Positions 1-64,000 are shown, counted from the stretch's first letter. The stretch: 64,000 nucleotides of DNA from Diplonema japonicum (GCA_964019335.1 OZ025648.1:682001-746000), one strand, 5' to 3'. Made by a program: numbers and translations. The notes: a model not told the origin generated them from the sequence alone.

Positions 1-171
1 TTTGAGCCCTACATGGGGGACACGGTCTGCAGGGTGGCAGTGCATGAGGCATCTGCTTTTGTCCTGGCGCACACAGCCACCACAGAATCAAACGGGCTCA
101 GCGATGGGGGTGCTTCTGAGTCCACTTCGGACTCCGAACCACACACTGCTTACCCGTACTCTCAGGAGTAG
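1..171 (+). CDS. 3' end of an unidentified upstream gene (partial)
   Basis: Frame +1 is open from base 1 (FEPYMGDTVCRVAVHEASAF...PYSQE) to TAG at 169-171. Composition is coding-like and changes abruptly to T-tracts afterwards. Confidence 0.5.
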   Translation, partial: FEPYMGDTVCRVAVHEASAFVLAHTATTESNGLSDGGASESTSDSEPHTAYPYSQE

Positions 172-236
172 TGTGACTCTTGTTTTTTGTTTTTTTTTTT
201 TTATTCTTCTGCCCCTTCTGGGTCCTCTCCCCTCCT

Positions 237-271
<35 letters not shown>

Positions 272-816
272 ATCGCTTCGCGAGAAGACGTCTACTCGAT
301 ATTTTTTTGTTTTTTTTTTTTACATCCTTTTCTGTTCTATTCTTTCGGTTGTGTTCCAAAAAAGAAGGGGGGGAGGGAATGCAAAAAAAAACAAAAACGG
401 GAAAGATATGATGGGGGGAAAAGAGAAAAAGAGGAAAAAAAAAGGGGGGAAGGAGGGAGGGGGGAAATGCATTCAGCTTCGATTTTCTCTGCTATATTTT
501 TTCCTTTTGTATGGGGAAGGTTTATGGTAACCCCCTCTTTTTTTTTTCTTCTTGTTCTCTTTTTTCTTTTCTCTCCCCTTTTTCAATCTCCTCCCTTTTT
601 TTTTCTTTTTTTTTTCGCCGACTTCACTGAGAATTTTAAAAGAAGAAAAGGAAAAGAAAAATGAAGAAAAGGATTTTTTTTTTGACGCTCCTTGTTTCTC
701 ACTTTTTTTTTTTCTATACTTACATTTCTTCTTCTCAATTGGAAGAAAAGAATTTAACTTAACCATCCTCCCCCCCATTTTTTCTCCCTTCCTCTTCCTC
801 TCCTCTTCCTGCGATC

Positions 817-849
<33 letters not shown>

Positions 850-2444
850 TCTAGGACGTTCGCCTTCAAGGTACATTGGTTGCCTTCTTCCCAAAGGTGC
901 TGCGCCACAATTCTTATTTATTTTGTTGTGTTACTTTTTATTAGTCTACTTTTTTTTTTCTTCTCTCCTTTTATATTTCTCCTTTTTTCCTTAATAGCAT
1001 AAAAAGCAGTTTACCCCCCCCTTTTTTTCTGTTTCTTTCCCCCTTCTTTTCTTTTCCCTTCCGGAAACGTAGCTAATCCTTCTCATACCCCTCCCCTGCC
1101 CTATAGCGAAGCAAGCCTCTCCCCCTTACATGCTCCACAAAAAAGTTACCTACCCGTCAAACGGATACGTGGCTTCTCGCCCCCCCCCCCCTTTTTTTGC
1201 CGTAGGACTAGCCAGTGGGCTAGTTGGTGGGCGAAAATGCTAACCATAAATGTCTAGTTTGCCTTAGGGGCGAATAGAAAGAGAAGAGGAACGATGAGAG
1301 TTATCTTTTTTTTTTTTTTTTTTTTTCGATTCTTGCAGCTGCTCCTTTTTCTCCCCTTTACTGCTTTCATATGACACTGCCCAGTGGCTTTTCCCCCCCC
1401 CCCTTTTTTTTCTCAAAAGAAACTGTGAGGTATTTAAGGGGACTTGTTTGTAGGCTCCCGTTGATTTTTTATAAAAAAAAAAAAAAAAGAAAAACCAAAA
1501 AAAAGAGGGTCTTCTCATTAGGTGTTCTGCCCGGGGCATACAGAACAAACAACAATGGCCCAAGTTCCACCCACCTTTTTTTGTTTTGTTTTTCTTCTTC
1601 TTTTTTTTTTGTGCTTCATCAGTAGCTTAACTTTTTTTATTTTTCGTGTTATGTAATTCACTGTGCCAAAACTTCTTGCCGAGGGAAGTTTGGGAATTCT
1701 ACAAACCGTAAAAGTGCATTAGTTAATCCCGAAAAACAACCAAACACAAGTTTTTTTTTCTTTCTCAAGGGAACACCGCGTGTCTACTGGAAGGGGAAAC
1801 TTATTTTTTTTATTTTAGCTACTTATACTTTTTTTTTTTTTTTTTTTGCTTCTCAAAAAAAAGAAAAGGAAAAAAGAAAAGACCCCCCCCCCTCCCCCTC
1901 CCCCCCCTTCCCTCTATTCTACTCTATCGGTTTGTTGTCATTGTAAAATGGAAAATGTGATTTCTAATGCCTTTGTTCCACCGAAATCTGACCTCTGAAA
2001 ATACAAAAAAAAAAAAAAAAAAAAAAAAAACAGGCAGAACGAGGGGAAGAAGGTCATGTGGCGTGGCATATTTTTCTTTCTTCGCAAATGAAGAGGTGAA
2101 AGAAGACGAAGAAAGGGGAGGGAATAGGGGGGGTGTTTCCTACCTGTTGTTTCCTCTTATATTCATCTTCTTTTTGCCCCTCTCTCTCTCTCTCTCTTTT
2201 TTTTTTTTTTTCTTCTCTTTCGCAAACTTCTTCCTTTGCTATACACCTTGTTTATTTTTACGACAAGCGGGAACCAAGCACGTCCTGTCTGAGAGGGGGC
2301 AGCCACAGGGGTTATTAATGTGTCCTGTGGGCTAAAAATTACAACTTTATGGCACACTTTTGAGCCAACGTGTGGTGGTCTAACTGATCGCCGTTTGACT
2401 GGAGTCACCTCGACGTTAAGGATAGAATTTTATTATTTCTTTTT

Positions 2445-2473
2445 GGTGGGCCGTTGCTAACACTCCCCTATCA
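2445..2473 (+). repeat. Family B 3'-end remnant (a weaker one at about 2905-2945)
   Basis: GGTGGGCCGTTGCTAACACTCCCCTATCA + long T-tract resembles the family B end GGCGGGCCGTTGCTAACCACTTCGTTCCTATCA. Confidence 0.5.
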
Positions 2474-4009
2474 TTTTTTTTTTTTTTTTTTTTTTTGTTG
2501 GTGGGAGGAAGGGGAAGGAAGTAAAAAAAAAAAAAAAAAGGGTGAAAAAAAAAATACAACAAAAATACAGGGGTAACTTTAAAGCTTGCGTCGACGTTTT
2601 TTTTTTTTTTTTTTTGAGGGTGAAAAAAAAAGGTCGCACGAATTTACCACGTTTTTGGCCGTATTTTTTTTTTTTTTAGATGTTTCATCCACAATATATT
2701 AAAGAAGAAGATCTTTTTCTGGTAGACCAGAGTCAAAGTGAGCTTAGAGTTATTATTCCTGTTATGTTGTTTTTCTCAAAAAAAAAATAAATAAATAACG
2801 TTATATCACCTTTGAAAAAGGTTTTTTTTGTGTCAAAGAAAAGAAAAATTGTCTCCGGAAGGCTTTTGGAAAAATAACAGGGAACAACATGGCATCCCCC
2901 ATTTGGCGGGTGTTGCTAGCACTCCCCCCCCTCCATCAAAGCATTTTTTTTTTTAAAAGATGCTGATAGCGATGAATGAAGTTCAAATACCTGTAACTGG
3001 GTTGTGGTTACCTCTCCCCGTTTTTTTTTTTTTTTTTTTTTTTTGTTTTATTGCCCACAGCACCCTACTCATTAGTCTCTCTTTCTCTCCCCGAGGAAAA
3101 AAAAAAATCTCTTTTTTTCAAAAGGAATCCAAAATGCAAGAAAAAAAAATTTAAAAAAAAATGCAAAAAAAAAAAAATTAATTTAAAAAATCTGGAAAAA
3201 GAAAATGCAGTCTCTTTCCCTCCTCCTCCCGCTCTTGAAAAAAAAACCCCCCCAAACTTTACACCCCCACCCCCCCCCCCCCCCCCCCGGAGAGGGAATA
3301 AAAAAAAAGAAAAGAATGCATTACCAACCGGTTTCCATTATCTCTTCTCACATTTTTTTTTCTTCTTCTTCCATTCCCTTTTTTTTTAATCCCCGAACTG
3401 CACTTAGAATAAGCTGAAAGGCCCTATTTACACTCAAGCTTTTAAGCTAGTGGTTCACCAGTTCCTCCCCTTCAGAGTTATGAAACTATCTATGTGATAC
3501 CCTTTGCGGTAAGAGTGTTGGTGCAAAAGGAATCACTCCACGCACCAACATCCTTTTTGTACACTGTGCCACTTTCTTGTTACACACACCCCTTTTATTC
3601 CTCCCTCTTTTTTTTTTCTTCTCTTGCCTCTCGATTCCCCCTCCCCCCTTTTTTTTTTCCTCTCCTAAGGGATCCACGTTGAGAGGCAACTGTCAGTGCT
3701 GCTGCATTCGAATAAAGGCGAACATACAGGGCAAGCAGTTCAGCAGTGCATCCCATGGAGTCTCCTTTGGCCTTGTCGTTGCGCCCTGGTATGGAAAGGG
3801 GTCTGGATTCTCAGTGCCCTCAGCACAATACCTTTCTCCCTTTCCCTGCAGTGCGCGCTTCTTCTTCTTTTTCTTTTTTTTTTTCTCCTCTTCTTTTTCT
3901 TTTTCTCTTTACGGCCGGGCCTTCTACCCCCCCTCTTTTTTTTGTGTCTTTCCCCTCCCCCCTCTTTTCTCTGCAACTTCAAACCCTCAAATACAGGAAA
4001 TGTGAGAAC

Positions 4010-7000
4010 ATGTCCTTTCTGCTGGCACTTGTGACGTTGGCGAGCGTGAACTCTGTTCTTCTGGATCCCCCAGGCGGCCAAGTGCGTCAAGGTGAAGTGG
4101 TGCGGGTGACGGGTGTGACCGATGTGGAAGTGATGGTTGAGGTGAGTGCCAAGGGCAACGGTGGTGTGCGCAACTTTACTGTTGGGAGTGCATCTGAGGG
4201 CGGGTGGGGTTTCATCCTGGAGACCGGCGACTGGAGCGTCAGCGCTTATCAAACACACACTAGAACACTGCAAAACGGTCCTCTGTCAGGCCCCTGGGGC
4301 TTCAGTGTTGTGATTGTGTGCAGTGTAGCTGTGGACCCCTCCCCTTCTGCTGTGATGACCTCGTCGCTGCCCGTTCTCTACACCTCCACAGGAACCGACT
4401 ACACTCCTTCTATAACAGTGACGCTGAAGTCACCTGGAGCGGACATCAACTTCTCGCTCACCTCGTCCTCTCTCCCTCCTAGTACCTTGGGTCTTTACAC
4501 TGCCCCCCTCCGCCTCTCTTCGTCTAGCTACCTCCACTACTCCTGCTACGGGGCCAACATGGTCACGTCACCCGTCGCGTCCGTCTACTTCAAGCTGCGT
4601 GAAGACACCATCAGCACAGGTCTCATTTGGATTGTGACAGGAGTGATAGCAGTACTAGCCATCGTGTGGTGGGTGGCGTTTTACAGGAAGACTGAAATGA
4701 GGAAGCACGCGGGAGGGAGGAAGAAGGGCAAGCGGTCCTACGCAGACATCGACAGAAGCGCGTGGTGCCTGTACAACCTAGGCGAGGCGGGGACACTGTT
4801 GCTAGGCATCGTGTGGTTCTGTGTAGACGTGGTGAGCGATGGTGATGTCCCAAAATGGGTCACCTTCACTCTCATTGCGGTCACGTTGGTGCAGATTTGT
4901 TGCGCTGCAAGACGCACTTATGTGACGTACGCAAAGGGCTTCACACACCTTTCATACCCAGGGTGGTACACAGTGTTCACAGCCTCCAACGAGGCATTGC
5001 TGTCTTCTCACCGCTACCGCATGCGCTTCTTCACCATCACTATGATCTGCATAACCCTCCACCTCGTAGCTTCCCTCCTGTATATTGTTGACGATGCGGG
5101 TGCAGGCACGGTGGCTTTCCTGCTCCACCGCATAGTCTCGCTGTTCACCCTTGCAGTAGGGATACCTATGATTTTTACAGGCTATGTGTCCAGAAGGAAG
5201 CTGAAAAAGCACAACCCAGACAGAGCCGACAAAGCTGACCCCTTTGCGTCCCCCATGCGCCACCACACTGACGAGACATCTGATCCCAGCAGCCACGGTA
5301 ACGATCCCTATGCGTCTCCTGATCCTGATGTTCTTCTGTCAGATGTCGAGACTATCCTCAAAGCACAAGTAGCACTTGCGGAGGAGGTTACCATTCTGAG
5401 GAGCTTGCGGTCTATCCGGACTGACCCCACGTTGGACCCCTCAGTGAAATTAATGAGAGAGAAGCAGCTGATGGAGGGTTGGCTTCAAACCGATGGACAC
5501 GAGGAAGGCTTCGAAGGGGGTTCCAGCGGTGGAGGTGACGCACGTGACCCAGAGGAGCTGGGCACAGCAGAACATAACAATAGAGAACCTGACAATAGAG
5601 AACAAAACAGTAAACCCGTTCCACCCATTGTGCTGCCCCCTGCGCTGCTGACAAGGGAAAGCCCCCCCGAGAGCGACAAGAAGCGCACAGCAACCGATAG
5701 CACAGCTTTACTAGCAGCAGTATTACTGGGGAAAGGCAGGGGAAGGGGCAACGCACTCGCAGCCTTGAAAAAGAAGGAGGACAACACAGACACAGACAGA
5801 GGCAAACTGGAAGAAGGGAAGAGCCTCGTGACGTCGCCTGATGAACATGTAGAAAGTGATAGAGAGCAAATGCCTAGCGTAGTTAAAAAGTCCGATCCTA
5901 CTCAACTAGATGAGCAAGCGGCGCTGCCGGTGCGCGACGTGATCAAAGAAGACGTAGTTAAGACAGAAAGCGCCACACCGACACCGACAAGCAGCCCCCT
6001 CCCGAAGCCATCGCCAAAGAAGACCCGCAAACTGAGCACCTCAAGCTCGGAGGCTCTTCGCAACCCACTCGCGAAAAGTATTGCTGCTATAAGAACAAGT
6101 ACACCACCAAGCCCCATCCAAGCACCAGCTGGGCGGGAGGATGATGAACCTGATGCAGCACACAGCACGCCGACTCGAAAGGGGATACTACGAACCCCGC
6201 AAACACAACCTATCGAAAAACTTCACGCTAGAATCTCACCTCTTGTTGCCCCTGCGAAAAGTCCAAAGATTATCTCACCCCAACAGCACCCAAGTTCCCC
6301 GATGCCCACGAGCCCTTGTACTCCTAAGAGCCCTTGGACACCAGTGCCCCACACTTCGGTTGCTTCTGCTGAGGCGCACTCAAGCAACAAGGAACAACCG
6401 GATTCACCCACCACGGGCCTCCCGGGGCGTCCGCAGCAGAAGTCTGACGAGAAGCAGAAAGAGCTAGAGACAGAAATTGCAACTCTAAGGGCGCAAGTGT
6501 ATTCGGACCGGAAGTCTTCGCAGAAAGAGCTGCAAGATATCCTGGAGAAGTACAAGCTCACACCCAGTGATGACGGACAGTCAGGGCATGCGGAGTCCAT
6601 TCGCGACATGGTCGAGTCAGTGCGCTCAGAGCGACGGATGTCACAAGCAGAGATGCAGGAGACGCTGCAGAACATGCAGGACAAGTTCTCGTCGGAGGCT
6701 TCGAACCTAAGAGCTACAATAGCAAGTATGGAGGCAACAATATTGGCGAAAGAATTTAGCACTGTGAGTGAGATAGAACAGCTGAGAGCAGAGCTCCAAA
6801 AGCTAAAGGAGAATCTCAAACAAGATGACAAGAAGGAGAGCTTGCAGGCCACAATGAAAGAGAAAGAGAACGAACTGCGTGTCCTGAAGCAGCAATCCAA
6901 ACCGCCTGGGAGACGAACCTCAGGCATGACACTGGAGGAAGTGGCAGGCAGCGTTGTTGAGAGCGTGATCATCCCACCTCGGCAGCGGGGTGACACGGCT

Positions 7001-7465
7001 GTTTCACCTCTTTCGGCGAGATCCTACAACTCCGAAGACTCTGATGACCGGCAGATGGTTCGGGTGGGCAGCAAGGCACTGCTGCTCGACATGGTGGGCA
7101 GAGTAGGGGGCCTCTTAGACGCAAGAGGGAAAGAGATCGCAACTACAGCAAGCAGTCCGTCGCCTCGTGGAGTTGAGCGCAACCTAGGCACTTCCCAAAA
7201 GTCAGCCCACTCGGCAGCGTCGCAGGACCATGTGGCCAATGACTCACCTAAGCCCCCGCTAGTCCCCACGAGGAAGCCATCACCTGTTCTTGCAGCTTTA
7301 AACTCAGCAAGCCCCCCGCCCAAGCGTACCGGAATAGATATACAAGGTTTGCTCTCTTCACCAAGAGGTAGTGTCAGTAGTGCAAGCCCCTCGCCCAGAG
7401 GACGGGGTAGAGGCAGGGGTAGGGGTAGGTCACTAGAGTCTGCATCCAAAGCTGCGGGTACCTAG
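4010..7465 (+). CDS. Large membrane protein: signal peptide, Ig/FN3-associated-like ectodomain, about 5-6 TM helices, long Pro/Ser-rich and coiled-coil cytoplasmic tail
   Basis: ATG 4010 follows an ACAG acceptor. MSFLLALVTLASVNS is signal-like, and VTLKSPGADINFSL...YTAPLRLSSSSYLHYSCY...SPVASVYF resembles the Fn3-associated/CHB_HEX_C domain. Several hydrophobic segments follow. Confidence 0.75.
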   Translation: MSFLLALVTLASVNSVLLDPPGGQVRQGEVVRVTGVTDVEVMVEVSAKGNGGVRNFTVGSASEGGWGFILETGDWSVSAYQTHTRTLQNGPLSGPWGFSVVIVCSVAVDPSPSAVMTSSLPVLYTSTGTDYTPSITVTLKSPGADINFSLTSSSLPPSTLGLYTAPLRLSSSSYLHYSCYGANMVTSPVASVYFKLREDTISTGLIWIVTGVIAVLAIVWWVAFYRKTEMRKHAGGRKKGKRSYADIDRSAWCLYNLGEAGTLLLGIVWFCVDVVSDGDVPKWVTFTLIAVTLVQICCAARRTYVTYAKGFTHLSYPGWYTVFTASNEALLSSHRYRMRFFTITMICITLHLVASLLYIVDDAGAGTVAFLLHRIVSLFTLAVGIPMIFTGYVSRRKLKKHNPDRADKADPFASPMRHHTDETSDPSSHGNDPYASPDPDVLLSDVETILKAQVALAEEVTILRSLRSIRTDPTLDPSVKLMREKQLMEGWLQTDGHEEGFEGGSSGGGDARDPEELGTAEHNNREPDNREQNSKPVPPIVLPPALLTRESPPESDKKRTATDSTALLAAVLLGKGRGRGNALAALKKKEDNTDTDRGKLEEGKSLVTSPDEHVESDREQMPSVVKKSDPTQLDEQAALPVRDVIKEDVVKTESATPTPTSSPLPKPSPKKTRKLSTSSSEALRNPLAKSIAAIRTSTPPSPIQAPAGREDDEPDAAHSTPTRKGILRTPQTQPIEKLHARISPLVAPAKSPKIISPQQHPSSPMPTSPCTPKSPWTPVPHTSVASAEAHSSNKEQPDSPTTGLPGRPQQKSDEKQKELETEIATLRAQVYSDRKSSQKELQDILEKYKLTPSDDGQSGHAESIRDMVESVRSERRMSQAEMQETLQNMQDKFSSEASNLRATIASMEATILAKEFSTVSEIEQLRAELQKLKENLKQDDKKESLQATMKEKENELRVLKQQSKPPGRRTSGMTLEEVAGSVVESVIIPPRQRGDTAVSPLSARSYNSEDSDDRQMVRVGSKALLLDMVGRVGGLLDARGKEIATTASSPSPRGVERNLGTSQKSAHSAASQDHVANDSPKPPLVPTRKPSPVLAALNSASPPPKRTGIDIQGLLSSPRGSVSSASPSPRGRGRGRGRGRSLESASKAAGT

Positions 7466-7531
7466 ATGGTGTCTTTGCATGTTTGTATATGTTAGCCTTC
7501 CGCCCTGCAGGTAAGTAACTCAACACCACAG

Positions 7532-8686
7532 ATGAAAGACAAATGGCGGACGGCGGCCCATGCCTTCACAGGTGGCCACAGCACGTACTCCGAAAGCAGG
7601 AGGGGGTCCCTCACCTCGGCGGTCAACTCGGAAGATGCGCTGTCTCACGTCCCTAGCATGGCCTCCAGGAGGAGCAGGCGGGGGAGACAGCGACAGAGTG
7701 TAGGCGAAAATTTGAGAAAGCAAGGAACATTCAAGAAAAGGTACGAAGAGGACGTCGGGAAATACAAACAACTGGCTGCCAAGCTAAAGGAGCAGGAAGA
7801 TAACATCAACACGCTCACAAGCACCATTGACAACAGTGTGGCCGCTCACGAATCGTTGATGGCCGAAATGAAAAACAAGATACACGTGCTCAAGCAGAAC
7901 ATCGAAAACTTGCGTGAGACCATCGACCTCAAAGAAGAAGTGATAAAGGACAATCACGATCAGATACGAGAATGGCGGGGCCTGGCCTTCAACGATGAGG
8001 TGCGCAGGGCGTTCAACTTCATTCTCCGCACGAGGAACGACGACATCTACGGTGTGCGCCCCGAGGATGTGTTCGATCAGGAAACGATGGAGAAGTTCTA
8101 TGCTTCTAAACGTGTCATCAAAAAAAATAGAAGGATAGGTTTGGAAAAGCGACAGGCAAGCAAGTTTGCGTGTTCTGTGGGTGGGATGGTGGTACCTGTT
8201 CTGGTGGCACTGTCCCTGCAAATGAAGGAAGAGGCAAAATTTCGTATGGCGGTGCTAAGGTCTGTGGGGATAAAGACAGGAGAGGGTACAGGGGGGAAGT
8301 GGTTGGCTCAAGTCGCACAGAAGGTCCCTGAAACAGAAGAAGATCAAGAAAAACCAGCACCTCCGCCCACACCACCGCCTGAACCCATCCACTGCAACGG
8401 GCGGTGGGCTAGATACCTTGCATCACACAATGACATCACTGTAAGGAAGCAACCGCAGCTCTCTACTGTACAGGTGATGTTGAAGGATTACCGTGCAGCT
8501 CTGACTTCGTTGAGCATAGAGGAAAAGGAGAATGAGACAGCCAAAGAAAGGAAACAACGCATTGCAAACAAGAGTAACAAACAGTTCCAGCTGGAGCGAA
8601 CCCGCCCAGAGTCCCCCATGCCCGACCTATTCCTTTGGAAACACCTTCCTGAGAACACCACAAACTTGGTTGTCCCGAAGTGGTGA
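7532..8686 (+). CDS. Hypothetical coiled-coil protein (384 aa)
   Basis: Long ORF with coding composition and a heptad-rich middle. The ATG is directly preceded by CACAG. Confidence 0.75.
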   Translation: MKDKWRTAAHAFTGGHSTYSESRRGSLTSAVNSEDALSHVPSMASRRSRRGRQRQSVGENLRKQGTFKKRYEEDVGKYKQLAAKLKEQEDNINTLTSTIDNSVAAHESLMAEMKNKIHVLKQNIENLRETIDLKEEVIKDNHDQIREWRGLAFNDEVRRAFNFILRTRNDDIYGVRPEDVFDQETMEKFYASKRVIKKNRRIGLEKRQASKFACSVGGMVVPVLVALSLQMKEEAKFRMAVLRSVGIKTGEGTGGKWLAQVAQKVPETEEDQEKPAPPPTPPPEPIHCNGRWARYLASHNDITVRKQPQLSTVQVMLKDYRAALTSLSIEEKENETAKERKQRIANKSNKQFQLERTRPESPMPDLFLWKHLPENTTNLVVPKW

Positions 8687-8807
8687 TGTTGATGTGAGTT
8701 TTAGTTAACTTCGCACGTTATGCTTATTCCCATAAGCAGCACAACCGCAAGTAGAATTCATATTTAATTTAGTTACACTGATAGCATAGTATAGGCAAAA
8801 CATCAAG

Positions 8808-11088
8808 ATGGGTAAAGGTGCCGTGAAGGTAGTTCTCCGCACCCGCCCCACCGAACGGTTTGCGGATAATCTTAAACTGCAGGATGCAAGCTCGCTGAAC
8901 TTCTTCTTTCCCAAGAAAAAGGACTCAGGGGGCGTGGGTGCAAGCAACATCCAAGAGCACTTCTCCTTCAAGTACGACGGCATACTGCACAATGCCGGAC
9001 AGGAGACCGTGTATGAAGAGGTCGCCCGACCCGTGATTGGCAGCCTCCTGCAAGGAGTGAACAGCACAGTAATGGCCTACGGGCAGACAGGTGCAGGGAA
9101 GACATACACAATGACGGGGGGCTCTGACTTCAAGAGCCGGGGGCTCATACCGAGGACGATCACAGACCTGTTTGCTGAAATCTCACACCTACCTGAAAAG
9201 GTATTTGAAGTGAAAGTCAGTTACATGGAGATTTACAATGAAAAAATATATGACCTGCTGGGAAGCAGTGACGCATCGCAAGGACTGGCCATACAAGAGG
9301 ACACAATGCAGGGAATCACCGTAAAGGGACTAGAGCTGTGCACGGCCTCGAATGAAGCAGAGGCACTCTCGCTCCTGTTCAACGGGAACCAGAGGCGTGC
9401 CATGGGCGAGCACACGCTGAACGAAAACAGCACGCGGTCGCACTGCATTTACACCATCTACGTGAAGTCCCGTTCCCGCGTGGAATCTGATGGACACTCC
9501 TTGCAGTCGAAGCTTAATATGGTAGACTTGGCTGGGTCGGAGCGTGTGGCAAAAACAGGCTCAGAAGGGTCGATTCTCAAAGAGGCAATGTACATCAACA
9601 AGTCTCTCTCCTTCCTGGAGCAGGTTGTCATTGCACTCGGGTCTGCCCATCGCCCGCATGTGCCCTATAGACAATGCAAGCTCACAAATTACCTGAAGGA
9701 CTCACTGGGTGGCAATTGCAAGACAGTGATGGTGGCGAACGTCTGGGGCGAGGAGCGGCACTTGGAGGAGACACTGTCGACGCTCAAGTTCGCAGCACGG
9801 ATGATGAAGGTGCAGAACGACGTAACAGCCAACAGCATCATGGACCCCGCAGGGCAGATCAAGATGCTCCAAAAACAGATTCAAGAACTGAAGGCGGAGC
9901 TGCAGATGCAAAACCAGCTGCACGGTAAAAGCCACATCAAGTACGACGCCTTCTCTGATGACGAACGCTTTGACCTCGAGAAGCGGGTGCAGCAGTATCT
10001 GTCGGGAACGCTGGAGGAGATAGAGGTCAGGAACTTGCGTGATGTGAAGGAGTACTTCAAACTCTTCAAAGCGTGCGTTCTAAGGGCTACCAGCGAAGCA
10101 GAAGAAAATATCCGAGCCAAGTACACGCTCACTGAACAGGAACCCGATCGGCCTGCCAACGGAGCACCACCAGACCAAGAGGTACCCGATGGAACTGGTG
10201 AGCTTGACGCTGCTTCAGGGTTTGGGATAGGAACAGGAGCCGCTGCCAAGGGTATCAAAAACACCATTGGTGCCACGTCGCCAGGGAAGTCGTCAGGAGT
10301 TCCTCCGTCACCTGAGCTAGGCGAAGGCGGTCAGTACACGCAGGAGGGAACCAAGTCCATCACGGTATGGGCACGGGTTACGTCACTTCATATTTTTATC
10401 TACACAGTTGCCCGACCGGTCGCAGGCTTACGAGGACTTCAAAAACAACGAAGGTGCAGAGCTAAATCAGAACCTGAAGATACATGCTACAAAACTGAGA
10501 GACCTTAAGCAGGAGGGGCTTGAGAAGGGAGGGATGTTGCAGGAGCTGAAGACTGCCATTGAGGAGCTTAAGCGGCAGGCGGAGGACAGCATGCGGGTGA
10601 CGCATGACAGCGACGAGATTGTTGATGCAGAGAGCGCACAGCTCCTGGAAGACCTCAAGCGGAAGAAGTTCGCATATAGAGAGCTCCATGACAACCTCAT
10701 GTGTCTAAGGACGGAAAAGGAGTCAGTCATAAAGCTGAGCAACCAGGCGAGGCAACAGCTGGTGTCTACCTTCGAGGCTTGGTACACGAAGACCTACTCA
10801 GATAGCTTGCAGCAGGACAGCGCTGCGTACGTTGTGCCACAGGTATGATAACGTGGACACACACCACACCAGCACTACAGGGCGAACGTCTAGATGAAGG
10901 CGAACAGTTTGATAAGATGGAAGAGGAACGCTTGCTGAGGGAGGACCCGAGCTCTCTTGAATTTTACAGGTATACTTCACTTGCAGTACTTAACTTTTTT
11001 TTCTTCTTCTTTTTTTTACAGGGCGCAGAGGATGACCCGGAAGCCAAAACGTGGCGCTGGGTGGGCAGCCGCTCGCACGGTCCGCTAG
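8808..11088 (+). CDS. KIF9: Kinesin-9 family motor (KIF9-like); exons 8808-10364, 10408-10842, 10881-10969, 11022-11088
   Basis: Motor motifs AYGQTGAGKT, NENSTRSH, DLAGSER and HVPYR are present. Three GT-AG introns (43, 38, 52 nt) restore one frame ending in the KIF9-type tail DEGEQFDKMEEERLLREDPSSLEFYRA. Confidence 0.9.
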
Positions 11089-11205
11089 CATACTTGTTAT
11101 ATGTTATGTCACTTTACATCCACAGAAGGGCACCACCCTTCGCCTCTTGTTACCATATGTTCTTCACTTTGTTTTGTATAGTTGCGCACCACCACTACAG
11201 GCGAG

Positions 11206-13181
11206 ATGCAACGGCTACATGTTGTGCTGCTGGCGCTGCTCTCAGTGGCGAGTGCCGATGTTGTGAGGTGGACTTCAGACACTCTTTATGAAAGTCTGAA
11301 AGACATCCAGAGCGATGGGGCTGTGGTGGTGACATTCATCCAGAATGAGAGCGAGTACGGAAAGGGGTTGAGAACTGTGATGGAGGGAGCGGACAAAGTG
11401 CTGAAGCAGAGGGTGATAATGGGGTGGGGTGTGATGGACGACCTCACTGCGGTGCTTGACTCGTACCAGGTGGTAGGTGAGGGTGACAAGCACGGCATGT
11501 TCATGCTCTTCAAGAACGGGAAGAGTGCCATGTTTAAGGACAACGACACCCCACCCTCCGCGCAGAAGATCATCAAGTGGGTTGTCGACCAGCTGGACTC
11601 GAAGGCTGTCGATGTCGGCCCTGTGAAGACATGCGACGACTCCGAGTTCTCCTCCATTGTGTTCCTCCCCAGCCGCACGGCTGTGGTCATCTTCGACACG
11701 GAGGAGGTTTCGCCCCTTTCCAAGATACTCTCCAAAGCTGCTGAGTCCTTCCCCAAGCAGATGGAAGACAAGTCTCTGAGCTTCGTGCGTGCTACTAGCA
11801 TCCGCACCCCCCAGCGCTTCGACCTCCCCGAGAAGTCGGACAAAGCACCTGTCATTTACTTCTATGGCCGTCGCAAGGCCAAGTACTCCCCGAAGAAGTA
11901 CACCGGACCGGAGACAGAAGAGGCTCTCCGCAAATGGGTGGACGAGATGACAGGCTCAGGGAAGGTGGAGAGGGTCAAGGATATGCCCATCCCCGAAATC
12001 ACAGACGACACCTTCGAACCGGTTCTCAAGACGTTGAAGAGGGGCATGCTGGTGATGTTCCACGCCCCATGGTGCGGGCACTGCAAGAGGATGATGCCTG
12101 CGTGGGACAGCCTTGCCGACCACATGCGCTCGGAGAAGGAGATCCTCATTGCAAAGATGGATGCAACAGAGCACAAGGCCACCTCAGGCAGGTACGGCGT
12201 GTCGGGGTTCCCGACCATCAAGTTCATCACGCCGTCGGGTGCTGTCGATGAGTACTCTGGTGACCGCTCGCTTGAGGCGATGAAGCAATTCGTCTTCGAG
12301 AAGCTCGGGAAGCCCATCCCAGGGGACGAGCCTACCGAGGTGGCTATTCTGCGTGATGACAACTTCGATGACTTGGTGACGAAGTCCGACAAGGGCGTCT
12401 TCGTCAAGTTCTACGCACCGTGGTGCGGGCACTGCAAGCGCATGGCCCCCGATTGGGAGGCTCTCGGGAAGCACTTCAAGGGGGACAAGGACGTGACTAT
12501 CGCAAAGCTGGACGCTCAGAGGTACAAGGCGGGCAATGGCTTCGGTATCACGGGATTCCCCACCATCATGTGGTTCCCTAAAGGGGACAAGGCGCACCCT
12601 GTCAAGTACTCATCGGGGAGGGACTACAGCACCATGAAAGCTTTCGTAACCAAGCAGATTGCGGGTACGGGTGAGGTGGAGGAAAAGGTGGAGAAGGCGG
12701 CCTCGGAGGGGGCACTGGGTGTGAAGGGGAGCGTCTTGGAGCTGACGGACGTGACCTTCAAGCAGCTCACTGATGGCAGTGGCTCCAAGGGATCGCTAGT
12801 GATGTTCTATGCTACGTGGTGCGGGCACTGCAAGAAGCTGCACCCGGACTATTCCAAGCTTGCCACACACTTCCAGGACCAATTTGATAAGTATGTTGTT
12901 CTCATTCATTGATATCGGCACAGGGTTGTCATTACACGTTATGATGCTCCTAAGTACCCTGAGCCCGCGAAGGCAGCTGGCGTCCAGAGTTTCCCCACCA
13001 TTTTGTATGTAATTTGCTTTACGTCTTATGTACCTAAAAAAACAGCTTTTACTCGGCTGATGGCTTCCAAACCAAGTTCACAGGCGACAGGGACTTTGCT
13101 GCATTGGTGTGCAAAACAAAATGACAGTGGAAAAAAAAAAATCTATAACCACAGGCCAAGTTTGTTGAATCCAAGCTCTAA
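11206..13181 (+). CDS. Protein disulfide isomerase family, three WCGHCK thioredoxin domains; exons 11206-12890, 12924-13004, 13046-13106, 13155-13181
   Basis: Signal peptide MQRLHVVLLALLSVASA and three WCGHCK sites. Introns of 33, 41 and 48 nt complete the third domain (VQSFPTIFFY...GDRDFAALAKFVESKL*). Confidence 0.9.
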
Positions 13182-13618
13182 ACGCTCCTTTCTTAGGTGA
13201 TAGGATCTGGGAGTATTAAAAAAAAAAAAATACAGAAAAGGAACAATATTCCCTTCCCTGTTTCCCCCCCGTCCCGTTTCCTTTATCCGGCACGCGGAGT
13301 GCTTTAAAAAAGAAAAGCAAGAAAGAAGGGGAGAAGAAAAAATATTATGGCCTCTTACACCCATCTCCCAGAAGGAAAGTTGAAAGTGTACCCTATTTAT
13401 GAAAAGCGGGATACCTTGTGTCGTGATCCCCCCCTCCATGTTCCCCTTCTCTCACCCCTATAGCGGAGAATCCTCTGGCACCCACGTAATGTAAGCAACT
13501 ACTTATTTGTGGATTTTAACAGCTTACCGTTACTTCGTTTCAACTCCAGCAGAAACACACACACAAACGAGAGAAAAAACGAAGAAAAAAAAGCACACAA
13601 AAAAATGGTTGGATAGAC

Positions 13619-16322
13619 ATGAGTGGTAAACACTCCAAATCTAGGATATACTCTGTCGAAGGGCTGCCAAGCGGTTTGTGGGATGATCTAAGCACACCTC
13701 CTGTGGTGCGGAAGCCTGTCACGAGGGAGAGGGGCTTAGGCAGTACACGGTGGAATGAAATCCAAGACTGGAGCTCGGCTGCGGTTGTAAAGCCTAGCAC
13801 AGCGCCAGCGAGGAACGAATCTGCGCCTCTGCATACCCCTGTTAAGTCTGCGGATGTGTGTGGCTCGGGCGGCACGGCTGTTAAGAAGCGTCGGGTTTGG
13901 AAGTCAACGGACAGCCAAGTGTCCCCCCGCCCGCCCCTCGCACCCCTCTCGCCGGTGAAGAAGCCCAGCCTCCCCCCCGTAGCTGACATCCTCGACCTCA
14001 ATATCGGCGAGCTTCTCATCGCCGCCGACAGGTCCACAAGCCCTGATGAGATCCTCCTCGACTGCGGCATCACCGTCAGCCCCCGCGCCTTGAGGGCGTC
14101 GGAGACAAAGAAGCGAAGGAACAAACAGCTTTATGAAGAACGCACCTTGGAACTCCAGATTGGGCTCCGGGAGCAAAAGATCAAAAAGCTGTGCGGAGAC
14201 CTGCAATGGGTGAAGCAGTGGGACGCCTCTTGCACTGTGCAGAGGGCCGTGCGGAAGATGCTGGCCATGAAGGAGTGCGACCTGCTGCGGCTATCACAAC
14301 AGAAGCAAGTGCCTCGTATGAAGAAGCCTCAGGACAAGCGGCTTGTAAAGCGACACCAAGACGCCATAACACAATATGACAAGAGGTACGAAGCCGGGTT
14401 GGTGCTGCAGAAGGCGGGAAGGGGCAATCTGGGTCGGGTCCACATGTTGTCACTCAAAGTGGATGCGCAGGCCTGCCTGTACGTGAAACAATCGCTGGCG
14501 GTGAGCACTATAGCCGCGTTCATGCGGTTTAAGATCAGCAGTGGTGTTGTCTCTGCTATGCTGCACGACAAGGTGCTCGAAGCGTTTTACGTGTTTACTA
14601 CTTCCGCAAAGTGCATCCAAAGGCACTGGGCAGCCTACAACGCCAAGCGGCACGCCTCAGCCACCACCGTCCAGCGCTTCTGGCGGTCGCGCATCGCGTT
14701 GTGCAGGCTGCGAAATGAAAAGAACGCAAGGAATCTTCTGTGCAAAAACCAGCAGCTCCTCGTGTCCTCCTACTACCACAAGCTACACGAACACCAAGAG
14801 AACCAAAGTTATCAACGAGTCCGCCTGCAGGCCTTGGAGACACGGGCAGACATCCTTCGCGTCAAAACATGCCAAAAGATGGCGCGGGGAGCTTTTCGAA
14901 AACTGAAGAATTACAGCAAACTAGATGCAGTTGAAAGACTGCGTGCTGCGAACCGCGTAGTGCTTGTCAAGGGGCACTATGACATGCTGCTCTTGTCGGG
15001 GCGGCTGGCTGCAAAGCGACGGGTGAGGAATGGGCTCACGATGAGGCTGGCCTTTAAAAATGAACGAATCATTCTACAAAACTACTATAACAAGTTAGAC
15101 GTAGCAAGCAAGGTAGGAGCCGCAAGAAAGAATAGCGAGAAGAAGCTATTGGGAAGGTACTTTGCACACCTACTTGCAGTAAAGGCAGTGCGTGCGAAAG
15201 CACAGGCAGAGGCCCGAGCGCAGGAAGAAGTTCGTGCTAAGGAAAAAGCAGAGGCGCAGGAAGAGGTTCGTGCAAGGGCTGAGGCAGAGGCTAAGGAACA
15301 GGCGGCTCAAGCACAAGCGAAGGCGGACACGGAAACTTTTAAACAGACACAAAAACAGGTGGAGGTGGAGGATAAGAGCACATACCCGGCATTGAAGGTA
15401 TTATTCGACGTCAGTGAAACATCTGGTTTGCTGCAAGTATTGAAGCTGGCCGTGCACATATCGAACAACGGAGAAGGGGTCTCAGGGGTGTACCCTGCCT
15501 CCCCCGACCCTCCCTCTCGGGCCCCGTCGCCCATGTCCACTCCCGAACCACCTCCCATGCTTGTCAACATCCCTGCAGACATTAGTTACATACAAACGCT
15601 GTTCGCAGTGGCAGATGCGCACCCCGCGCAGTACATGCACCTGGAAATGTACAAGGCTTACCTTCAGGGTACGGCCACGACCGTGCCACCGTCACCACCG
15701 TCGTGGTCTCTCGAGGAGGAGCAAGCAACAGTAGTTATACAACAAGCATGGAAAGTGGCACATAAAAAGCCAGTGCAAGCACGGCCCCAGAGCTCGATAG
15801 AAGAAATATGCAGTTGCACCATCCAAAAGGCGTGGAGGAGGAAACGGTCAAGAATGGTGGTGATGGATCTACGTGCGAAGCGGAACGCAGTTTATGCGCA
15901 TCTGAAACTGGAGGGGGCGGCTTGCGTATGTTGTCGCGCAACATATCGAAATCTTTTGTTCTTCTTTTTTTGACAGGTGCTGCAGCCGACGGGCCGTGGG
16001 TATTGCACGAGGGTGCAGTTGAGAAAAGCAAGTCAAAGAGAATCTTTGGAGAAGTTGGAGAGGAAGCATACTGTGAGGGTGGTGGAGAGACACTGGAGGA
16101 GGTGGTTGGAATACGTGAAGATGAAGGAGTCAGGTGCTGAGAGCCAAAACAGCACAGTGTTGCACACAGCAAGATCTTGCCACGAAACGGTATGTGGACA
16201 CCTACCTGGCAACCACTATGCAGACCGCGGCCACACACACCACCACGCGCCTCAAGTCTTTGCGGCACCTGCGCTTCCTCTATGACGTTGCTTTGCAAAG
16301 GGAGCTTGATGCTCAGGAATAG
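13619..16322 (+). CDS. IQ-motif-rich (calmodulin-binding) protein; exons 13619-15925, 15977-16189, 16224-16322
   Basis: Repeated IQ-like motifs (TVQRAVR, CIQRHW, TVQRFWR, VIQQAWK, TIQKAWR). The 51-nt intron joins AAC|VLQPTGRGY into another IQ motif. The second, 34-nt intron is less certain. Confidence 0.75.
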
Positions 16323-17084
16323 TGCTCAGGAATGTAAATATAACACCGCGACGGACATGGTCCCTAAAGGTGTTGCTTCTCTTTAATTATTCGTTTTACA
16401 AAGTAGTCCCCCCCCCCCCCCCCCCCCCAGTGCATACAAACAAACAAAAGCGTCAGAAGAGGTTTCTTTTTTTTATATTGACGGGGCGTAACCGTGGTCC
16501 CTCAAACTTGGTGGGAGAGCGTGGTGGAACAAAAAGGCAAAGAAGGAAAAGAGCTACTTTTTTTTTTAACCCCCCTCCCTATGGGAGTTTCCCCCAGTTC
16601 TCTTTTTTTTCCCCTTGATAGATTCCCTTTCTCTTCTCCACACGCACCGCTTTAAAAAATAAAAAAAAAAAAAAAAAAAAGCTATAATTATCTTCTGCCC
16701 GTTTCCCCACTTTTTTTTTCTCGCCGTCCTCGGGAGAAAGGTGAACAGGGACGGACGAGAGGGATTGGACAGTTTCCACAGCAAGAAAAAAAAAAGAAAA
16801 AAAAAATGGCGGTGGTTGTGTTTGTTTTTTTTTTTTTTTTTTTTTTGTTTTCTTTTTTGTTTTCTTGTCCCTCCCCCCTTTTTTTTGTTGGGTCAAAGTC
16901 CGTTATTTTCTTTTTCTATTCTCTCCTTTATCCCGCATCCCCTCCGATCTCACTCTCTCCCAATTCAAATTCCATTACTTTTCTTTTCTCCTTCTCTTTA
17001 CATTTATCTCGTGTTTCATTAGCATCTTGCAAGACCCTTATTCTTACGAAAAGCGGCCCACAGTGGGGGGAAGGGTGACAAAAG

Positions 17085-18092
17085 ATGTTCACGTTGCTAT
17101 GCTGTGCCGACCTTCAGGGTGGGAAGGTGAACTTGGAGCTTATGTTCCCAACATCGCCTACATTTGGAGAGCTGACAAGGAGGGTGGAGGAAGTATTTAG
17201 TAACGAGGTCCGGGCGATGAAATGTGCCGAGAGCTTCACTGTGAACAGACTGCAAATCTATGACGATGTACTTCTGAAGTGGGTTGACTTACTAAGTGCA
17301 GTGCAGCTACATGAATATGACCAGATTTATGTTTTCCAGCCTCAGACTACATGGCATGTTGACACACAGCAAGATCTTCCTGCTCCAAGGCCGCCTACTG
17401 TCGGGGGTCCAGCTACTCCTGTTCATCATCAACACTCGCCTCATGTCGCAGCAGGGCAGCTACCCCCTACCGCCACCGGAACCCGCCCCGACATTCCCAG
17501 CACAGAAAAGGCCACCGCGGTATTCCACGACATCGATGCTGCCAGCAAGGGCTTCTTCGAGTACAGTGAGTTCGAGCGTGTTCTCAGAGACAGAGGCCTC
17601 GATTTCTCGTCCAACACAATCGGCGAACTTTTTTACAAGGCGGACCTCAACAGGGACGGCAGGGTCACCATGGATGAGTGGCAAAACTGGGGACACATCT
17701 ACCCCAACACCCTCGAAACACTCTACTTCAGAGCGCATGACAAGTCCGAGGAATCTATGATACGGTACCAGATGCAGCAGGTACACGACAAGATGCAAGC
17801 CAATACCGCCAGAATCGCTCAGCTGCAAAGAGATTCAAACCAGAACAGTGTGGAGGCGGGTGGTTTGCAGAAGAAGATAGCAGAGCTGCAGGAGCAGCAA
17901 GCAAGGGCGGCAGAGGCGAGAAAGGACACTGCTCCCGAAGAGAGGGAGCTGATCGAAGAAGAGATCAAGATGGAGAGACAGCGCGACCAGATGAGGATAC
18001 AGCAGACTCGTCTGCATGAAGCCTCCGACAAGTTCAATAGGAACGCTGCCTCGAAGGGGTCACCACGCCGTGCACGAGAAGTGGGGTATTAG
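17085..18092 (+). CDS. BILBO1: BILBO1-family protein (BILBO1 N-terminal ubiquitin-like domain, EF-hands, coiled coil)
   Basis: The N-terminus ADLQGGKVNLELMFPTSPTFGELTRRVEEVFSNE...IYDDVLLKWVDL...QLHEYDQIYVFQP matches the kinetoplastid BILBO1 NTD pattern. It is followed by EF-hand DLNRDGRVTMDEW and a coiled coil. Confidence 0.85.
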   Translation: MFTLLCCADLQGGKVNLELMFPTSPTFGELTRRVEEVFSNEVRAMKCAESFTVNRLQIYDDVLLKWVDLLSAVQLHEYDQIYVFQPQTTWHVDTQQDLPAPRPPTVGGPATPVHHQHSPHVAAGQLPPTATGTRPDIPSTEKATAVFHDIDAASKGFFEYSEFERVLRDRGLDFSSNTIGELFYKADLNRDGRVTMDEWQNWGHIYPNTLETLYFRAHDKSEESMIRYQMQQVHDKMQANTARIAQLQRDSNQNSVEAGGLQKKIAELQEQQARAAEARKDTAPEERELIEEEIKMERQRDQMRIQQTRLHEASDKFNRNAASKGSPRRAREVGY

Positions 18093-18522
18093 TTGGTATT
18101 TGCGTTTTTCTGTATATTCCCCCCCCACCGCTAATACCAACCTTTTCCCTTGTATGTTTTCCCCCCCTCTTTTTTTCTTTTTTTCCCACCCATCATATCT
18201 CTTAACCCGTCAAGTAAAGTCCGGGGGGGGGGGGGGGGGGGGAGCCGTTCTAACGGGGGGAGGGGGAGTAACGGGATTTTGAGATATGATGGGCTATTTT
18301 TTTTTTCTTTCATTCTCTTATTCAATGGTGAGCATCCCCCCGCCCCCTCGCACACTGAAATTTATCGAATTTTATTCTTCCTCCTCCCACAGCCCCTGTC
18401 CCCTCCTTGTTATTGCCTTTGCTGTTTCCCCTTCTCCCCCTTCTTGTTTTTTGTTGTTCTTGCTTCGCTACTGAGAATACCTAACAGACACTACACGTAT
18501 TTCTTTCACCCCCTAAACTAAT

Positions 18523-18810
18523 ATGTCTGACTTCAACTGGGGTGGTGCTGAGGCTAAGGGCTCCGCCGTCTTCAATCAAACCACTGCGAGCAAGCAGACT
18601 AACTGCCCGACGTTCTCGGGAATCAAGCCCCACGCGCTGACAGCAGCCTCTGTTGTGCCTGCCACGGCGACGCTGAAACAGGTATGTAGCACAAAAAAAA
18701 AAGAGGAACCACAACCACAGGCATCCATCACCCAACCTGCATACTTATCCACCGTGAATGTAGGTATGAGCGATGGCAGTAAGAAGGCCTTCGGCCCTTT
18801 CCACAACTAG
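18523..18810 (+). CDS. Small hypothetical protein (about 82 aa after removing the in-frame 39-nt intron 18682-18720)
   Basis: Coding-like ORF containing CAG|GTATGT...ACAACCACAG, the same style as the RPL10 introns. Confidence 0.6.
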   Translation: MSDFNWGGAEAKGSAVFNQTTASKQTNCPTFSGIKPHALTAASVVPATATLKQVCSTKKKEEPQPQASITQPAYLSTVNVGMSDGSKKAFGPFHN

Positions 18811-18934
18811 CCGGCGCAATGGAGAGCTGACACAAATATCGTTACACAAATAACTTGAATACCCTTTCTTTTTTTCTACCCCCCTCCAACCTCTTTCCCT
18901 TCTGTCCCTTCGCACCGCACCACAGGCCACATGC

Positions 18935-20554
18935 ATGTATCTCTGTTGGGGATGTCTCCACCCCTTCACAGAGGCTAATGTCAAGCCTCTCGACATAACA
19001 GATGACCTGAAGACCTACTTCGAGACAATGCGGATGCAGATCTCATGCTTGTCTGAGGCAAGGCCGCTCACCACGAAGATAGAGAAGACAGTCGATGCGC
19101 TACAGGAGAACTTCAAGGCGTTGATGAACAAGGTGGAGCAGGAGCTATTGGAACTGAAGACCAACCTAGACATCCTGAAGGTGGAGAAGGAGGCGGAGAG
19201 TGTAAACCTGCCGACAAACGCGCCGACCACACAACTCAAACCAAAGTACCCGAAAGCAGCATACAGAAAGGCAAAGGACAAGCAAGACAACGAGGAGCCG
19301 AAGGCGAAGCCTATTGTACTCCAGCGTTCCCCGCCCTCTAAGAAAGCTCCTCCGGACACACGGCCTGTTCTGAACAGGTTTGGCAAAGAGGTTTACAACA
19401 ACACGAAGAGCAGCAACAAGAGCGGCACGCAGTGCAGCCAGAACGTCACGAGCCATGTGATGGCCTCGTTGTATTTGGTGCTAGAGTCTGTGGTGAGCCA
19501 GGTGTGTGCCGACAGAGGCACTTTGTGGTGCAGGTGTCAAGGCAGCACTCTGTCGGAGCTAGGCGACGAGATGGCCGCCTGCGTCACCATAGGCCCCATA
19601 ACTAAAACCGGTCCCCCTGAGCGGGTGCCCACTACAACAGGCGTGGTAGGTGCTGCTACCACAACAGGCATCGCCATCAACATAGGGGGGTCGAACTGTC
19701 CTGCCAGCGCTGCTGATGCTGTGGCAGAGACGGTGCTTGCAAACATGAAGCCTGTGAACAGTGAAGTAGAGTGCAACATGCTGATAGTGCCCGTTCCCCT
19801 GAAGTTCAAAGCCTTCTCCAGAGTGTGTATTGGGGCCGTGCAATTGTTCAACAGCAACTCTCATTTCTCAGAAGCGGACGAAGTGGCCACCGTCGAGGCC
19901 GCCAATGTCTTGTCACACTTGCTCACCACTTACAAATGCGCTTTGGAGTCCGGCATCAAGCGTGTGTATGATCCCACGCACTTGTGGGCTAAGTCTGCAG
20001 GCTCACATCTAATTTGCAAACAAGGGCAACAAGGCAATCTCCCGAGCAGTTTGACTTCGCACTCGCCACCTATGCTCATTTACAGGACACAGCAGATGGG
20101 TTTCATTGCTAAGGCAGATCTGCTGAAAACTAACAAGGAGATAGCAGTTCACGGCAGAGTGAAGGAACTGGACAGGTTCCAAACAACTTTGGAGGTGGCG
20201 TGGAAGCAGTCCGTCACATCTTTGGCCGAAGTGGAAACCAAGAAAGAGGCGCTCGAAACCACAATTGACGAGATGCGCGCAGAGCTCCTTAGCACCCAGC
20301 AGCGAAAGAGGATGCAGTCGGTGGCGCAGAACAAGAAGGCGTCGGTAGCCAGCCGGCGAGAGTCTGCAGCCAGTCTTCGAAAGTCATCATCACCATCCCC
20401 GTTCTCCTTTGGCTCGCGTGCATCTGTTGTCGGGCCTTCCCCCTCCCCCCCGACACCACGTGCATCTCGTCCTTCAGGGCCACGCGCGAGCATGATGAGG
20501 CCACAGAGACCACAAACAGCAGGCAGGAGCCGCAGTGTTTTATTTACTGAATAA
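18935..20554 (+). CDS. Hypothetical protein with coiled coils and a probable GAF domain
   Basis: 539-aa ORF. NMLIVPVPL...CIGAVQLFNSNSHFSEADE...AANVLSHLL is GAF-like. Confidence 0.7.
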   Translation: MYLCWGCLHPFTEANVKPLDITDDLKTYFETMRMQISCLSEARPLTTKIEKTVDALQENFKALMNKVEQELLELKTNLDILKVEKEAESVNLPTNAPTTQLKPKYPKAAYRKAKDKQDNEEPKAKPIVLQRSPPSKKAPPDTRPVLNRFGKEVYNNTKSSNKSGTQCSQNVTSHVMASLYLVLESVVSQVCADRGTLWCRCQGSTLSELGDEMAACVTIGPITKTGPPERVPTTTGVVGAATTTGIAINIGGSNCPASAADAVAETVLANMKPVNSEVECNMLIVPVPLKFKAFSRVCIGAVQLFNSNSHFSEADEVATVEAANVLSHLLTTYKCALESGIKRVYDPTHLWAKSAGSHLICKQGQQGNLPSSLTSHSPPMLIYRTQQMGFIAKADLLKTNKEIAVHGRVKELDRFQTTLEVAWKQSVTSLAEVETKKEALETTIDEMRAELLSTQQRKRMQSVAQNKKASVASRRESAASLRKSSSPSPFSFGSRASVVGPSPSPPTPRASRPSGPRASMMRPQRPQTAGRSRSVLFTE

Positions 20555-20638
20555 AAGATCCTTCCGGACCTACCACTTCTAGTATTCGTTTATTATAACT
20601 GTTTATGTCCCCCTTCTGAAGTGCAGCAAGGACGCGAG

Positions 20639-21943
20639 ATGAGGAGCACGCGTGTGTTGGGGCACTCCGCACCATGGATGAAGGGAAAGGCGGTGAAGCG
20701 GAAAGGCGAAATGGACCAACGCGACGGGGCCAAAGTCCTTCTGACAGGCGTGATGCATGGTGCTAGGGCACCGGGGCTATCCCTTGTGAACACAGGGCGC
20801 ATGTTGGACGGGGTAAGCGTGAAAGAGGTAAATTGCGGTGCGGGGCACGCAGTCCTCGTGATGGAAAACGGGGTGGTGGCCACCTTCGGAGACAACAGGC
20901 ATGGCCAGTGCGGAGGAGAGCAACACAAAGACGTGTACATAGCAACCCATACTAAGACGCTGAAGGTTTACGACGCCCTTCAAGGGCGCGATGTGAAAGC
21001 GACGGCAGGTGCACGGCACACCTTCATCTACACACCTGGCACGCGTGATATTTACAGCTGTGGCGAGAACAACCTCTGCCAGCAGGGCGTACCCGGGTAC
21101 CAGGATGTCTTCTCGGCCCCCAATGAGCTTGGTGTGCAGTGGACTTCAGATATTCCCCACACGGAGGGCGGCATAGTTAAATTGAGCAGCAGCACAACGC
21201 ACACTTTGATGCTGATGGAGAGCGGCTCTGTCTATGTGTTTGGGTGTGCGAACGACGGACAGCTAGGTACTGGCAATATCGTGGCACACTCGGCCCCGTT
21301 CAAGCTCAAGTTCTTCGAGGCGAAAGGGCTGAGAGTGACTGAGTTCTGTGCTGGGGCATCTTGTTCATTGTTCCTGACAGAGTGCCAGCAAGTCTTCGGC
21401 TGTGGAAAACTTGACGAGGGCAGGCTGGGGCTGCCGTGGACGAAGCAAAAGCCTGTTACTCTCCTCCCGAAGAAAGTCCCTCTTCCACTGTTCCCAGCCC
21501 ACTTCAGTAGTGGGCTGGCACACACGACATGTGTCGCAGCTGATGGGACATGGTTTGGGTTCGGCGGGTCTCAAAAGCTGGGCCTGTCCCTGCCCATGTG
21601 CAAGGACATCTCAGATATACGGCACAGCTACAACACAGATGCTTACGATGAGCCTCATGCCCCAAGGCTTTTTCAGGAAGATCTTCCAGTGGTGTCCCTG
21701 TCATCTGGCAACTATCACACAGCAGGTCTCACGGAAGATGGCGCTGTCGTAGGAACAGGCTGGAACAGCGACAAGCAACTAGCCGGCAACGAGGAGTCCT
21801 TCCAGGATGCCCTGACGTTGCTGCATCACAATCCCGATGTGGCGGCCGTTGCTGCCGGGGGCACTTTTACAGTCATCGTTATCAATGCAACGCCAGCCAC
21901 CCCAGACACGTGGTCCGATTTACCAATAGTTACGATCGTGTGA
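20639..21943 (+). CDS. RCC1-repeat beta-propeller protein
   Basis: Repeats of the type CGAGHAVLV..NGVVATFGDNRHGQCG, VYVFGCANDGQLGTG, and SSGNYHTAGLTEDGAVVGTGWNSDKQL. Confidence 0.9.
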   Translation: MRSTRVLGHSAPWMKGKAVKRKGEMDQRDGAKVLLTGVMHGARAPGLSLVNTGRMLDGVSVKEVNCGAGHAVLVMENGVVATFGDNRHGQCGGEQHKDVYIATHTKTLKVYDALQGRDVKATAGARHTFIYTPGTRDIYSCGENNLCQQGVPGYQDVFSAPNELGVQWTSDIPHTEGGIVKLSSSTTHTLMLMESGSVYVFGCANDGQLGTGNIVAHSAPFKLKFFEAKGLRVTEFCAGASCSLFLTECQQVFGCGKLDEGRLGLPWTKQKPVTLLPKKVPLPLFPAHFSSGLAHTTCVAADGTWFGFGGSQKLGLSLPMCKDISDIRHSYNTDAYDEPHAPRLFQEDLPVVSLSSGNYHTAGLTEDGAVVGTGWNSDKQLAGNEESFQDALTLLHHNPDVAAVAAGGTFTVIVINATPATPDTWSDLPIVTIV

Positions 21944-22023
21944 TCTTATCTTTAGATAGTTATTTTACATGATGATGCACTGCTTGCAACCACCCACCAC
22001 AGTTGAGTAAAAAAAAAAAAAAA

Positions 22024-22710
22024 ATGGGTCGTCGTCCCGCCAAGTGCTACAGGTTCTGCAAGAACAAGCCGTACCCCAAGTCCAGGTTCTGCCGTGGTGT
22101 TCCTGACTCCAAGATCAGGTCTTTCGAGACCGGCAGGAAGAGGGCTGATGCTTCTGAGTTCCCCGCATGCGTGCACGTTATTTCCATGGAAAAAGAGCAG
22201 CTCTCCTCGGAGTGCCTTGAGGCCGCCCGTGTTGCCGCCAACAAGTACATGGTGAAGTCCTGTGGTAAGGATAACTTTCACCTTCGTATCCGTGTCCACC
22301 CTTACCACGTGCTGAGAATCAACAAGATGTTGTCCTGTGCTGGGGCGGATAGGCTCCAGACCGGAATGAGGGGTGCCTTCGGTAAGGCCCACGGTACCGC
22401 TGCCCGTGTGAAGATTGGTCAGATCATCTTGTCCATCCGTACCAGGGAGCAGTTCTCGGAGACCGCCACTGAGGCTCTTCGTCGTGCTAAGTTCAAGTTC
22501 GCTGGTCGTCAGTTGGTGTTGACCTCGCACAAGTGGGGGTTCACCCACTGCGTGAAGGAGGACTTCAAGGTATGAAAAAAGCAAAAAAATACAGAAGGCA
22601 ACCCACAACCACAGGAGAGGATGGAGAACAAGACCCTGCTTTACGACGGTTCCTTCTCCAAGAACGCCAGGCGTCACGGTGTCATCAGCTCCAGGAACTG
22701 CTTCGGCTAA
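22024..22710 (+). CDS. RPL10: 60S ribosomal protein L10 (uL16), copy 1; intron 22570-22614
   Basis: [28 protein letters not shown]...[15 protein letters not shown] 45-nt intron restores the C-terminus EDFK|[14 protein letters not shown]. Confidence 0.97.
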
Positions 22711-22798
22711 ACATCTTGTTAGTGGCAATATCATATATGGTTAGGATTTATTTACTCAGTACCACTAGACTATAACACAACAGTTTGCATATATAAAA

Positions 22799-23485
22799 AT
22801 GGGTCGTCGTCCCGCCAAGTGCTACAGGTTCTGCAAGAACAAGCCGTACCCCAAGTCCAGGTTCTGCCGTGGTGTTCCTGACTCCAAGATCAGGTCTTTC
22901 GAGACCGGCAGGAAGAGGGCTGATGCTTCTGAGTTCCCCGCATGCGTGCACGTTATTTCCATGGAAAAAGAGCAGCTCTCCTCGGAGTGCCTTGAGGCCG
23001 CCCGTGTTGCCGCCAACAAGTACATGGTGAAGTCCTGCGGTAAGGATAACTTTCACCTTCGTATCCGTGTCCACCCTTACCACGTGCTGAGAATCAACAA
23101 GATGTTGTCCTGTGCTGGGGCGGATAGGCTCCAGACCGGAATGAGGGGTGCCTTCGGTAAGGCCCACGGTACCGCTGCCCGTGTGAAGATTGGTCAGATC
23201 ATCTTGTCCATCCGTACCAGGGAGCAGTTCTCGGAGACCGCCACTGAGGCTCTTCGTCGTGCTAAGTTCAAGTTCGCTGGTCGTCAGTTGGTGTTGACCT
23301 CGCACAAGTGGGGGTTCACCCACTGCGTGAAGGAGGACTTCAAGGTATGAGAAGAACAAAGAAATACAGAAGGCAACCCACAACCACAGGAGAGGATGGA
23401 GAACAAGACCCTGCTTTACGACGGTTCCTTCTCCAAGAACGCCAGGCGTCACGGTGTCATCAGCTCCAGGAACTGCTTCGGCTAA
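22799..23485 (+). CDS. RPL10: 60S ribosomal protein L10, copy 2; intron 23345-23389
   Basis: Encodes the same protein as copy 1. Confidence 0.97.
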
Positions 23486-23570
23486 GCATGTAGGGAAGTC
23501 AGTTAACCCATCAGTTCAGTTTTGCCATATGCCAGCTATTCACTGCACTACAGGCTATTAACACATAAAA

Positions 23571-24257
23571 ATGGGTCGTCGTCCCGCCAAGTGCTACAGG
23601 TTCTGCAAGAACAAGCCGTACCCCAAGTCCAGGTTCTGCCGTGGTGTTCCTGACTCCAAGATCAGGTCTTTCGAGACCGGCAGGAAGAGGGCTGATGCTT
23701 CTGAGTTCCCCGCATGCGTGCACGTTATTTCCATGGAAAAAGAGCAGCTCTCCTCGGAGTGCCTTGAGGCCGCCCGTGTTGCCGCCAACAAGTACATGGT
23801 GAAGTCCTGTGGTAAGGATAACTTTCACCTTCGTATCCGTGTCCACCCTTACCACGTGCTGAGAATCAACAAGATGTTGTCCTGTGCTGGGGCGGATAGG
23901 CTCCAGACCGGAATGAGGGGTGCCTTCGGTAAGGCCCACGGTACCGCTGCCCGTGTGAAGATTGGTCAGATCATCTTGTCCATCCGTACCAGGGAGCAGT
24001 TCTCGGAGACCGCCACTGAGGCTCTTCGTCGTGCTAAGTTCAAGTTCGCTGGTCGTCAGTTGGTGTTGACCTCGCACAAGTGGGGGTTCACCCACTGCGT
24101 GAAGGAGGACTTCAAGGTATGAAAAAAGCAAAAAAATACAGAAGGCAACCCACAACCACAGGAGAGGATGGAGAACAAGACCCTGCTTTACGACGGTTCC
24201 TTCTCCAAGAACGCCAGGCGTCACGGTGTCATCAGCTCCAGGAACTGCTTCGGCTAA
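23571..24257 (+). CDS. RPL10: 60S ribosomal protein L10, copy 3; intron 24117-24161
   Basis: Encodes the same protein as copy 1. Confidence 0.97.
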
Positions 24258-25195
24258 ACACCTTGCTGAAGCCTGTTCAGTTTTTCTTTTATCTTCCATT
24301 TTCTATGCCCACGACAACATTAAAAAAAAAAAAAAAAAATAACGAGAAGTAGCCCTCTGCGTTCCCAAACCAAAGGCGCGCTTTAAGATGGATGGTTGCA
24401 AGAAGTATCAAGTCATTTATCACGTAGATGCCGGTGGAGGGAGAGGGTTAGTGTTTTTTTTTACTTCTTTTTGTTTTTTTTTTTACCCCCCTGCCCCCAC
24501 CACGCCCCCCTCCCACACCTACTCGTTTCATTTTCTTCATTTTTTATTGCAAATGCAAAACCCATGTTTGGCTTTGTGCTGGTGTTGCGAAAACCGTGAG
24601 GCGGCAGAAACAAAAAAAAAAAACAAAAACATGATGAAACCGTAGTTAAAGAACATTGGTCCATTCTATGAAGACACAGTCTCCTGATTCCCCTTTAACA
24701 CATAAATGACAGAAGGAACCTGACCATTTGAGATCCGAATTCGCCCCGATGGTGGCACAGAGCCCCGTACTTGGCTTTCCCCTCCTCAGCGGAAACAACG
24801 TAATCTGTTGCCATCTGGTGCCCATTCATGGTTCTCCCTCCAGTGTCAAATCGCAAAAGTCATTGCTATTGCATCTCGGCCGCTTTGCGGTATCGTCTGG
24901 GGCATCTTGCCTGAATCAGACCCCACTGTCCTTTTCGCTCTTTTTTTCCACTGTTTCTCTCCACAGTTTCGCAGAAAATAAAAAATGAAGCGACTAGAAG
25001 CACCCTGAGCGGCATGCTACGCCATACAAGCTGGCTGAACTACAGATGAGATGATTCAAGCCTCTGGCTTCTTCTGTGGCGTACACTTTCCCCTATCTTT
25101 CTCTTTTTATGTACTTATCGTTAGAAATGATTTCAAGTTTACCCTTCCTACAGCAGGCTCCTTGCTAAAGGAGGGGGGAAATAAATTTGAGTAAT

Positions 25196-25618
25196 ATGGA
25201 ATTACAGAAAAACAGAGGGATGTGCACAAGGAACGCCCTGTGGGCACTTGTGTTGGGTACCGCATTGGTCAGTGTGGCCCTGGTGTACGTGGACTCGGGT
25301 GAGTACTTGAGTATTTCAGTAGGAGATGAAGTAGCTTTCGCAGGGACGGTATTCATCCCCCTGTTGGCCGTGGCGGCGATGTATAGTTATCGATTTTATA
25401 TAGGGGCTGACTTTGAGGGCATACCCTGCAAGAGATCCTCCTCAGATATGCTCAGCATGGGTTTGTTCACAGCGGGGTTCCTCCTCCCTCCTCTTTGGCC
25501 GCTCAATGCTACCATTCACCTCCGTTCTGACTACAAGCGCACGAAATTCTGGGCCGCTTTCTCACTCCTCACCACCATCATCCTCCTTGCAGTCCTCCCC
25601 GCCTTGCTAGTCCCTTGA
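25196..25618 (+). CDS. Small multi-pass membrane protein (about 4 TM)
   Basis: ORF with four hydrophobic stretches, including LFTAGFLLPPLWPLNA. Confidence 0.65.
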   Translation: MELQKNRGMCTRNALWALVLGTALVSVALVYVDSGEYLSISVGDEVAFAGTVFIPLLAVAAMYSYRFYIGADFEGIPCKRSSSDMLSMGLFTAGFLLPPLWPLNATIHLRSDYKRTKFWAAFSLLTTIILLAVLPALLVP

Positions 25619-25820
25619 CGTCGAAGGAGATTAGCCAGCAAACAGTTTGTTCTAATAATAGATATGTCAAATATATGGTATTTTCTTGTCAAGACAAAAC
25701 CCCGATCTTCTAAAAAAGTTTTTTTTTGAAGTTTTGCAAAGAAAAAAAAAAATGCACTAAAGCGGTCCAATTGGTGAAGGGACTCTAGCACCACAGCCCA
25801 AACGCGGTTTTAAGCCGTTT

Positions 25821-25854
<34 letters not shown>

Positions 25855-25971
25855 CTACCCATTTTTTGCAAGAACGAGTCTTTGACTTGTCTAAACAAAA
25901 GGGGAACGTTGGCAACGTGTTTCAGATTGACAAATTTCTCCAGGTTTTACCTGGCACGCACAAACAAAAAG

Positions 25972-26479
25972 ATGACGGCACTAGACTGGGATGATCTGGT
26001 CCAATACGCGGACCTGGAGTGCCCCTCGGGAAGTACCCGTGCACCTCACCTCGCGGACTGTGTCTTCGAGGACCTCGCACGGTGACACGGTAGTGCACTG
26101 TGCGAGATGCGATGCTAAGGGGCAGAAGACATGTCTGTCCTCTCGCTGCCCCCCACGCCTAGGTCAGGCGTTTCTTCCAGTGGAAGAATCCACCCAGTGG
26201 GTGCCCCCCATGTATATGGGCGGTTAGAAAGCTTGGCGAAGCTTTGGTCCTGTCGACCCGGTGGTGGAGTCCCCTCCATCAGCGGACCTCAGTGAGGTTC
26301 AGACTAGTACTCCAGGGCGAGGGCGGCCGCCAAGAAGTCCGACCACGTTGACGCTGCAACAAAAAATGCCCTCGACCGCAGAGGCCTGCAGCGCCTACTC
26401 GCCAACATTACTCCAAAAAGCGCAAGACCTTGTGAAGGTCGGGGTTGACTCCACCCTCCCTTTGACGCCCGTGGCGTAG
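25972..26479 (+). CDS. Possible hypothetical gene, exon structure unresolved
   Basis: GC-rich coding-like island starting MTALDWDDLVQYADLECP and ending in ORF 26261-26479. It needs one or two introns that I could not place confidently. Confidence 0.35.
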
Positions 26480-26745
26480 GTGTCACACTTCCCCATATTA
26501 GGACAGGCTCAACGCCTATTTTTCTTTCCAAAAACTGTTTTAAAAAACGTGCAGCATTCTGCATTTCTTTGTTGTTGCTTTTTTTGAAGTCCCTTTCCCC
26601 CTCTTTAGTGTTTTTTTTACAGCATTTATGGGAAACTGGAGGTCACGACAATACCGTATTTATGACTACATATATTTCTTACACTTTTTTCTTTGTATTC
26701 TCTTATTAGGCTTGCACGGCGTGTTTTCAACATATCACTAGAGAT

Positions 26746-27234
26746 ATGGCTGCAGCAGTGCCACCCGAAGAGTGCCCGCCCGACGGCTGGTGTTTCGTGG
26801 GCGAAGGCTCTACAGTGTTCAGGAGCTTCGAATGGGTGCTGAAGGTGTTTTCAACGGAGAACAAATTTGAGTACTCCTACACAACCATCATAAAGGGTAT
26901 ACGGGCTTCGCTGCACAGGAGGGGACACTACGAGGTGGCAGGCGGACGGTTATTCTGCACTGTAGAGGGTAAGATCCGGATAACGAGAGGGAACGGTCCG
27001 CCCTCCGTCACCCCTGACCCCGTGAGGGGGCATGAACAGCTTGTGTTCGACTTCGGAGACGGCGTCCTCACGTCAGATGAGGCAACACCGATGGAAGCGA
27101 AGCTGGTGCTGAAGCCGCTCGAGGTGTCGAGGGCATGCAAAGACTTATTGGACTTCCGCCCACCCGAGAGGGAGGATGATACAGTCTTCCCTCCTGTAGA
27201 AGAGCGCCCATCTGTCATAGAAGAAGTAGAATAG
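26746..27234 (+). CDS. Hypothetical protein (162 aa)
   Basis: Coding-composition ORF; the ATG follows an AG. Confidence 0.65.
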   Translation: MAAAVPPEECPPDGWCFVGEGSTVFRSFEWVLKVFSTENKFEYSYTTIIKGIRASLHRRGHYEVAGGRLFCTVEGKIRITRGNGPPSVTPDPVRGHEQLVFDFGDGVLTSDEATPMEAKLVLKPLEVSRACKDLLDFRPPEREDDTVFPPVEERPSVIEEVE

Positions 27235-27299
27235 AGCATTGTTGTTGTATCAAGGCACCTGCACCATGCACAGCACACAGGAGAAAGACATACAAACCA

Positions 27300-28285
27300 A
27301 TGACATCGAAACACATGACGGTGGTAGGGGCGTGCTTCATGGACTACGTCTCGTACGTGGACAGGTTCCCCATGGCGGGGGAGACGCTGCACGTGAACGA
27401 CTTCAAAAAGGGCTTCGGTGGGAAGGGGGCGAACCAGGCTGTGATGATGGGGAAGCTTGGCGGCAGGGTGCGGATGGTGGGCCTGGTCGGCACTGACGGC
27501 GACGGGGAGGAGTACTTGAAGAACTTCGAAAGGGAAGGGATCGAGACGAAGTACGTGACGAAGGTGGAAGGAGAGTCGACGGGGCTGGCGAAGATCCTGG
27601 TGGATAAGACAGGCGAGAACACGATTGTGATCTGCCCGAACGCAACAAAGAAGGTCTCAGTGGAGCACATGAAGGGGCTCGACTGGATGGAGGGCACGGA
27701 CATGGTCGTGTGCCAGAACGAAGTCCCGTTGGATGCAAACCTGTGGGCGCTGGAGCAGGCATCCAAGGCGGGGAAGCAGACTGTGTACATCCCCGCACCT
27801 GCCCCTACACCCGAACAGCTCCCGAAGCTGCTGCCTGTTATGCAGTATGTGTCGGTGATCGCACCTAACCAGCACGAGGCATCCATCATGCTGGGCTACA
27901 CTGTCAATGGCATTGAAGAGGGCAAGAAGGCAGTGCTGGACCTCAGGGAAAAGGTCTTGAAAAACGCCTCCTCCGCTGTTATCATCACAATGGGCGGCGA
28001 CGGCTGCATTGTGCTGGAGCCGAACTGCACCACCGCAGTACACGTCCCTGCCTCCAAGATCCCTAAGGAGCACATCATCGACACCACTGGTGCTGGTGAC
28101 TGCTTCGCTGGCTCCTTCTGCTACTACCTCTCCACAGGATGCTCTTTGCTAGACGCCGTTACTAAGGTATGTACCTTGACACACTGTTGCAACACCAACA
28201 GGCCAACGTCTGTGCCGGCGTGTCGGTGCAACGCAAGGGAACTCAGTCGTCCTACCCATCAGCAGAGGAGGTCGCCAAACTGTAG
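27300..28285 (+). CDS. RBKS: Ribokinase (PfkB family) with C-terminal PTS1 -AKL; intron 28167-28201
   Basis: Motifs GGKGANQAV and DTTGAGDCFAG. Removing the 35-nt intron gives the conserved end KANVCAGVSVQRKGTQSSYPSAEEVAKL*. Confidence 0.93.
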
Positions 28286-28613
28286 GGGGGGGGTTTTTTT
28301 TTTCCCCTCTATTTTTTTTCTCCGCGGAAAAAAAACCAATGCAATTGTAACGAGGGGGTCTGGTACAAAGTAAAAAGAAAAATTAATTATACAACAAGAA
28401 ACAAAAAAAAGGCGAGAAAAAAAAGAGGGGGGGGAACTATCGAGATCTTCACATACCCAATACCATATTGTAACGTTCTGACTTTCATATCCCTTTCAAC
28501 GGTTGCCCACACCATTTTTTCCTTTTCAAAAAAAAAAAAAAATCAGCCAAAGGGGCACGTTGTCGATACATGGGGTGTAGTAGCCGTGGGGCTTGGCTTG
28601 GGTGTGACTAGAA

Positions 28614-31600
28614 ATGGCTGTGACTATTGCAGCGGTTATAGCTCCATTACCGAATAATGATGACGAGGAGGACACGAAATCCAAAGGGCAGAGCTGCGAG
28701 GCGGATTTGGAAACAAAGGAGAGCACAATGGCGTGGGAAGAGGGTGATCTGGAGCTACCTGCAGACGTGTCTGAAAAGGTATGCACGACACTACCTCTCC
28801 CTCGACCACACCACACACACACACACACAGATCATATCGACAATGACAAAGCGGCAGAAGGTACACGCCATCCTTGACGCCACAGGATTCCAAGAGGAGC
28901 ACTACGCGGATCGGAACCGCATTTTGCGCAACATAGCGCTGATCATCTCCTTCTCGCTCATCATTTTCAGCGTAATCATCTTCACCTTAGACTCCCTCCC
29001 CGCCTATTATCGGCGAGATCTTCTATCCTTCTTTGTCAGCGAGGCTGTGTGCATCGGGTGGTTCACCATAGAACTCTTCACTCGTGCTGTTACTTGCTCC
29101 GACATGCCTAGCTTCTCAAAATCCCCTATGAACTGGATTGATCTTGTGGCTATATTCCCATTTTATATGGATATCGTGGTCAGGTTTACCGGGTCAAGCG
29201 GGGCGTCAAATGCGAACGGTTTGGTATGAATTTCTTTTTTTTTTTAATTTCTTTTTTAACCCATAACACTCCGGGGCCTATCTACATAGGGGTCCCTTTT
29301 TTGCTCCTTTTCATAATTTGACGGGGAAAATGGCAGCATTTAACCCCCGTTTGCAGGTAAAACGGGTTTTTTGGACCAGGAAAAATTAAAAAAAAGCTCA
29401 AAAATTAATAAAAATACAAAGGGGATGAAGAGTTGAATGGCCGTAGGGTGCTCAAAAACGACCATGTCAAAATGGGTTGTGCACGGGGGGGTGTAAATTG
29501 AGCATCTTGGGACAAAAAAAGCAGCATCAGGACCCCTCAGATGTCTCAGACCGAGAGAAGTGCCTATTTGCGGGTGGAATATCGGCCTCGAAATCGTCAA
29601 GAAGCCTTTTTGGGGTGATGGAAGAGTGGTACGAAAAAAGCACTTATTTGGACAGAGGTGTTGGTTACAGGTGTAGCATTTGTAGATTGTGCGTTTTGTG
29701 TCATCCTTTCAACCTGCAGAACCTGGAGTTGCCCCCTTTGAGTGGTTGGTGGTCACGTTTGGTGTAATCTGGGGTGTCGGGTGTGTGTGCTCCACTAGTT
29801 GGGTGCCGGGAGTGGTGTTTTTGCAACGCTGGACCCATCATTTAGGCTCTCTCGAAAGCGCTCTTTAAAAGCAGCCAGGGTTTTGTATCTCTTTGGCTGA
29901 ACCCTAACCATATTTTATTTAAAGTGCAAGGCAGTTAACTATTGTCACTTCTAGGGCCCACCAGAAGAGTCCGCAACACTCCAACGAAATGCAAGCCCCC
30001 TCACAGTTTTTTCACAGGGCTTCGGCCAGACCCACAGTCGAAAAGTAGTTATTGCAAACTACCGTGTTGTCGTTCCCCGAAAATTCCCCGTTAACCCCAG
30101 CACCACCTTTTCCACGACACTGAAATCTTCAAGTGCGTGCCCCTCGATTTTGGTGGCGTGGATGTGAAAACGCGAAAGATAACCCGTGCTCACGCAGTTT
30201 AGGCAGTATATTTTTATGCCATCTCTCTTACGCTTGAGAGGACAGTAGACCCCAAGCCCCCCCAATTGCCCCGTGACGGTACGAGTGTCTCGTCAATGCT
30301 TAAATATTTTCCTGGCACTGCTGTTTTTGCCCACTTGTTACCAATTCTGTCCAGAAACCCTCGTGTCTTCCACAACACATCACCGTTTGACTCTTCTGTG
30401 TGAGTGAAGTGGAGGCTACTTTTAATTTCCTGGTAGCGTCTCCTGGGCTTCGTGTTACTGAAAAGGGGGATTTTCATGGGTCCTGTGGACCAATACGTTT
30501 GCTAATTCTGGGCACGCCGCAAACCCATTATAATGCTCAATCCGAGAAAGCGGTGGAGTCCTGGGTTGAAATCTTATCAATCTCAGCGTCCTTTTGCTTG
30601 TTTGTCTCTTCTTGGATGACGTCTGTGAACTTCTTATCAAAAAACCGAAGGAATAATCATTTTGCGTCGTCAGGTTTCTGCGTACCACGGGACAGCTTTT
30701 TTCCCCCCCACCGGCCTATTTTATGGTCTCTATGGAGTTGGTACCCATGAAGGTTGGACCTCGTCCGTAGCTGTTTTGGCTTTACCTTTGCGTTTTTTGG
30801 ACACAGTCTGCACACCCGTTATTTTGCGTTTTTTCGCCTATCCACTCGGATTTGGGACCCACTTGGTGGGTGGATAACAAGGTAAAGTGATGCAGTGCAA
30901 CATGAATTGCAGTTGAAAATAACTCCTCACTATAGTCGTTCTTGGAGATCCAGGGGTCGTGGGGACGAAAAAGTACTTAGAGAAAAAAACGATTTTTCAA
31001 AACGACAAATATTTGCGCCTTGGAGTGTTATGGGTTAAATAAATTTATTATTTATCAGGTGTTGCTCAGAGTGATACGCCTTACCCGGGCGTTCAGGGTG
31101 TTCAAACTCTCAAAGTACAATGAGGGCGTGCAGATAGTAGTGGCGGCGGTGGTTCGGAGTCAAGACGCCCTGTCGCTGCTAGCATTTCTCATGATGATCG
31201 CAACGGTGCTCTTCGGGTCGAGCATGTTCTACGCCGAACAAGGCGCTGCTGATTTCAGCGAAACAGAACGAAGATGGATCCGACGGGAAGCTTACGGCGG
31301 TGATGCAGTGCAGCATCCTTTTAAATCCATACCACACGCCTTCTGGTGGTGTCTTGTCACGGTATATATACTTCAAAAAAAAAAAAAAAAAAAAGGTCAC
31401 TTCCGTGGGGTATGGGGATATGTACCCTGTTACACTCCCTGGGTACTTGGTGGGATGTGGGACTATGATGACGGGGATGTTGCTGGTAGCCTTCCCGATC
31501 ATCATTCTTGGTGCCAATTTCACGGAGGCTCGGATTGAGTACTTTAAAGACAAGGAGCTGGACTTGCAATTTCGTCGGTACCAGCGGCGGTACCTAGTGG

Positions 31601-31839
31601 AACATTTACGAGGGCCTATGAGTACGGAGGACATTCTGCAGGTTATTGACACAATACCTCCCATTCCTGAGGTGATGGAGATCATAGGCCCCAACATCGA
31701 TAGTGATGATGTTACAGATCTCATCGCACTCTTGAGCTCTCGCCTTGAAAGTCTGGAGCAAAAAATGGAAAACTGTCAGCAAGAAAAAAAGGACCTCCGA
31801 AGTAGTGGATTCAAGTATATTGATAACACATCTACTTAA
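28614..31839 (+). CDS. Voltage-gated K+ channel (Kv-like, no obvious T1 domain); exons 28614-28778, 28831-29223, 31059-31361, 31396-31839
   Basis: S2 EAVCIGWFTIE, S3 MNWIDLVAIFPFY, S4 LRVIRLTRAFRVFKLSKY, and pore WWCLVT|VTSVGYGD. All exons join in phase 0. Confidence 0.92.
29260..31034 (-). mobile_element. Internally deleted piggyBac transposon inside intron 2 (29224-31058) of the Kv gene
   Basis: TTAA at 29256-29259 and 31035-31038, with 13-bp perfect TIRs CCCATAACACTCC. Minus-strand transposase remnants: GKYLSIDETLVP, KRKRDGIKIYCLNCVSTGYLSRFHIH, NNYFST, RTLLVALEVTIVNCL, and a C-terminal Cys-rich TKRTIYKCYTCNQHLCPNKCF. The frame is broken by stops and frameshifts. Confidence 0.93.
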
Positions 31840-32481
31840 CTGCTGACGGGGGTGGGGGGAGGGGAAAAAAAAAACAAAAAAAAATTACCCCTTCCGGGAT
31901 ATGATTTTTTTTTGTTTTTTTTTTTGTCTTGCAGTCTTAATATTTTTTGCTGTCCCCTTGATTCCCCCGCTCCCTTTTGTTTGTTTTTTTTTCCCCCTTT
32001 TTTTCTTTTTCTTGTTTTTATTCTTCACTACTTTTGTAGTTCGGTTGTCTTCTTCAGTAAAGGAATAACAAAAAAAAAATCTTATTTTTATTTTTGCTGT
32101 GAAGGGATACAGCAGGAGGTGCCCCTCGTTTTTGTCTTTTAGTTTCGGTTTTACAGCCGACTGGACTGCCCACTGATCTTTTCCCCCCCACCCTACCACT
32201 TCCTCCCTGTCCCCCCTGTTTTTTTTTTTTTTCTTTCTTTTTTTTTCTTCTTCTTTTTTCCCTTTTTTTTTCCCACCCTCCGTTCCCTTTCTACATTTTT
32301 TTAAAATTCTGAGCCATCCTTGTACTGGAGCTGTCCTATTGGCCTGTCGTCTTTGTTGCGGTTAGTGGTGCACGGGGGAGTGGAAAGAATTTTTTTTTTA
32401 CATTTATATATTTAGTTGTACACAGGCAAGAGCTGCCCTTTCCTCTTGTGAGATAAAAAAAAAAATAATACACCAGAATAC

Positions 32482-34192
32482 ATGTCTGCATCATCGCAGG
32501 CAGAGTTAGACTTCAAATCGGAGCAATATTTGAGAGATAAGAAAGTGCCCCAGATCATCAACGAGCTGGTGCAGGAGCTAGTCACGAACAAGCCTGACGA
32601 CGCACTAGGCTACATGAGCGAGCTGATACCGAAGATGAAAGAGACCGACAAGGGAGCGAAGAAGGCAGAGGAGGAGCGCTGCCCCAAAGAGTTGAACGAG
32701 AGGCCACTCGCCATCGTGGTGCTTGGCGCCAGCGGGGACCTTGCAAAGAAGAAGACCTTCCCTGCCCTTTTCCAGTTGTACGCGCAGGGGCTCATCCCCT
32801 CTAAAACCTCCATCGTGGGCTACGCAAGGACTGCCATGTCACACGCCGAGTTCTGCGCGAAGCTGAAGCCCACCCTGTCCAAGGACTGGGACGATACCGT
32901 CATCGAGAAGTTCTTCCTGCAGTGCCACTACGTGAAGGGCAGCTACGACAATGGCGATGACTTCAAGAACCTGAACAAGACGCTCATGGACCTCGAGGCA
33001 CCGCACAGCTGCGGCAGCCGCCTCTTCTACCTCGCACTCCCGCCTTCCGTCTTCCTCCCTGCATGCTCCTGCATCAAAACACACTGCCACGCGGTCGCCC
33101 CTGCCTGGAACCGCGTCATCATCGAGAAGCCGTTCGGCAGAGACACCGAGTCTTCCGCCAAGTTGGCCACGGACCTGGGCATGCTCTTCCAGGAGAGCCA
33201 GATCTTCCGCATTGACCACTACCTTGGGAAGGAGATGGTGCAGAACCTCATCACGCTCAGGTTCTCGAACAAGCTCTTCTCGCACATCTGGGACAAGTCG
33301 TGCATCTCGAACGTGCAGATCACCTTCAAGGAGACCATCGGGACCATGGGCCGCGGGGGGTACTTCGACTCGTCGGGCATCATCCGCGACGTGCTGCAGA
33401 ACCACCTGCTGCAGATCCTCGCCCTCATAGCCATGGAGAAGCCAAAGACACTGTCGCCGGAGGCCGTCCGTGACGAGAAGGTCAGCGTGCTGACGCATGT
33501 GAAACCCGCACAGCTCTCAGACACAGTGCTAGGGCAGTACACAAAGTCCCTGAACGGGTCTGAACCGGGGTACCTGGACGACCCGACGGTGCCTGAGGGT
33601 TCGAACACACCGACCTTTGCGCAGACAGTTCTGTGGGTGGACAACGACAGGTGGGACGGCGTCCCGTTCATCTTGAAAGCAGCGAAGGCAGTGGAGAGGA
33701 AAGAGGTCACCATCAGAGTCCAGTTCAAACCTGAACTGCGGCCGTTCGGCGACCAGGTCAACAGGAACGAGCTTGTCGTCCGGCTGCAGCCCAACGAAGC
33801 CATGTACCTCAAGATCAACGCTAAGGACCCCGGCATGACCTCTGCCATCCACACCACAGAGCTCGACCTCACCTACAAGGACAGGTACGGTGTTGCACTT
33901 CCTGATGCTTACGAGTCCCTTATCTACGAGGCCGTCTTGGGGCATACTACTAACTTCGTCCGTTCAGATGAGCTCGATGCTGCATGGAAGATCTACACGC
34001 CGCTTTTGAATGAGATCGAGAAGGGAACTATACGGTCTGAGCCGTACGTGTTCGGCACAAGAGGTCCTCCTGCAGCAGATGAGAGAAAGTACTCCTACTA
34101 TTCGGTATGTGGAAAAAAGAGAGGGGAGTAAAAATAATAACAATTAATAGAGAGGGCTAAGCAACTACAACTGGGGAGAACAGCAAAACTGA
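32482..34192 (+). CDS. G6PD: Glucose-6-phosphate dehydrogenase with N-terminal RIIa/Dpy-30-like extension; intron 34105-34150
   Basis: Motifs GASGDLAKKK, RIDHYLGKE and EKPFG. The final exon encodes RGLSNYNWGEQQN*. Confidence 0.95.
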
Positions 34193-35277
34193 GTTTGAAA
34201 AAAAAAAAAATACGGGAAAATTAAGTTAATAATACCGTCTCTGTTTTTTATGTTCCCCCCCCCTCCTTTTTTTTCCACTGCGAAGAAAAAAAAAGGAAGA
34301 GAGAGAGGGGGTAGGGGGAAGGGTTTTTTATGCGTTGTTCTGTCCCCCTTTTTAAAGTTTTTTTTTTTTGCCCGCCCCGCTCACTCCTTCCCTTGGCCTG
34401 TAGAAATACACTTCGAACGGTAAAAAGATGAAATATAGTTCCTTTCTCGTCAATAGTCGGTTGACACAGGACAAGAAAAGAAAAAAAAAAGAAATAAAAG
34501 AAACCCATGTCCCATGTAGCTCAAGAGACGCGTGATGCTACTAGTCTGACATGAAAGGAAGGGGTTGGCGATTGGCTAAGCAGCAGAGCAGGCATGGCAA
34601 AAAAAGAAAAGCCGTGTCTCCGCACCCCCAAGTTACCTACCCCTTTTATTATATTTGCGTGACCCCCCCCCCTTTTTTTATGTGGTCAAATCACCTCGGA
34701 GTGCCTTACTCCTGAAGCGCTCCTTGAGGAGAGACTACTACAGACCCACCCCCCCTTTTTCTCTCTCTCTCTCCCCCCCCCCCTTTACAGCTTTTTTTCT
34801 TTTTTTTAAAACAAACGGTTAGAGGGGGCCGGTGTTCCTGGGGAACACAAGGGGATTTAATAGGGGGCATAATATTTTTTAAAAAAAAATACAGAAAAGA
34901 AAAGGGGGAGGGGAGGGAGAAAAAAAAAACCCGATACAAAAAAGAATATCGAAAGAAATACGAAAACAACCCTTTTTTTTTTAAAAAAAGGACAAAAAAC
35001 ATGGCATATATAAAAAAAGGACCGACCTCTTTTTTTCCCTCGTTTTTTTTTTTACCCGCTCCCCCCCCTTTCCTCCTCCCCCTCCTTTTTTTTAAAAAAA
35101 AAAAAACTAACTCACCCTATATTAACGGCAAAATCTCCCCACCCCCTATTTTTTTATTATCACGTCAAAACAAATATTGTAAACCCCCCCCCCCCCCCGT
35201 CCCCTCTTAATACCCTTTTTTAAATAAAAAATAAACTCCTACAGAGAAGGGGGGAGAAGGGGGCGACAAAAAAAAAT

Positions 35278-38227
35278 ATGGAAGCCTCGGATTTCAGCGA
35301 GGTAGCCGATGTTACAAACTCAACCGCTTTCTTGTCGTTAAACAGCTTGTTGGAGGAAGGGTTGGTGAGCCAAGAACGGGCGGTCTCGCTGCAGGATCAC
35401 TACAAGCAGCTCCATGACAAGATACTTGAAATATATGCGAACGACGGGTACCTCCTGAAGAAGGGACGGCAGCTGAAGAAAGCTTTGGAAGCTGAAAAGC
35501 AAAAAGTTGAAAAATGCGGAGAAGTCGCACGAGAAGACGACCATACCATCCAGCTCCTCAAAAAAGAACTAGCTTCTGCGGAAACCGACCTCGCTGTTGC
35601 CCAAGAACGGGAATCTATGCAACAAGTTGAAACCATAGAACTCGAACGGAAAAAACTCTCGCTTCAAGAGGAGGTCGATACCACCATCGCCGAGGAAGAG
35701 TCCCGCATGAAGCCCCAAATGGAACAGGTTATGAAGGGCATCACGTTGCTAAGAGAAGAAATCGAACAGATCACCGACCAGTTCACAAACTTCAAACAGC
35801 TCAGAGAGGAAGCCATCAAAAAGGACAAACAGGTGAAACAAGAAATGGACGTCAACGACAGAACCCTCTACGAAAAGAAATTAGAGCTCACCAAGCTCAC
35901 CAGCGAACCAGACCGTGCAGGAAAACAAGCCGACATCGTCCACAAGGCTCACCAAACTGCTGGGAAGGAAAACCAAGCCCTCAAAGAACGCCTTCACTCA
36001 CAGTCTGCTCTCATCCAGGAACTTGACGAAAAACGGAAGTACATGGAAGATCAACGGTACGACCTTGCAGTTATGCTCGAGACGCAACGAACCGCCATCG
36101 AGCAACGCGACAAGTTAATGGACAACATCGAAGCCCACCTCGAAGCAGCTAGAGCAGAGGGCATGCAACACGTTTCTCAACAAATGTATCTTGAAAGCGA
36201 GCTTCGAAATAAGCAGCTCCAGTCTAACTCCCTCAAGGAACAAATCGCAAAACTGAGCAAAGAGAAAGACCAAGGACTTCGCCTATGCAAACGGATAGAA
36301 CAAACGAAAAACGAGCTGGCCAACGAACGGGAGATACAAAAGAAACAAAAGGACATCCTGCAAAGGGAATGCCACCACATCAAAGTAGTTAGAAATAAGT
36401 GGAGCGACGAACTTGAAGAACTAAAGCGTGACGTCGACATACTAATCAACAACTACCTGAAGGAGGAGATGGTCGAGAAGCAAGCTGGACGCGACCTGCA
36501 AAAACTAAACAAACACATCAAGTCACTGGACGTGGAAGTAGCTGCCATGCATGAAAAGGAGATCGAGTTAAACAGGAAGGCAGCAGACCTTGGAATCCTT
36601 CGGGAAAACAAAAGTAGAGACAGTTCCAAGAACCAAGCAAAGGTCACCGCTGCAAAGGACGAGCTTAAAGTAAAGGTCGTTGTCATCAAAGAGCTGCAGA
36701 AGCGCAATGTTGAACTCAAAACACGGCTCGACCAACTCACAGAAATGTACTCCGTCGTGAAGCGAGAACGGTCCAACAAAGCAGCCATGATACAGTCCGC
36801 ATCACAGGCAATGTCAGAAACACAAGAAAAAATCAAGATTCTTGAGAACGAACTTGAGGTGCTCCGGAGAGAGTCGCACAACAAGGACAAGGAGCTTATC
36901 AAAGTAAAACGTGAATTACACGACGAAAAGACAAACTGCGAGAACCTCCGAGTGGAGAGCAACAAGAAGAGCAACGAGTACAAACAGAAAAAGAAACAGA
37001 TCCAAGAACAATGTTCACAGATCACAAAACTAAACACTGTGATCAACCTGACAGAGGAGGAGATGCTCATGTTGAAGCGGAAGTACGAGGAAGCTGTCGA
37101 GAACAGGAACTTCACAGGCATCCAACTCATCGACAGGAACGACGAGCTGTGCATCTTGTATGAGAAGGCGAACATACAAGAAAACATCCTGAAGAAGGGG
37201 CAGATGATGTTGAAGCAGCGTGAAGAAGATATCCGTGCCATGGCAATACAGCTGGCGGACCTGCAGCGTGAAATCGACATCTGTCAGAAGCTGCTGCCCA
37301 AGGTGCGCGATTTGGAAGAAGACGTAGAACAGCTCACCAACCTCATCAGCGACGAACAATGGCGCAGTGAATGCCTCGAAAGGGCCATCGTGTCACCAAA
37401 GAACCAAGCACGCTGGAGAAAACTGTCATCTGTTGCAACAGGGAAGAAAAAGGTGTACATAACACCAGCAGGATCGATGGCACCAAAACCTGAACAGACA
37501 CGCGAGGAGCGCACAATGGGCACCACTGCTGCAGATGTGAAAACACGGTCACAGACAGGCGAAGCACCAGACGAGCTTGCTGCCAAGGAGCAGCAGTTGG
37601 AAAACAAACTAGCAGAGGTAAACGAGAGGCTCATGGAGAAAGATCTCATCCTAGAAGAGGTGACGGAGCTGTCGTCAAGGCTGAGGAAGCAGGCGACGAA
37701 CGGGAAGGACTACACGCTGGCACTTGCCAAGAAGATGAACAACTACCAGCACACGATCAAGATGCGGACAAAGAAGATGATGGCAACCCTGTCGGAGCTG
37801 TCGATGGTTCAGGTATGAAGGACATCACATGTTTAACTCCACACACTAACTTCAGGCGACGAGCATCAAACTTGAGATGGATGTGAACCAGGAGAAGGAG
37901 CAACTGGAGGCGGCGCACGAAAGGATCGAGTTGGGTCTGCCGCCCACGGAAACCATCGTTGCCGAGTATGACAGAACAACCTATGAGAGGAAGAGACGCC
38001 ATGAGATGCTCCGCTCGCAGAAGGAGGCCCTGGCCACCGTCGCCTCGCAGCCAGCCGTCGTCACCCGCACCACTGCAGAGCAGCGTCCCAACGCTTACAT
38101 CCCCGATGGGGACCTCCTCATCCCTAAGCCATATGGCGCCCACCCGCCCCTCAAGCCCACCACAGAGAACAACAACATTTACAGATTCTACAAGCGCCCC
38201 AAGGTGGAGGAAATTAAATTCGACTAG
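35278..38227 (+). CDS. CCDC146: Axonemal coiled-coil protein CCDC146/MBO2; intron 37813-37855
   Basis: Motifs GIQLIDRNDELCILYEKAN, KMMATLSELSM and RTTAEQRPNAYIPD...PKPYGA. The 43-nt intron contains a CTAAC branch site. Confidence 0.88.
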
Positions 38228-38432
38228 TTTTGTGTCCATTTCCTTGCCTTACCCCTGCCCATCAGTGCCATACGTATTTGTTCAGGAATAAGAAAACCAG
38301 GCGGAATACTCGAGATGTGAATAAAGAAATACCCCCCCCCCCCCATCGTTACATATTACCCCACCTTACTCATTTGCTACCTTTTTGTTGCGTCAGTTAT
38401 AAGTACACAACTTCTCAGGGAACGGATTAACA

Positions 38433-39668
38433 ATGGGTTTCAAGTTATGGCTAGCCGTGTGTATGCTGTGTTCCGGTTGCGTTAGCGCGCAAGAGGCGGA
38501 GCTAAAGGCAAAACTGCAGGAAATGCTGAACGGGCTGGCTGAAAAGAGGCCGTACAAGATGCAGCTAGGCTGGAAGGGGGCAGGAATGGAGTTCAGCCTT
38601 GCTGCTGGAGGGTGCAGTGTGGAGGACACATTTCTGTCTGGGAGTGGGACGAAGCCGTTCACGGCAACTGCAGTAATTAAGCTTGCTGAAGCTGGGAAGC
38701 TGAGTCTCGATGACAAGGCACACATCCACCTGGACCCGGTGTTGCAGGCATTGAACCACACGACCCTGGAGGGACTCTTCGGACCGAACTCTACTTTCGT
38801 GACTGTCAGGCACATCCTCGCCATGCAGAGCGGCATCCAAGACTTCGACTTCCCGCAGTTCGACAGCACCGTCCTCGCCAACGGCAATGCTGTGCACTCG
38901 CCCGTTGAGTTCGTGGTGCAAGCTTCTCAGCAGACCCCCAAGATGCTCTGCTTCCCGGGTGACTGCGTTGTGTACAGCTCTACCAACTTCATCCTCGCGG
39001 GGCTCATCCTGCTCGGCAAGTCAGGCACCATGGACTGGACCACTCTCGACCAGAAGGCATACTTCCCCCAAAAGACACAAATTAACGACATGCAGCACTC
39101 CTCTTTTTACACGAACCAACCGCTGCAGCCCAACCTCACCACCCCTGGCATGTCCAAGATGGACAACAACACCATCGTCCCCATCATGACCCAGAACTCG
39201 AGCATCCTTGGCTACACGTGCGGCAATCTTGTGGCACCTAGTTTGGACGTGGCGAGGTTTTTCTGGGACCTTGTGGGTCCGGGGGCAGACATGGTGACCC
39301 CCGCGTACTTGGAACAAATGAAGCAGTTCAAGCCCCTGTCGCAGGGATGGGCCAAGGGGAGGATCCAGTACGGGTTAGGGCTTATGATCCAATCCGTAGC
39401 TTTGAACACCAAGAATCCTCCAACCCTTGACCAGCCTGGGACGTACGTGGGGCACGGGGGGGACACATACGGTTTCTTGTCAGAGCAGGGGTACTATCCC
39501 TACTTGAATGCATCCATCGCCATGGCCTCGAACCAGGACTATGAGGGCTACTTTGTGCAGTTGATCATGGCCTGCAGGACTGTTAACATTGCGTCGGAGG
39601 TGCTCTACGGCAAACCAGCTGGCTTGCGCTGTTTCCCCCTCCCCCCTACCCCCAACAACGTGGTTTAG
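38433..39668 (+). CDS. Secreted serine hydrolase, beta-lactamase class C/D-Ala-D-Ala peptidase fold
   Basis: Signal peptide, SxxK (SGTK), YSSTN, and GHGG motif. Confidence 0.85.
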   Translation: MGFKLWLAVCMLCSGCVSAQEAELKAKLQEMLNGLAEKRPYKMQLGWKGAGMEFSLAAGGCSVEDTFLSGSGTKPFTATAVIKLAEAGKLSLDDKAHIHLDPVLQALNHTTLEGLFGPNSTFVTVRHILAMQSGIQDFDFPQFDSTVLANGNAVHSPVEFVVQASQQTPKMLCFPGDCVVYSSTNFILAGLILLGKSGTMDWTTLDQKAYFPQKTQINDMQHSSFYTNQPLQPNLTTPGMSKMDNNTIVPIMTQNSSILGYTCGNLVAPSLDVARFFWDLVGPGADMVTPAYLEQMKQFKPLSQGWAKGRIQYGLGLMIQSVALNTKNPPTLDQPGTYVGHGGDTYGFLSEQGYYPYLNASIAMASNQDYEGYFVQLIMACRTVNIASEVLYGKPAGLRCFPLPPTPNNVV

Positions 39669-39755
39669 TTACTGGACCGTCACAAGGTCGAGGCTAGTTA
39701 CCGGGAATCATTGCCTACTCTTATTTAAACCCGCCTTTAGCCCTGCAGGTAGCAG

Positions 39756-40214
39756 ATGTCGGTTGGCGAGTGCTACCGCATGGAGGCGCTGAGGACACCC
39801 ACGAGCAGGCTGTGCAAGGAGAAGGAAGAGGTGCGGGCGATGATGCATGAGAAGGAAGAAGAAATGAACAGGTTGGCACAGCTGAACGAGAGCCTAGAGG
39901 GGTTGATAGACACGGTAAGCGAGGGGAAATACCCCGCTGTGGTGGGTGAGGCCAAACCCGTACAGTTCCTACACCCCGACATGAAGTGCGAGGTGGTCCT
40001 CGACCTGCCCGCCACGCTGATCGAGTCGCCTTCGTCGGCACTGTTGGAACCGCGCAAGGAAAGCAGTACACCTTCCTGTAAACCTCTACTAACGTTGCTA
40101 GCAGAGCAGGAAGCACTACGCGCCACGGCAGAGAAGATGCTCCCGAAGTACGACGCGCTACTGGGAGACGCGCTTGCATGGCAGGAATCGTGCAGAGACG
40201 GGTTCGGGTTATGA
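39756..40214 (+). CDS. Hypothetical coiled-coil protein (152 aa)
   Basis: Coding-composition ORF after a CAG. Confidence 0.6.
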   Translation: MSVGECYRMEALRTPTSRLCKEKEEVRAMMHEKEEEMNRLAQLNESLEGLIDTVSEGKYPAVVGEAKPVQFLHPDMKCEVVLDLPATLIESPSSALLEPRKESSTPSCKPLLTLLAEQEALRATAEKMLPKYDALLGDALAWQESCRDGFGL

Positions 40215-40527
40215 ACAAGCATTTCTTTTTGCTGGGCAAGGTCACTCGGTAGAATCTTCGGCGTTTTGGACAGGGCGCACCTAAAAAGTAGGATCCTCTG
40301 CCACTCTTCGCATCTTCCCGAATGCCGCCCACCCCATCCTAGAGGAGCAACTGCGAACACATTGCATCGGACTCAACACTAGTTGCTTGTCGTTAGGCGA
40401 TGTGTCACATGCTGCAGGCTCCCTTCAAAGACATCTTTTTTTTCTCTCTCCGTTTCTTCTTTTTACCAAGAGGGGGACACCAGCTAACTCTATTATCCCC
40501 TTTACCCAAAGCCACCAGGAGAGGAAG

Positions 40528-40782
40528 ATGGAGATAACCGTGAACCACGTGCACTCCGTGGCAACGTGGTCGTGGGAGCAGCAAGACGAGCCGTGCGGGA
40601 TATGCAGAGTGGCCTTCGAATCGTGCTGCCCGAGCTGTAAGTACCCTGGCGATGACTGTCCGTTGGTGACGGGTGTGTGCAACCACTCCTTTCATATGCA
40701 TTGTATTTTAAAATGGGTGGAGCAGCAGCCGCAGAGGCCGCAGTGCCCGTTGTGTAGAAGAGACTGGGAGTTTAGATCGTAG
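40528..40782 (+). CDS. ANAPC11: Anaphase-promoting complex subunit 11 (RING-H2)
   Basis: VATWSW...CGICRVAFESCCPSCKYPGDDCPLVTGVCNHSFHMHCILKW...CPLCRRDW. Confidence 0.93.
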   Translation: MEITVNHVHSVATWSWEQQDEPCGICRVAFESCCPSCKYPGDDCPLVTGVCNHSFHMHCILKWVEQQPQRPQCPLCRRDWEFRS

Positions 40783-40873
40783 ATTTTATTTCTTATCTTT
40801 CTCTCCCCCTCCCATACAAAAAAAAAAAGGGATAGGGTTGGCAAAAAAAAAAAAAAAAAAACGACAAAAAAAA

Positions 40874-41404
40874 ATGGTTGAAGGAAACGAAAGCCCTCGT
40901 GTGAGCAGGAGGGCAAGGAGTGACACATTGAGGAATTTTGTAAACAACGTATTCGATGACGACGAACCGGTTGCTGTGCTGGGGGGTGATGATGTTGAGA
41001 GCGAGCTGTTGTCGAGCAGCATGGTGCTGACAGGAAGCCCGACAACCACGGTGGAGGAGGGCAGGCTGAGAGGGGTGTCTACTTTCTCATCCTTCAGCAA
41101 CACAACAGAAACACGTCCAAGGGGCCTCTCCAACAGCATTGTTGTCACCGATGAAGGAGTCGAAAGCATGGTTAAGTGGGCGGGTGACATCTTCTCAACA
41201 GATGGGGAGCAACAACAACACCAACGACAGCAACATGATGAGACACCTGAAATGCAAGAGAAGGCAAAGGGCTTTTGCCTCCTTCCCGAACAGGAACAAG
41301 TTGAGACGCCAGAGATGCTCTCTAAGAGGGTATCAAGCGCACTTGCATCCGTCAAAGCTGCAAGGCTCGAAAAGAAGCGACAAAAGAGCATTCTCATTCC
41401 TTGA
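40874..41404 (+). CDS. Hypothetical low-complexity protein
   Basis: Coding-composition ORF between homopolymer tracts. Confidence 0.55.
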   Translation: MVEGNESPRVSRRARSDTLRNFVNNVFDDDEPVAVLGGDDVESELLSSSMVLTGSPTTTVEEGRLRGVSTFSSFSNTTETRPRGLSNSIVVTDEGVESMVKWAGDIFSTDGEQQQHQRQQHDETPEMQEKAKGFCLLPEQEQVETPEMLSKRVSSALASVKAARLEKKRQKSILIP

Positions 41405-41804
41405 GAGGATCATTGAAAATGGTCTCTATGTTTGTTCGGTTTTTTCTTCTTAGGTTTCTTTATGTTTTTTTATTTTTTTTTTTTTTTCCCCTTCGAGTTC
41501 ACTTTTTTTTTTTGTTTCCAGTAATTTAAACCAACTTCATCTTCTAGAAGTAGAAGGGGTGGTGGTTTTGTCCTAGCATATCCCCCCCCCCCCCCCCCCC
41601 CTTCCATCAAACTTTTTTTTCTCTGCGTTAAAATTTAAAAAAAAAGGGGGTAAAAAATGGCCTCTTCGTTATTGCAAGGAGGAGTATAGAGAAGGAAGCC
41701 ATGTTTTGTTTGCAAAATACCCTGGAATGGGACTTCCTTCCCTGCTGAGTTTCATGGTGGCATCTCATGGTTTTTTTTTTTTTTCTCTCTTCTTTTTTTC
41801 TCTT

Positions 41805-41970
41805 TGCATGAACAAGAAGGGGAAGAAAAAAAAAAACGGTAATAAATGGAATTGTTATTGTTAAGAAAGAGTCGAGGCAGCTTTGTCGGCTTTTTTTAGC
41901 CTTCTGCAGGGTAAAAAGAAGAAGGGGAAAAAAAAATTTTTTTTTTGACTGTTGCACAAATCGCAAACTC
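41805..41970 (+). repeat. Dispersed short element family D, copy 1 (degenerate)
   Basis: Shares TGCATGAACAAGAA, GAATTGTTATTG..AAAGAGT.GAGGCAGCTT and GCACAAA with the copies at 48354 and 56691. T-tracts on both sides. Confidence 0.6.
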
Positions 41971-42051
41971 TTTTTTTTGTGTTCCTTCCTTTTCTTTTGC
42001 TCTCCTTTTGCGGCTTAACAAAATAATGAACATGTGTTCAATGTTGTTTTC

Positions 42052-42084
<33 letters not shown>

Positions 42085-44346
42085 AACAAAAAAATGGGGG
42101 GCTTGTAGACAAATGAGTTGCCTCTTATCCTCTAGTCGCAATTTTTTGTTGCATAATTTAGTGAAGTTGCGGATTTTTCTTTAATTTGTTGAAATCTTGC
42201 TGTTTCCCCCCCCCCTTTTTTTTTCCCCATTTTTTCATCCTTTCACTTTTTTATCAATGATCAACTGCGAGAATGAAAGAAAAAAAAGAAAGAAAAAAAA
42301 AAGAAAATGAAGAAAATAAATAAGAAGTACTGTGTCAGAATTTCTTCTTTCTTCTTTTTTAATCTTTTTTCTCCCTCCCCATGCTCTCCCTATTGCCACT
42401 GCTTCGTTCACGAAAAGAAGGGGAGGGTTTTTTTTTTTTATTTTTGCCCGAGGAGGACAAAAAAGAGAGAAAAAAGAAAAGGAGACATCTTATCTGATTT
42501 TCCCATTATCTTACCAAACACGCGTGCAGGAAAATAAAAATATTCTTGTGAAGTGCAATGAACTTCTTTCTTTCTTTCTTTCTTTAATGCAGGGAGGGAG
42601 GGGGTAAAAAAGAGTTAAATTATACCTCATTTTGTCATGAAGAAAATGACAAAATACAACCCCCCCCCCCCTTCCTTTTAACGAGTATTTCTATCCCCCC
42701 CCTCTTTTTATCCCTCTCTCGAAGTGAGAAGTGGTGCAATTCAACATAGTTATTATTATTTCTATTTTTTTCTCTTTTATTTTCTTTTATACACTCTCTC
42801 TCCCCCTATTGCTAACACATGCTCCCTATTTTTCTTTTCTTTTCTTTTTTTTTTTTTTAGAGACAAAAAAAAAAGGCAAATGATCAAATTAAAAAAAAAA
42901 AACAAAAAAGATTTTGTACATATAGTATATATGTCAATGGTCTGGGTCACTTCTTCATATGGTTTGGTATGCCGTGGAGGCTCACTTTGTGACACACATT
43001 TTGGTGCCTCATCCGAGTTGTCTGTGAGCAGAAGCCATATCGTGTGAGAAAGATTGTGCCCGCACCTGGCACCGAGAGGCTGTTGTATTTTTTAAAGGGT
43101 GATTGAAAAAGTTTCACAAAAAGATATTTTTTTGGGTCTTTAAAAAAAAAAAAAAAAGAAACACCTCCCCAAGGTTGGCACACTTCCCCCCTCTGGAAAA
43201 TATTTTCAAAAAAAAAACAAGTACATTTTTATCCCCCTCCCCGAGTTATCTTACCTTTTCACCATTTTTTTTTTTCCTTTTTAGAACGAATTACAAAAAA
43301 AAAATAAAAAAAAGAACTGGGTTAAAAAAAAAATAGAGAAAAAAAGAGGGAGAGGAGGTGCTATTTTGATTTGTATTTAACTAGTACTGCTCAGTTCTTG
43401 TATGGGGCAAAAAAAAAAGGGGAAAAAAAAAAAGAAAGAAAAAAAAAAAAGAGAGAGCAGTGTGCAGCATGCAGTATTTATCCCAGGATTTATACCTGTG
43501 CGCACAAACAAATGTCTAAAAACCGACTCTCTTTTTCTCTTCTTATCTTTTTTTCTCTCTGATAAGAGCTGCATGCTGTTTCTGCCTACTAGCCTGATTA
43601 TGATTCTTTGCATGGTTAACCACTATTGTTGGTGTGCATTCTTGAGTCTGAACCATGAACAGAAACTTGCTGTTGCAGTTATCAATAACGATACTCTAAG
43701 TTGGCGGTTCCTATTTTCTTTCTTGTGCCCGCAGTGCAACCAAGTGAATAACTTACTTTTTTTTTTTTTTTTTTTTTTTTTTCAAAAAAAAAAAGAGAGA
43801 AAACAAAAACGTAGAGGAAGAGATTTTTGTCATCATTTATGTAATATCTTACCTCTTTCTTTTCTTTCTTTCTTTTTTTTGGGGGGGAAATAATAATAAT
43901 AGGCCGTGTGTGCGCATATCATGAAAAACAACACTGCTTGCAACTATTTCATCTCTTCTCTTCTCTCTCTCTCTCTCTCCCAACTTTTAACCCCATGATC
44001 CATCCCCCTCAATCATTGTGGGTTCTTCACCCCCCCCCCCCCCCCCCGCACAAAAAAAGGAACTACTATGTGTTACGAAAAAATCTTTTTGTTCTCCAAT
44101 GTACTCTTTGACAATGCTGCCATGGGGAGGTTTTTTCTTCTTTTTATTTTTTTTATTTACTTTGTCAGTCTGATCCCACTTTTGTGTGTAATTCCCTCCC
44201 CTCCATTGTCTTAACACCACTTTGCAAGAAAGAACCCCCCCCCCCCCCCCCTCCCCCCCTTCAAGTTTAGTCTATTTTTCTTTTTTTTATCCCCTCCCTC
44301 CCCATGTCATGACACAGACCACCCTTCACACTTCAATGACCTAAAG

Positions 44347-44976
44347 ATGACGACGATGTCAATACGTGGTTTTCTTTTAAGGAAGCAGCAATGGGGAGTG
44401 CGATACTTTGGCAGCAAAGCGGGCAAGCGGGAGAAAGGGTTAGGAATGTACAAAGCCCCAAGAGGCGTCGGGGAAAGGAACGAGGACAGGCCCGCAGTGC
44501 TAAGGGGCTCGGCATTGGGGAAGAACGAGGAAGCGTCATTCGTGCATGGGACAAGGGGTTTAAGGTTTTACACAAAAGAAGAAAAAAAAAAACCTCCACA
44601 GGATCTTGGCCTTATTTCTTGGCAGTTGGACACTACTGTACATCTTGGTGCAGGCCGTGCTGCTATACACGCCGGTGTATAAATATCTTCCACAGGTTTT
44701 GTTTTGTTTATTTAAAAAAAAAAAAAAATCCAAAACCAGGTCTCCACGCGCGAGGCTCTAAACGACGACTTCCAACGTGGGACAGTACAGTGGTGGCGGG
44801 ACAAGCTCGTCAACGAGCATGCAGAAAACGAGGCCGCGGCCATACGGAAGGACCCTCTGCCGCACCCCGAGACGCAGGCACTATACGAAAAATTCAACGA
44901 TTTCGACAAACCAGCCGACGTTTCGGAAATCATGAACAGCAAGAAGGTGGAAGATGTTGGCTGGAAGATTTTTTAG
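44347..44976 (+). CDS. Probable mitochondrial single-TM protein; exons 44347-44564, 44602-44695, 44740-44976
   Basis: Arg-rich presequence-like N-terminus. Two GTTTT-donor introns (37 and 44 nt) give one frame with TM RILALFLGSWTLLYILVQAVLLY, ending VGWKIF*. Confidence 0.6.
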
Positions 44977-45048
44977 TTTTTCTTTCGTTCCTTTTTTTTT
45001 TTTTTTTTTTTGGTCTTCTTTTCCCCCCACTTTTCCGTTAGGTCGTGT

Positions 45049-45627
45049 ATGCAGACCGGGCACCTGCCCCCCGACTACCACCCACACCATGCCATCGTGG
45101 ACTCGAACACAAAGGTCTTTTTCGAGATAAAAATAGGCGGTGCCCTCGAGCCGAAATGGCTCATCATGGAACTATTCGACGATACGTGTCCTAAAACAGC
45201 AGAGAATTTCCGTGCCCTATGCACAGGAGAGCGTGGGATGGGTCTGAACGGAAGACTGTTGAGCTACAAGGGAAGCACCTTCCACCGCATCGTGGAAGGC
45301 TTCATGTCTCAAGGCGGAGACTTCACAAAAGGCAATGGAACAGGTGGTGAAAGCATATACGGGACACTCTTCCCGGACGAATGCTTCCGAGGCAAGGCAG
45401 GCTCGCACATTGGGCCGGGTATCATCAGCATGGCCAACGGAGGACCGCACACAAACAGCTCGCAGTTCTTCATCATCACCAACGCCACGCACCACTTAGA
45501 CCGCAAGCATGTTGTTTTCGGTCAGGTTATCGAAGGCTTTGAGACGCTGCACGCCATAAGCAAGTGCGGGGCAGCCTCAGGTGTCCCTAAGAAGTTCGTC
45601 GTCATCTCTGACTGCGGTCAGCTCTAG
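45049..45627 (+). CDS. Cyclophilin-type peptidyl-prolyl isomerase
   Basis: [41 protein letters not shown], and HVVFGQV. Confidence 0.95.
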
Positions 45628-45734
45628 AGTCGCTTCTGCGGCTGTCTTTTTGTTTTGTTTATAATACCACTTTAGAGTGTCTTGATACTTATGTGTACTT
45701 ATGCAGGAGCAGATGTCTTGATGCCGACCGTCTC

Positions 45735-47406
45735 ATGTCTGTTGACACCCCTGAGCCTTCCCCCTCCCTGCGGCCATGGGCTCGCACCTTCTCGACGGAA
45801 AGCATCGCGACGTTAGTCTGCGTCGATGAGCCGACGATAGCATTGGAGGCAATCCTCTTTGCGGAGTTCGACAACGTGCACGGCCCTGTGATCGCGCACC
45901 AATGGCCGCTTGACTTCATCCCGCAGGGCGACTGCGCTCGCGACAGGATGGAGACCGCCCAGGACCTGGGCCTGTACGGGACATACCTCATCCCGCACGA
46001 GGCCCTCTCTGGACATATCAGCACGTGGACACATGGACTGCACACCTTTTTGTCGTACCCAACAACCTTCCAGGACCCGAAGTACTTCAGGAACGTGTAC
46101 AGGAGCAACCTGATCTTCGTGTTCCCCTCCACAGGGTCCGACCACGTGGCATACCACAGTGTGATACGCCGTGTCTCGCAGGCATTCCAGATGTTGGAGC
46201 GCGATTTCGAGTGGGTCAGCAGGCAGTCGCGGACGGCTACGTTGGCGCCTAAGACGCGGGACCCGCCAGACATGCCGACGCCCAACAAGGAGGTGAAGCG
46301 TGACGAAGAGGGGCTGGGCTCGTCCACTAGTTACGAGGACATGATGGCCGTGGACGAGGAGCCGCGTGGTGTGGTTGACATGTTGTCCATCACAGACGTG
46401 CTGCAGCTGCTGGTCGACGGGCTCAACGAGCGCAACGAGGTGGTGATCCCCTTCGACAAGAACGGTGTCATCCTCACCTTCAAGGTCTTTGCGCGCATCC
46501 CCGACCCCGTGGAGGTCAACACGTGGGATGTGCCCATCCTGCTGCACAAGCCCAGCCAAGACGAGATCTCCGACTGGGACTTGTCCCTGCAGATGATCGT
46601 TCCTATCCTCTCAGACCAGAGGTTTGGCAACAGAACTGTCGCTGTCATCGCCCACGCGCTTAGCATGAGCCCTGCAACCTGCTGCTTCGCTGTCAGGCAC
46701 CTTGTTTACTTCGGCTATGTGCGCACCATCGACATCTTCCAGTACAGCAACTACTACACCCTCGTCCCTCACTCCTTCGCGGTGTTGGCCTCTGGCACTG
46801 TTGACAGCTACGCGTTGCGCTTTGTCAGCTGCGACGCCAGCGACCCTGTGTCGCAGGTTTCGCTTACCAACTTCTACCAAAGCTTCGGGATGAACCCTTT
46901 GCACAACCCTGTGTACCACCGTCACGGGGCGCACTGCGACACGACGAGGAGCTCGGGGTACAAACGGGTGCAGGAAGTGCTGCAGTACCTTGACGACGGG
47001 ATCCAAGGAGGGCAGGTGGCGGGGAGGGTGGACAGGGCAGAGAGGAGGTTCGAGAGATGGCGCACCGAGTGGAAGACGGACCTCAAGGAACGGCTGTCCG
47101 TGCGGCATGCAAGTATGGCACACCAAACCTTAGATCCTCACAGTTGCGTACGGCGTGCTCTGCGGCTTCCTGAAACGCATCCATGAAGTGCCTGTCTTCG
47201 ATTCTCAAAAAGCAGCCAAGCACCCCAGTGACCGCCGCTGCCTGCAGGAGACAGGGCAGTACAAACCCCTCTACAACATCCTAGCTGGGGCAGAAGGACG
47301 GTGTGTGGACGACATCTGCACCACGCTGACGCAGACCACGGAGAACCACTGGTGCAGAGACGAGGTGATGCAGTTTGCAAACTGCTGTAATATTATACTA
47401 AAGTGA
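45735..47406 (+). CDS. NPRL2: GATOR1 subunit NPRL2/Npr2; intron 47113-47143
   Basis: ILFAEFDNVHGPVIAHQWP, PKYFRN, WDLSLQMIVP, HLVYFG..IDIFQYSNYY. The 31-nt intron joins HA|IAYGVLCGFLKRIHEVP. Confidence 0.88.
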
Positions 47407-47541
47407 ACTGCTGAAGGGAGTGTCGTCTTCTTTTCTCCTTTTTTTTTTTTTTCTTTTTTGATTCTTCTTCTTTTTTTTCTACCACCTACCTAGGATTCTT
47501 CCCTCTTTTTATCATCAAATAATAATAATAAAAAAAAAAAA

Positions 47542-48171
47542 ATGATCGCTGCAAAGCTCTTCATCAAGGCAGGACTGTCGGTGCTTGTGCTGGTGTTTCT
47601 CATTGTGGTGGTTGCGACACCATCTCTGTACGAGGTTACTCAGCAATCTGCAGGCAGGTACCAGAATAGTGCGGCTGCTTGGAAGATAAAGATGGGTGTC
47701 ACAAAGTCGGAAAAAATACAGGGGCAAAGCCTTTGGGAGCACACCGATGACAACTGCAAAACAAAGCCCCTGCATTCTGGGATGCAGGCTGCTGTGTACA
47801 TCAGTCTTGCAAGCGTCATCGTAGCTGTGCTAGCGACTGTGGGGGGTTACTTCACTGGGAACGGTGTGCTGCGTGTTGTCGGGACTGTCTTTGAAGTGAT
47901 CCAGCTTGTTGGCTTGACCCTCTTCGTTGCTGCTGTGATTGTGTATTTCAAGTTGAAGTTCGACTGCGAGTGGGGGAATTATATCTCTACCTCTCAGATC
48001 TCCGACGGTGGCAGCCTCATCTACGGTTTCTACCTGTCGTGTGCCGCCCTTGTTCTGTCCATTGCCTCTGTGGCCATCCGTCCTGGTACCAACCATCAGG
48101 TTCACGATTCTTCGAAAACCGCGAATTTGAACAATGATATGGAGATGAGGCACACAGTCCACACAGTTTGA
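47542..48171 (+). CDS. Amastin-like/claudin-clan tetraspan membrane protein, family A copy 1
   Basis: About 210 aa with four TM segments, TM1 ending VVVATP, and Cys in both extracellular loops. The canonical amastin signature is not intact. Confidence 0.7.
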   Translation: MIAAKLFIKAGLSVLVLVFLIVVVATPSLYEVTQQSAGRYQNSAAAWKIKMGVTKSEKIQGQSLWEHTDDNCKTKPLHSGMQAAVYISLASVIVAVLATVGGYFTGNGVLRVVGTVFEVIQLVGLTLFVAAVIVYFKLKFDCEWGNYISTSQISDGGSLIYGFYLSCAALVLSIASVAIRPGTNHQVHDSSKTANLNNDMEMRHTVHTV

Positions 48172-48353
48172 AAAAAACCCCCCTTTAAAAAAAAATATTG
48201 TTTGAGGAGAAAGGATTTTTTAATAAAAAAATGTTAATCTCCCTTTCATTTTTTTTTTAAACAGACGAGTGTCTTTTATTTGTTTGGCATGCAGCCTTCG
48301 TCTCAGGGAGCTTGCATGTTCATTTGAGTTTTTTTTGATTTTTTTTTTTTTTT

Positions 48354-48549
48354 GCTGGAACAGGTAAACAAATTTTTGAAAAGAATTGTTATTGCAAAAA
48401 AGAGTAGAGGCAGCTTGCCCGTTTACCCCTACTGTAGGTGAAAACAGCTTGCACAAACAAAAATGGCTTGCGCAGACACGTCGACCCGTCGGAGTTGTCG
48501 GTTATACTATACCCGGAGGGGGCCCGACTTGCACAAACAATCAGCCGAC
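48354..48549 (+). mobile_element. Short element family D, copy 2, inside a T-tract
   Basis: Reverse-complement match to 56691-56799 and direct match to 41805-41970. Absent from the paralogous T-tract downstream of amastin-like A2. Confidence 0.7.
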
Positions 48550-49125
48550 TTTTTTTTTTTTTTTTTTTTTTTTTTACGTATGATCCCCCCTCCCTTGTGG
48601 GGGAAAACCGTTTAGATATTACCCCCTTTTCTTTCCCTTTCCCCTGTTCAGCTTCTTTCCTCTCTTTAGCTTGAGTATCCATTTTAACAAGTACTTCGAT
48701 TTCTGTATATTAAACCTTGAATATAAAACAAAAGGGTTTTTTCTTGCCCCTCGCCTCGCAACTGGCTACGATTTGACTCGAAGCAAGGAGTGTTTTTTGT
48801 AATGTTCTCTAACTCAAACCAAAAAATAAACATGGGAAAAAAAAAGAATACAAAAATCACTATTTTTGCAAATATTTGGGCGACTACGACATACCCGAGA
48901 TTTCTTTTTCAAAGGTTTTATCTTCTACAGATTTATCCCAACAGAAGTACCGTTTGTATACTCCTTTACGTTTCCCCCTTTATTCTGTTTTTGTACGATT
49001 GATGTACCTACTGCTCCTTGCTCTGCTCTGTGCAAATTATAAAAAAAAAAAAAAAGCGGGAAGAAGAAGAAAACGAGAACAAGGTCGCAACCACTACGCT
49101 TTGGATCTAGGGAAAAAAAAAGGGG

Positions 49126-49178
<53 letters not shown>

Positions 49179-49222
49179 ATACTCACATATCAAACGCTCC
49201 CAAGTTGAATATGTTTTTTTTT

Positions 49223-49671
49223 GGGGGGCCAATGTTTCCAACCTCCCTGTGGTGGTTCCTGGTAATTGTGGTTTGGAGAAACACAAGCGAAAGGGAAACT
49301 CTCGTTCTAAAGCCGTACACGTGGGGAAACCTGGACGGGGGTGGAGAGCCCACCCTACGCGTGGTGCCAGTTAGCATCGCCCTCAACGGAGAGTCCCTTA
49401 TCCCATTACATCGAACAAGGAGGTGGCTTCACCAGGTCAGGCAAGTAGCCTCCCCGCGGCATCGTGCCAGTGAAGCAAGCCTCCCACAACTCTCCAGTTG
49501 GTGTTTAATTGCTTCTGTGGCCCCTCTCCCTATTTCAATTTCCAAGCTTTCTTTACCTCTCCACTTTTACTTTCTACGGGACCACAGGGGACTTGGGAGG
49601 CTTCGGGGCAAAGTTTCACAAGGGTGGCCGCTATGTCACATACTGCATGGCACCACTAAAATCGAGACAAC
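49223..49671 (+). mobile_element. Structured SINE-like element family C, long copy, T-tailed
   Basis: The 3' ~165 nt recur at 53962-54125 with the same end (ATCGAGACAAC + Tn). T-tracts on both sides. Confidence 0.7.
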
Positions 49672-50053
49672 TTTTTTTTTATTTTTTTATAATTCTCAAA
49701 CCGGCAAGACCCGTAAGGGAAAATGTCGGATCCGTTATTCCATTACGATATTTTTCTTGAGAAGGAGGTCCCGAAAAGAAAAGGAGTTCCCCCCCCCCTC
49801 GGTGAGCACCCACCCGCGCATCGAAATTTATCAAAATTTATTTTTCTCTCCCCTCACCCTCTTTTTCCAAGTATGGCACCCAACTAACTCCTTAGAGCAG
49901 TTGTGCGTTCAGTGTGCCCCCCACGCCTTCCTGATCGCAATCCAATGAAGTGGGCTTGTCTTAGATTTTCTCAAAAAAAAAAAAAAAGACACGCATATCT
50001 TCCCCCCACAGCTTCTAAATCTTACACAAACAAAAAAAAAAAAAAAAGAGAAA

Positions 50054-50680
50054 ATGGTCGCTGCAAAGCTCTTCATCAAGGCAGGACTGTCGGTGCTTGT
50101 GCTGGTGTTTCTCATTGTGGTGGTTGCGACACCATCTCTGTACGAGGTTACTCAGCAATCGGCAGGCAATTACCAGAGTGGCCTTGATTGGAAGATAAAG
50201 ATGGGTGTCACAAAGTCGGAAAAAGTACGGGGGCAAAGCCTTTGGGAGCACACCGATGACAACTGCAACACAAAGGCCCTGCATTCTGGGATGCAGGCTG
50301 CTGTGTACATCAGTCTTGCAAGCGTCATCGTAGCTGTGCTAGCGACTGTGGGGGGTTACTTCACTGGGAACGGTGTGCTGCGTGTTGTCGGGACTGTCTT
50401 TGAAGTGATCCAGCTTGTTGGCTTGACCCTCTTCGTTGCTGCTGTGATTGTGTATTTCAAGGTGAGGTTCAACTGCCAGTGGGAGAGTTACAACGCTACC
50501 TCTGAGATCTCCGACGGTGGCAGCCTCATCTACGGTTTCTACCTGTCGTGTGCCGCCCTTGTTCTGTCCATTGCCTCTGTGGCCATCCGTCCTGGTACCA
50601 ACCATCAGGTTCACGATTCTTCGAAAACCGCGAATTTGAACAATGATATGGAGATGAGGCACACAGTCCACACAGTTTGA
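50054..50680 (+). CDS. Amastin-like tetraspan protein, family A copy 2
   Basis: Near-identical to 47542-48171 except in the extracellular loops. Confidence 0.7.
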   Translation: MVAAKLFIKAGLSVLVLVFLIVVVATPSLYEVTQQSAGNYQSGLDWKIKMGVTKSEKVRGQSLWEHTDDNCNTKALHSGMQAAVYISLASVIVAVLATVGGYFTGNGVLRVVGTVFEVIQLVGLTLFVAAVIVYFKVRFNCQWESYNATSEISDGGSLIYGFYLSCAALVLSIASVAIRPGTNHQVHDSSKTANLNNDMEMRHTVHTV

Positions 50681-51132
50681 AAACGCTCCATATTTTTTAG
50701 GCGATCCTGTCACATACTGCAGGTTCCCTTCAAAGACATCTTTTTTTTTCCAATTTTTCTTTTTCTGAGCTCCACCCCGCACACCAAAATTTATCAAATT
50801 TTCTTTTTTTTTTTTTTTTCTTCTTCCAAATACTGTTGGAGGAGAAGGGATTCCTTTTTTAATTCAAAAAGGAAAAAATGTTCCAAAAAATCTCCCTTAC
50901 AATATTTTTTTTTTTTTAAACTACTAACTTTTTTTTATGTGATTTAGTGTTTAAAAAAAAAAAGGGAAAAAAAAAAAAAAAAAAGGACGAAGAAGAAAAA
51001 AGGAAATGTGATTCCATGACAATTTTATTATTGTGTGTGTTTTTTTTCTCTTTTTTTTTTCCCCGCATCTTTCGTCTCAGGAAGCTTGCATTTGAGTTTT
51101 TTTTCTCTTTTTTTTTTTGTCCTGCCTCGGAT

Positions 51133-51172
<40 letters not shown>

Positions 51173-51176
<4 letters not shown>

Positions 51177-51502
51177 GTGGTGGGGATAACATGAAAATAT
51201 AAGAAAAACATCAGATGTGTTGTTCGCTGTTGACCTCCTCGTCGGTCATCACCGGTAGCGCCCGAGTGGAAGAACGTAGCGCAGATGCTCAGGGTGACGA
51301 ACAGGCAGCAAACTGCACGAGCGCAGAATCTTGGTTACCCGGGACGCACCGGCTGGGGTTGAGCTGTACACCGCACGCATTAAGGACACGACGCGGAACG
51401 CAGAAGAAGCTACTGCTCGGCCGAGGAGCGCCCCCTGTAATCAAGTAGACAGTTCTTGTGCAGGGCGCCGCCAACACCGGCCTCCTTTAACTCATGTATA
51501 TA
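51173..51502 (+). mobile_element. Unclassified GC-rich insertion, possibly a decayed retroelement 3' end
   Basis: Lies between T-tracts and is absent from the paralogous A1 downstream region. It has only weak, broken resemblance to a restriction-like endonuclease tail. Confidence 0.3.
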
Positions 51503-51512
51503 TTTTTTTTTT

Positions 51513-52373
51513 CACAAGGGTTCAGGTGCGACCTGTGTGAATCACCGTACCCGGACACGGTAACCCTACTCCGCCATCAACTCTACGAGTGTGCCTGCGC
51601 ACAGGAAGAGCTAGCACAGGACGGCTTGGAACCACTGCGCAACAGGACAGGATGGCCCCTGTGTCTGGAATTGCACGCGATTCTGCCGAGAGGACATGAC
51701 TTTGCGTACCTAGAGAAGCTGCAACGATACTTAGCCGTGGTGGTTGAGAAACGAGACGTAGAGCTCATGCAGAAGGAGGATGTCAACACACAGCCGCTAC
51801 CGTGGATACGAAATGTGGTAGGTAAGAAATGCCCCGTTCCGATAGCGGGCGAGCTCGAAGGAGTGAGCGGGGTCCTGTCCCAGTACCTGAACCCGCTGCT
51901 ACAATGGTTGTCACAACTGCGCTGGGTGGAGAAGGACACCACCTCGGAGGTGTCGGCGGTGGAACTGGCCATTGACTTCGAATGGACGACCGGAAAGTCT
52001 TTGGGAGGCCTGCTGGAAGATAGGGCGCGCAGAATCAAAGCTCTCATCGTAAAGATAAACACAGCATGCAGGGCACGGAAGAAGCGACGCCCCTTCCTAG
52101 CGGACGAGAGAAAAAGAGTGAAGTCCCTCATCGCCATTGGAGGAAAGGCAGCTATTGGTTTCTCCAGGAGGCCTATTTTCGCCACCCGGTCCACGCACGA
52201 CAAGCTAATGGAATTGAAAGCCGACTACAAGCGGGACCGCATCACACGACTCCGCAAGACGCTCACGGCCTCAATCGGAATGAAAGCAATGCTCCAGAAG
52301 GGGAGTATTAACAGATAGACCCCCCCCTCCCATAGGGCGGCCCTCTAGCGGGGGGCTTGTCCTGTACTTTGAG
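51513..52373 (+). mobile_element. 5'-truncated non-LTR retrotransposon family A, copy 1 (ORF stop 52318), oligo-T tail
   Basis: Open frame with a CCHC-type knuckle CDLC-x11-H-x4-C (CDLCESPYPDTVTLLRHQLYEC), typical of LINE ORF2 C-termini. It shares its 3' end (...CTGTACTTTGAG + Tn) with two other copies that have different 5' truncation points. Confidence 0.8.
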
Positions 52374-53108
52374 TTTTTTTTTTTGCGCACGATCTCCCCT
52401 CCCATGGGTCTATGCTCGGAAAAAAAAAAAAAAAAAAAAAGGGAAACGGATACGGATACGGAAACATTTTCCTTACTTTGGGGCCGTTTCCATAAAGAAT
52501 TTTGAAAATAAGGAAAAGTTTCCTGCCAGCATAGCCCTGGGTGGGGGGGGGGGGGGCGTTAGAATTACCCCCTCCTTTTTTGTCCTTGTTTTCCTTTCCC
52601 CTCTTCAGCTTCTTTCCTCTCTTTTAGTTTGAGTATCCGTTTTAACAAGTACTTCGATTTCTGTATATTAAACCTTGAATAAAAATAAGGGGGTTTTTTT
52701 GCCCCCCCCCCCCCCTCGCAATTAGGCTTTAACGCGATACGAGGAGGGTATTTTGTAATGTTTCCTATTTCTAATGAGGAAGAATGCGATTGCAAAAACC
52801 AATTTTTTTTTTCTTTGCAGATATTTGGGTCCGTTTCAATATAACATTTTTGAGGGCTTCCCGAAGTAACTGGAAGAATTCGCTCGTACCAATAGTGCTT
52901 TTTTTTTTTTTTCTCTTTTTTTTTCTTATGTTCTTTTATTCTTCCCTACCCAACACTAACTCCTTAGAGCAGTTGGGGCCTGCCTTCGATTTTCTCAAAA
53001 AAAAAAAAAAAAGAAAAAAAAAAAAAAACCAACTTATTATTCGATACGGAACATTAAGCATCTCAAAAGGGAAAAAAAGAAAAAGAAACAAAAAAGAAAA
53101 AAAGAAAA

Positions 53109-53752
53109 ATGGCCGGTATTATTAAAATTGCTGCAAAAGGTGTGCTCTCCTTGGTAGCGTTGATCATGCTGGTGGTGGCTATTGCGACGCCATCCCTGTA
53201 CACTTTCGATGGGACGGGGAGTAAGACGGTTGGTTTGGGTATCTTGAAATCCGATAAAGTTGGGACCATTGACGTGTGGGAGCAATATGAGGAACTCTGC
53301 GGCAGTATTAAGACGATGCACACCATTTTGAAAGCCGCAGCTTTTATCAGCTTGGCAGGGGTTATCTGTGGGCTTGGTTCGACGATGGCAGCCTACTTCA
53401 CCGGCAACAGCACGCTTGGCCTTGTTGGCACTATTTCCGAAATTGTTCAAATTATTGGTTTCTCAGTCTCGATTGCAATTGCCCTCCTTATTTCTACCCA
53501 GAGCACGGTTGCGATGGGGGTTTAAAAGCACAGTTTAGTAAAGCTGACGGCAGTGCTCTTGGTTACGGGTTTTACATGCTCTGTGTTGGGCTTGTTCTTG
53601 TCATCGTCAATGTGTGCATCCGTACAGGGTCGAAGGACTCTGCCAACAACTCTGGTAACAACCCCAACCCCAACAACTACCAAAGCTACAACTATGGGGC
53701 ACAGACGAACGCAGCAACACCAGGTGCCGAGATGCAATTTCAGACTGCTTAA
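53109..53752 (+). pseudogene. Amastin-like tetraspan family B copy 1 with a single 1-nt frameshift near 53491 (pseudogene or homopolymer error)
   Basis: Aligns with 57423-58055. Adding one T in TATTTCTAC restores FYPEHGCDGGLKAQFSKADGSALGYGFYMLC...EMQFQTA*. Confidence 0.7.
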
Positions 53753-53798
53753 ATAAAAATAAAAAGAAAGCAAAATGAAATAATTAACTATTTATTTA

Positions 53799-53923
53799 GT
53801 GAATATAGCGTGGTGGCAGTGGTTTTAATGAGTGAGGCAACTTTGTCACGAGCGAAGCGAGTGTTATAACGTTTAATGAGTCAAAACTGCCACCACAAGT
53901 GAAATCATCAATCTTATATTCAC
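53799..53923. mobile_element. Palindromic non-autonomous element (Crypton-like architecture)
   Basis: Nested inverted repeats GTGAATATA/TATATTCAC and GTGGTGGCAGT/ACTGCCACCAC around a central CGAGCGAAGCGAG. Confidence 0.5.
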
Positions 53924-53951
53924 AAAAAATAAAAAAGAATCTTATTTTTTT

Positions 53952-54125
53952 GGCCGAGTGCATTGCTTCTGTGGCCCCTCTCCCTATTTCAATTTCCAAG
54001 CTTTCTTTACCTCTCCACTTTTACTTTCTACGGGGCCACAGGGGACTTGGGAGGCTTCGGGGCGAAGCTTCACAAGGGTGGCCACTGTGCCACATACTGC
54101 ATGGCACCACTGGTATCGAGACAAC
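53952..54125 (+). mobile_element. SINE-like family C, short 5'-truncated copy
   Basis: Matches 49508-49671; T-tracts on both sides. Confidence 0.7.
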
Positions 54126-54368
54126 TTTTTTTTTCTTCTTTTTTTCTTTTGTTACAAAATATTTATCTTTCAAAAAATGATTTTATAACTATATGCAACT
54201 TGTGCCGAGCAAAAAACTTTCGCAGCTTTTTAAAAACCTTTTTTGCTCGTGCGAACAACGAAGACATGTAGTCACAAAGAATTATTTTTTTTATGCGGAG
54301 ACTTTTTTTATCAGGAATAATTATGTATTCTTCTTTTACCCCCCCTCACCTTTCATCATTCTTTTTTT

Positions 54369-55370
54369 GGGTGATCGCCGGAGGGGTCCCCTACCTTAGC
54401 CCGCATGCAGGTACGAGTCAAAGGAGCGTCCCCCTGGCACCAGAAGGAGATGGCACCGAGGAAGACGGGGACAGCATAGACCACGTCCCAACGACGGAAG
54501 TACCACGCACACAAGGGTTCAGGTGTGACCTGTGTGAGTCACCACACCCGGACACGGTAACCTTACTACGCCATCAGCTTTACGAGTGTGCCTGCGCACG
54601 GGACGAGCTGGCACAGGACGGTTTGGAACCGCTGCGCGACAGGACGGGATGGCCCCTGTGTCTTGAGCTACACGCAATACTGCCGAGAGGACATGCCTTT
54701 GCATACCTGGAAAAACTGCAACGATACTTGGCCGTGGTGGTTGAGAAGCGGGACGTGGAGCTCGTGCAGAAGGAGGACGTCAACACACAGCCGCTACCGT
54801 GGGAACGAAATGTAGTAGGAAAGAGATGCCCCGTTCCGATAGCAGGCGAGCTCGAGGGAGTGGGTGGGGTCCTGTCCCAGTACCTGAACCCGCTGCTACA
54901 ATGGTTGTCACAGCTGCGCTGGGTGGAGAAGGACACCGCCTCGGAGGTGTCGGCGGTGGAGCTAGCCATTGACTTCGAATGGACGACCGGTAAATCATTA
55001 GGAGGCCTGCTGGAAGATAGGGCACGCAGAATCAAGGCCCTAATCGTAAAGATAAACGCAGCGTGCAGGGCACGGAAGAAGCGACGCCCCTTCCCAGCGG
55101 ATGAGCAGAAAAGGGTGAAATCCCTCATCGCCATAGGAGGAAAGGCAGCTATAGGCTTCTCCAGGAGGCCCATTTTTGCTACCCAGTCCACGCACGACAA
55201 GCTGATGGATTTGAAGGCCGCCTACAAGCGGGATCGCATCACACGACTCCGCAAGACGCTCACAGCCACAATCGGGATGAAAGCAATGCTCCAGAAGGGG
55301 AGTATTAACAGATAGACCCCCCCCTCCCATAGGGCGGCCCTCTAGCGGGGGGCTTGTCCTGTACTTTGAG
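54369..55370 (+). mobile_element. 5'-truncated non-LTR retrotransposon family A, copy 2 (ORF stop 55315)
   Basis: Homologous to copy 1 with many synonymous differences and an intact frame. It extends ~140 nt further 5'. T7 precedes it and T9 follows. Confidence 0.8.
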
Positions 55371-55379
55371 TTTTTTTTT

Positions 55380-55466
55380 CAGGGAACGCCCCCAAAAGGG
55401 GAGCATCATAAGGTTGGCACGCCGCCGCGGCGGGCCGTTGCTAACCACTTCGTTCATTACAGTGAA
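55380..55466 (+). mobile_element. Retroposon family B, extreme 3' fragment inserted at the T-tail of family A copy 2
   Basis: Near-identical to 60991-61079. Confidence 0.75.
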
Positions 55467-55527
55467 TTTTGTGTTGTGACAATCGTTTATGCCGTTTCTT
55501 TTTTATCCCCTTTCTTTTTTATACAAA

Positions 55528-55563
<36 letters not shown>

Positions 55564-55623
55564 CCTTTTTTTTTTGTTACAAATATATTTATCTTTCAAA
55601 AAAAAAAAAAGATTTTATAACTA

Positions 55624-55859
55624 CCGTATTTGTATTTATTTGTTCCGTTTTTAATAATGGTCGTGTAAATTTAATGTACTGTATAGATTATGTACCTTTT
55701 TCGGATTTTGGACGCGACTTGGGACTTTTTACAGAACAAAATGCAAAAATTCTTTTTAGGCCCCGCCTCCCATAAGGCATCCCTCTAGCGGGGGCTTGTC
55801 CCGTACTTTGAGTTTTTATTTTTTTTTTACATAACATAACAAAATAAGTACAAATCCGG
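55624..55859. mobile_element. Tc1/mariner/pogo-type MITE with TA target-site duplication
   Basis: TA|CCGTATTTGTATTTATTTGTT ... AACAAAATAAGTACAAATCCGG|TA. The empty site AAC-TA-TATGCAAC is present in the paralogous block at 54187-54199. Confidence 0.85.
55758..55812 (+). mobile_element. Retroposon family A 3'-UTR-only fragment nested in the MITE
   Basis: CCTCCCATAAGGC..CCCTCTAGCGGGGGCTTGTCCCGTACTTTGAG + T-tract. Confidence 0.7.
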
Positions 55860-56209
55860 TATATGCAACTTGTGCCGAGCAAAAATTTTCGCAGCATTTT
55901 GAAAACCTTTTTTGCTCGTGCGAACAACAAAGACATGTAGTCATAAAGAATTATTCTTCCCTTTTTTCTCTCTTGAGAAGTGAACACTTCTCTGCGTACT
56001 GAAATTTTATCGAATTCTTTTCCCCCTTCTCCTTCCCCTTCTTTAAAGGGCTCAAGTGCTTGTGCGCACCGGGAAAAAAAAAAAAAAAAGAAAAAGAAAA
56101 CAAAGATATTGCCCGTGATAAATCTTTTTTTCTTCTCGTCCTTTTCTTCCTCTCTTCTCCCCGTATTTACAGAAAGGGAATAAAAAAGAAGAAAAAAAAA
56201 GGGGGGGGA

Positions 56210-56797
56210 AAGCAACACCTTATCGAGGGTGGAGCCGTTTTTTTCCCTTTTTTTTTCTCTTTTTTTTCTTCCCATATCTTCCCTTTTGTTTTGTTCTCCC
56301 AGAAAACTGGAGGCGAAGGCCCCTTGCTTTTCCTTCTTCCCAAGGAAGAAAAAGCAATAATTGGCTAATTTACCTACCAACCGAAAATATAGCGGTAAAA
56401 GTAGTCTTGTTTCGCAAACCCGTCGCCCTTTCCTCATTTTTCTTCTTCTTCTTTTTTTCTTTCTCATTATTCGCAAAAGAAAAAGAAAAATGGGGAGGGG
56501 AACATGGTACCAGTTAATGAAACATGGGGAAAACCAAACCTGAAACATGAAGTGGGGAAAAAAAAATACAAAAAAAACAAAAAAAATCGAATGTTGTTTT
56601 TGTTTTGTATAAATTCCCTTTGCTAACTCACTGTTTGTCTTACTTTGTTTCTCCCCCAATACAAACAAAAAAAAAAAGAAAAAGAAAAAGAGTCGGTTGA
56701 TTGTTTGTGCACAGACGGGCTTAACCTGTAGAAGGATAAGCCACTACTCTTTTTAGCAATAACAATTCATTATCAATATATTGGTTTTCTTGTTCAT

Positions 56798-56838
<41 letters not shown>

Positions 56839-56960
56839 AGAACAGTGCGAATCAGAGCAAATAAGAATGCTGTAGTTCGCAATATGAAAGGCCACCACCA
56901 CCACCACCACCACTACCACTTTGTTTCATGATAAACAGAAACGCTTGATGTTTTATTCGA
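56210..56960 (+). repeat. Duplicated intergenic/UTR block (paralog at about 58470-59310)
   Basis: Shared anchors AACTGGAGGCGAAG, AAAGCAATAATT, TTGCTAACTCACTGTTTGTCTTACTTT, and GAGCAAATAAGAATGCTGTAGTTCGCAATATGAAAGGC. Confidence 0.8.
56691..56799 (-). mobile_element. Short element family D, copy 3, inverted, inside an A-tract
   Basis: Reverse complement of the ends of 48354-48549. The paralogous site at about 59173-59200 is an A-rich tract without the element. Confidence 0.75.
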
Positions 56961-57422
56961 TTTCCGTTCTCCACCTAGCCCTCTGGGAAAGGGGGACCTC
57001 TTCCGCTTGCTTTTTTTTTTCTCCCTCCCCTTCTTTTATACTATTTTTTGTGTTTGTTACAATGGAAGCCCTTTACCGGGGGGGGGGGGGGGGGGGGGAG
57101 GACATCTGTTCAGTTGTCAGGGGGGGTAATTGATTTTTCGAAATTTGACATGATTGCCACCTTCCTCCAATGTGGCTTCCATCGGCTAGCCTATGCGGTT
57201 ATCCTCTTCCCCCCACACAGAACAGCGGGGGGCTGAAGACGTTTTGAGCACTTTGAAAGCTAAGGGCCTAATTCGGGCATTTAAAAACCTGGGAGTTGAC
57301 TTTGAGCATTTCTAAAACTTAGGGGTCAAGTAAGCACTCCACCCCAAAAAAAAAAAGAAAGAAAAAAAAAAGTTCTTACATTTTTATTTCACTCTCTTTC
57401 TCAAAAAAAAAAAAAAAAGAAA

Positions 57423-58055
57423 ATGGCCGGTATTATTAACATTGCTGCAAAAGGTGTGCTCTCCTTGGTAGCGTTGATCATGCTGGTGGTGGCTATTGCG
57501 ACGCCATCCCTGTACACTTTTGATGCGGGAAAGACGGTAGGTATGGGTATCTTGAAATCCGATAAAGTTGGGACCATTGACATATGGGAGCAATATGAGG
57601 AACTCTGCAGCGATATTAAGACGATGCACACCATTTTGAAAGCCGCAGCTTTTATCAGCTTGGCAGGGGTTATCTGTGGGCTTGGTTCGACGATGGCAGC
57701 CTACTTCACCGGCAACAGCACACTCGGCCTTGTTGGCACTATTTTCGAAGTTGTTCAAATTGTTGGTTTCTCGGCCTCGATTGCAGTTGCTCTCCTTATA
57801 TACCTCCCGGAACACAGTTGCGATGGGGAATTAAAAATAAAGCTTAGTGACGGTAAAGGAAGTGCTCTCGGTTTCGGGTTTTACATGCTCTGTGTTGGGC
57901 TTGTTCTTGTCCTCATCAATGTGTGCGTCCGTGCAGGGTCGAAGGACTCCGCCAACATCAACAACAACAACAACAACTACCAAAGCTACAACGATGGGGC
58001 ACAGACGAACACTGCACAGGGCGGCACCGAGATGCAATATCACCAGACTGTTTAA
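57423..58055 (+). CDS. Amastin-like tetraspan protein, family B copy 2
   Basis: Four TM segments and VVAIATPSLY. AAAFISLA and YFTGN are shared with family A. Confidence 0.7.
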   Translation: MAGIINIAAKGVLSLVALIMLVVAIATPSLYTFDAGKTVGMGILKSDKVGTIDIWEQYEELCSDIKTMHTILKAAAFISLAGVICGLGSTMAAYFTGNSTLGLVGTIFEVVQIVGFSASIAVALLIYLPEHSCDGELKIKLSDGKGSALGFGFYMLCVGLVLVLINVCVRAGSKDSANINNNNNNYQSYNDGAQTNTAQGGTEMQYHQTV

Positions 58056-59436
58056 GTAAAAAGAAAGAGAGAAGAGGGGGAAGATTTTTTTTTTTCGTTA
58101 TTAGGAATTTGTATTCTTTTCACCCCCCTCCCCTTTCATCATAGTAATTTTTTTTGTAATACTAAAAAACCCTTTTTTTTTCGATTTACCAGTGTGGGTA
58201 AGGGTTTTTTTTTTGGTGTCTCTTTTTTTTTCCCCGTAATAGTTCTTTTTTTTTTCTTCTCGTTCTTTTCTTCCTCTCCCCCCCCCCCCCGTTTTTCTTC
58301 TCTCTCTCCTCTTTTTTTTCCCCTTCGCTAGCTGTAGTTACAGAAGAGTTGAACGAACAAAAGCAAGGAAAGAAAAGAAAAATACCCCCTCCCCCGTTGT
58401 CGCCCTTTTATTGTTCGAGAAAAAGGAGTCCAAAAAATAAGCACGCTCGCCCTTCCTCCTGGGAAAAAAAGAGCAACATCTTTTCGGGGGGGGGGGGGGT
58501 GAAGCCGTTTTTTTCAATGTCCCTTTTTTTTCTCCCAGTCCTCGTTCTTTTTCTCCCCCTTTTTTTTGTTCTCCCAAACTGGAGGCGAAGTCCCAGCAAT
58601 CGCCCCTGCTTTTTTTCCTTTTTTTTTTCCTTTTTTTTTTTTAAAAAAAAAGCAATAATTAGCTTATTTATTTACCAACCCGAAAAAAGAGTTGAATAAT
58701 GCCACAGCTTGGCGGTAAGTAAGTAGTCTTATTTCACCCTTTCGTCATCTTTTTTTTTTTCTTGGGCCGCTCATTGTTGCTCTCATTACTATGGTCCACA
58801 ATAACCAAAGAAAATACGTCCAGAAAAGATTTTTTCAAAAGGAGTTGGTGTTTTCCACAATAGAAACTGTGCAAGTAATGGCCCAGGGAGGAATCGTGTC
58901 CAAGAATTCCTCCACCACTCTGAGTCCACTTTAGAAAATTGACGAGGGGCGCGAAGAAAAAAAAAAAAAAAAACTGTACCACTAAAACATGGGGGGAAAA
59001 AATACAAAACAAAAATAGACAAAAAAATCTTTGCTTCAAAAACAAAAAAAAAGAAAGTAGCTGAACACTTGTTTTTTTTTTTTCTTTTTTTTTTTCGTTT
59101 CCTAACTTTTTTTATTATTATTATAATCCCCTTGCTAACTCACTGTTTGTCTTACTTTATTATCCCTCATTTAAGAAAAAAAAAAGAAAAAAAAAAAAAC
59201 ACTCAAGAAAGTGCGAATCCGAGCAAATAAGAATGCTGTAGTTCGCAATATGAAAGGCACACCATCACCACCTTGTTTCATGATGAACAGAACGCTTGAT
59301 ATTTTTATTCTATTTTATTTGTTTTATTTCCCCGTTCGATTTTCCCCTTCTCTCTCTCCCCCTGCTTTACAACACACCTTTCTCTCGGAAATCACTGTTT
59401 TCTTAGTATCTTTGGAAAGGAAGAAAGACGGGAAAG

Positions 59437-59476
<40 letters not shown>

Positions 59477-59881
59477 ATCTTTTTTTGTTTCTCCAGATCT
59501 AAGAAAAAAACGTGAATTGGGTCAAGATATCCCCTTCCTTTTTATTTTTTTTTAATCCTGAGTTGACTTGGAGCGTGTGAAAGCCACGTAGTGTAACCCA
59601 TCTTCGCCATAAAGTGGAAATGGGATGCCACTGCTACACCACAGTCAGAACTTTTAGTAATCGGTGCTCGATATTTTTTTGAGCTTTCCGCTCCCCAACA
59701 GGGATACCCTTTCTTTGAAGTTCCCCCCCCTTTCCCATAAAAAAGAAGCTTTCCCCCACCTCGTTACTTCTTCTTTTTTTGTGATGCTTCCCCCCCCCCC
59801 CCCCCTCCTTTCTTTTCGTTTTTTTTTCCTCTTTTTTTTTTCCCCCCTTCCCCACCGTGGTTCACATTAAGGTTTTTGGAT

Positions 59882-60649
59882 ATGAGTCTGTTCGATGCGG
59901 TGTCGCAAAAATGCAAAGAAGTAGGCCTGCGAAAAAAAGCCTTGGGGTCCGAGCACGTAGATGGTGAAGAGGCTGGCGAACGAGCATTGGTAGAAGCGGT
60001 TGTCAACGGAGATGAAAGGAAGGTGGAGAGGGTGCTGCTTGCAGGTATTGATGCGGACCTTACTGTGGGCGGTGAGCCTATATTACATATTGCAGCCGCG
60101 GATGGGTTTGTGAAAGTGGTGCAAAGCCTGATCAGGTTGGGGGCTACTGTGGACCAACGATGCGCCGATAATAAAAATCGGACAGCTCTTCATGCAGCAG
60201 CAGTCCACAACCATGAAGTGGTGGTCGCGCAGCTTGTGCTGAGCGGGGCGGAAGTAGATGCGAGAGACACCAACGGACAGACACCCCTGCACTTAGCAGC
60301 CTCGCGGAGTTATAAGCCGCTGTGCAACTACCTCATCAGTAAAGGTGCTTCCATCAGAGTGGCCGACGTCTTCAACTATACCCCAACAGAGCTCATGCTC
60401 GAGTCGTTGCAGCACCCCGCCGTCGAAACTACCATTACGAGGACTGCCGTGTCCGCCACGCACCTCCGAGACCTCTTTTTTCACCACTCCCAAGGGAAGG
60501 ACCGTCTTTCTAAGGACAAGTTCGTTGAAATCCTGAGCGAGATCGACCATATGAGCCTCCCGTGCAGGCCGCCGGTATGGCAGGACAACGTTGAGACAAT
60601 CGGATTGCAAGAGTTCGCCATCGAAGCACTGAAGGTGGCACAATGGTGA
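59882..60649 (+). CDS. Ankyrin-repeat protein
   Basis: PILHIAAADG, RTALHAAAVHN, and GQTPLHLAASRS repeats. Confidence 0.9.
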   Translation: MSLFDAVSQKCKEVGLRKKALGSEHVDGEEAGERALVEAVVNGDERKVERVLLAGIDADLTVGGEPILHIAAADGFVKVVQSLIRLGATVDQRCADNKNRTALHAAAVHNHEVVVAQLVLSGAEVDARDTNGQTPLHLAASRSYKPLCNYLISKGASIRVADVFNYTPTELMLESLQHPAVETTITRTAVSATHLRDLFFHHSQGKDRLSKDKFVEILSEIDHMSLPCRPPVWQDNVETIGLQEFAIEALKVAQW

Positions 60650-60660
60650 CGAACGGGTGA

Positions 60661-60693
<33 letters not shown>

Positions 60694-60738
60694 TTCCAGT
60701 TTTTTTTTTTTTTTTTTTTTTCTTTTTTTTTTTTTTTT

Positions 60739-61079
60739 GAGGATCAAGCGGATCCTGGATACGCTGCAAGCGACATGGATGAGGGAGAAGAGGAGACGCG
60801 CTTTTCCGGCGCAGTCATGCAAGAACGTGAGATCACTACGATCCATTGGCCGCGACCACGTCGTTGGCTTTGATAGGAGGGCCCTGTTTGCATCGGGGCT
60901 GACGGCGACCAAGCTGAAAGGACTGAGAGAAGATTACCGGAAAGAAAGGATTGGAAGATATAAACGACAGCTAGGCACTACGGTGGGTAGCAGGGAACGA
61001 CCCCAAAAGGGGAGCATCATAAGGTAGGCACGCCACCGCGGCGGGCCGTTGCTAACCACTTCGTTCCTATCATAGTGAA
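60739..61079 (+). mobile_element. 5'-truncated retroposon family B (ORF stop 61027), T-tailed
   Basis: The translated RIKRILDTLQ...RRAFPA...VRSLRSIG...GFDRRALFA...QKGSIIR* is homologous to the family A C-terminus (RIKALIVKIN...RRPFPA...VKSLIAIG...GFSRRPIFA...QKGSINR*). Long T-tracts on both sides. Confidence 0.8.
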
Positions 61080-61195
61080 TTTTTTTTTTTTTTTTCCTTC
61101 CACCCCGGGTTTAATTCTCTTTCTTTTCCAGGGGCACAGAGTGGCAGGGGGAGGGGGGGTGGTGATCCTTTTTAAAAAAAAAAAAAGAAGGAAAA

Positions 61196-62020
61196 ATGGA
61201 AGTAACAAGCACGACAATTCAAAGACTGGCCTCTCTGCAGCAGCTGAAGAACGCCAAAGTAAAGGCGGTGGAGAGCGAAGAGTTCATGGCAGCCCAGAAG
61301 CTACACGAGGAGATGATGCAGATAGAGACAAAATCAGAGCTAGACGGATCATTCTCAATGGAAGCCCTGCTAGGCGCCAGGGAACAGATGGTACTAGAAG
61401 AATCTTTCAACGCAGCACAGGTGATCCAGGACAAGATAGACACGATAAGGCTCCGAAGAAGCAGTTACTCGGGATTGTCGGGGCTGAAAGTAGGCAGACA
61501 GGACGAATTCCTGGGACGAGCAGAGCTTTCACTTGAAAAAATTCCTGCCGCGTTACAAAAAAAAGAGAGGGTGACATGGTTCCACACCCTCTCGCTGGTG
61601 GACAATGGCATCGCTGGTGATACACACTGCAGTAAACTTGTCGTTAAGATTACCCTTCTCAATGATGTTAAAGAGACGCAGAATGCTATCGATTTCACAG
61701 TCAGTGTTGTTGAGGTGAAGGGGTTACCTTATGCATTTTCTCACTCGGTGACCTCGAGTTTCTTTCTGAAGGACCTGTCAGAGGAGTACGTGTCTAAGGA
61801 GTTGAAGATGACGGTCAATCCGGTTTTTAACTTCAGCAGACGCTTTGCCTTTGCTTCGCTGACACCGTCGCTCTCCAACTGGTTTTGCTCACCGGACACT
61901 ATTTCGTTTCAAGTCAAAGGTCTCGAGTCACCTTTGTCCCCGTCGAATTTGTACTTCCAGGCAGTACCCGTGCAAGGTTATCCTCGCCGTTCTTCGATGA
62001 TGTCCCAGTCTCTTAGGTGA
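61196..62020 (+). CDS. Protein with two UVR-like helical motifs and a C2-like domain
   Basis: KVKAVESEEFMAAQKLHEEM and REQMVLEESFNAAQVIQDKI, then FTVSVVEVKGLP...NPVFNFSRRF. Confidence 0.7.
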   Translation: MEVTSTTIQRLASLQQLKNAKVKAVESEEFMAAQKLHEEMMQIETKSELDGSFSMEALLGAREQMVLEESFNAAQVIQDKIDTIRLRRSSYSGLSGLKVGRQDEFLGRAELSLEKIPAALQKKERVTWFHTLSLVDNGIAGDTHCSKLVVKITLLNDVKETQNAIDFTVSVVEVKGLPYAFSHSVTSSFFLKDLSEEYVSKELKMTVNPVFNFSRRFAFASLTPSLSNWFCSPDTISFQVKGLESPLSPSNLYFQAVPVQGYPRRSSMMSQSLR

Positions 62021-62661
62021 ACGGGAGGGAAAAAAAAAAAAAAAAAAGGTAGTTTCCACTACCTCTTTGGATCATCATAGACGTCAACATACTGTGCTTT
62101 TTTTTTCGAATCGCAAGCTGCTTCCTCGATGGCGGCACTTGATGGGGCCCCGAAGCCTTGACGCATGCTGCCGTCGGAAGGGACATCGTTGGCTTGTACC
62201 ACACACACGCAGTGGCAAGAAACGTTATGCGCTCTTTTTCCATCTCCCTCATTACTTGCAAGCCCCGTTTTTAGAGGACACACCTCGGAGCCAAAACAGC
62301 TCCGTTACGCAAACAAAGAATAGTCCGTCTTGTTTTTCTTTTTCTTTTTTTTTTTTTCTTCTTTCCGTATTAACAACAGTATATTGCCGTGTACTAAAAA
62401 GAAAGAAAGGGGGAGAAAAAAAAAAGAAGGGGTATTATGTTTTTTGATCGATTTTTTCTTAATACACGGAACAAGAAAAAAAGGATCCCCCCCCCCCCCC
62501 CCCTGCGCTTTCTCTCTCGCTTTATTATTTCCGGTCTGTTCTTTGCTTTTCTTTCTCTCTTTCTTCATGTTTGAATTTTCCTTCCTCCCACAAAAGGAGA
62601 AAAAGAAAAAAAAGAAGGGGGGAAAAAAAAACAGGAATAAAGGGGAAAAAAAAAGAAAAAA

Positions 62662-63205
62662 ATGGCCGACGAATCAAAATGGGTTGAAATTTGGGACTTA
62701 TTTGACTCGAAAAAAGCTGGTGCAATTTCAAAATCCGACTTTTTGGCGTGTGTGAGATCTTTGGGAAGGAAGTACACCGAAAAGGTATCACATTTTTTTT
62801 TTTATTCTCCATTTTTTTTCTTCCTTCATATAGGACATGAATGAAAAAACCGCCGGTCTCCCCGATCCAGTCCCTAAAGATCAGTTTTTAGCTTTTATGA
62901 AGGAACCATACACGGGGCCCACTGCTGAAGACTTGAAAACGGCTCTTACTGCCTTCGATGGGAAAGACAGTGGATCGCTGCCAATCAGCCAAATTAACAT
63001 GATGCTGAAGGGGATGGGCGATAAGCTGACAGACGAAGAGGCGCAAATCATTCTGGACGGACTCCCACAGGAGGGTGGGCAGGTCAATATCGAAAAAATG
63101 ATAGAATTCCTCAACCCCCCCCTCCCTTCGACCACACCAAACATGGACGAACTCAGAAAAGAAATTGAGTTAGAAGAGGCGGCTGCGATCGCTGCTGGAA
63201 ACTAG
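62662..63205 (+). CDS. Calmodulin-like EF-hand protein; intron 62785-62833
   Basis: EIWDLFDSKKAGAISKSDF and ALTAFDGKDSGSL...MGDKLTDEEA. A 49-nt intron is in phase 0. Confidence 0.85.
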
Positions 63206-63327
63206 ATAGATGTCCCCCCCCCCCCCCCTTGTTGTCTTTCCTTAGTGTTTGTTTGTTTGTGTGTTCCATTCTTTTTCTGTCTTTGCTGCCACCTCCCCAC
63301 ACACACACAACAGTCGACACGTTCAAC

Positions 63328-64000
63328 ATGATGCTTGTATTGGCGGTTGCCGCTCTCAGCGGCACCTGCAAGCTCTCTGCTTGGGAACAAGCAATTCTCG
63401 ATAAACACAATGAATGGAGGGGCAACACACAGCCCGCTGCCAAAGACATGTTCAAAGTGCGTTGGGACACAACCATTGCCACCAACATGGCCAACCACAT
63501 CAACAGATGCGACACAAACTGGCCTCACTCCGACCAGGACACTTACAGGAAGAACGTTGGTGGGTACGAGTTCCTTGGTGAGAATCTTGCATACTGTGCA
63601 GGCACGGCTTGCGAGGCGTTGATGAGTGATGGCATTCCCGGGTACCTTGGGCAGAGTTGGTGGGATGAGAAGGATGACTACAACTGGTACACTGACAAAT
63701 CCAATGGTGGTGTGACTTCGCATTACACACAAATGTCTTCTTCCAACATCTACGCCATTGGGTGTGCTGCTGTGAAGTGTCCATCTCCCGGTCCTTATGG
63801 TTGGAGTGGTGAATGGTGGGAGTTTGGGTGCCAGTATGGTGAAAGGGGACAAGGTTACTGGATTGGCACAAAGCCATTTGAGCAAGGGTCTGGTGGTCTC
63901 ATTGAACCTGCCGATTCTGTCTACACCAAGAACCCTGATCTGTGCAAGGATGCAGGCAGCACACCACCAACACCTCCCACACCCCCGACACCTCCCACTC
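63328..64000 (+). CDS. Secreted CAP/SCP (PR-1-like) domain protein, runs off the window end
   Basis: Signal peptide MMLVLAVAALSG, then ILDKHNEWR, LGENLAY, HYTQM, IGCAAVKC, and a Pro/Thr linker. Confidence 0.88.
   Translation, partial: MMLVLAVAALSGTCKLSAWEQAILDKHNEWRGNTQPAAKDMFKVRWDTTIATNMANHINRCDTNWPHSDQDTYRKNVGGYEFLGENLAYCAGTACEALMSDGIPGYLGQSWWDEKDDYNWYTDKSNGGVTSHYTQMSSSNIYAIGCAAVKCPSPGPYGWSGEWWEFGCQYGERGQGYWIGTKPFEQGSGGLIEPADSVYTKNPDLCKDAGSTPPTPPTPPTPPT

Follow-up and report, generated by a model that had tools for sequence, protein, structure and literature searches.

Diplonemid LINEs that lie in sense-strand T-tracts and are probably primed from the A-strand

Two related families of LINEs in Diplonema japonicum, here called A and B, integrate specifically where the coding (non-template) strand carries a long oligo(T) tract, in the direction of the surrounding polycistronic genes; the inserted copies are bordered by T-runs at each end and show no non-T target duplication that could be detected. 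The reading that we favour, with some reserve, is that these LINEs are specific for sense-strand T-tracts, are primed from the A-strand and begin reverse transcription through pairing with a putative read-through U-run. T-tract LINEs of this kind represent a real and uncommon version of an insertion mechanism that is already known.

Elements in the window and their identity

The window, the whole stretch of DNA analysed, comprises 64,000 nt of one strand of D. japonicum (GCA_964019335.1 OZ025648.1:682001-746000). All A and B copies that a preliminary description had located in it are present where it placed them, on the + strand (Table 1). A copy 1 lies in the T-run downstream of the family C copy and is 91% identical to A copy 2, which shows 100% identity with other genomic copies and whose ORF matches the C-terminus of an intact ORF2 at another locus (L034). 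The B copy at 60739 sits within a long T-tract that extends from the stop of an ankyrin gene (60649) to the ATG of the next gene (61196), the B fragment at 55380 is 92% identical to B positions 253-341, and the B-like remnant has GGGCCGTTGCTAAC in common with the B 3' UTR. Element E, further copies of which follow T-runs in locus L016 and elsewhere, occupies a T-tract site that is paralogous to the one holding C and A copy 1 in the next intergenic region.

Table 1. Retroelement copies and remnants in the window, with their 3' ends and flanking T-runs
Feature	Position	Strand	Extent and content	3' end	Flanking T-runs
B-like 3' remnant	2445..2473	+			3', 23 T (2474-2496)
Short element E	48354..48549	+	196 bp; start GCTGGAACAGG	...CAGCCGAC	T15 and T26
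Family C, SINE-like non-autonomous element	51173..51503	+	~335 bp; defined 5' end	...CTCATGTATATAT	5', 39 T (51134-51172)
Family A LINE, copy 1, 5'-truncated	51513..52373	+	~270 last ORF2 codons and 55-nt 3' UTR	...CTGTACTTTGAG	5', T-run after element C (about 51503-51512); 3', 11 T (52374-52384)
Family A LINE, copy 2, 5'-truncated	54369..55370	+	1002 bp		5', T7 (54362-54368); 3', T9 (55371-55379)
Family B LINE, 3' fragment	55380..55466	+	87 nt; inside T-run after A copy 2		
Family A, 3'-terminal remnant	55758..55812	+	55 nt; 89% identity		5', T5; 3', T5-A-T10
Family B LINE copy, 5'-truncated	60739..61079	+	341 bp; last 96 ORF2 codons and 3' UTR	...CATAGTGAA	3', T16

Family A is a LINE of ~6.8 kb that encodes an ORF1, an APE endonuclease, a reverse transcriptase (RT) and a C2HC C-terminus. 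Copies of this length with ORF1 were recovered at loci L042 and L039, and locus L034 holds an uninterrupted ORF2 of 1326 aa, on the same strand as the ORF seen in the window, with an APE-type Exo_endo_phos domain (E 1.3e-06; 2.9e-10 in L042), RVT_1 (Pfam, E 1.6e-22) and a CX2CX12HX4C motif. The preliminary description had taken the elements for non-LTR retrotransposons with an ORF2-like C-terminus and, in A, a CCHC knuckle, and had asked for a full-length copy; the recovered copies confirm this identity and place the RT and endonuclease on the strand of the ORF originally seen. The 772-aa ORF1 shows a coiled coil only. The best PDB matches of the A ORF2 are L1 ORF2p and R2 (E 1e-15), the match to human ORF2p being distant, and over its end the B ORF shows 41% identity to the C-terminus of A ORF2 (E 2e-19).

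Exact 3'-end counts put each family at hundreds of copies. Family A has a single 3' end and more than 20 distinct 5' truncation points, as the fixed end and variable truncation described earlier had led one to expect, and many of its copies are 99.5–100% identical. A and B are young diplonemid APE-endonuclease LINEs that are probably still active and that travel together with non-autonomous partners (C, E and others). A spliced leader heads full-length A copies, as seen in L042, L039 and L019; the RNA that serves as template is a sense RNA of the mature type, capped with the spliced leader.

T-runs in place of poly(A) at the 3' ends

Genome-wide 3' ends were tallied as exact pattern counts with an 18-mer end for A and a 26-mer end for B. 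The next base is T at 234 of the 244 A ends, TTTT follows 184 of them, and none of the 244 carries a poly(A) tail. Against a chance of 0.023 per position that TTTT begins, taken from a 271-kb sample, the frequency of A ends followed by TTTT has a P of about 1e-245. Among the ten A ends with a non-T base next, four are T-runs after one or two extra bases and six belong to a single duplicated AT-rich array on contig 56. For B, TTT follows 207 ends and a non-T base follows 10 (7 A and 3 C, only the next base being counted). Thus, neither A-tails nor flanks at the background level of T were found at the A ends, and the dominance of T flanks noted in the window holds genome-wide. Family C and at least two further families show the same T-tract behaviour as A and B; among the first 100 matches listed for C, ~53 tails are T-rich in a count by eye, and none is poly(A). 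A small-RNA origin of family C was rejected, there being no Rfam match for C or the other elements. We also rejected the possibility that a poly(A) tail of the opposite strand is being read as a T-run, because the T-run lies on the strand that also carries the fixed end, ORF and spliced-leader head.

Reverse transcription begins at one exact nucleotide, after ...GAG in A and ...GTGAA in B. Only two A ends lack GAG, and a start at the internal UUU just before GAG accounts for 2 of about 246 ends, so priming at this UUU was rejected as a general route. The rarity of such starts also indicates that A:U pairing alone does not fix the start, which counts against the reading that we favour.

A start guided by RNA structure would account for this precision in another way. 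The ribonucleoprotein would read a GC-rich hairpin in the 3' UTR and begin at the last nucleotide of the element, in an R2-like way of the 'stringent' type, with no primer pairing and no U-run in the functional template, and all flanking T's would be target DNA of an endonuclease specific for T-tracts. The sharp boundary (234 T and 10 near-T ends against 2 without GAG) is consistent with such a start, as are the symmetry of the upstream and downstream T-runs, the absence of 3' transduction from 30 copies, and the arrangement of the 3' UTR, which in each family has a hairpin, then a short single-stranded end and then the T-run. The fold z-scores, however, are weak (−0.7 to −2.0), there is no evident way to make or select an RNA ending in GAG within polycistronic, polyadenylated transcription, and flank sums that exceed a length-proportional expectation by ~9 T would oblige this reading to invoke a strong preference for long tracts. 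We therefore consider a structure-guided start rather unlikely.

T-runs on both flanks

In 17 of the 22 truncated A copies, a T-run of 7–32 bases directly adjoins the 5' end; with a background of 0.010 for at least 7 T, this gives a P of about 5e-30. The earlier statement that every copy is followed by T's and preceded by a T-run is thus largely sustained. Its downstream part is borne out, although the B fragment at 55380 is followed by only four T's (TTTT), while its upstream part does not extend to full-length copies, which are headed by the spliced leader and do not always adjoin a T-run. No non-T target duplication was detected in the 22 truncated copies, even where the downstream run has only 5–6 T. 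The flanks of these copies share T's alone, and a duplication of T's only looks identical to a split tract. Microhomology is not evident at the A 5' junctions, 4 of 17 starting with T, about the background level.

Upstream and downstream T-runs are of about equal length (14.0 and 11.8, respectively), which bears on the origin of the T's. Uridylation, in which an oligo(U) tail is added after transcription and copied as a T tail in an exact mirror of poly(A), would fit the variable T length after a fixed end, and Euglenozoa are rich in terminal uridylyl transferases, a point in its favour. A tail added to the 3' end, however, cannot yield the upstream T-run; the run on the downstream side does not exceed the upstream one in length, and the element has no feature linked to uridylation. 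This explanation is, in our view, very improbable.

Elements are chained inside one another's T-runs (C-A three times, A-B, A-A' and A-F), and in two paralogous intergenic regions the same tract has been struck by different families. The presence of element E in the same tract means that the paralogous intergenic region is not an empty site; it was rejected as such, and no other empty site was found. The flank sums average 25.8 T, compared with the 16.5 expected under length-proportional targeting, an excess that reflects either a preference for long tracts or added T's.

The preliminary description had raised the elements as a possible source of the homopolymer-rich intergenic DNA. Each insertion would seed it through a T-only duplication or a templated tail. 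The flank sums are in line with this, as are multi-element chains that total 60–75 T and the several T-runs (about eight among the sample's 45 longest) that, on inspection, follow recognisable element 3' ends. Yet only ~31 of the 477 sample T-runs of at least 8 bases are preceded by a recognisable repeated 3' end, and runs of 40–55 T occur without recognisable elements. Moreover, A-runs on the sense strand are comparable to T-runs in both frequency and length (106 and 129 runs of at least 8 bases, respectively); since all elements are in the sense orientation, these A-runs are left unexplained by them. That the elements create the tracts is accordingly poorly supported and improbable.

Orientation relative to host genes

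The element strand is that of the flanking host ORF in all 24 informative loci, the host genes including Tsr1, VPS9/MORN and adenylate cyclases. The orientation of A and B is block-wise along contigs, with blocks common to both families.

This bias could result from selection instead of mechanism. The endonuclease would then cut A/T tracts on either strand, and antisense insertions would be purged afterwards, for example via antisense RNA or RNAi within polycistrons, so that the sense-only pattern would lie outside the insertion mechanism itself. The sense strand offers A-runs as readily as T-runs, but every one of the 24 loci is sense, and RNAi machinery is present in D. papillatum (PMC10161547), both of which accord with purging. 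On the other hand, the 99.5–100% identity of many copies leaves a short time to purge every antisense insertion, there are no antisense copies in the 24 loci, and the block-wise orientation is found in both families. Selection is quite possible as the source of the orientation, though less likely than not.

Proposed mechanism

In target-primed reverse transcription (TPRT), a sense insertion flanked by T's implies priming from the A-strand; from this established geometry we infer, as the preliminary description had, that A and B are primed from the A-strand. The endonuclease would nick this strand, which is the template strand for transcription, inside the tract, and the oligo(dA) 3'-OH would prime first-strand synthesis. 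Most likely, the primer would pair with a putative U-run directly 3' of the element in its own read-through transcript, a pairing proposed because a T-run lies downstream of every copy, and this would set both the sharp GAG|T boundary and the variable T length. It may be likened to the guidance of R1 and TRAS by a read-through target and of L1 and Zorro3 by poly(A). The insertion would retain a polypyrimidine tract on either side, and it is suggested that the element could thereby be trans-spliced while an acceptor tract could still be left to the downstream gene.

Pairing between the template's 3' terminus and the target has precedent (PMC6007223, PMC3956500). Against read-through pairing, the T-runs are equal on both sides, so that templated T's are not required, and read-through templates might give some 3' transduction, which was absent from the 30 downstream flanks compared, the pieces shared there being other truncated elements. 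Flank statistics cannot tell templated T's from target T's.

A more far-reaching version is tentative and seems to us doubtful: a mirror-image TPRT common to the whole guild of LINEs A and B, SINE-like C, E and others, with oligo(dA)/oligo(U) pairing, a mechanistic orientation and retrotransposition wired to trans-splicing signals. If this were true, the guild would use nicked oligo(dA) of the template strand within sense polypyrimidine tracts, its orientation would be coupled to transcription or replication, and each insertion would renew the flanking polypyrimidine tracts, bring its own spliced leader and spare the downstream acceptor.

What pairing of the RNA 3' end with the nicked target contributes to TPRT is still a matter of debate, and most work on it has used A-tailed L1 or site-specific elements. 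An autonomous LINE with a T homopolymer as both target and apparent tail offers a natural reciprocal test of how far the site of insertion and the point of initiation are governed by primer-template pairing, as opposed to the specificity of the endonuclease. Strict co-orientation with polycistronic genes and spliced-leader heads tie retrotransposition to Euglenozoan trans-splicing biology and are suggestive of a 'safe-haven' strategy where genes are packed very densely.

Comparison with known systems

The system had been put forward as a candidate for an undescribed one; it is an unusual variant, but Zorro3, Au-like SINEs and RTE LINEs mean that it is not wholly unprecedented. Zorro3 of Candida albicans, an L1-clade LINE specific for poly-A tracts, is likewise an autonomous two-ORF APE-type LINE that enters a homopolymer tract specifically, so that the tract borders it at either end with no ordinary target duplication visible (PMC3956500). 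In Zorro3, the tract and the tail are A on the sense strand and a T-strand primer pairs with the poly(A), whereas both flanks of the diplonemid LINEs are T, family A having neither poly-A flanks nor an A-tail; the primer must therefore be the A-strand, and poly(A) is unusable for pairing. ORF1 of Zorro3 has zinc knuckles in place of the coiled coil of A, and the strict sense orientation with host genes and the spliced-leader head of A are absent from Zorro3.

RTE LINEs have a single ORF and a length of about 3–4 kb, and family A departs from them in its length, its ORF1 and the C2HC motif in its ORF2. The claim that TPRT leaves only A-tails or tandem repeats was overstated, given that poly-T tails occur in 26 of 61 grass SINE families (PMC5585668), that Au-like SINEs end in T stretches, and that in plants the RTE LINEs have (GTT)n ends and target duplications that are T-initiated (PMC6007223). 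In a published model, a U-rich 3' end pairs with, or guides cleavage of, the A-containing strand (PMC6007223). These retroposons resemble the diplonemid elements in their T-stretch (SINEs) or (GTT)n (LINEs) ends and, in the Au-like and RTE cases, in target duplications that begin with T beside the T stretch. In plants, however, a pure T end is a feature of Pol III SINEs, the RTE LINEs ending in a microsatellite, and the target duplications in these systems are normal ones that lie about 10 nt away from the T stretch. In the diplonemid, by contrast, autonomous two-ORF LINEs end in oligo(T) inside the tract, with T's abutting both ends and no non-T duplication.

The target-specific APE LINEs R1, TRAS/SART and the microsatellite-specific Waldo, Mino, Kibi and Koshi have a repeated target and keep one orientation in it, as A and B do, and a transcript that includes downstream target sequence can use it to anneal to the nicked strand, which gives a precise start; R1Bm is cited for such read-through target priming (PMC6007223). 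Their targets are rDNA, telomeric repeats or di- and trinucleotide repeats, and many such elements keep A-tails; we know of no description of an element whose target is a T homopolymer linked to the coding strand.

Among Euglenozoan non-LTR elements, ingi shares the APE-type endonuclease and CRE/SLACS the association with the spliced leader, but both ingi/L1Tc and CRE/SLACS end in poly(A) (PMC12278014). The ingi elements have an RNase H and Pr77, whereas A has no poly(A), no Pfam RNase H match and a spliced leader at its 5' end; CRE/SLACS have a restriction-like endonuclease and are located in spliced-leader genes, whereas the endonuclease of A is APE-type and its copies are dispersed between ordinary genes. 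Neither ingi/L1Tc nor CRE/SLACS appears among the 120 relatives listed. A metagenome scan returned 20 distant loci (24–51% identity in the best segment), and those examined have mostly broken frames or are incomplete, with no T- or A-run near the ORF ends. Diplonemid genome annotation should recognise the A and B families, whose ends are missed by tools that look for A-tails only. Relatives of family A number in the hundreds in diplonemids and include transcriptome contigs at 94% identity.

Two families of APE-type LINEs

Families A and B of the window are APE-type LINEs copied from a spliced-leader-capped sense RNA, starting at one exact nucleotide; they carry no A-tail, occupy T-tracts and lie in sense orientation. 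The genome assembly comprises 62.5 Mb in 132 contigs, with the window at positions 682001-746000 of contig 1. All copies of families A and B listed in the preliminary description were recovered in place, on the + strand, and its coding strand and LINE identity were borne out by the endonuclease, RVT_1 domain, ORF1 and C2HC-type motif encoded on that strand. A copies 1 and 2 are 91% identical, and more than 40 genomic copies match copy 2 at 90-100% identity. The C-terminal ORF portions of B and A share 41% identity (E 2e-19).

Longer family A copies were walked upstream, yielding the genomic loci L042 and L039 (~6.8 kb each) and L034. The ORF2 of L034, uninterrupted over 1326 aa, contains Exo_endo_phos (APE-type endonuclease), RVT_1 and a CX2CX12HX4C motif, and its C-terminus is the same peptide as that encoded by the window copy; upstream of ORF2 lies an ORF1 of 772 aa with a coiled-coil signal. 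The closest solved structures are L1 ORF2p and R2 proteins (E 1e-15 to 4e-10). Among the matches listed, the closest named relatives of the element RT are Diplonema papillatum proteins (40-47% identity), while identity to diplonemid transcriptome contigs reaches 94%.

Coordinates of the elements and neighbouring features (window positions unless a locus or contig of the same genome is named)
Feature	Position	Strand	Remark
Family A, copy 1 (A1)	51513-52373	+	
Family A, copy 2	54369-55370	+	
Family A, final 13 nt	55357-55370	+	CCTGTACTTTGAG
Family A, further copy	55758-55812	+	
Family B	60739-61079	+	
Family B	55380-55466	+	
Family C (SINE-like)	51173-51503		directly upstream of A1
Element E (short)	48354-48549		in one paralogous spacer; next spacer holds C and A1
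Membrane-protein gene	48000-48174		tandem array
Membrane-protein gene	50054-50680		tandem array
Membrane-protein gene	53109-53760		tandem array; broken across two frames
Membrane-protein gene	57423-58055		tandem array
Family A array	G000:C56:197641-241777		six 3' ends
Leader fused to internal point	L019:498-534		reference position about 3134
Family C ending in (AT)n	L036:7125-7345		
Family C ending in (AT)n	G000:C1:251969		
Family C ending in (AT)n	G000:C14:374512		

T-runs in place of poly(A)

Across 30 retrieved loci, 3'-complete A copies terminate in ...GTCCTGTACTTTGAG followed by 2-34 T, and their 5' starts differ. In whole-genome pattern counts, the 18-mer end of family A is followed by T in 234 cases (TTTT in 184) and by another base in 10, and the 26-mer end of family B by TTT in 207 and by a non-T base in 10. 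Not one poly(A) tail was found on an A end in these counts, so that the T flanks and missing A-tails proposed from the few window copies hold genome-wide. In four of the ten A exceptions the T-run begins after one or two additional bases; the other six all continue with one AT-rich sequence in a repeat array of contig 56. There, six A 3' ends have this identical continuation and are spaced alternately by ~7 and ~10 kb, an arrangement that looks like a tandemly duplicated block with two A copies per unit.

As a background, TTTT starts at a fraction of 0.023 of positions in a 271-kb sample. When all sequence preceding T-runs or A-runs in the sample was clustered, four repeated 3' ends were obtained before T-runs and none before A-runs, the sole A-run cluster being element E's own 5' end as it appears from the opposite strand.

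The 5' flanks were assessed in 22 truncated A copies whose 5' junction was mapped. A T-run of 7-32 adjoins the 5' end in 17 of them, and in a further three 1-3 bases separate the run from the element. Duplicated non-T sequence was absent from the flanks of all 22, including those with downstream runs of only 5-6 T, and any target duplication must therefore be very short or consist of T alone. Upstream and downstream runs are similar in mean length (14.0 and 11.8), and their sum (mean 25.8, minimum 15) exceeds the 16.5 expected under length-proportional insertion into runs of at least 8. This excess implies either a preference for long tracts or the addition of ~5-10 T per insertion, both compatible with the flank data. 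Elements are also stacked within one another's T-runs, in the order C-T-A three times and as A-T-B, A-T-A' and A-T-F, and in two paralogous spacers of the membrane-protein gene array the same tract was entered by different families.

Co-orientation with host genes

Window genes lie almost all on the + strand, show no obvious introns and have homopolymer-rich spacers between them, a layout that fits a polycistronic, trans-spliced organisation. An ORF of at least 200 aa flanks the element in 24 loci, and in every one of these the ORF and the element share a strand. The flanking ORFs examined are host genes, encoding Tsr1, a VPS9/MORN protein, adenylate cyclases and a BspA-like LRR protein, and A and B keep a common orientation over long blocks along contigs. 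T-runs and A-runs of at least 8 are about equally frequent on the window sense strand (129 and 106), and a strand-blind choice of A/T tracts would give roughly half antisense insertions. Either targeting is linked to the direction of transcription or replication, or the sense-only pattern arises from the quick removal of antisense insertions. The same counts argue against the earlier suggestion that the homopolymer-rich intergenic DNA is produced by the elements, given that T-flanked elements inserted only in sense cannot produce A-runs.

C-runs of at least 8 on this strand number 31 and G-runs 7. The genes of the array encode small multi-pass membrane proteins with weak, sub-threshold Pfam matches to Yip1 and amastin; the copy at 53109, split into a 138-aa ORF and a remainder in another frame, is either a pseudogene or affected by an assembly indel.

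Spliced-leader heads and priming

Full-length A copies carry a 37-39-nt spliced leader at the 5' end, joined at two alternative acceptor positions, which shows that the template is a trans-spliced sense RNA. The acceptor positions differ between L042 (contig 77) and L039 (contig 11), the latter with 31 extra nt, and in locus L019 the leader is fused within the element rather than at its start; differently trans-spliced RNAs have therefore all been reverse-copied into DNA.

From the geometry of TPRT, the primer would be the 3'-OH of the A-strand, that is, the template strand of transcription. Most likely, this putative primer would pair with the run of U lying just downstream of the element in the read-through transcript, a model similar to proposals published for RTE-related elements (PMC6007223) and for Zorro3 and L1 (PMC3956500). 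Such pairing would give a sharp boundary without requiring the RNA to end at a set point, and would also account for the variable T length and the absence of poly(A). Counted against it are the rarity of starts on an internal UUU (only 2 of about 246 ends), the lack of any observed 3' transduction among 30 copies and the symmetry of the flanks. The main rival is structure-guided initiation at the terminal GAG of family A without pairing, every T being target-derived; each family does have a GC-rich hairpin followed by a short single-stranded end, but the fold statistics are weak (z -0.7 to -2.0). Uridylation, put forward in the preliminary description as a possible source of the oligo(U), found no support as the origin of the T tail.

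The 9-mer CTGTACTTT occurs both in the final 13 nt of A and in the 3' portion of the leader at the head of full-length copies (…CTGTACTTTATTG), and is absent from families B and C. This may be due to chance or be a relic of template switching.

Relation to known retroposons

T-ended retroposons as such are already known: poly-T tails occur in 26 of 61 families of grass SINEs (PMC5585668), and a stretch of T terminates the Au-like SINEs, whose partner LINEs of the RTE type have (GTT)n ends and, close to T stretches, target duplications that start with T (PMC6007223). The ingi and CRE elements of kinetoplastids have poly(A) 3' ends (PMC12278014), whereas family A has a T-run after its 3' end and no poly(A). 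Zorro3 is specific for homopolymer tracts and is likewise flanked by the tract on both sides without duplication, although its tract is A rather than T (PMC3956500). In the paper on the D. papillatum genome, LINE-like genes are listed and the characterisation of transposable elements is explicitly deferred (PMC10161547). In the literature, we found no description of an autonomous two-ORF LINE ending in pure oligo(T) inside T-tracts, of strict co-orientation with host genes, or of a T-tract habit combined with spliced-leader heads.

Other T-flanked families

Family C is ~335 bp long with a defined 5' end, and its terminal 15-mer has 384 genomic matches. Among the first 100 listed, about 53 ends, counted by eye, have at least 5 T within 18 nt, 17 lie in a longer repeat and the remainder are decayed or (AT)n; none is followed by poly(A). 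The fixed continuation ATATTTATCTCCT… of ~17% of the listed matches, on contigs 2, 17, 18, 19 and 22, indicates that the C 3' end also occurs inside a longer repeat, possibly the LINE partner of C or a subtelomeric repeat. These matches occur in both orientations, often clustered and some near contig starts. In some C copies a long (AT)n array replaces the T-run, extending the terminal ATATAT of the element, which points to slippage during initiation or to subsequent expansion of the microsatellite. Another repeated 3' end, …GCGCCAAACTAG, was observed in the upstream flanks of four retrieved loci (L003, L024, L027 and L028); the T-runs after it contain insertions of A or C, and it probably represents an additional T-flanked family, D.
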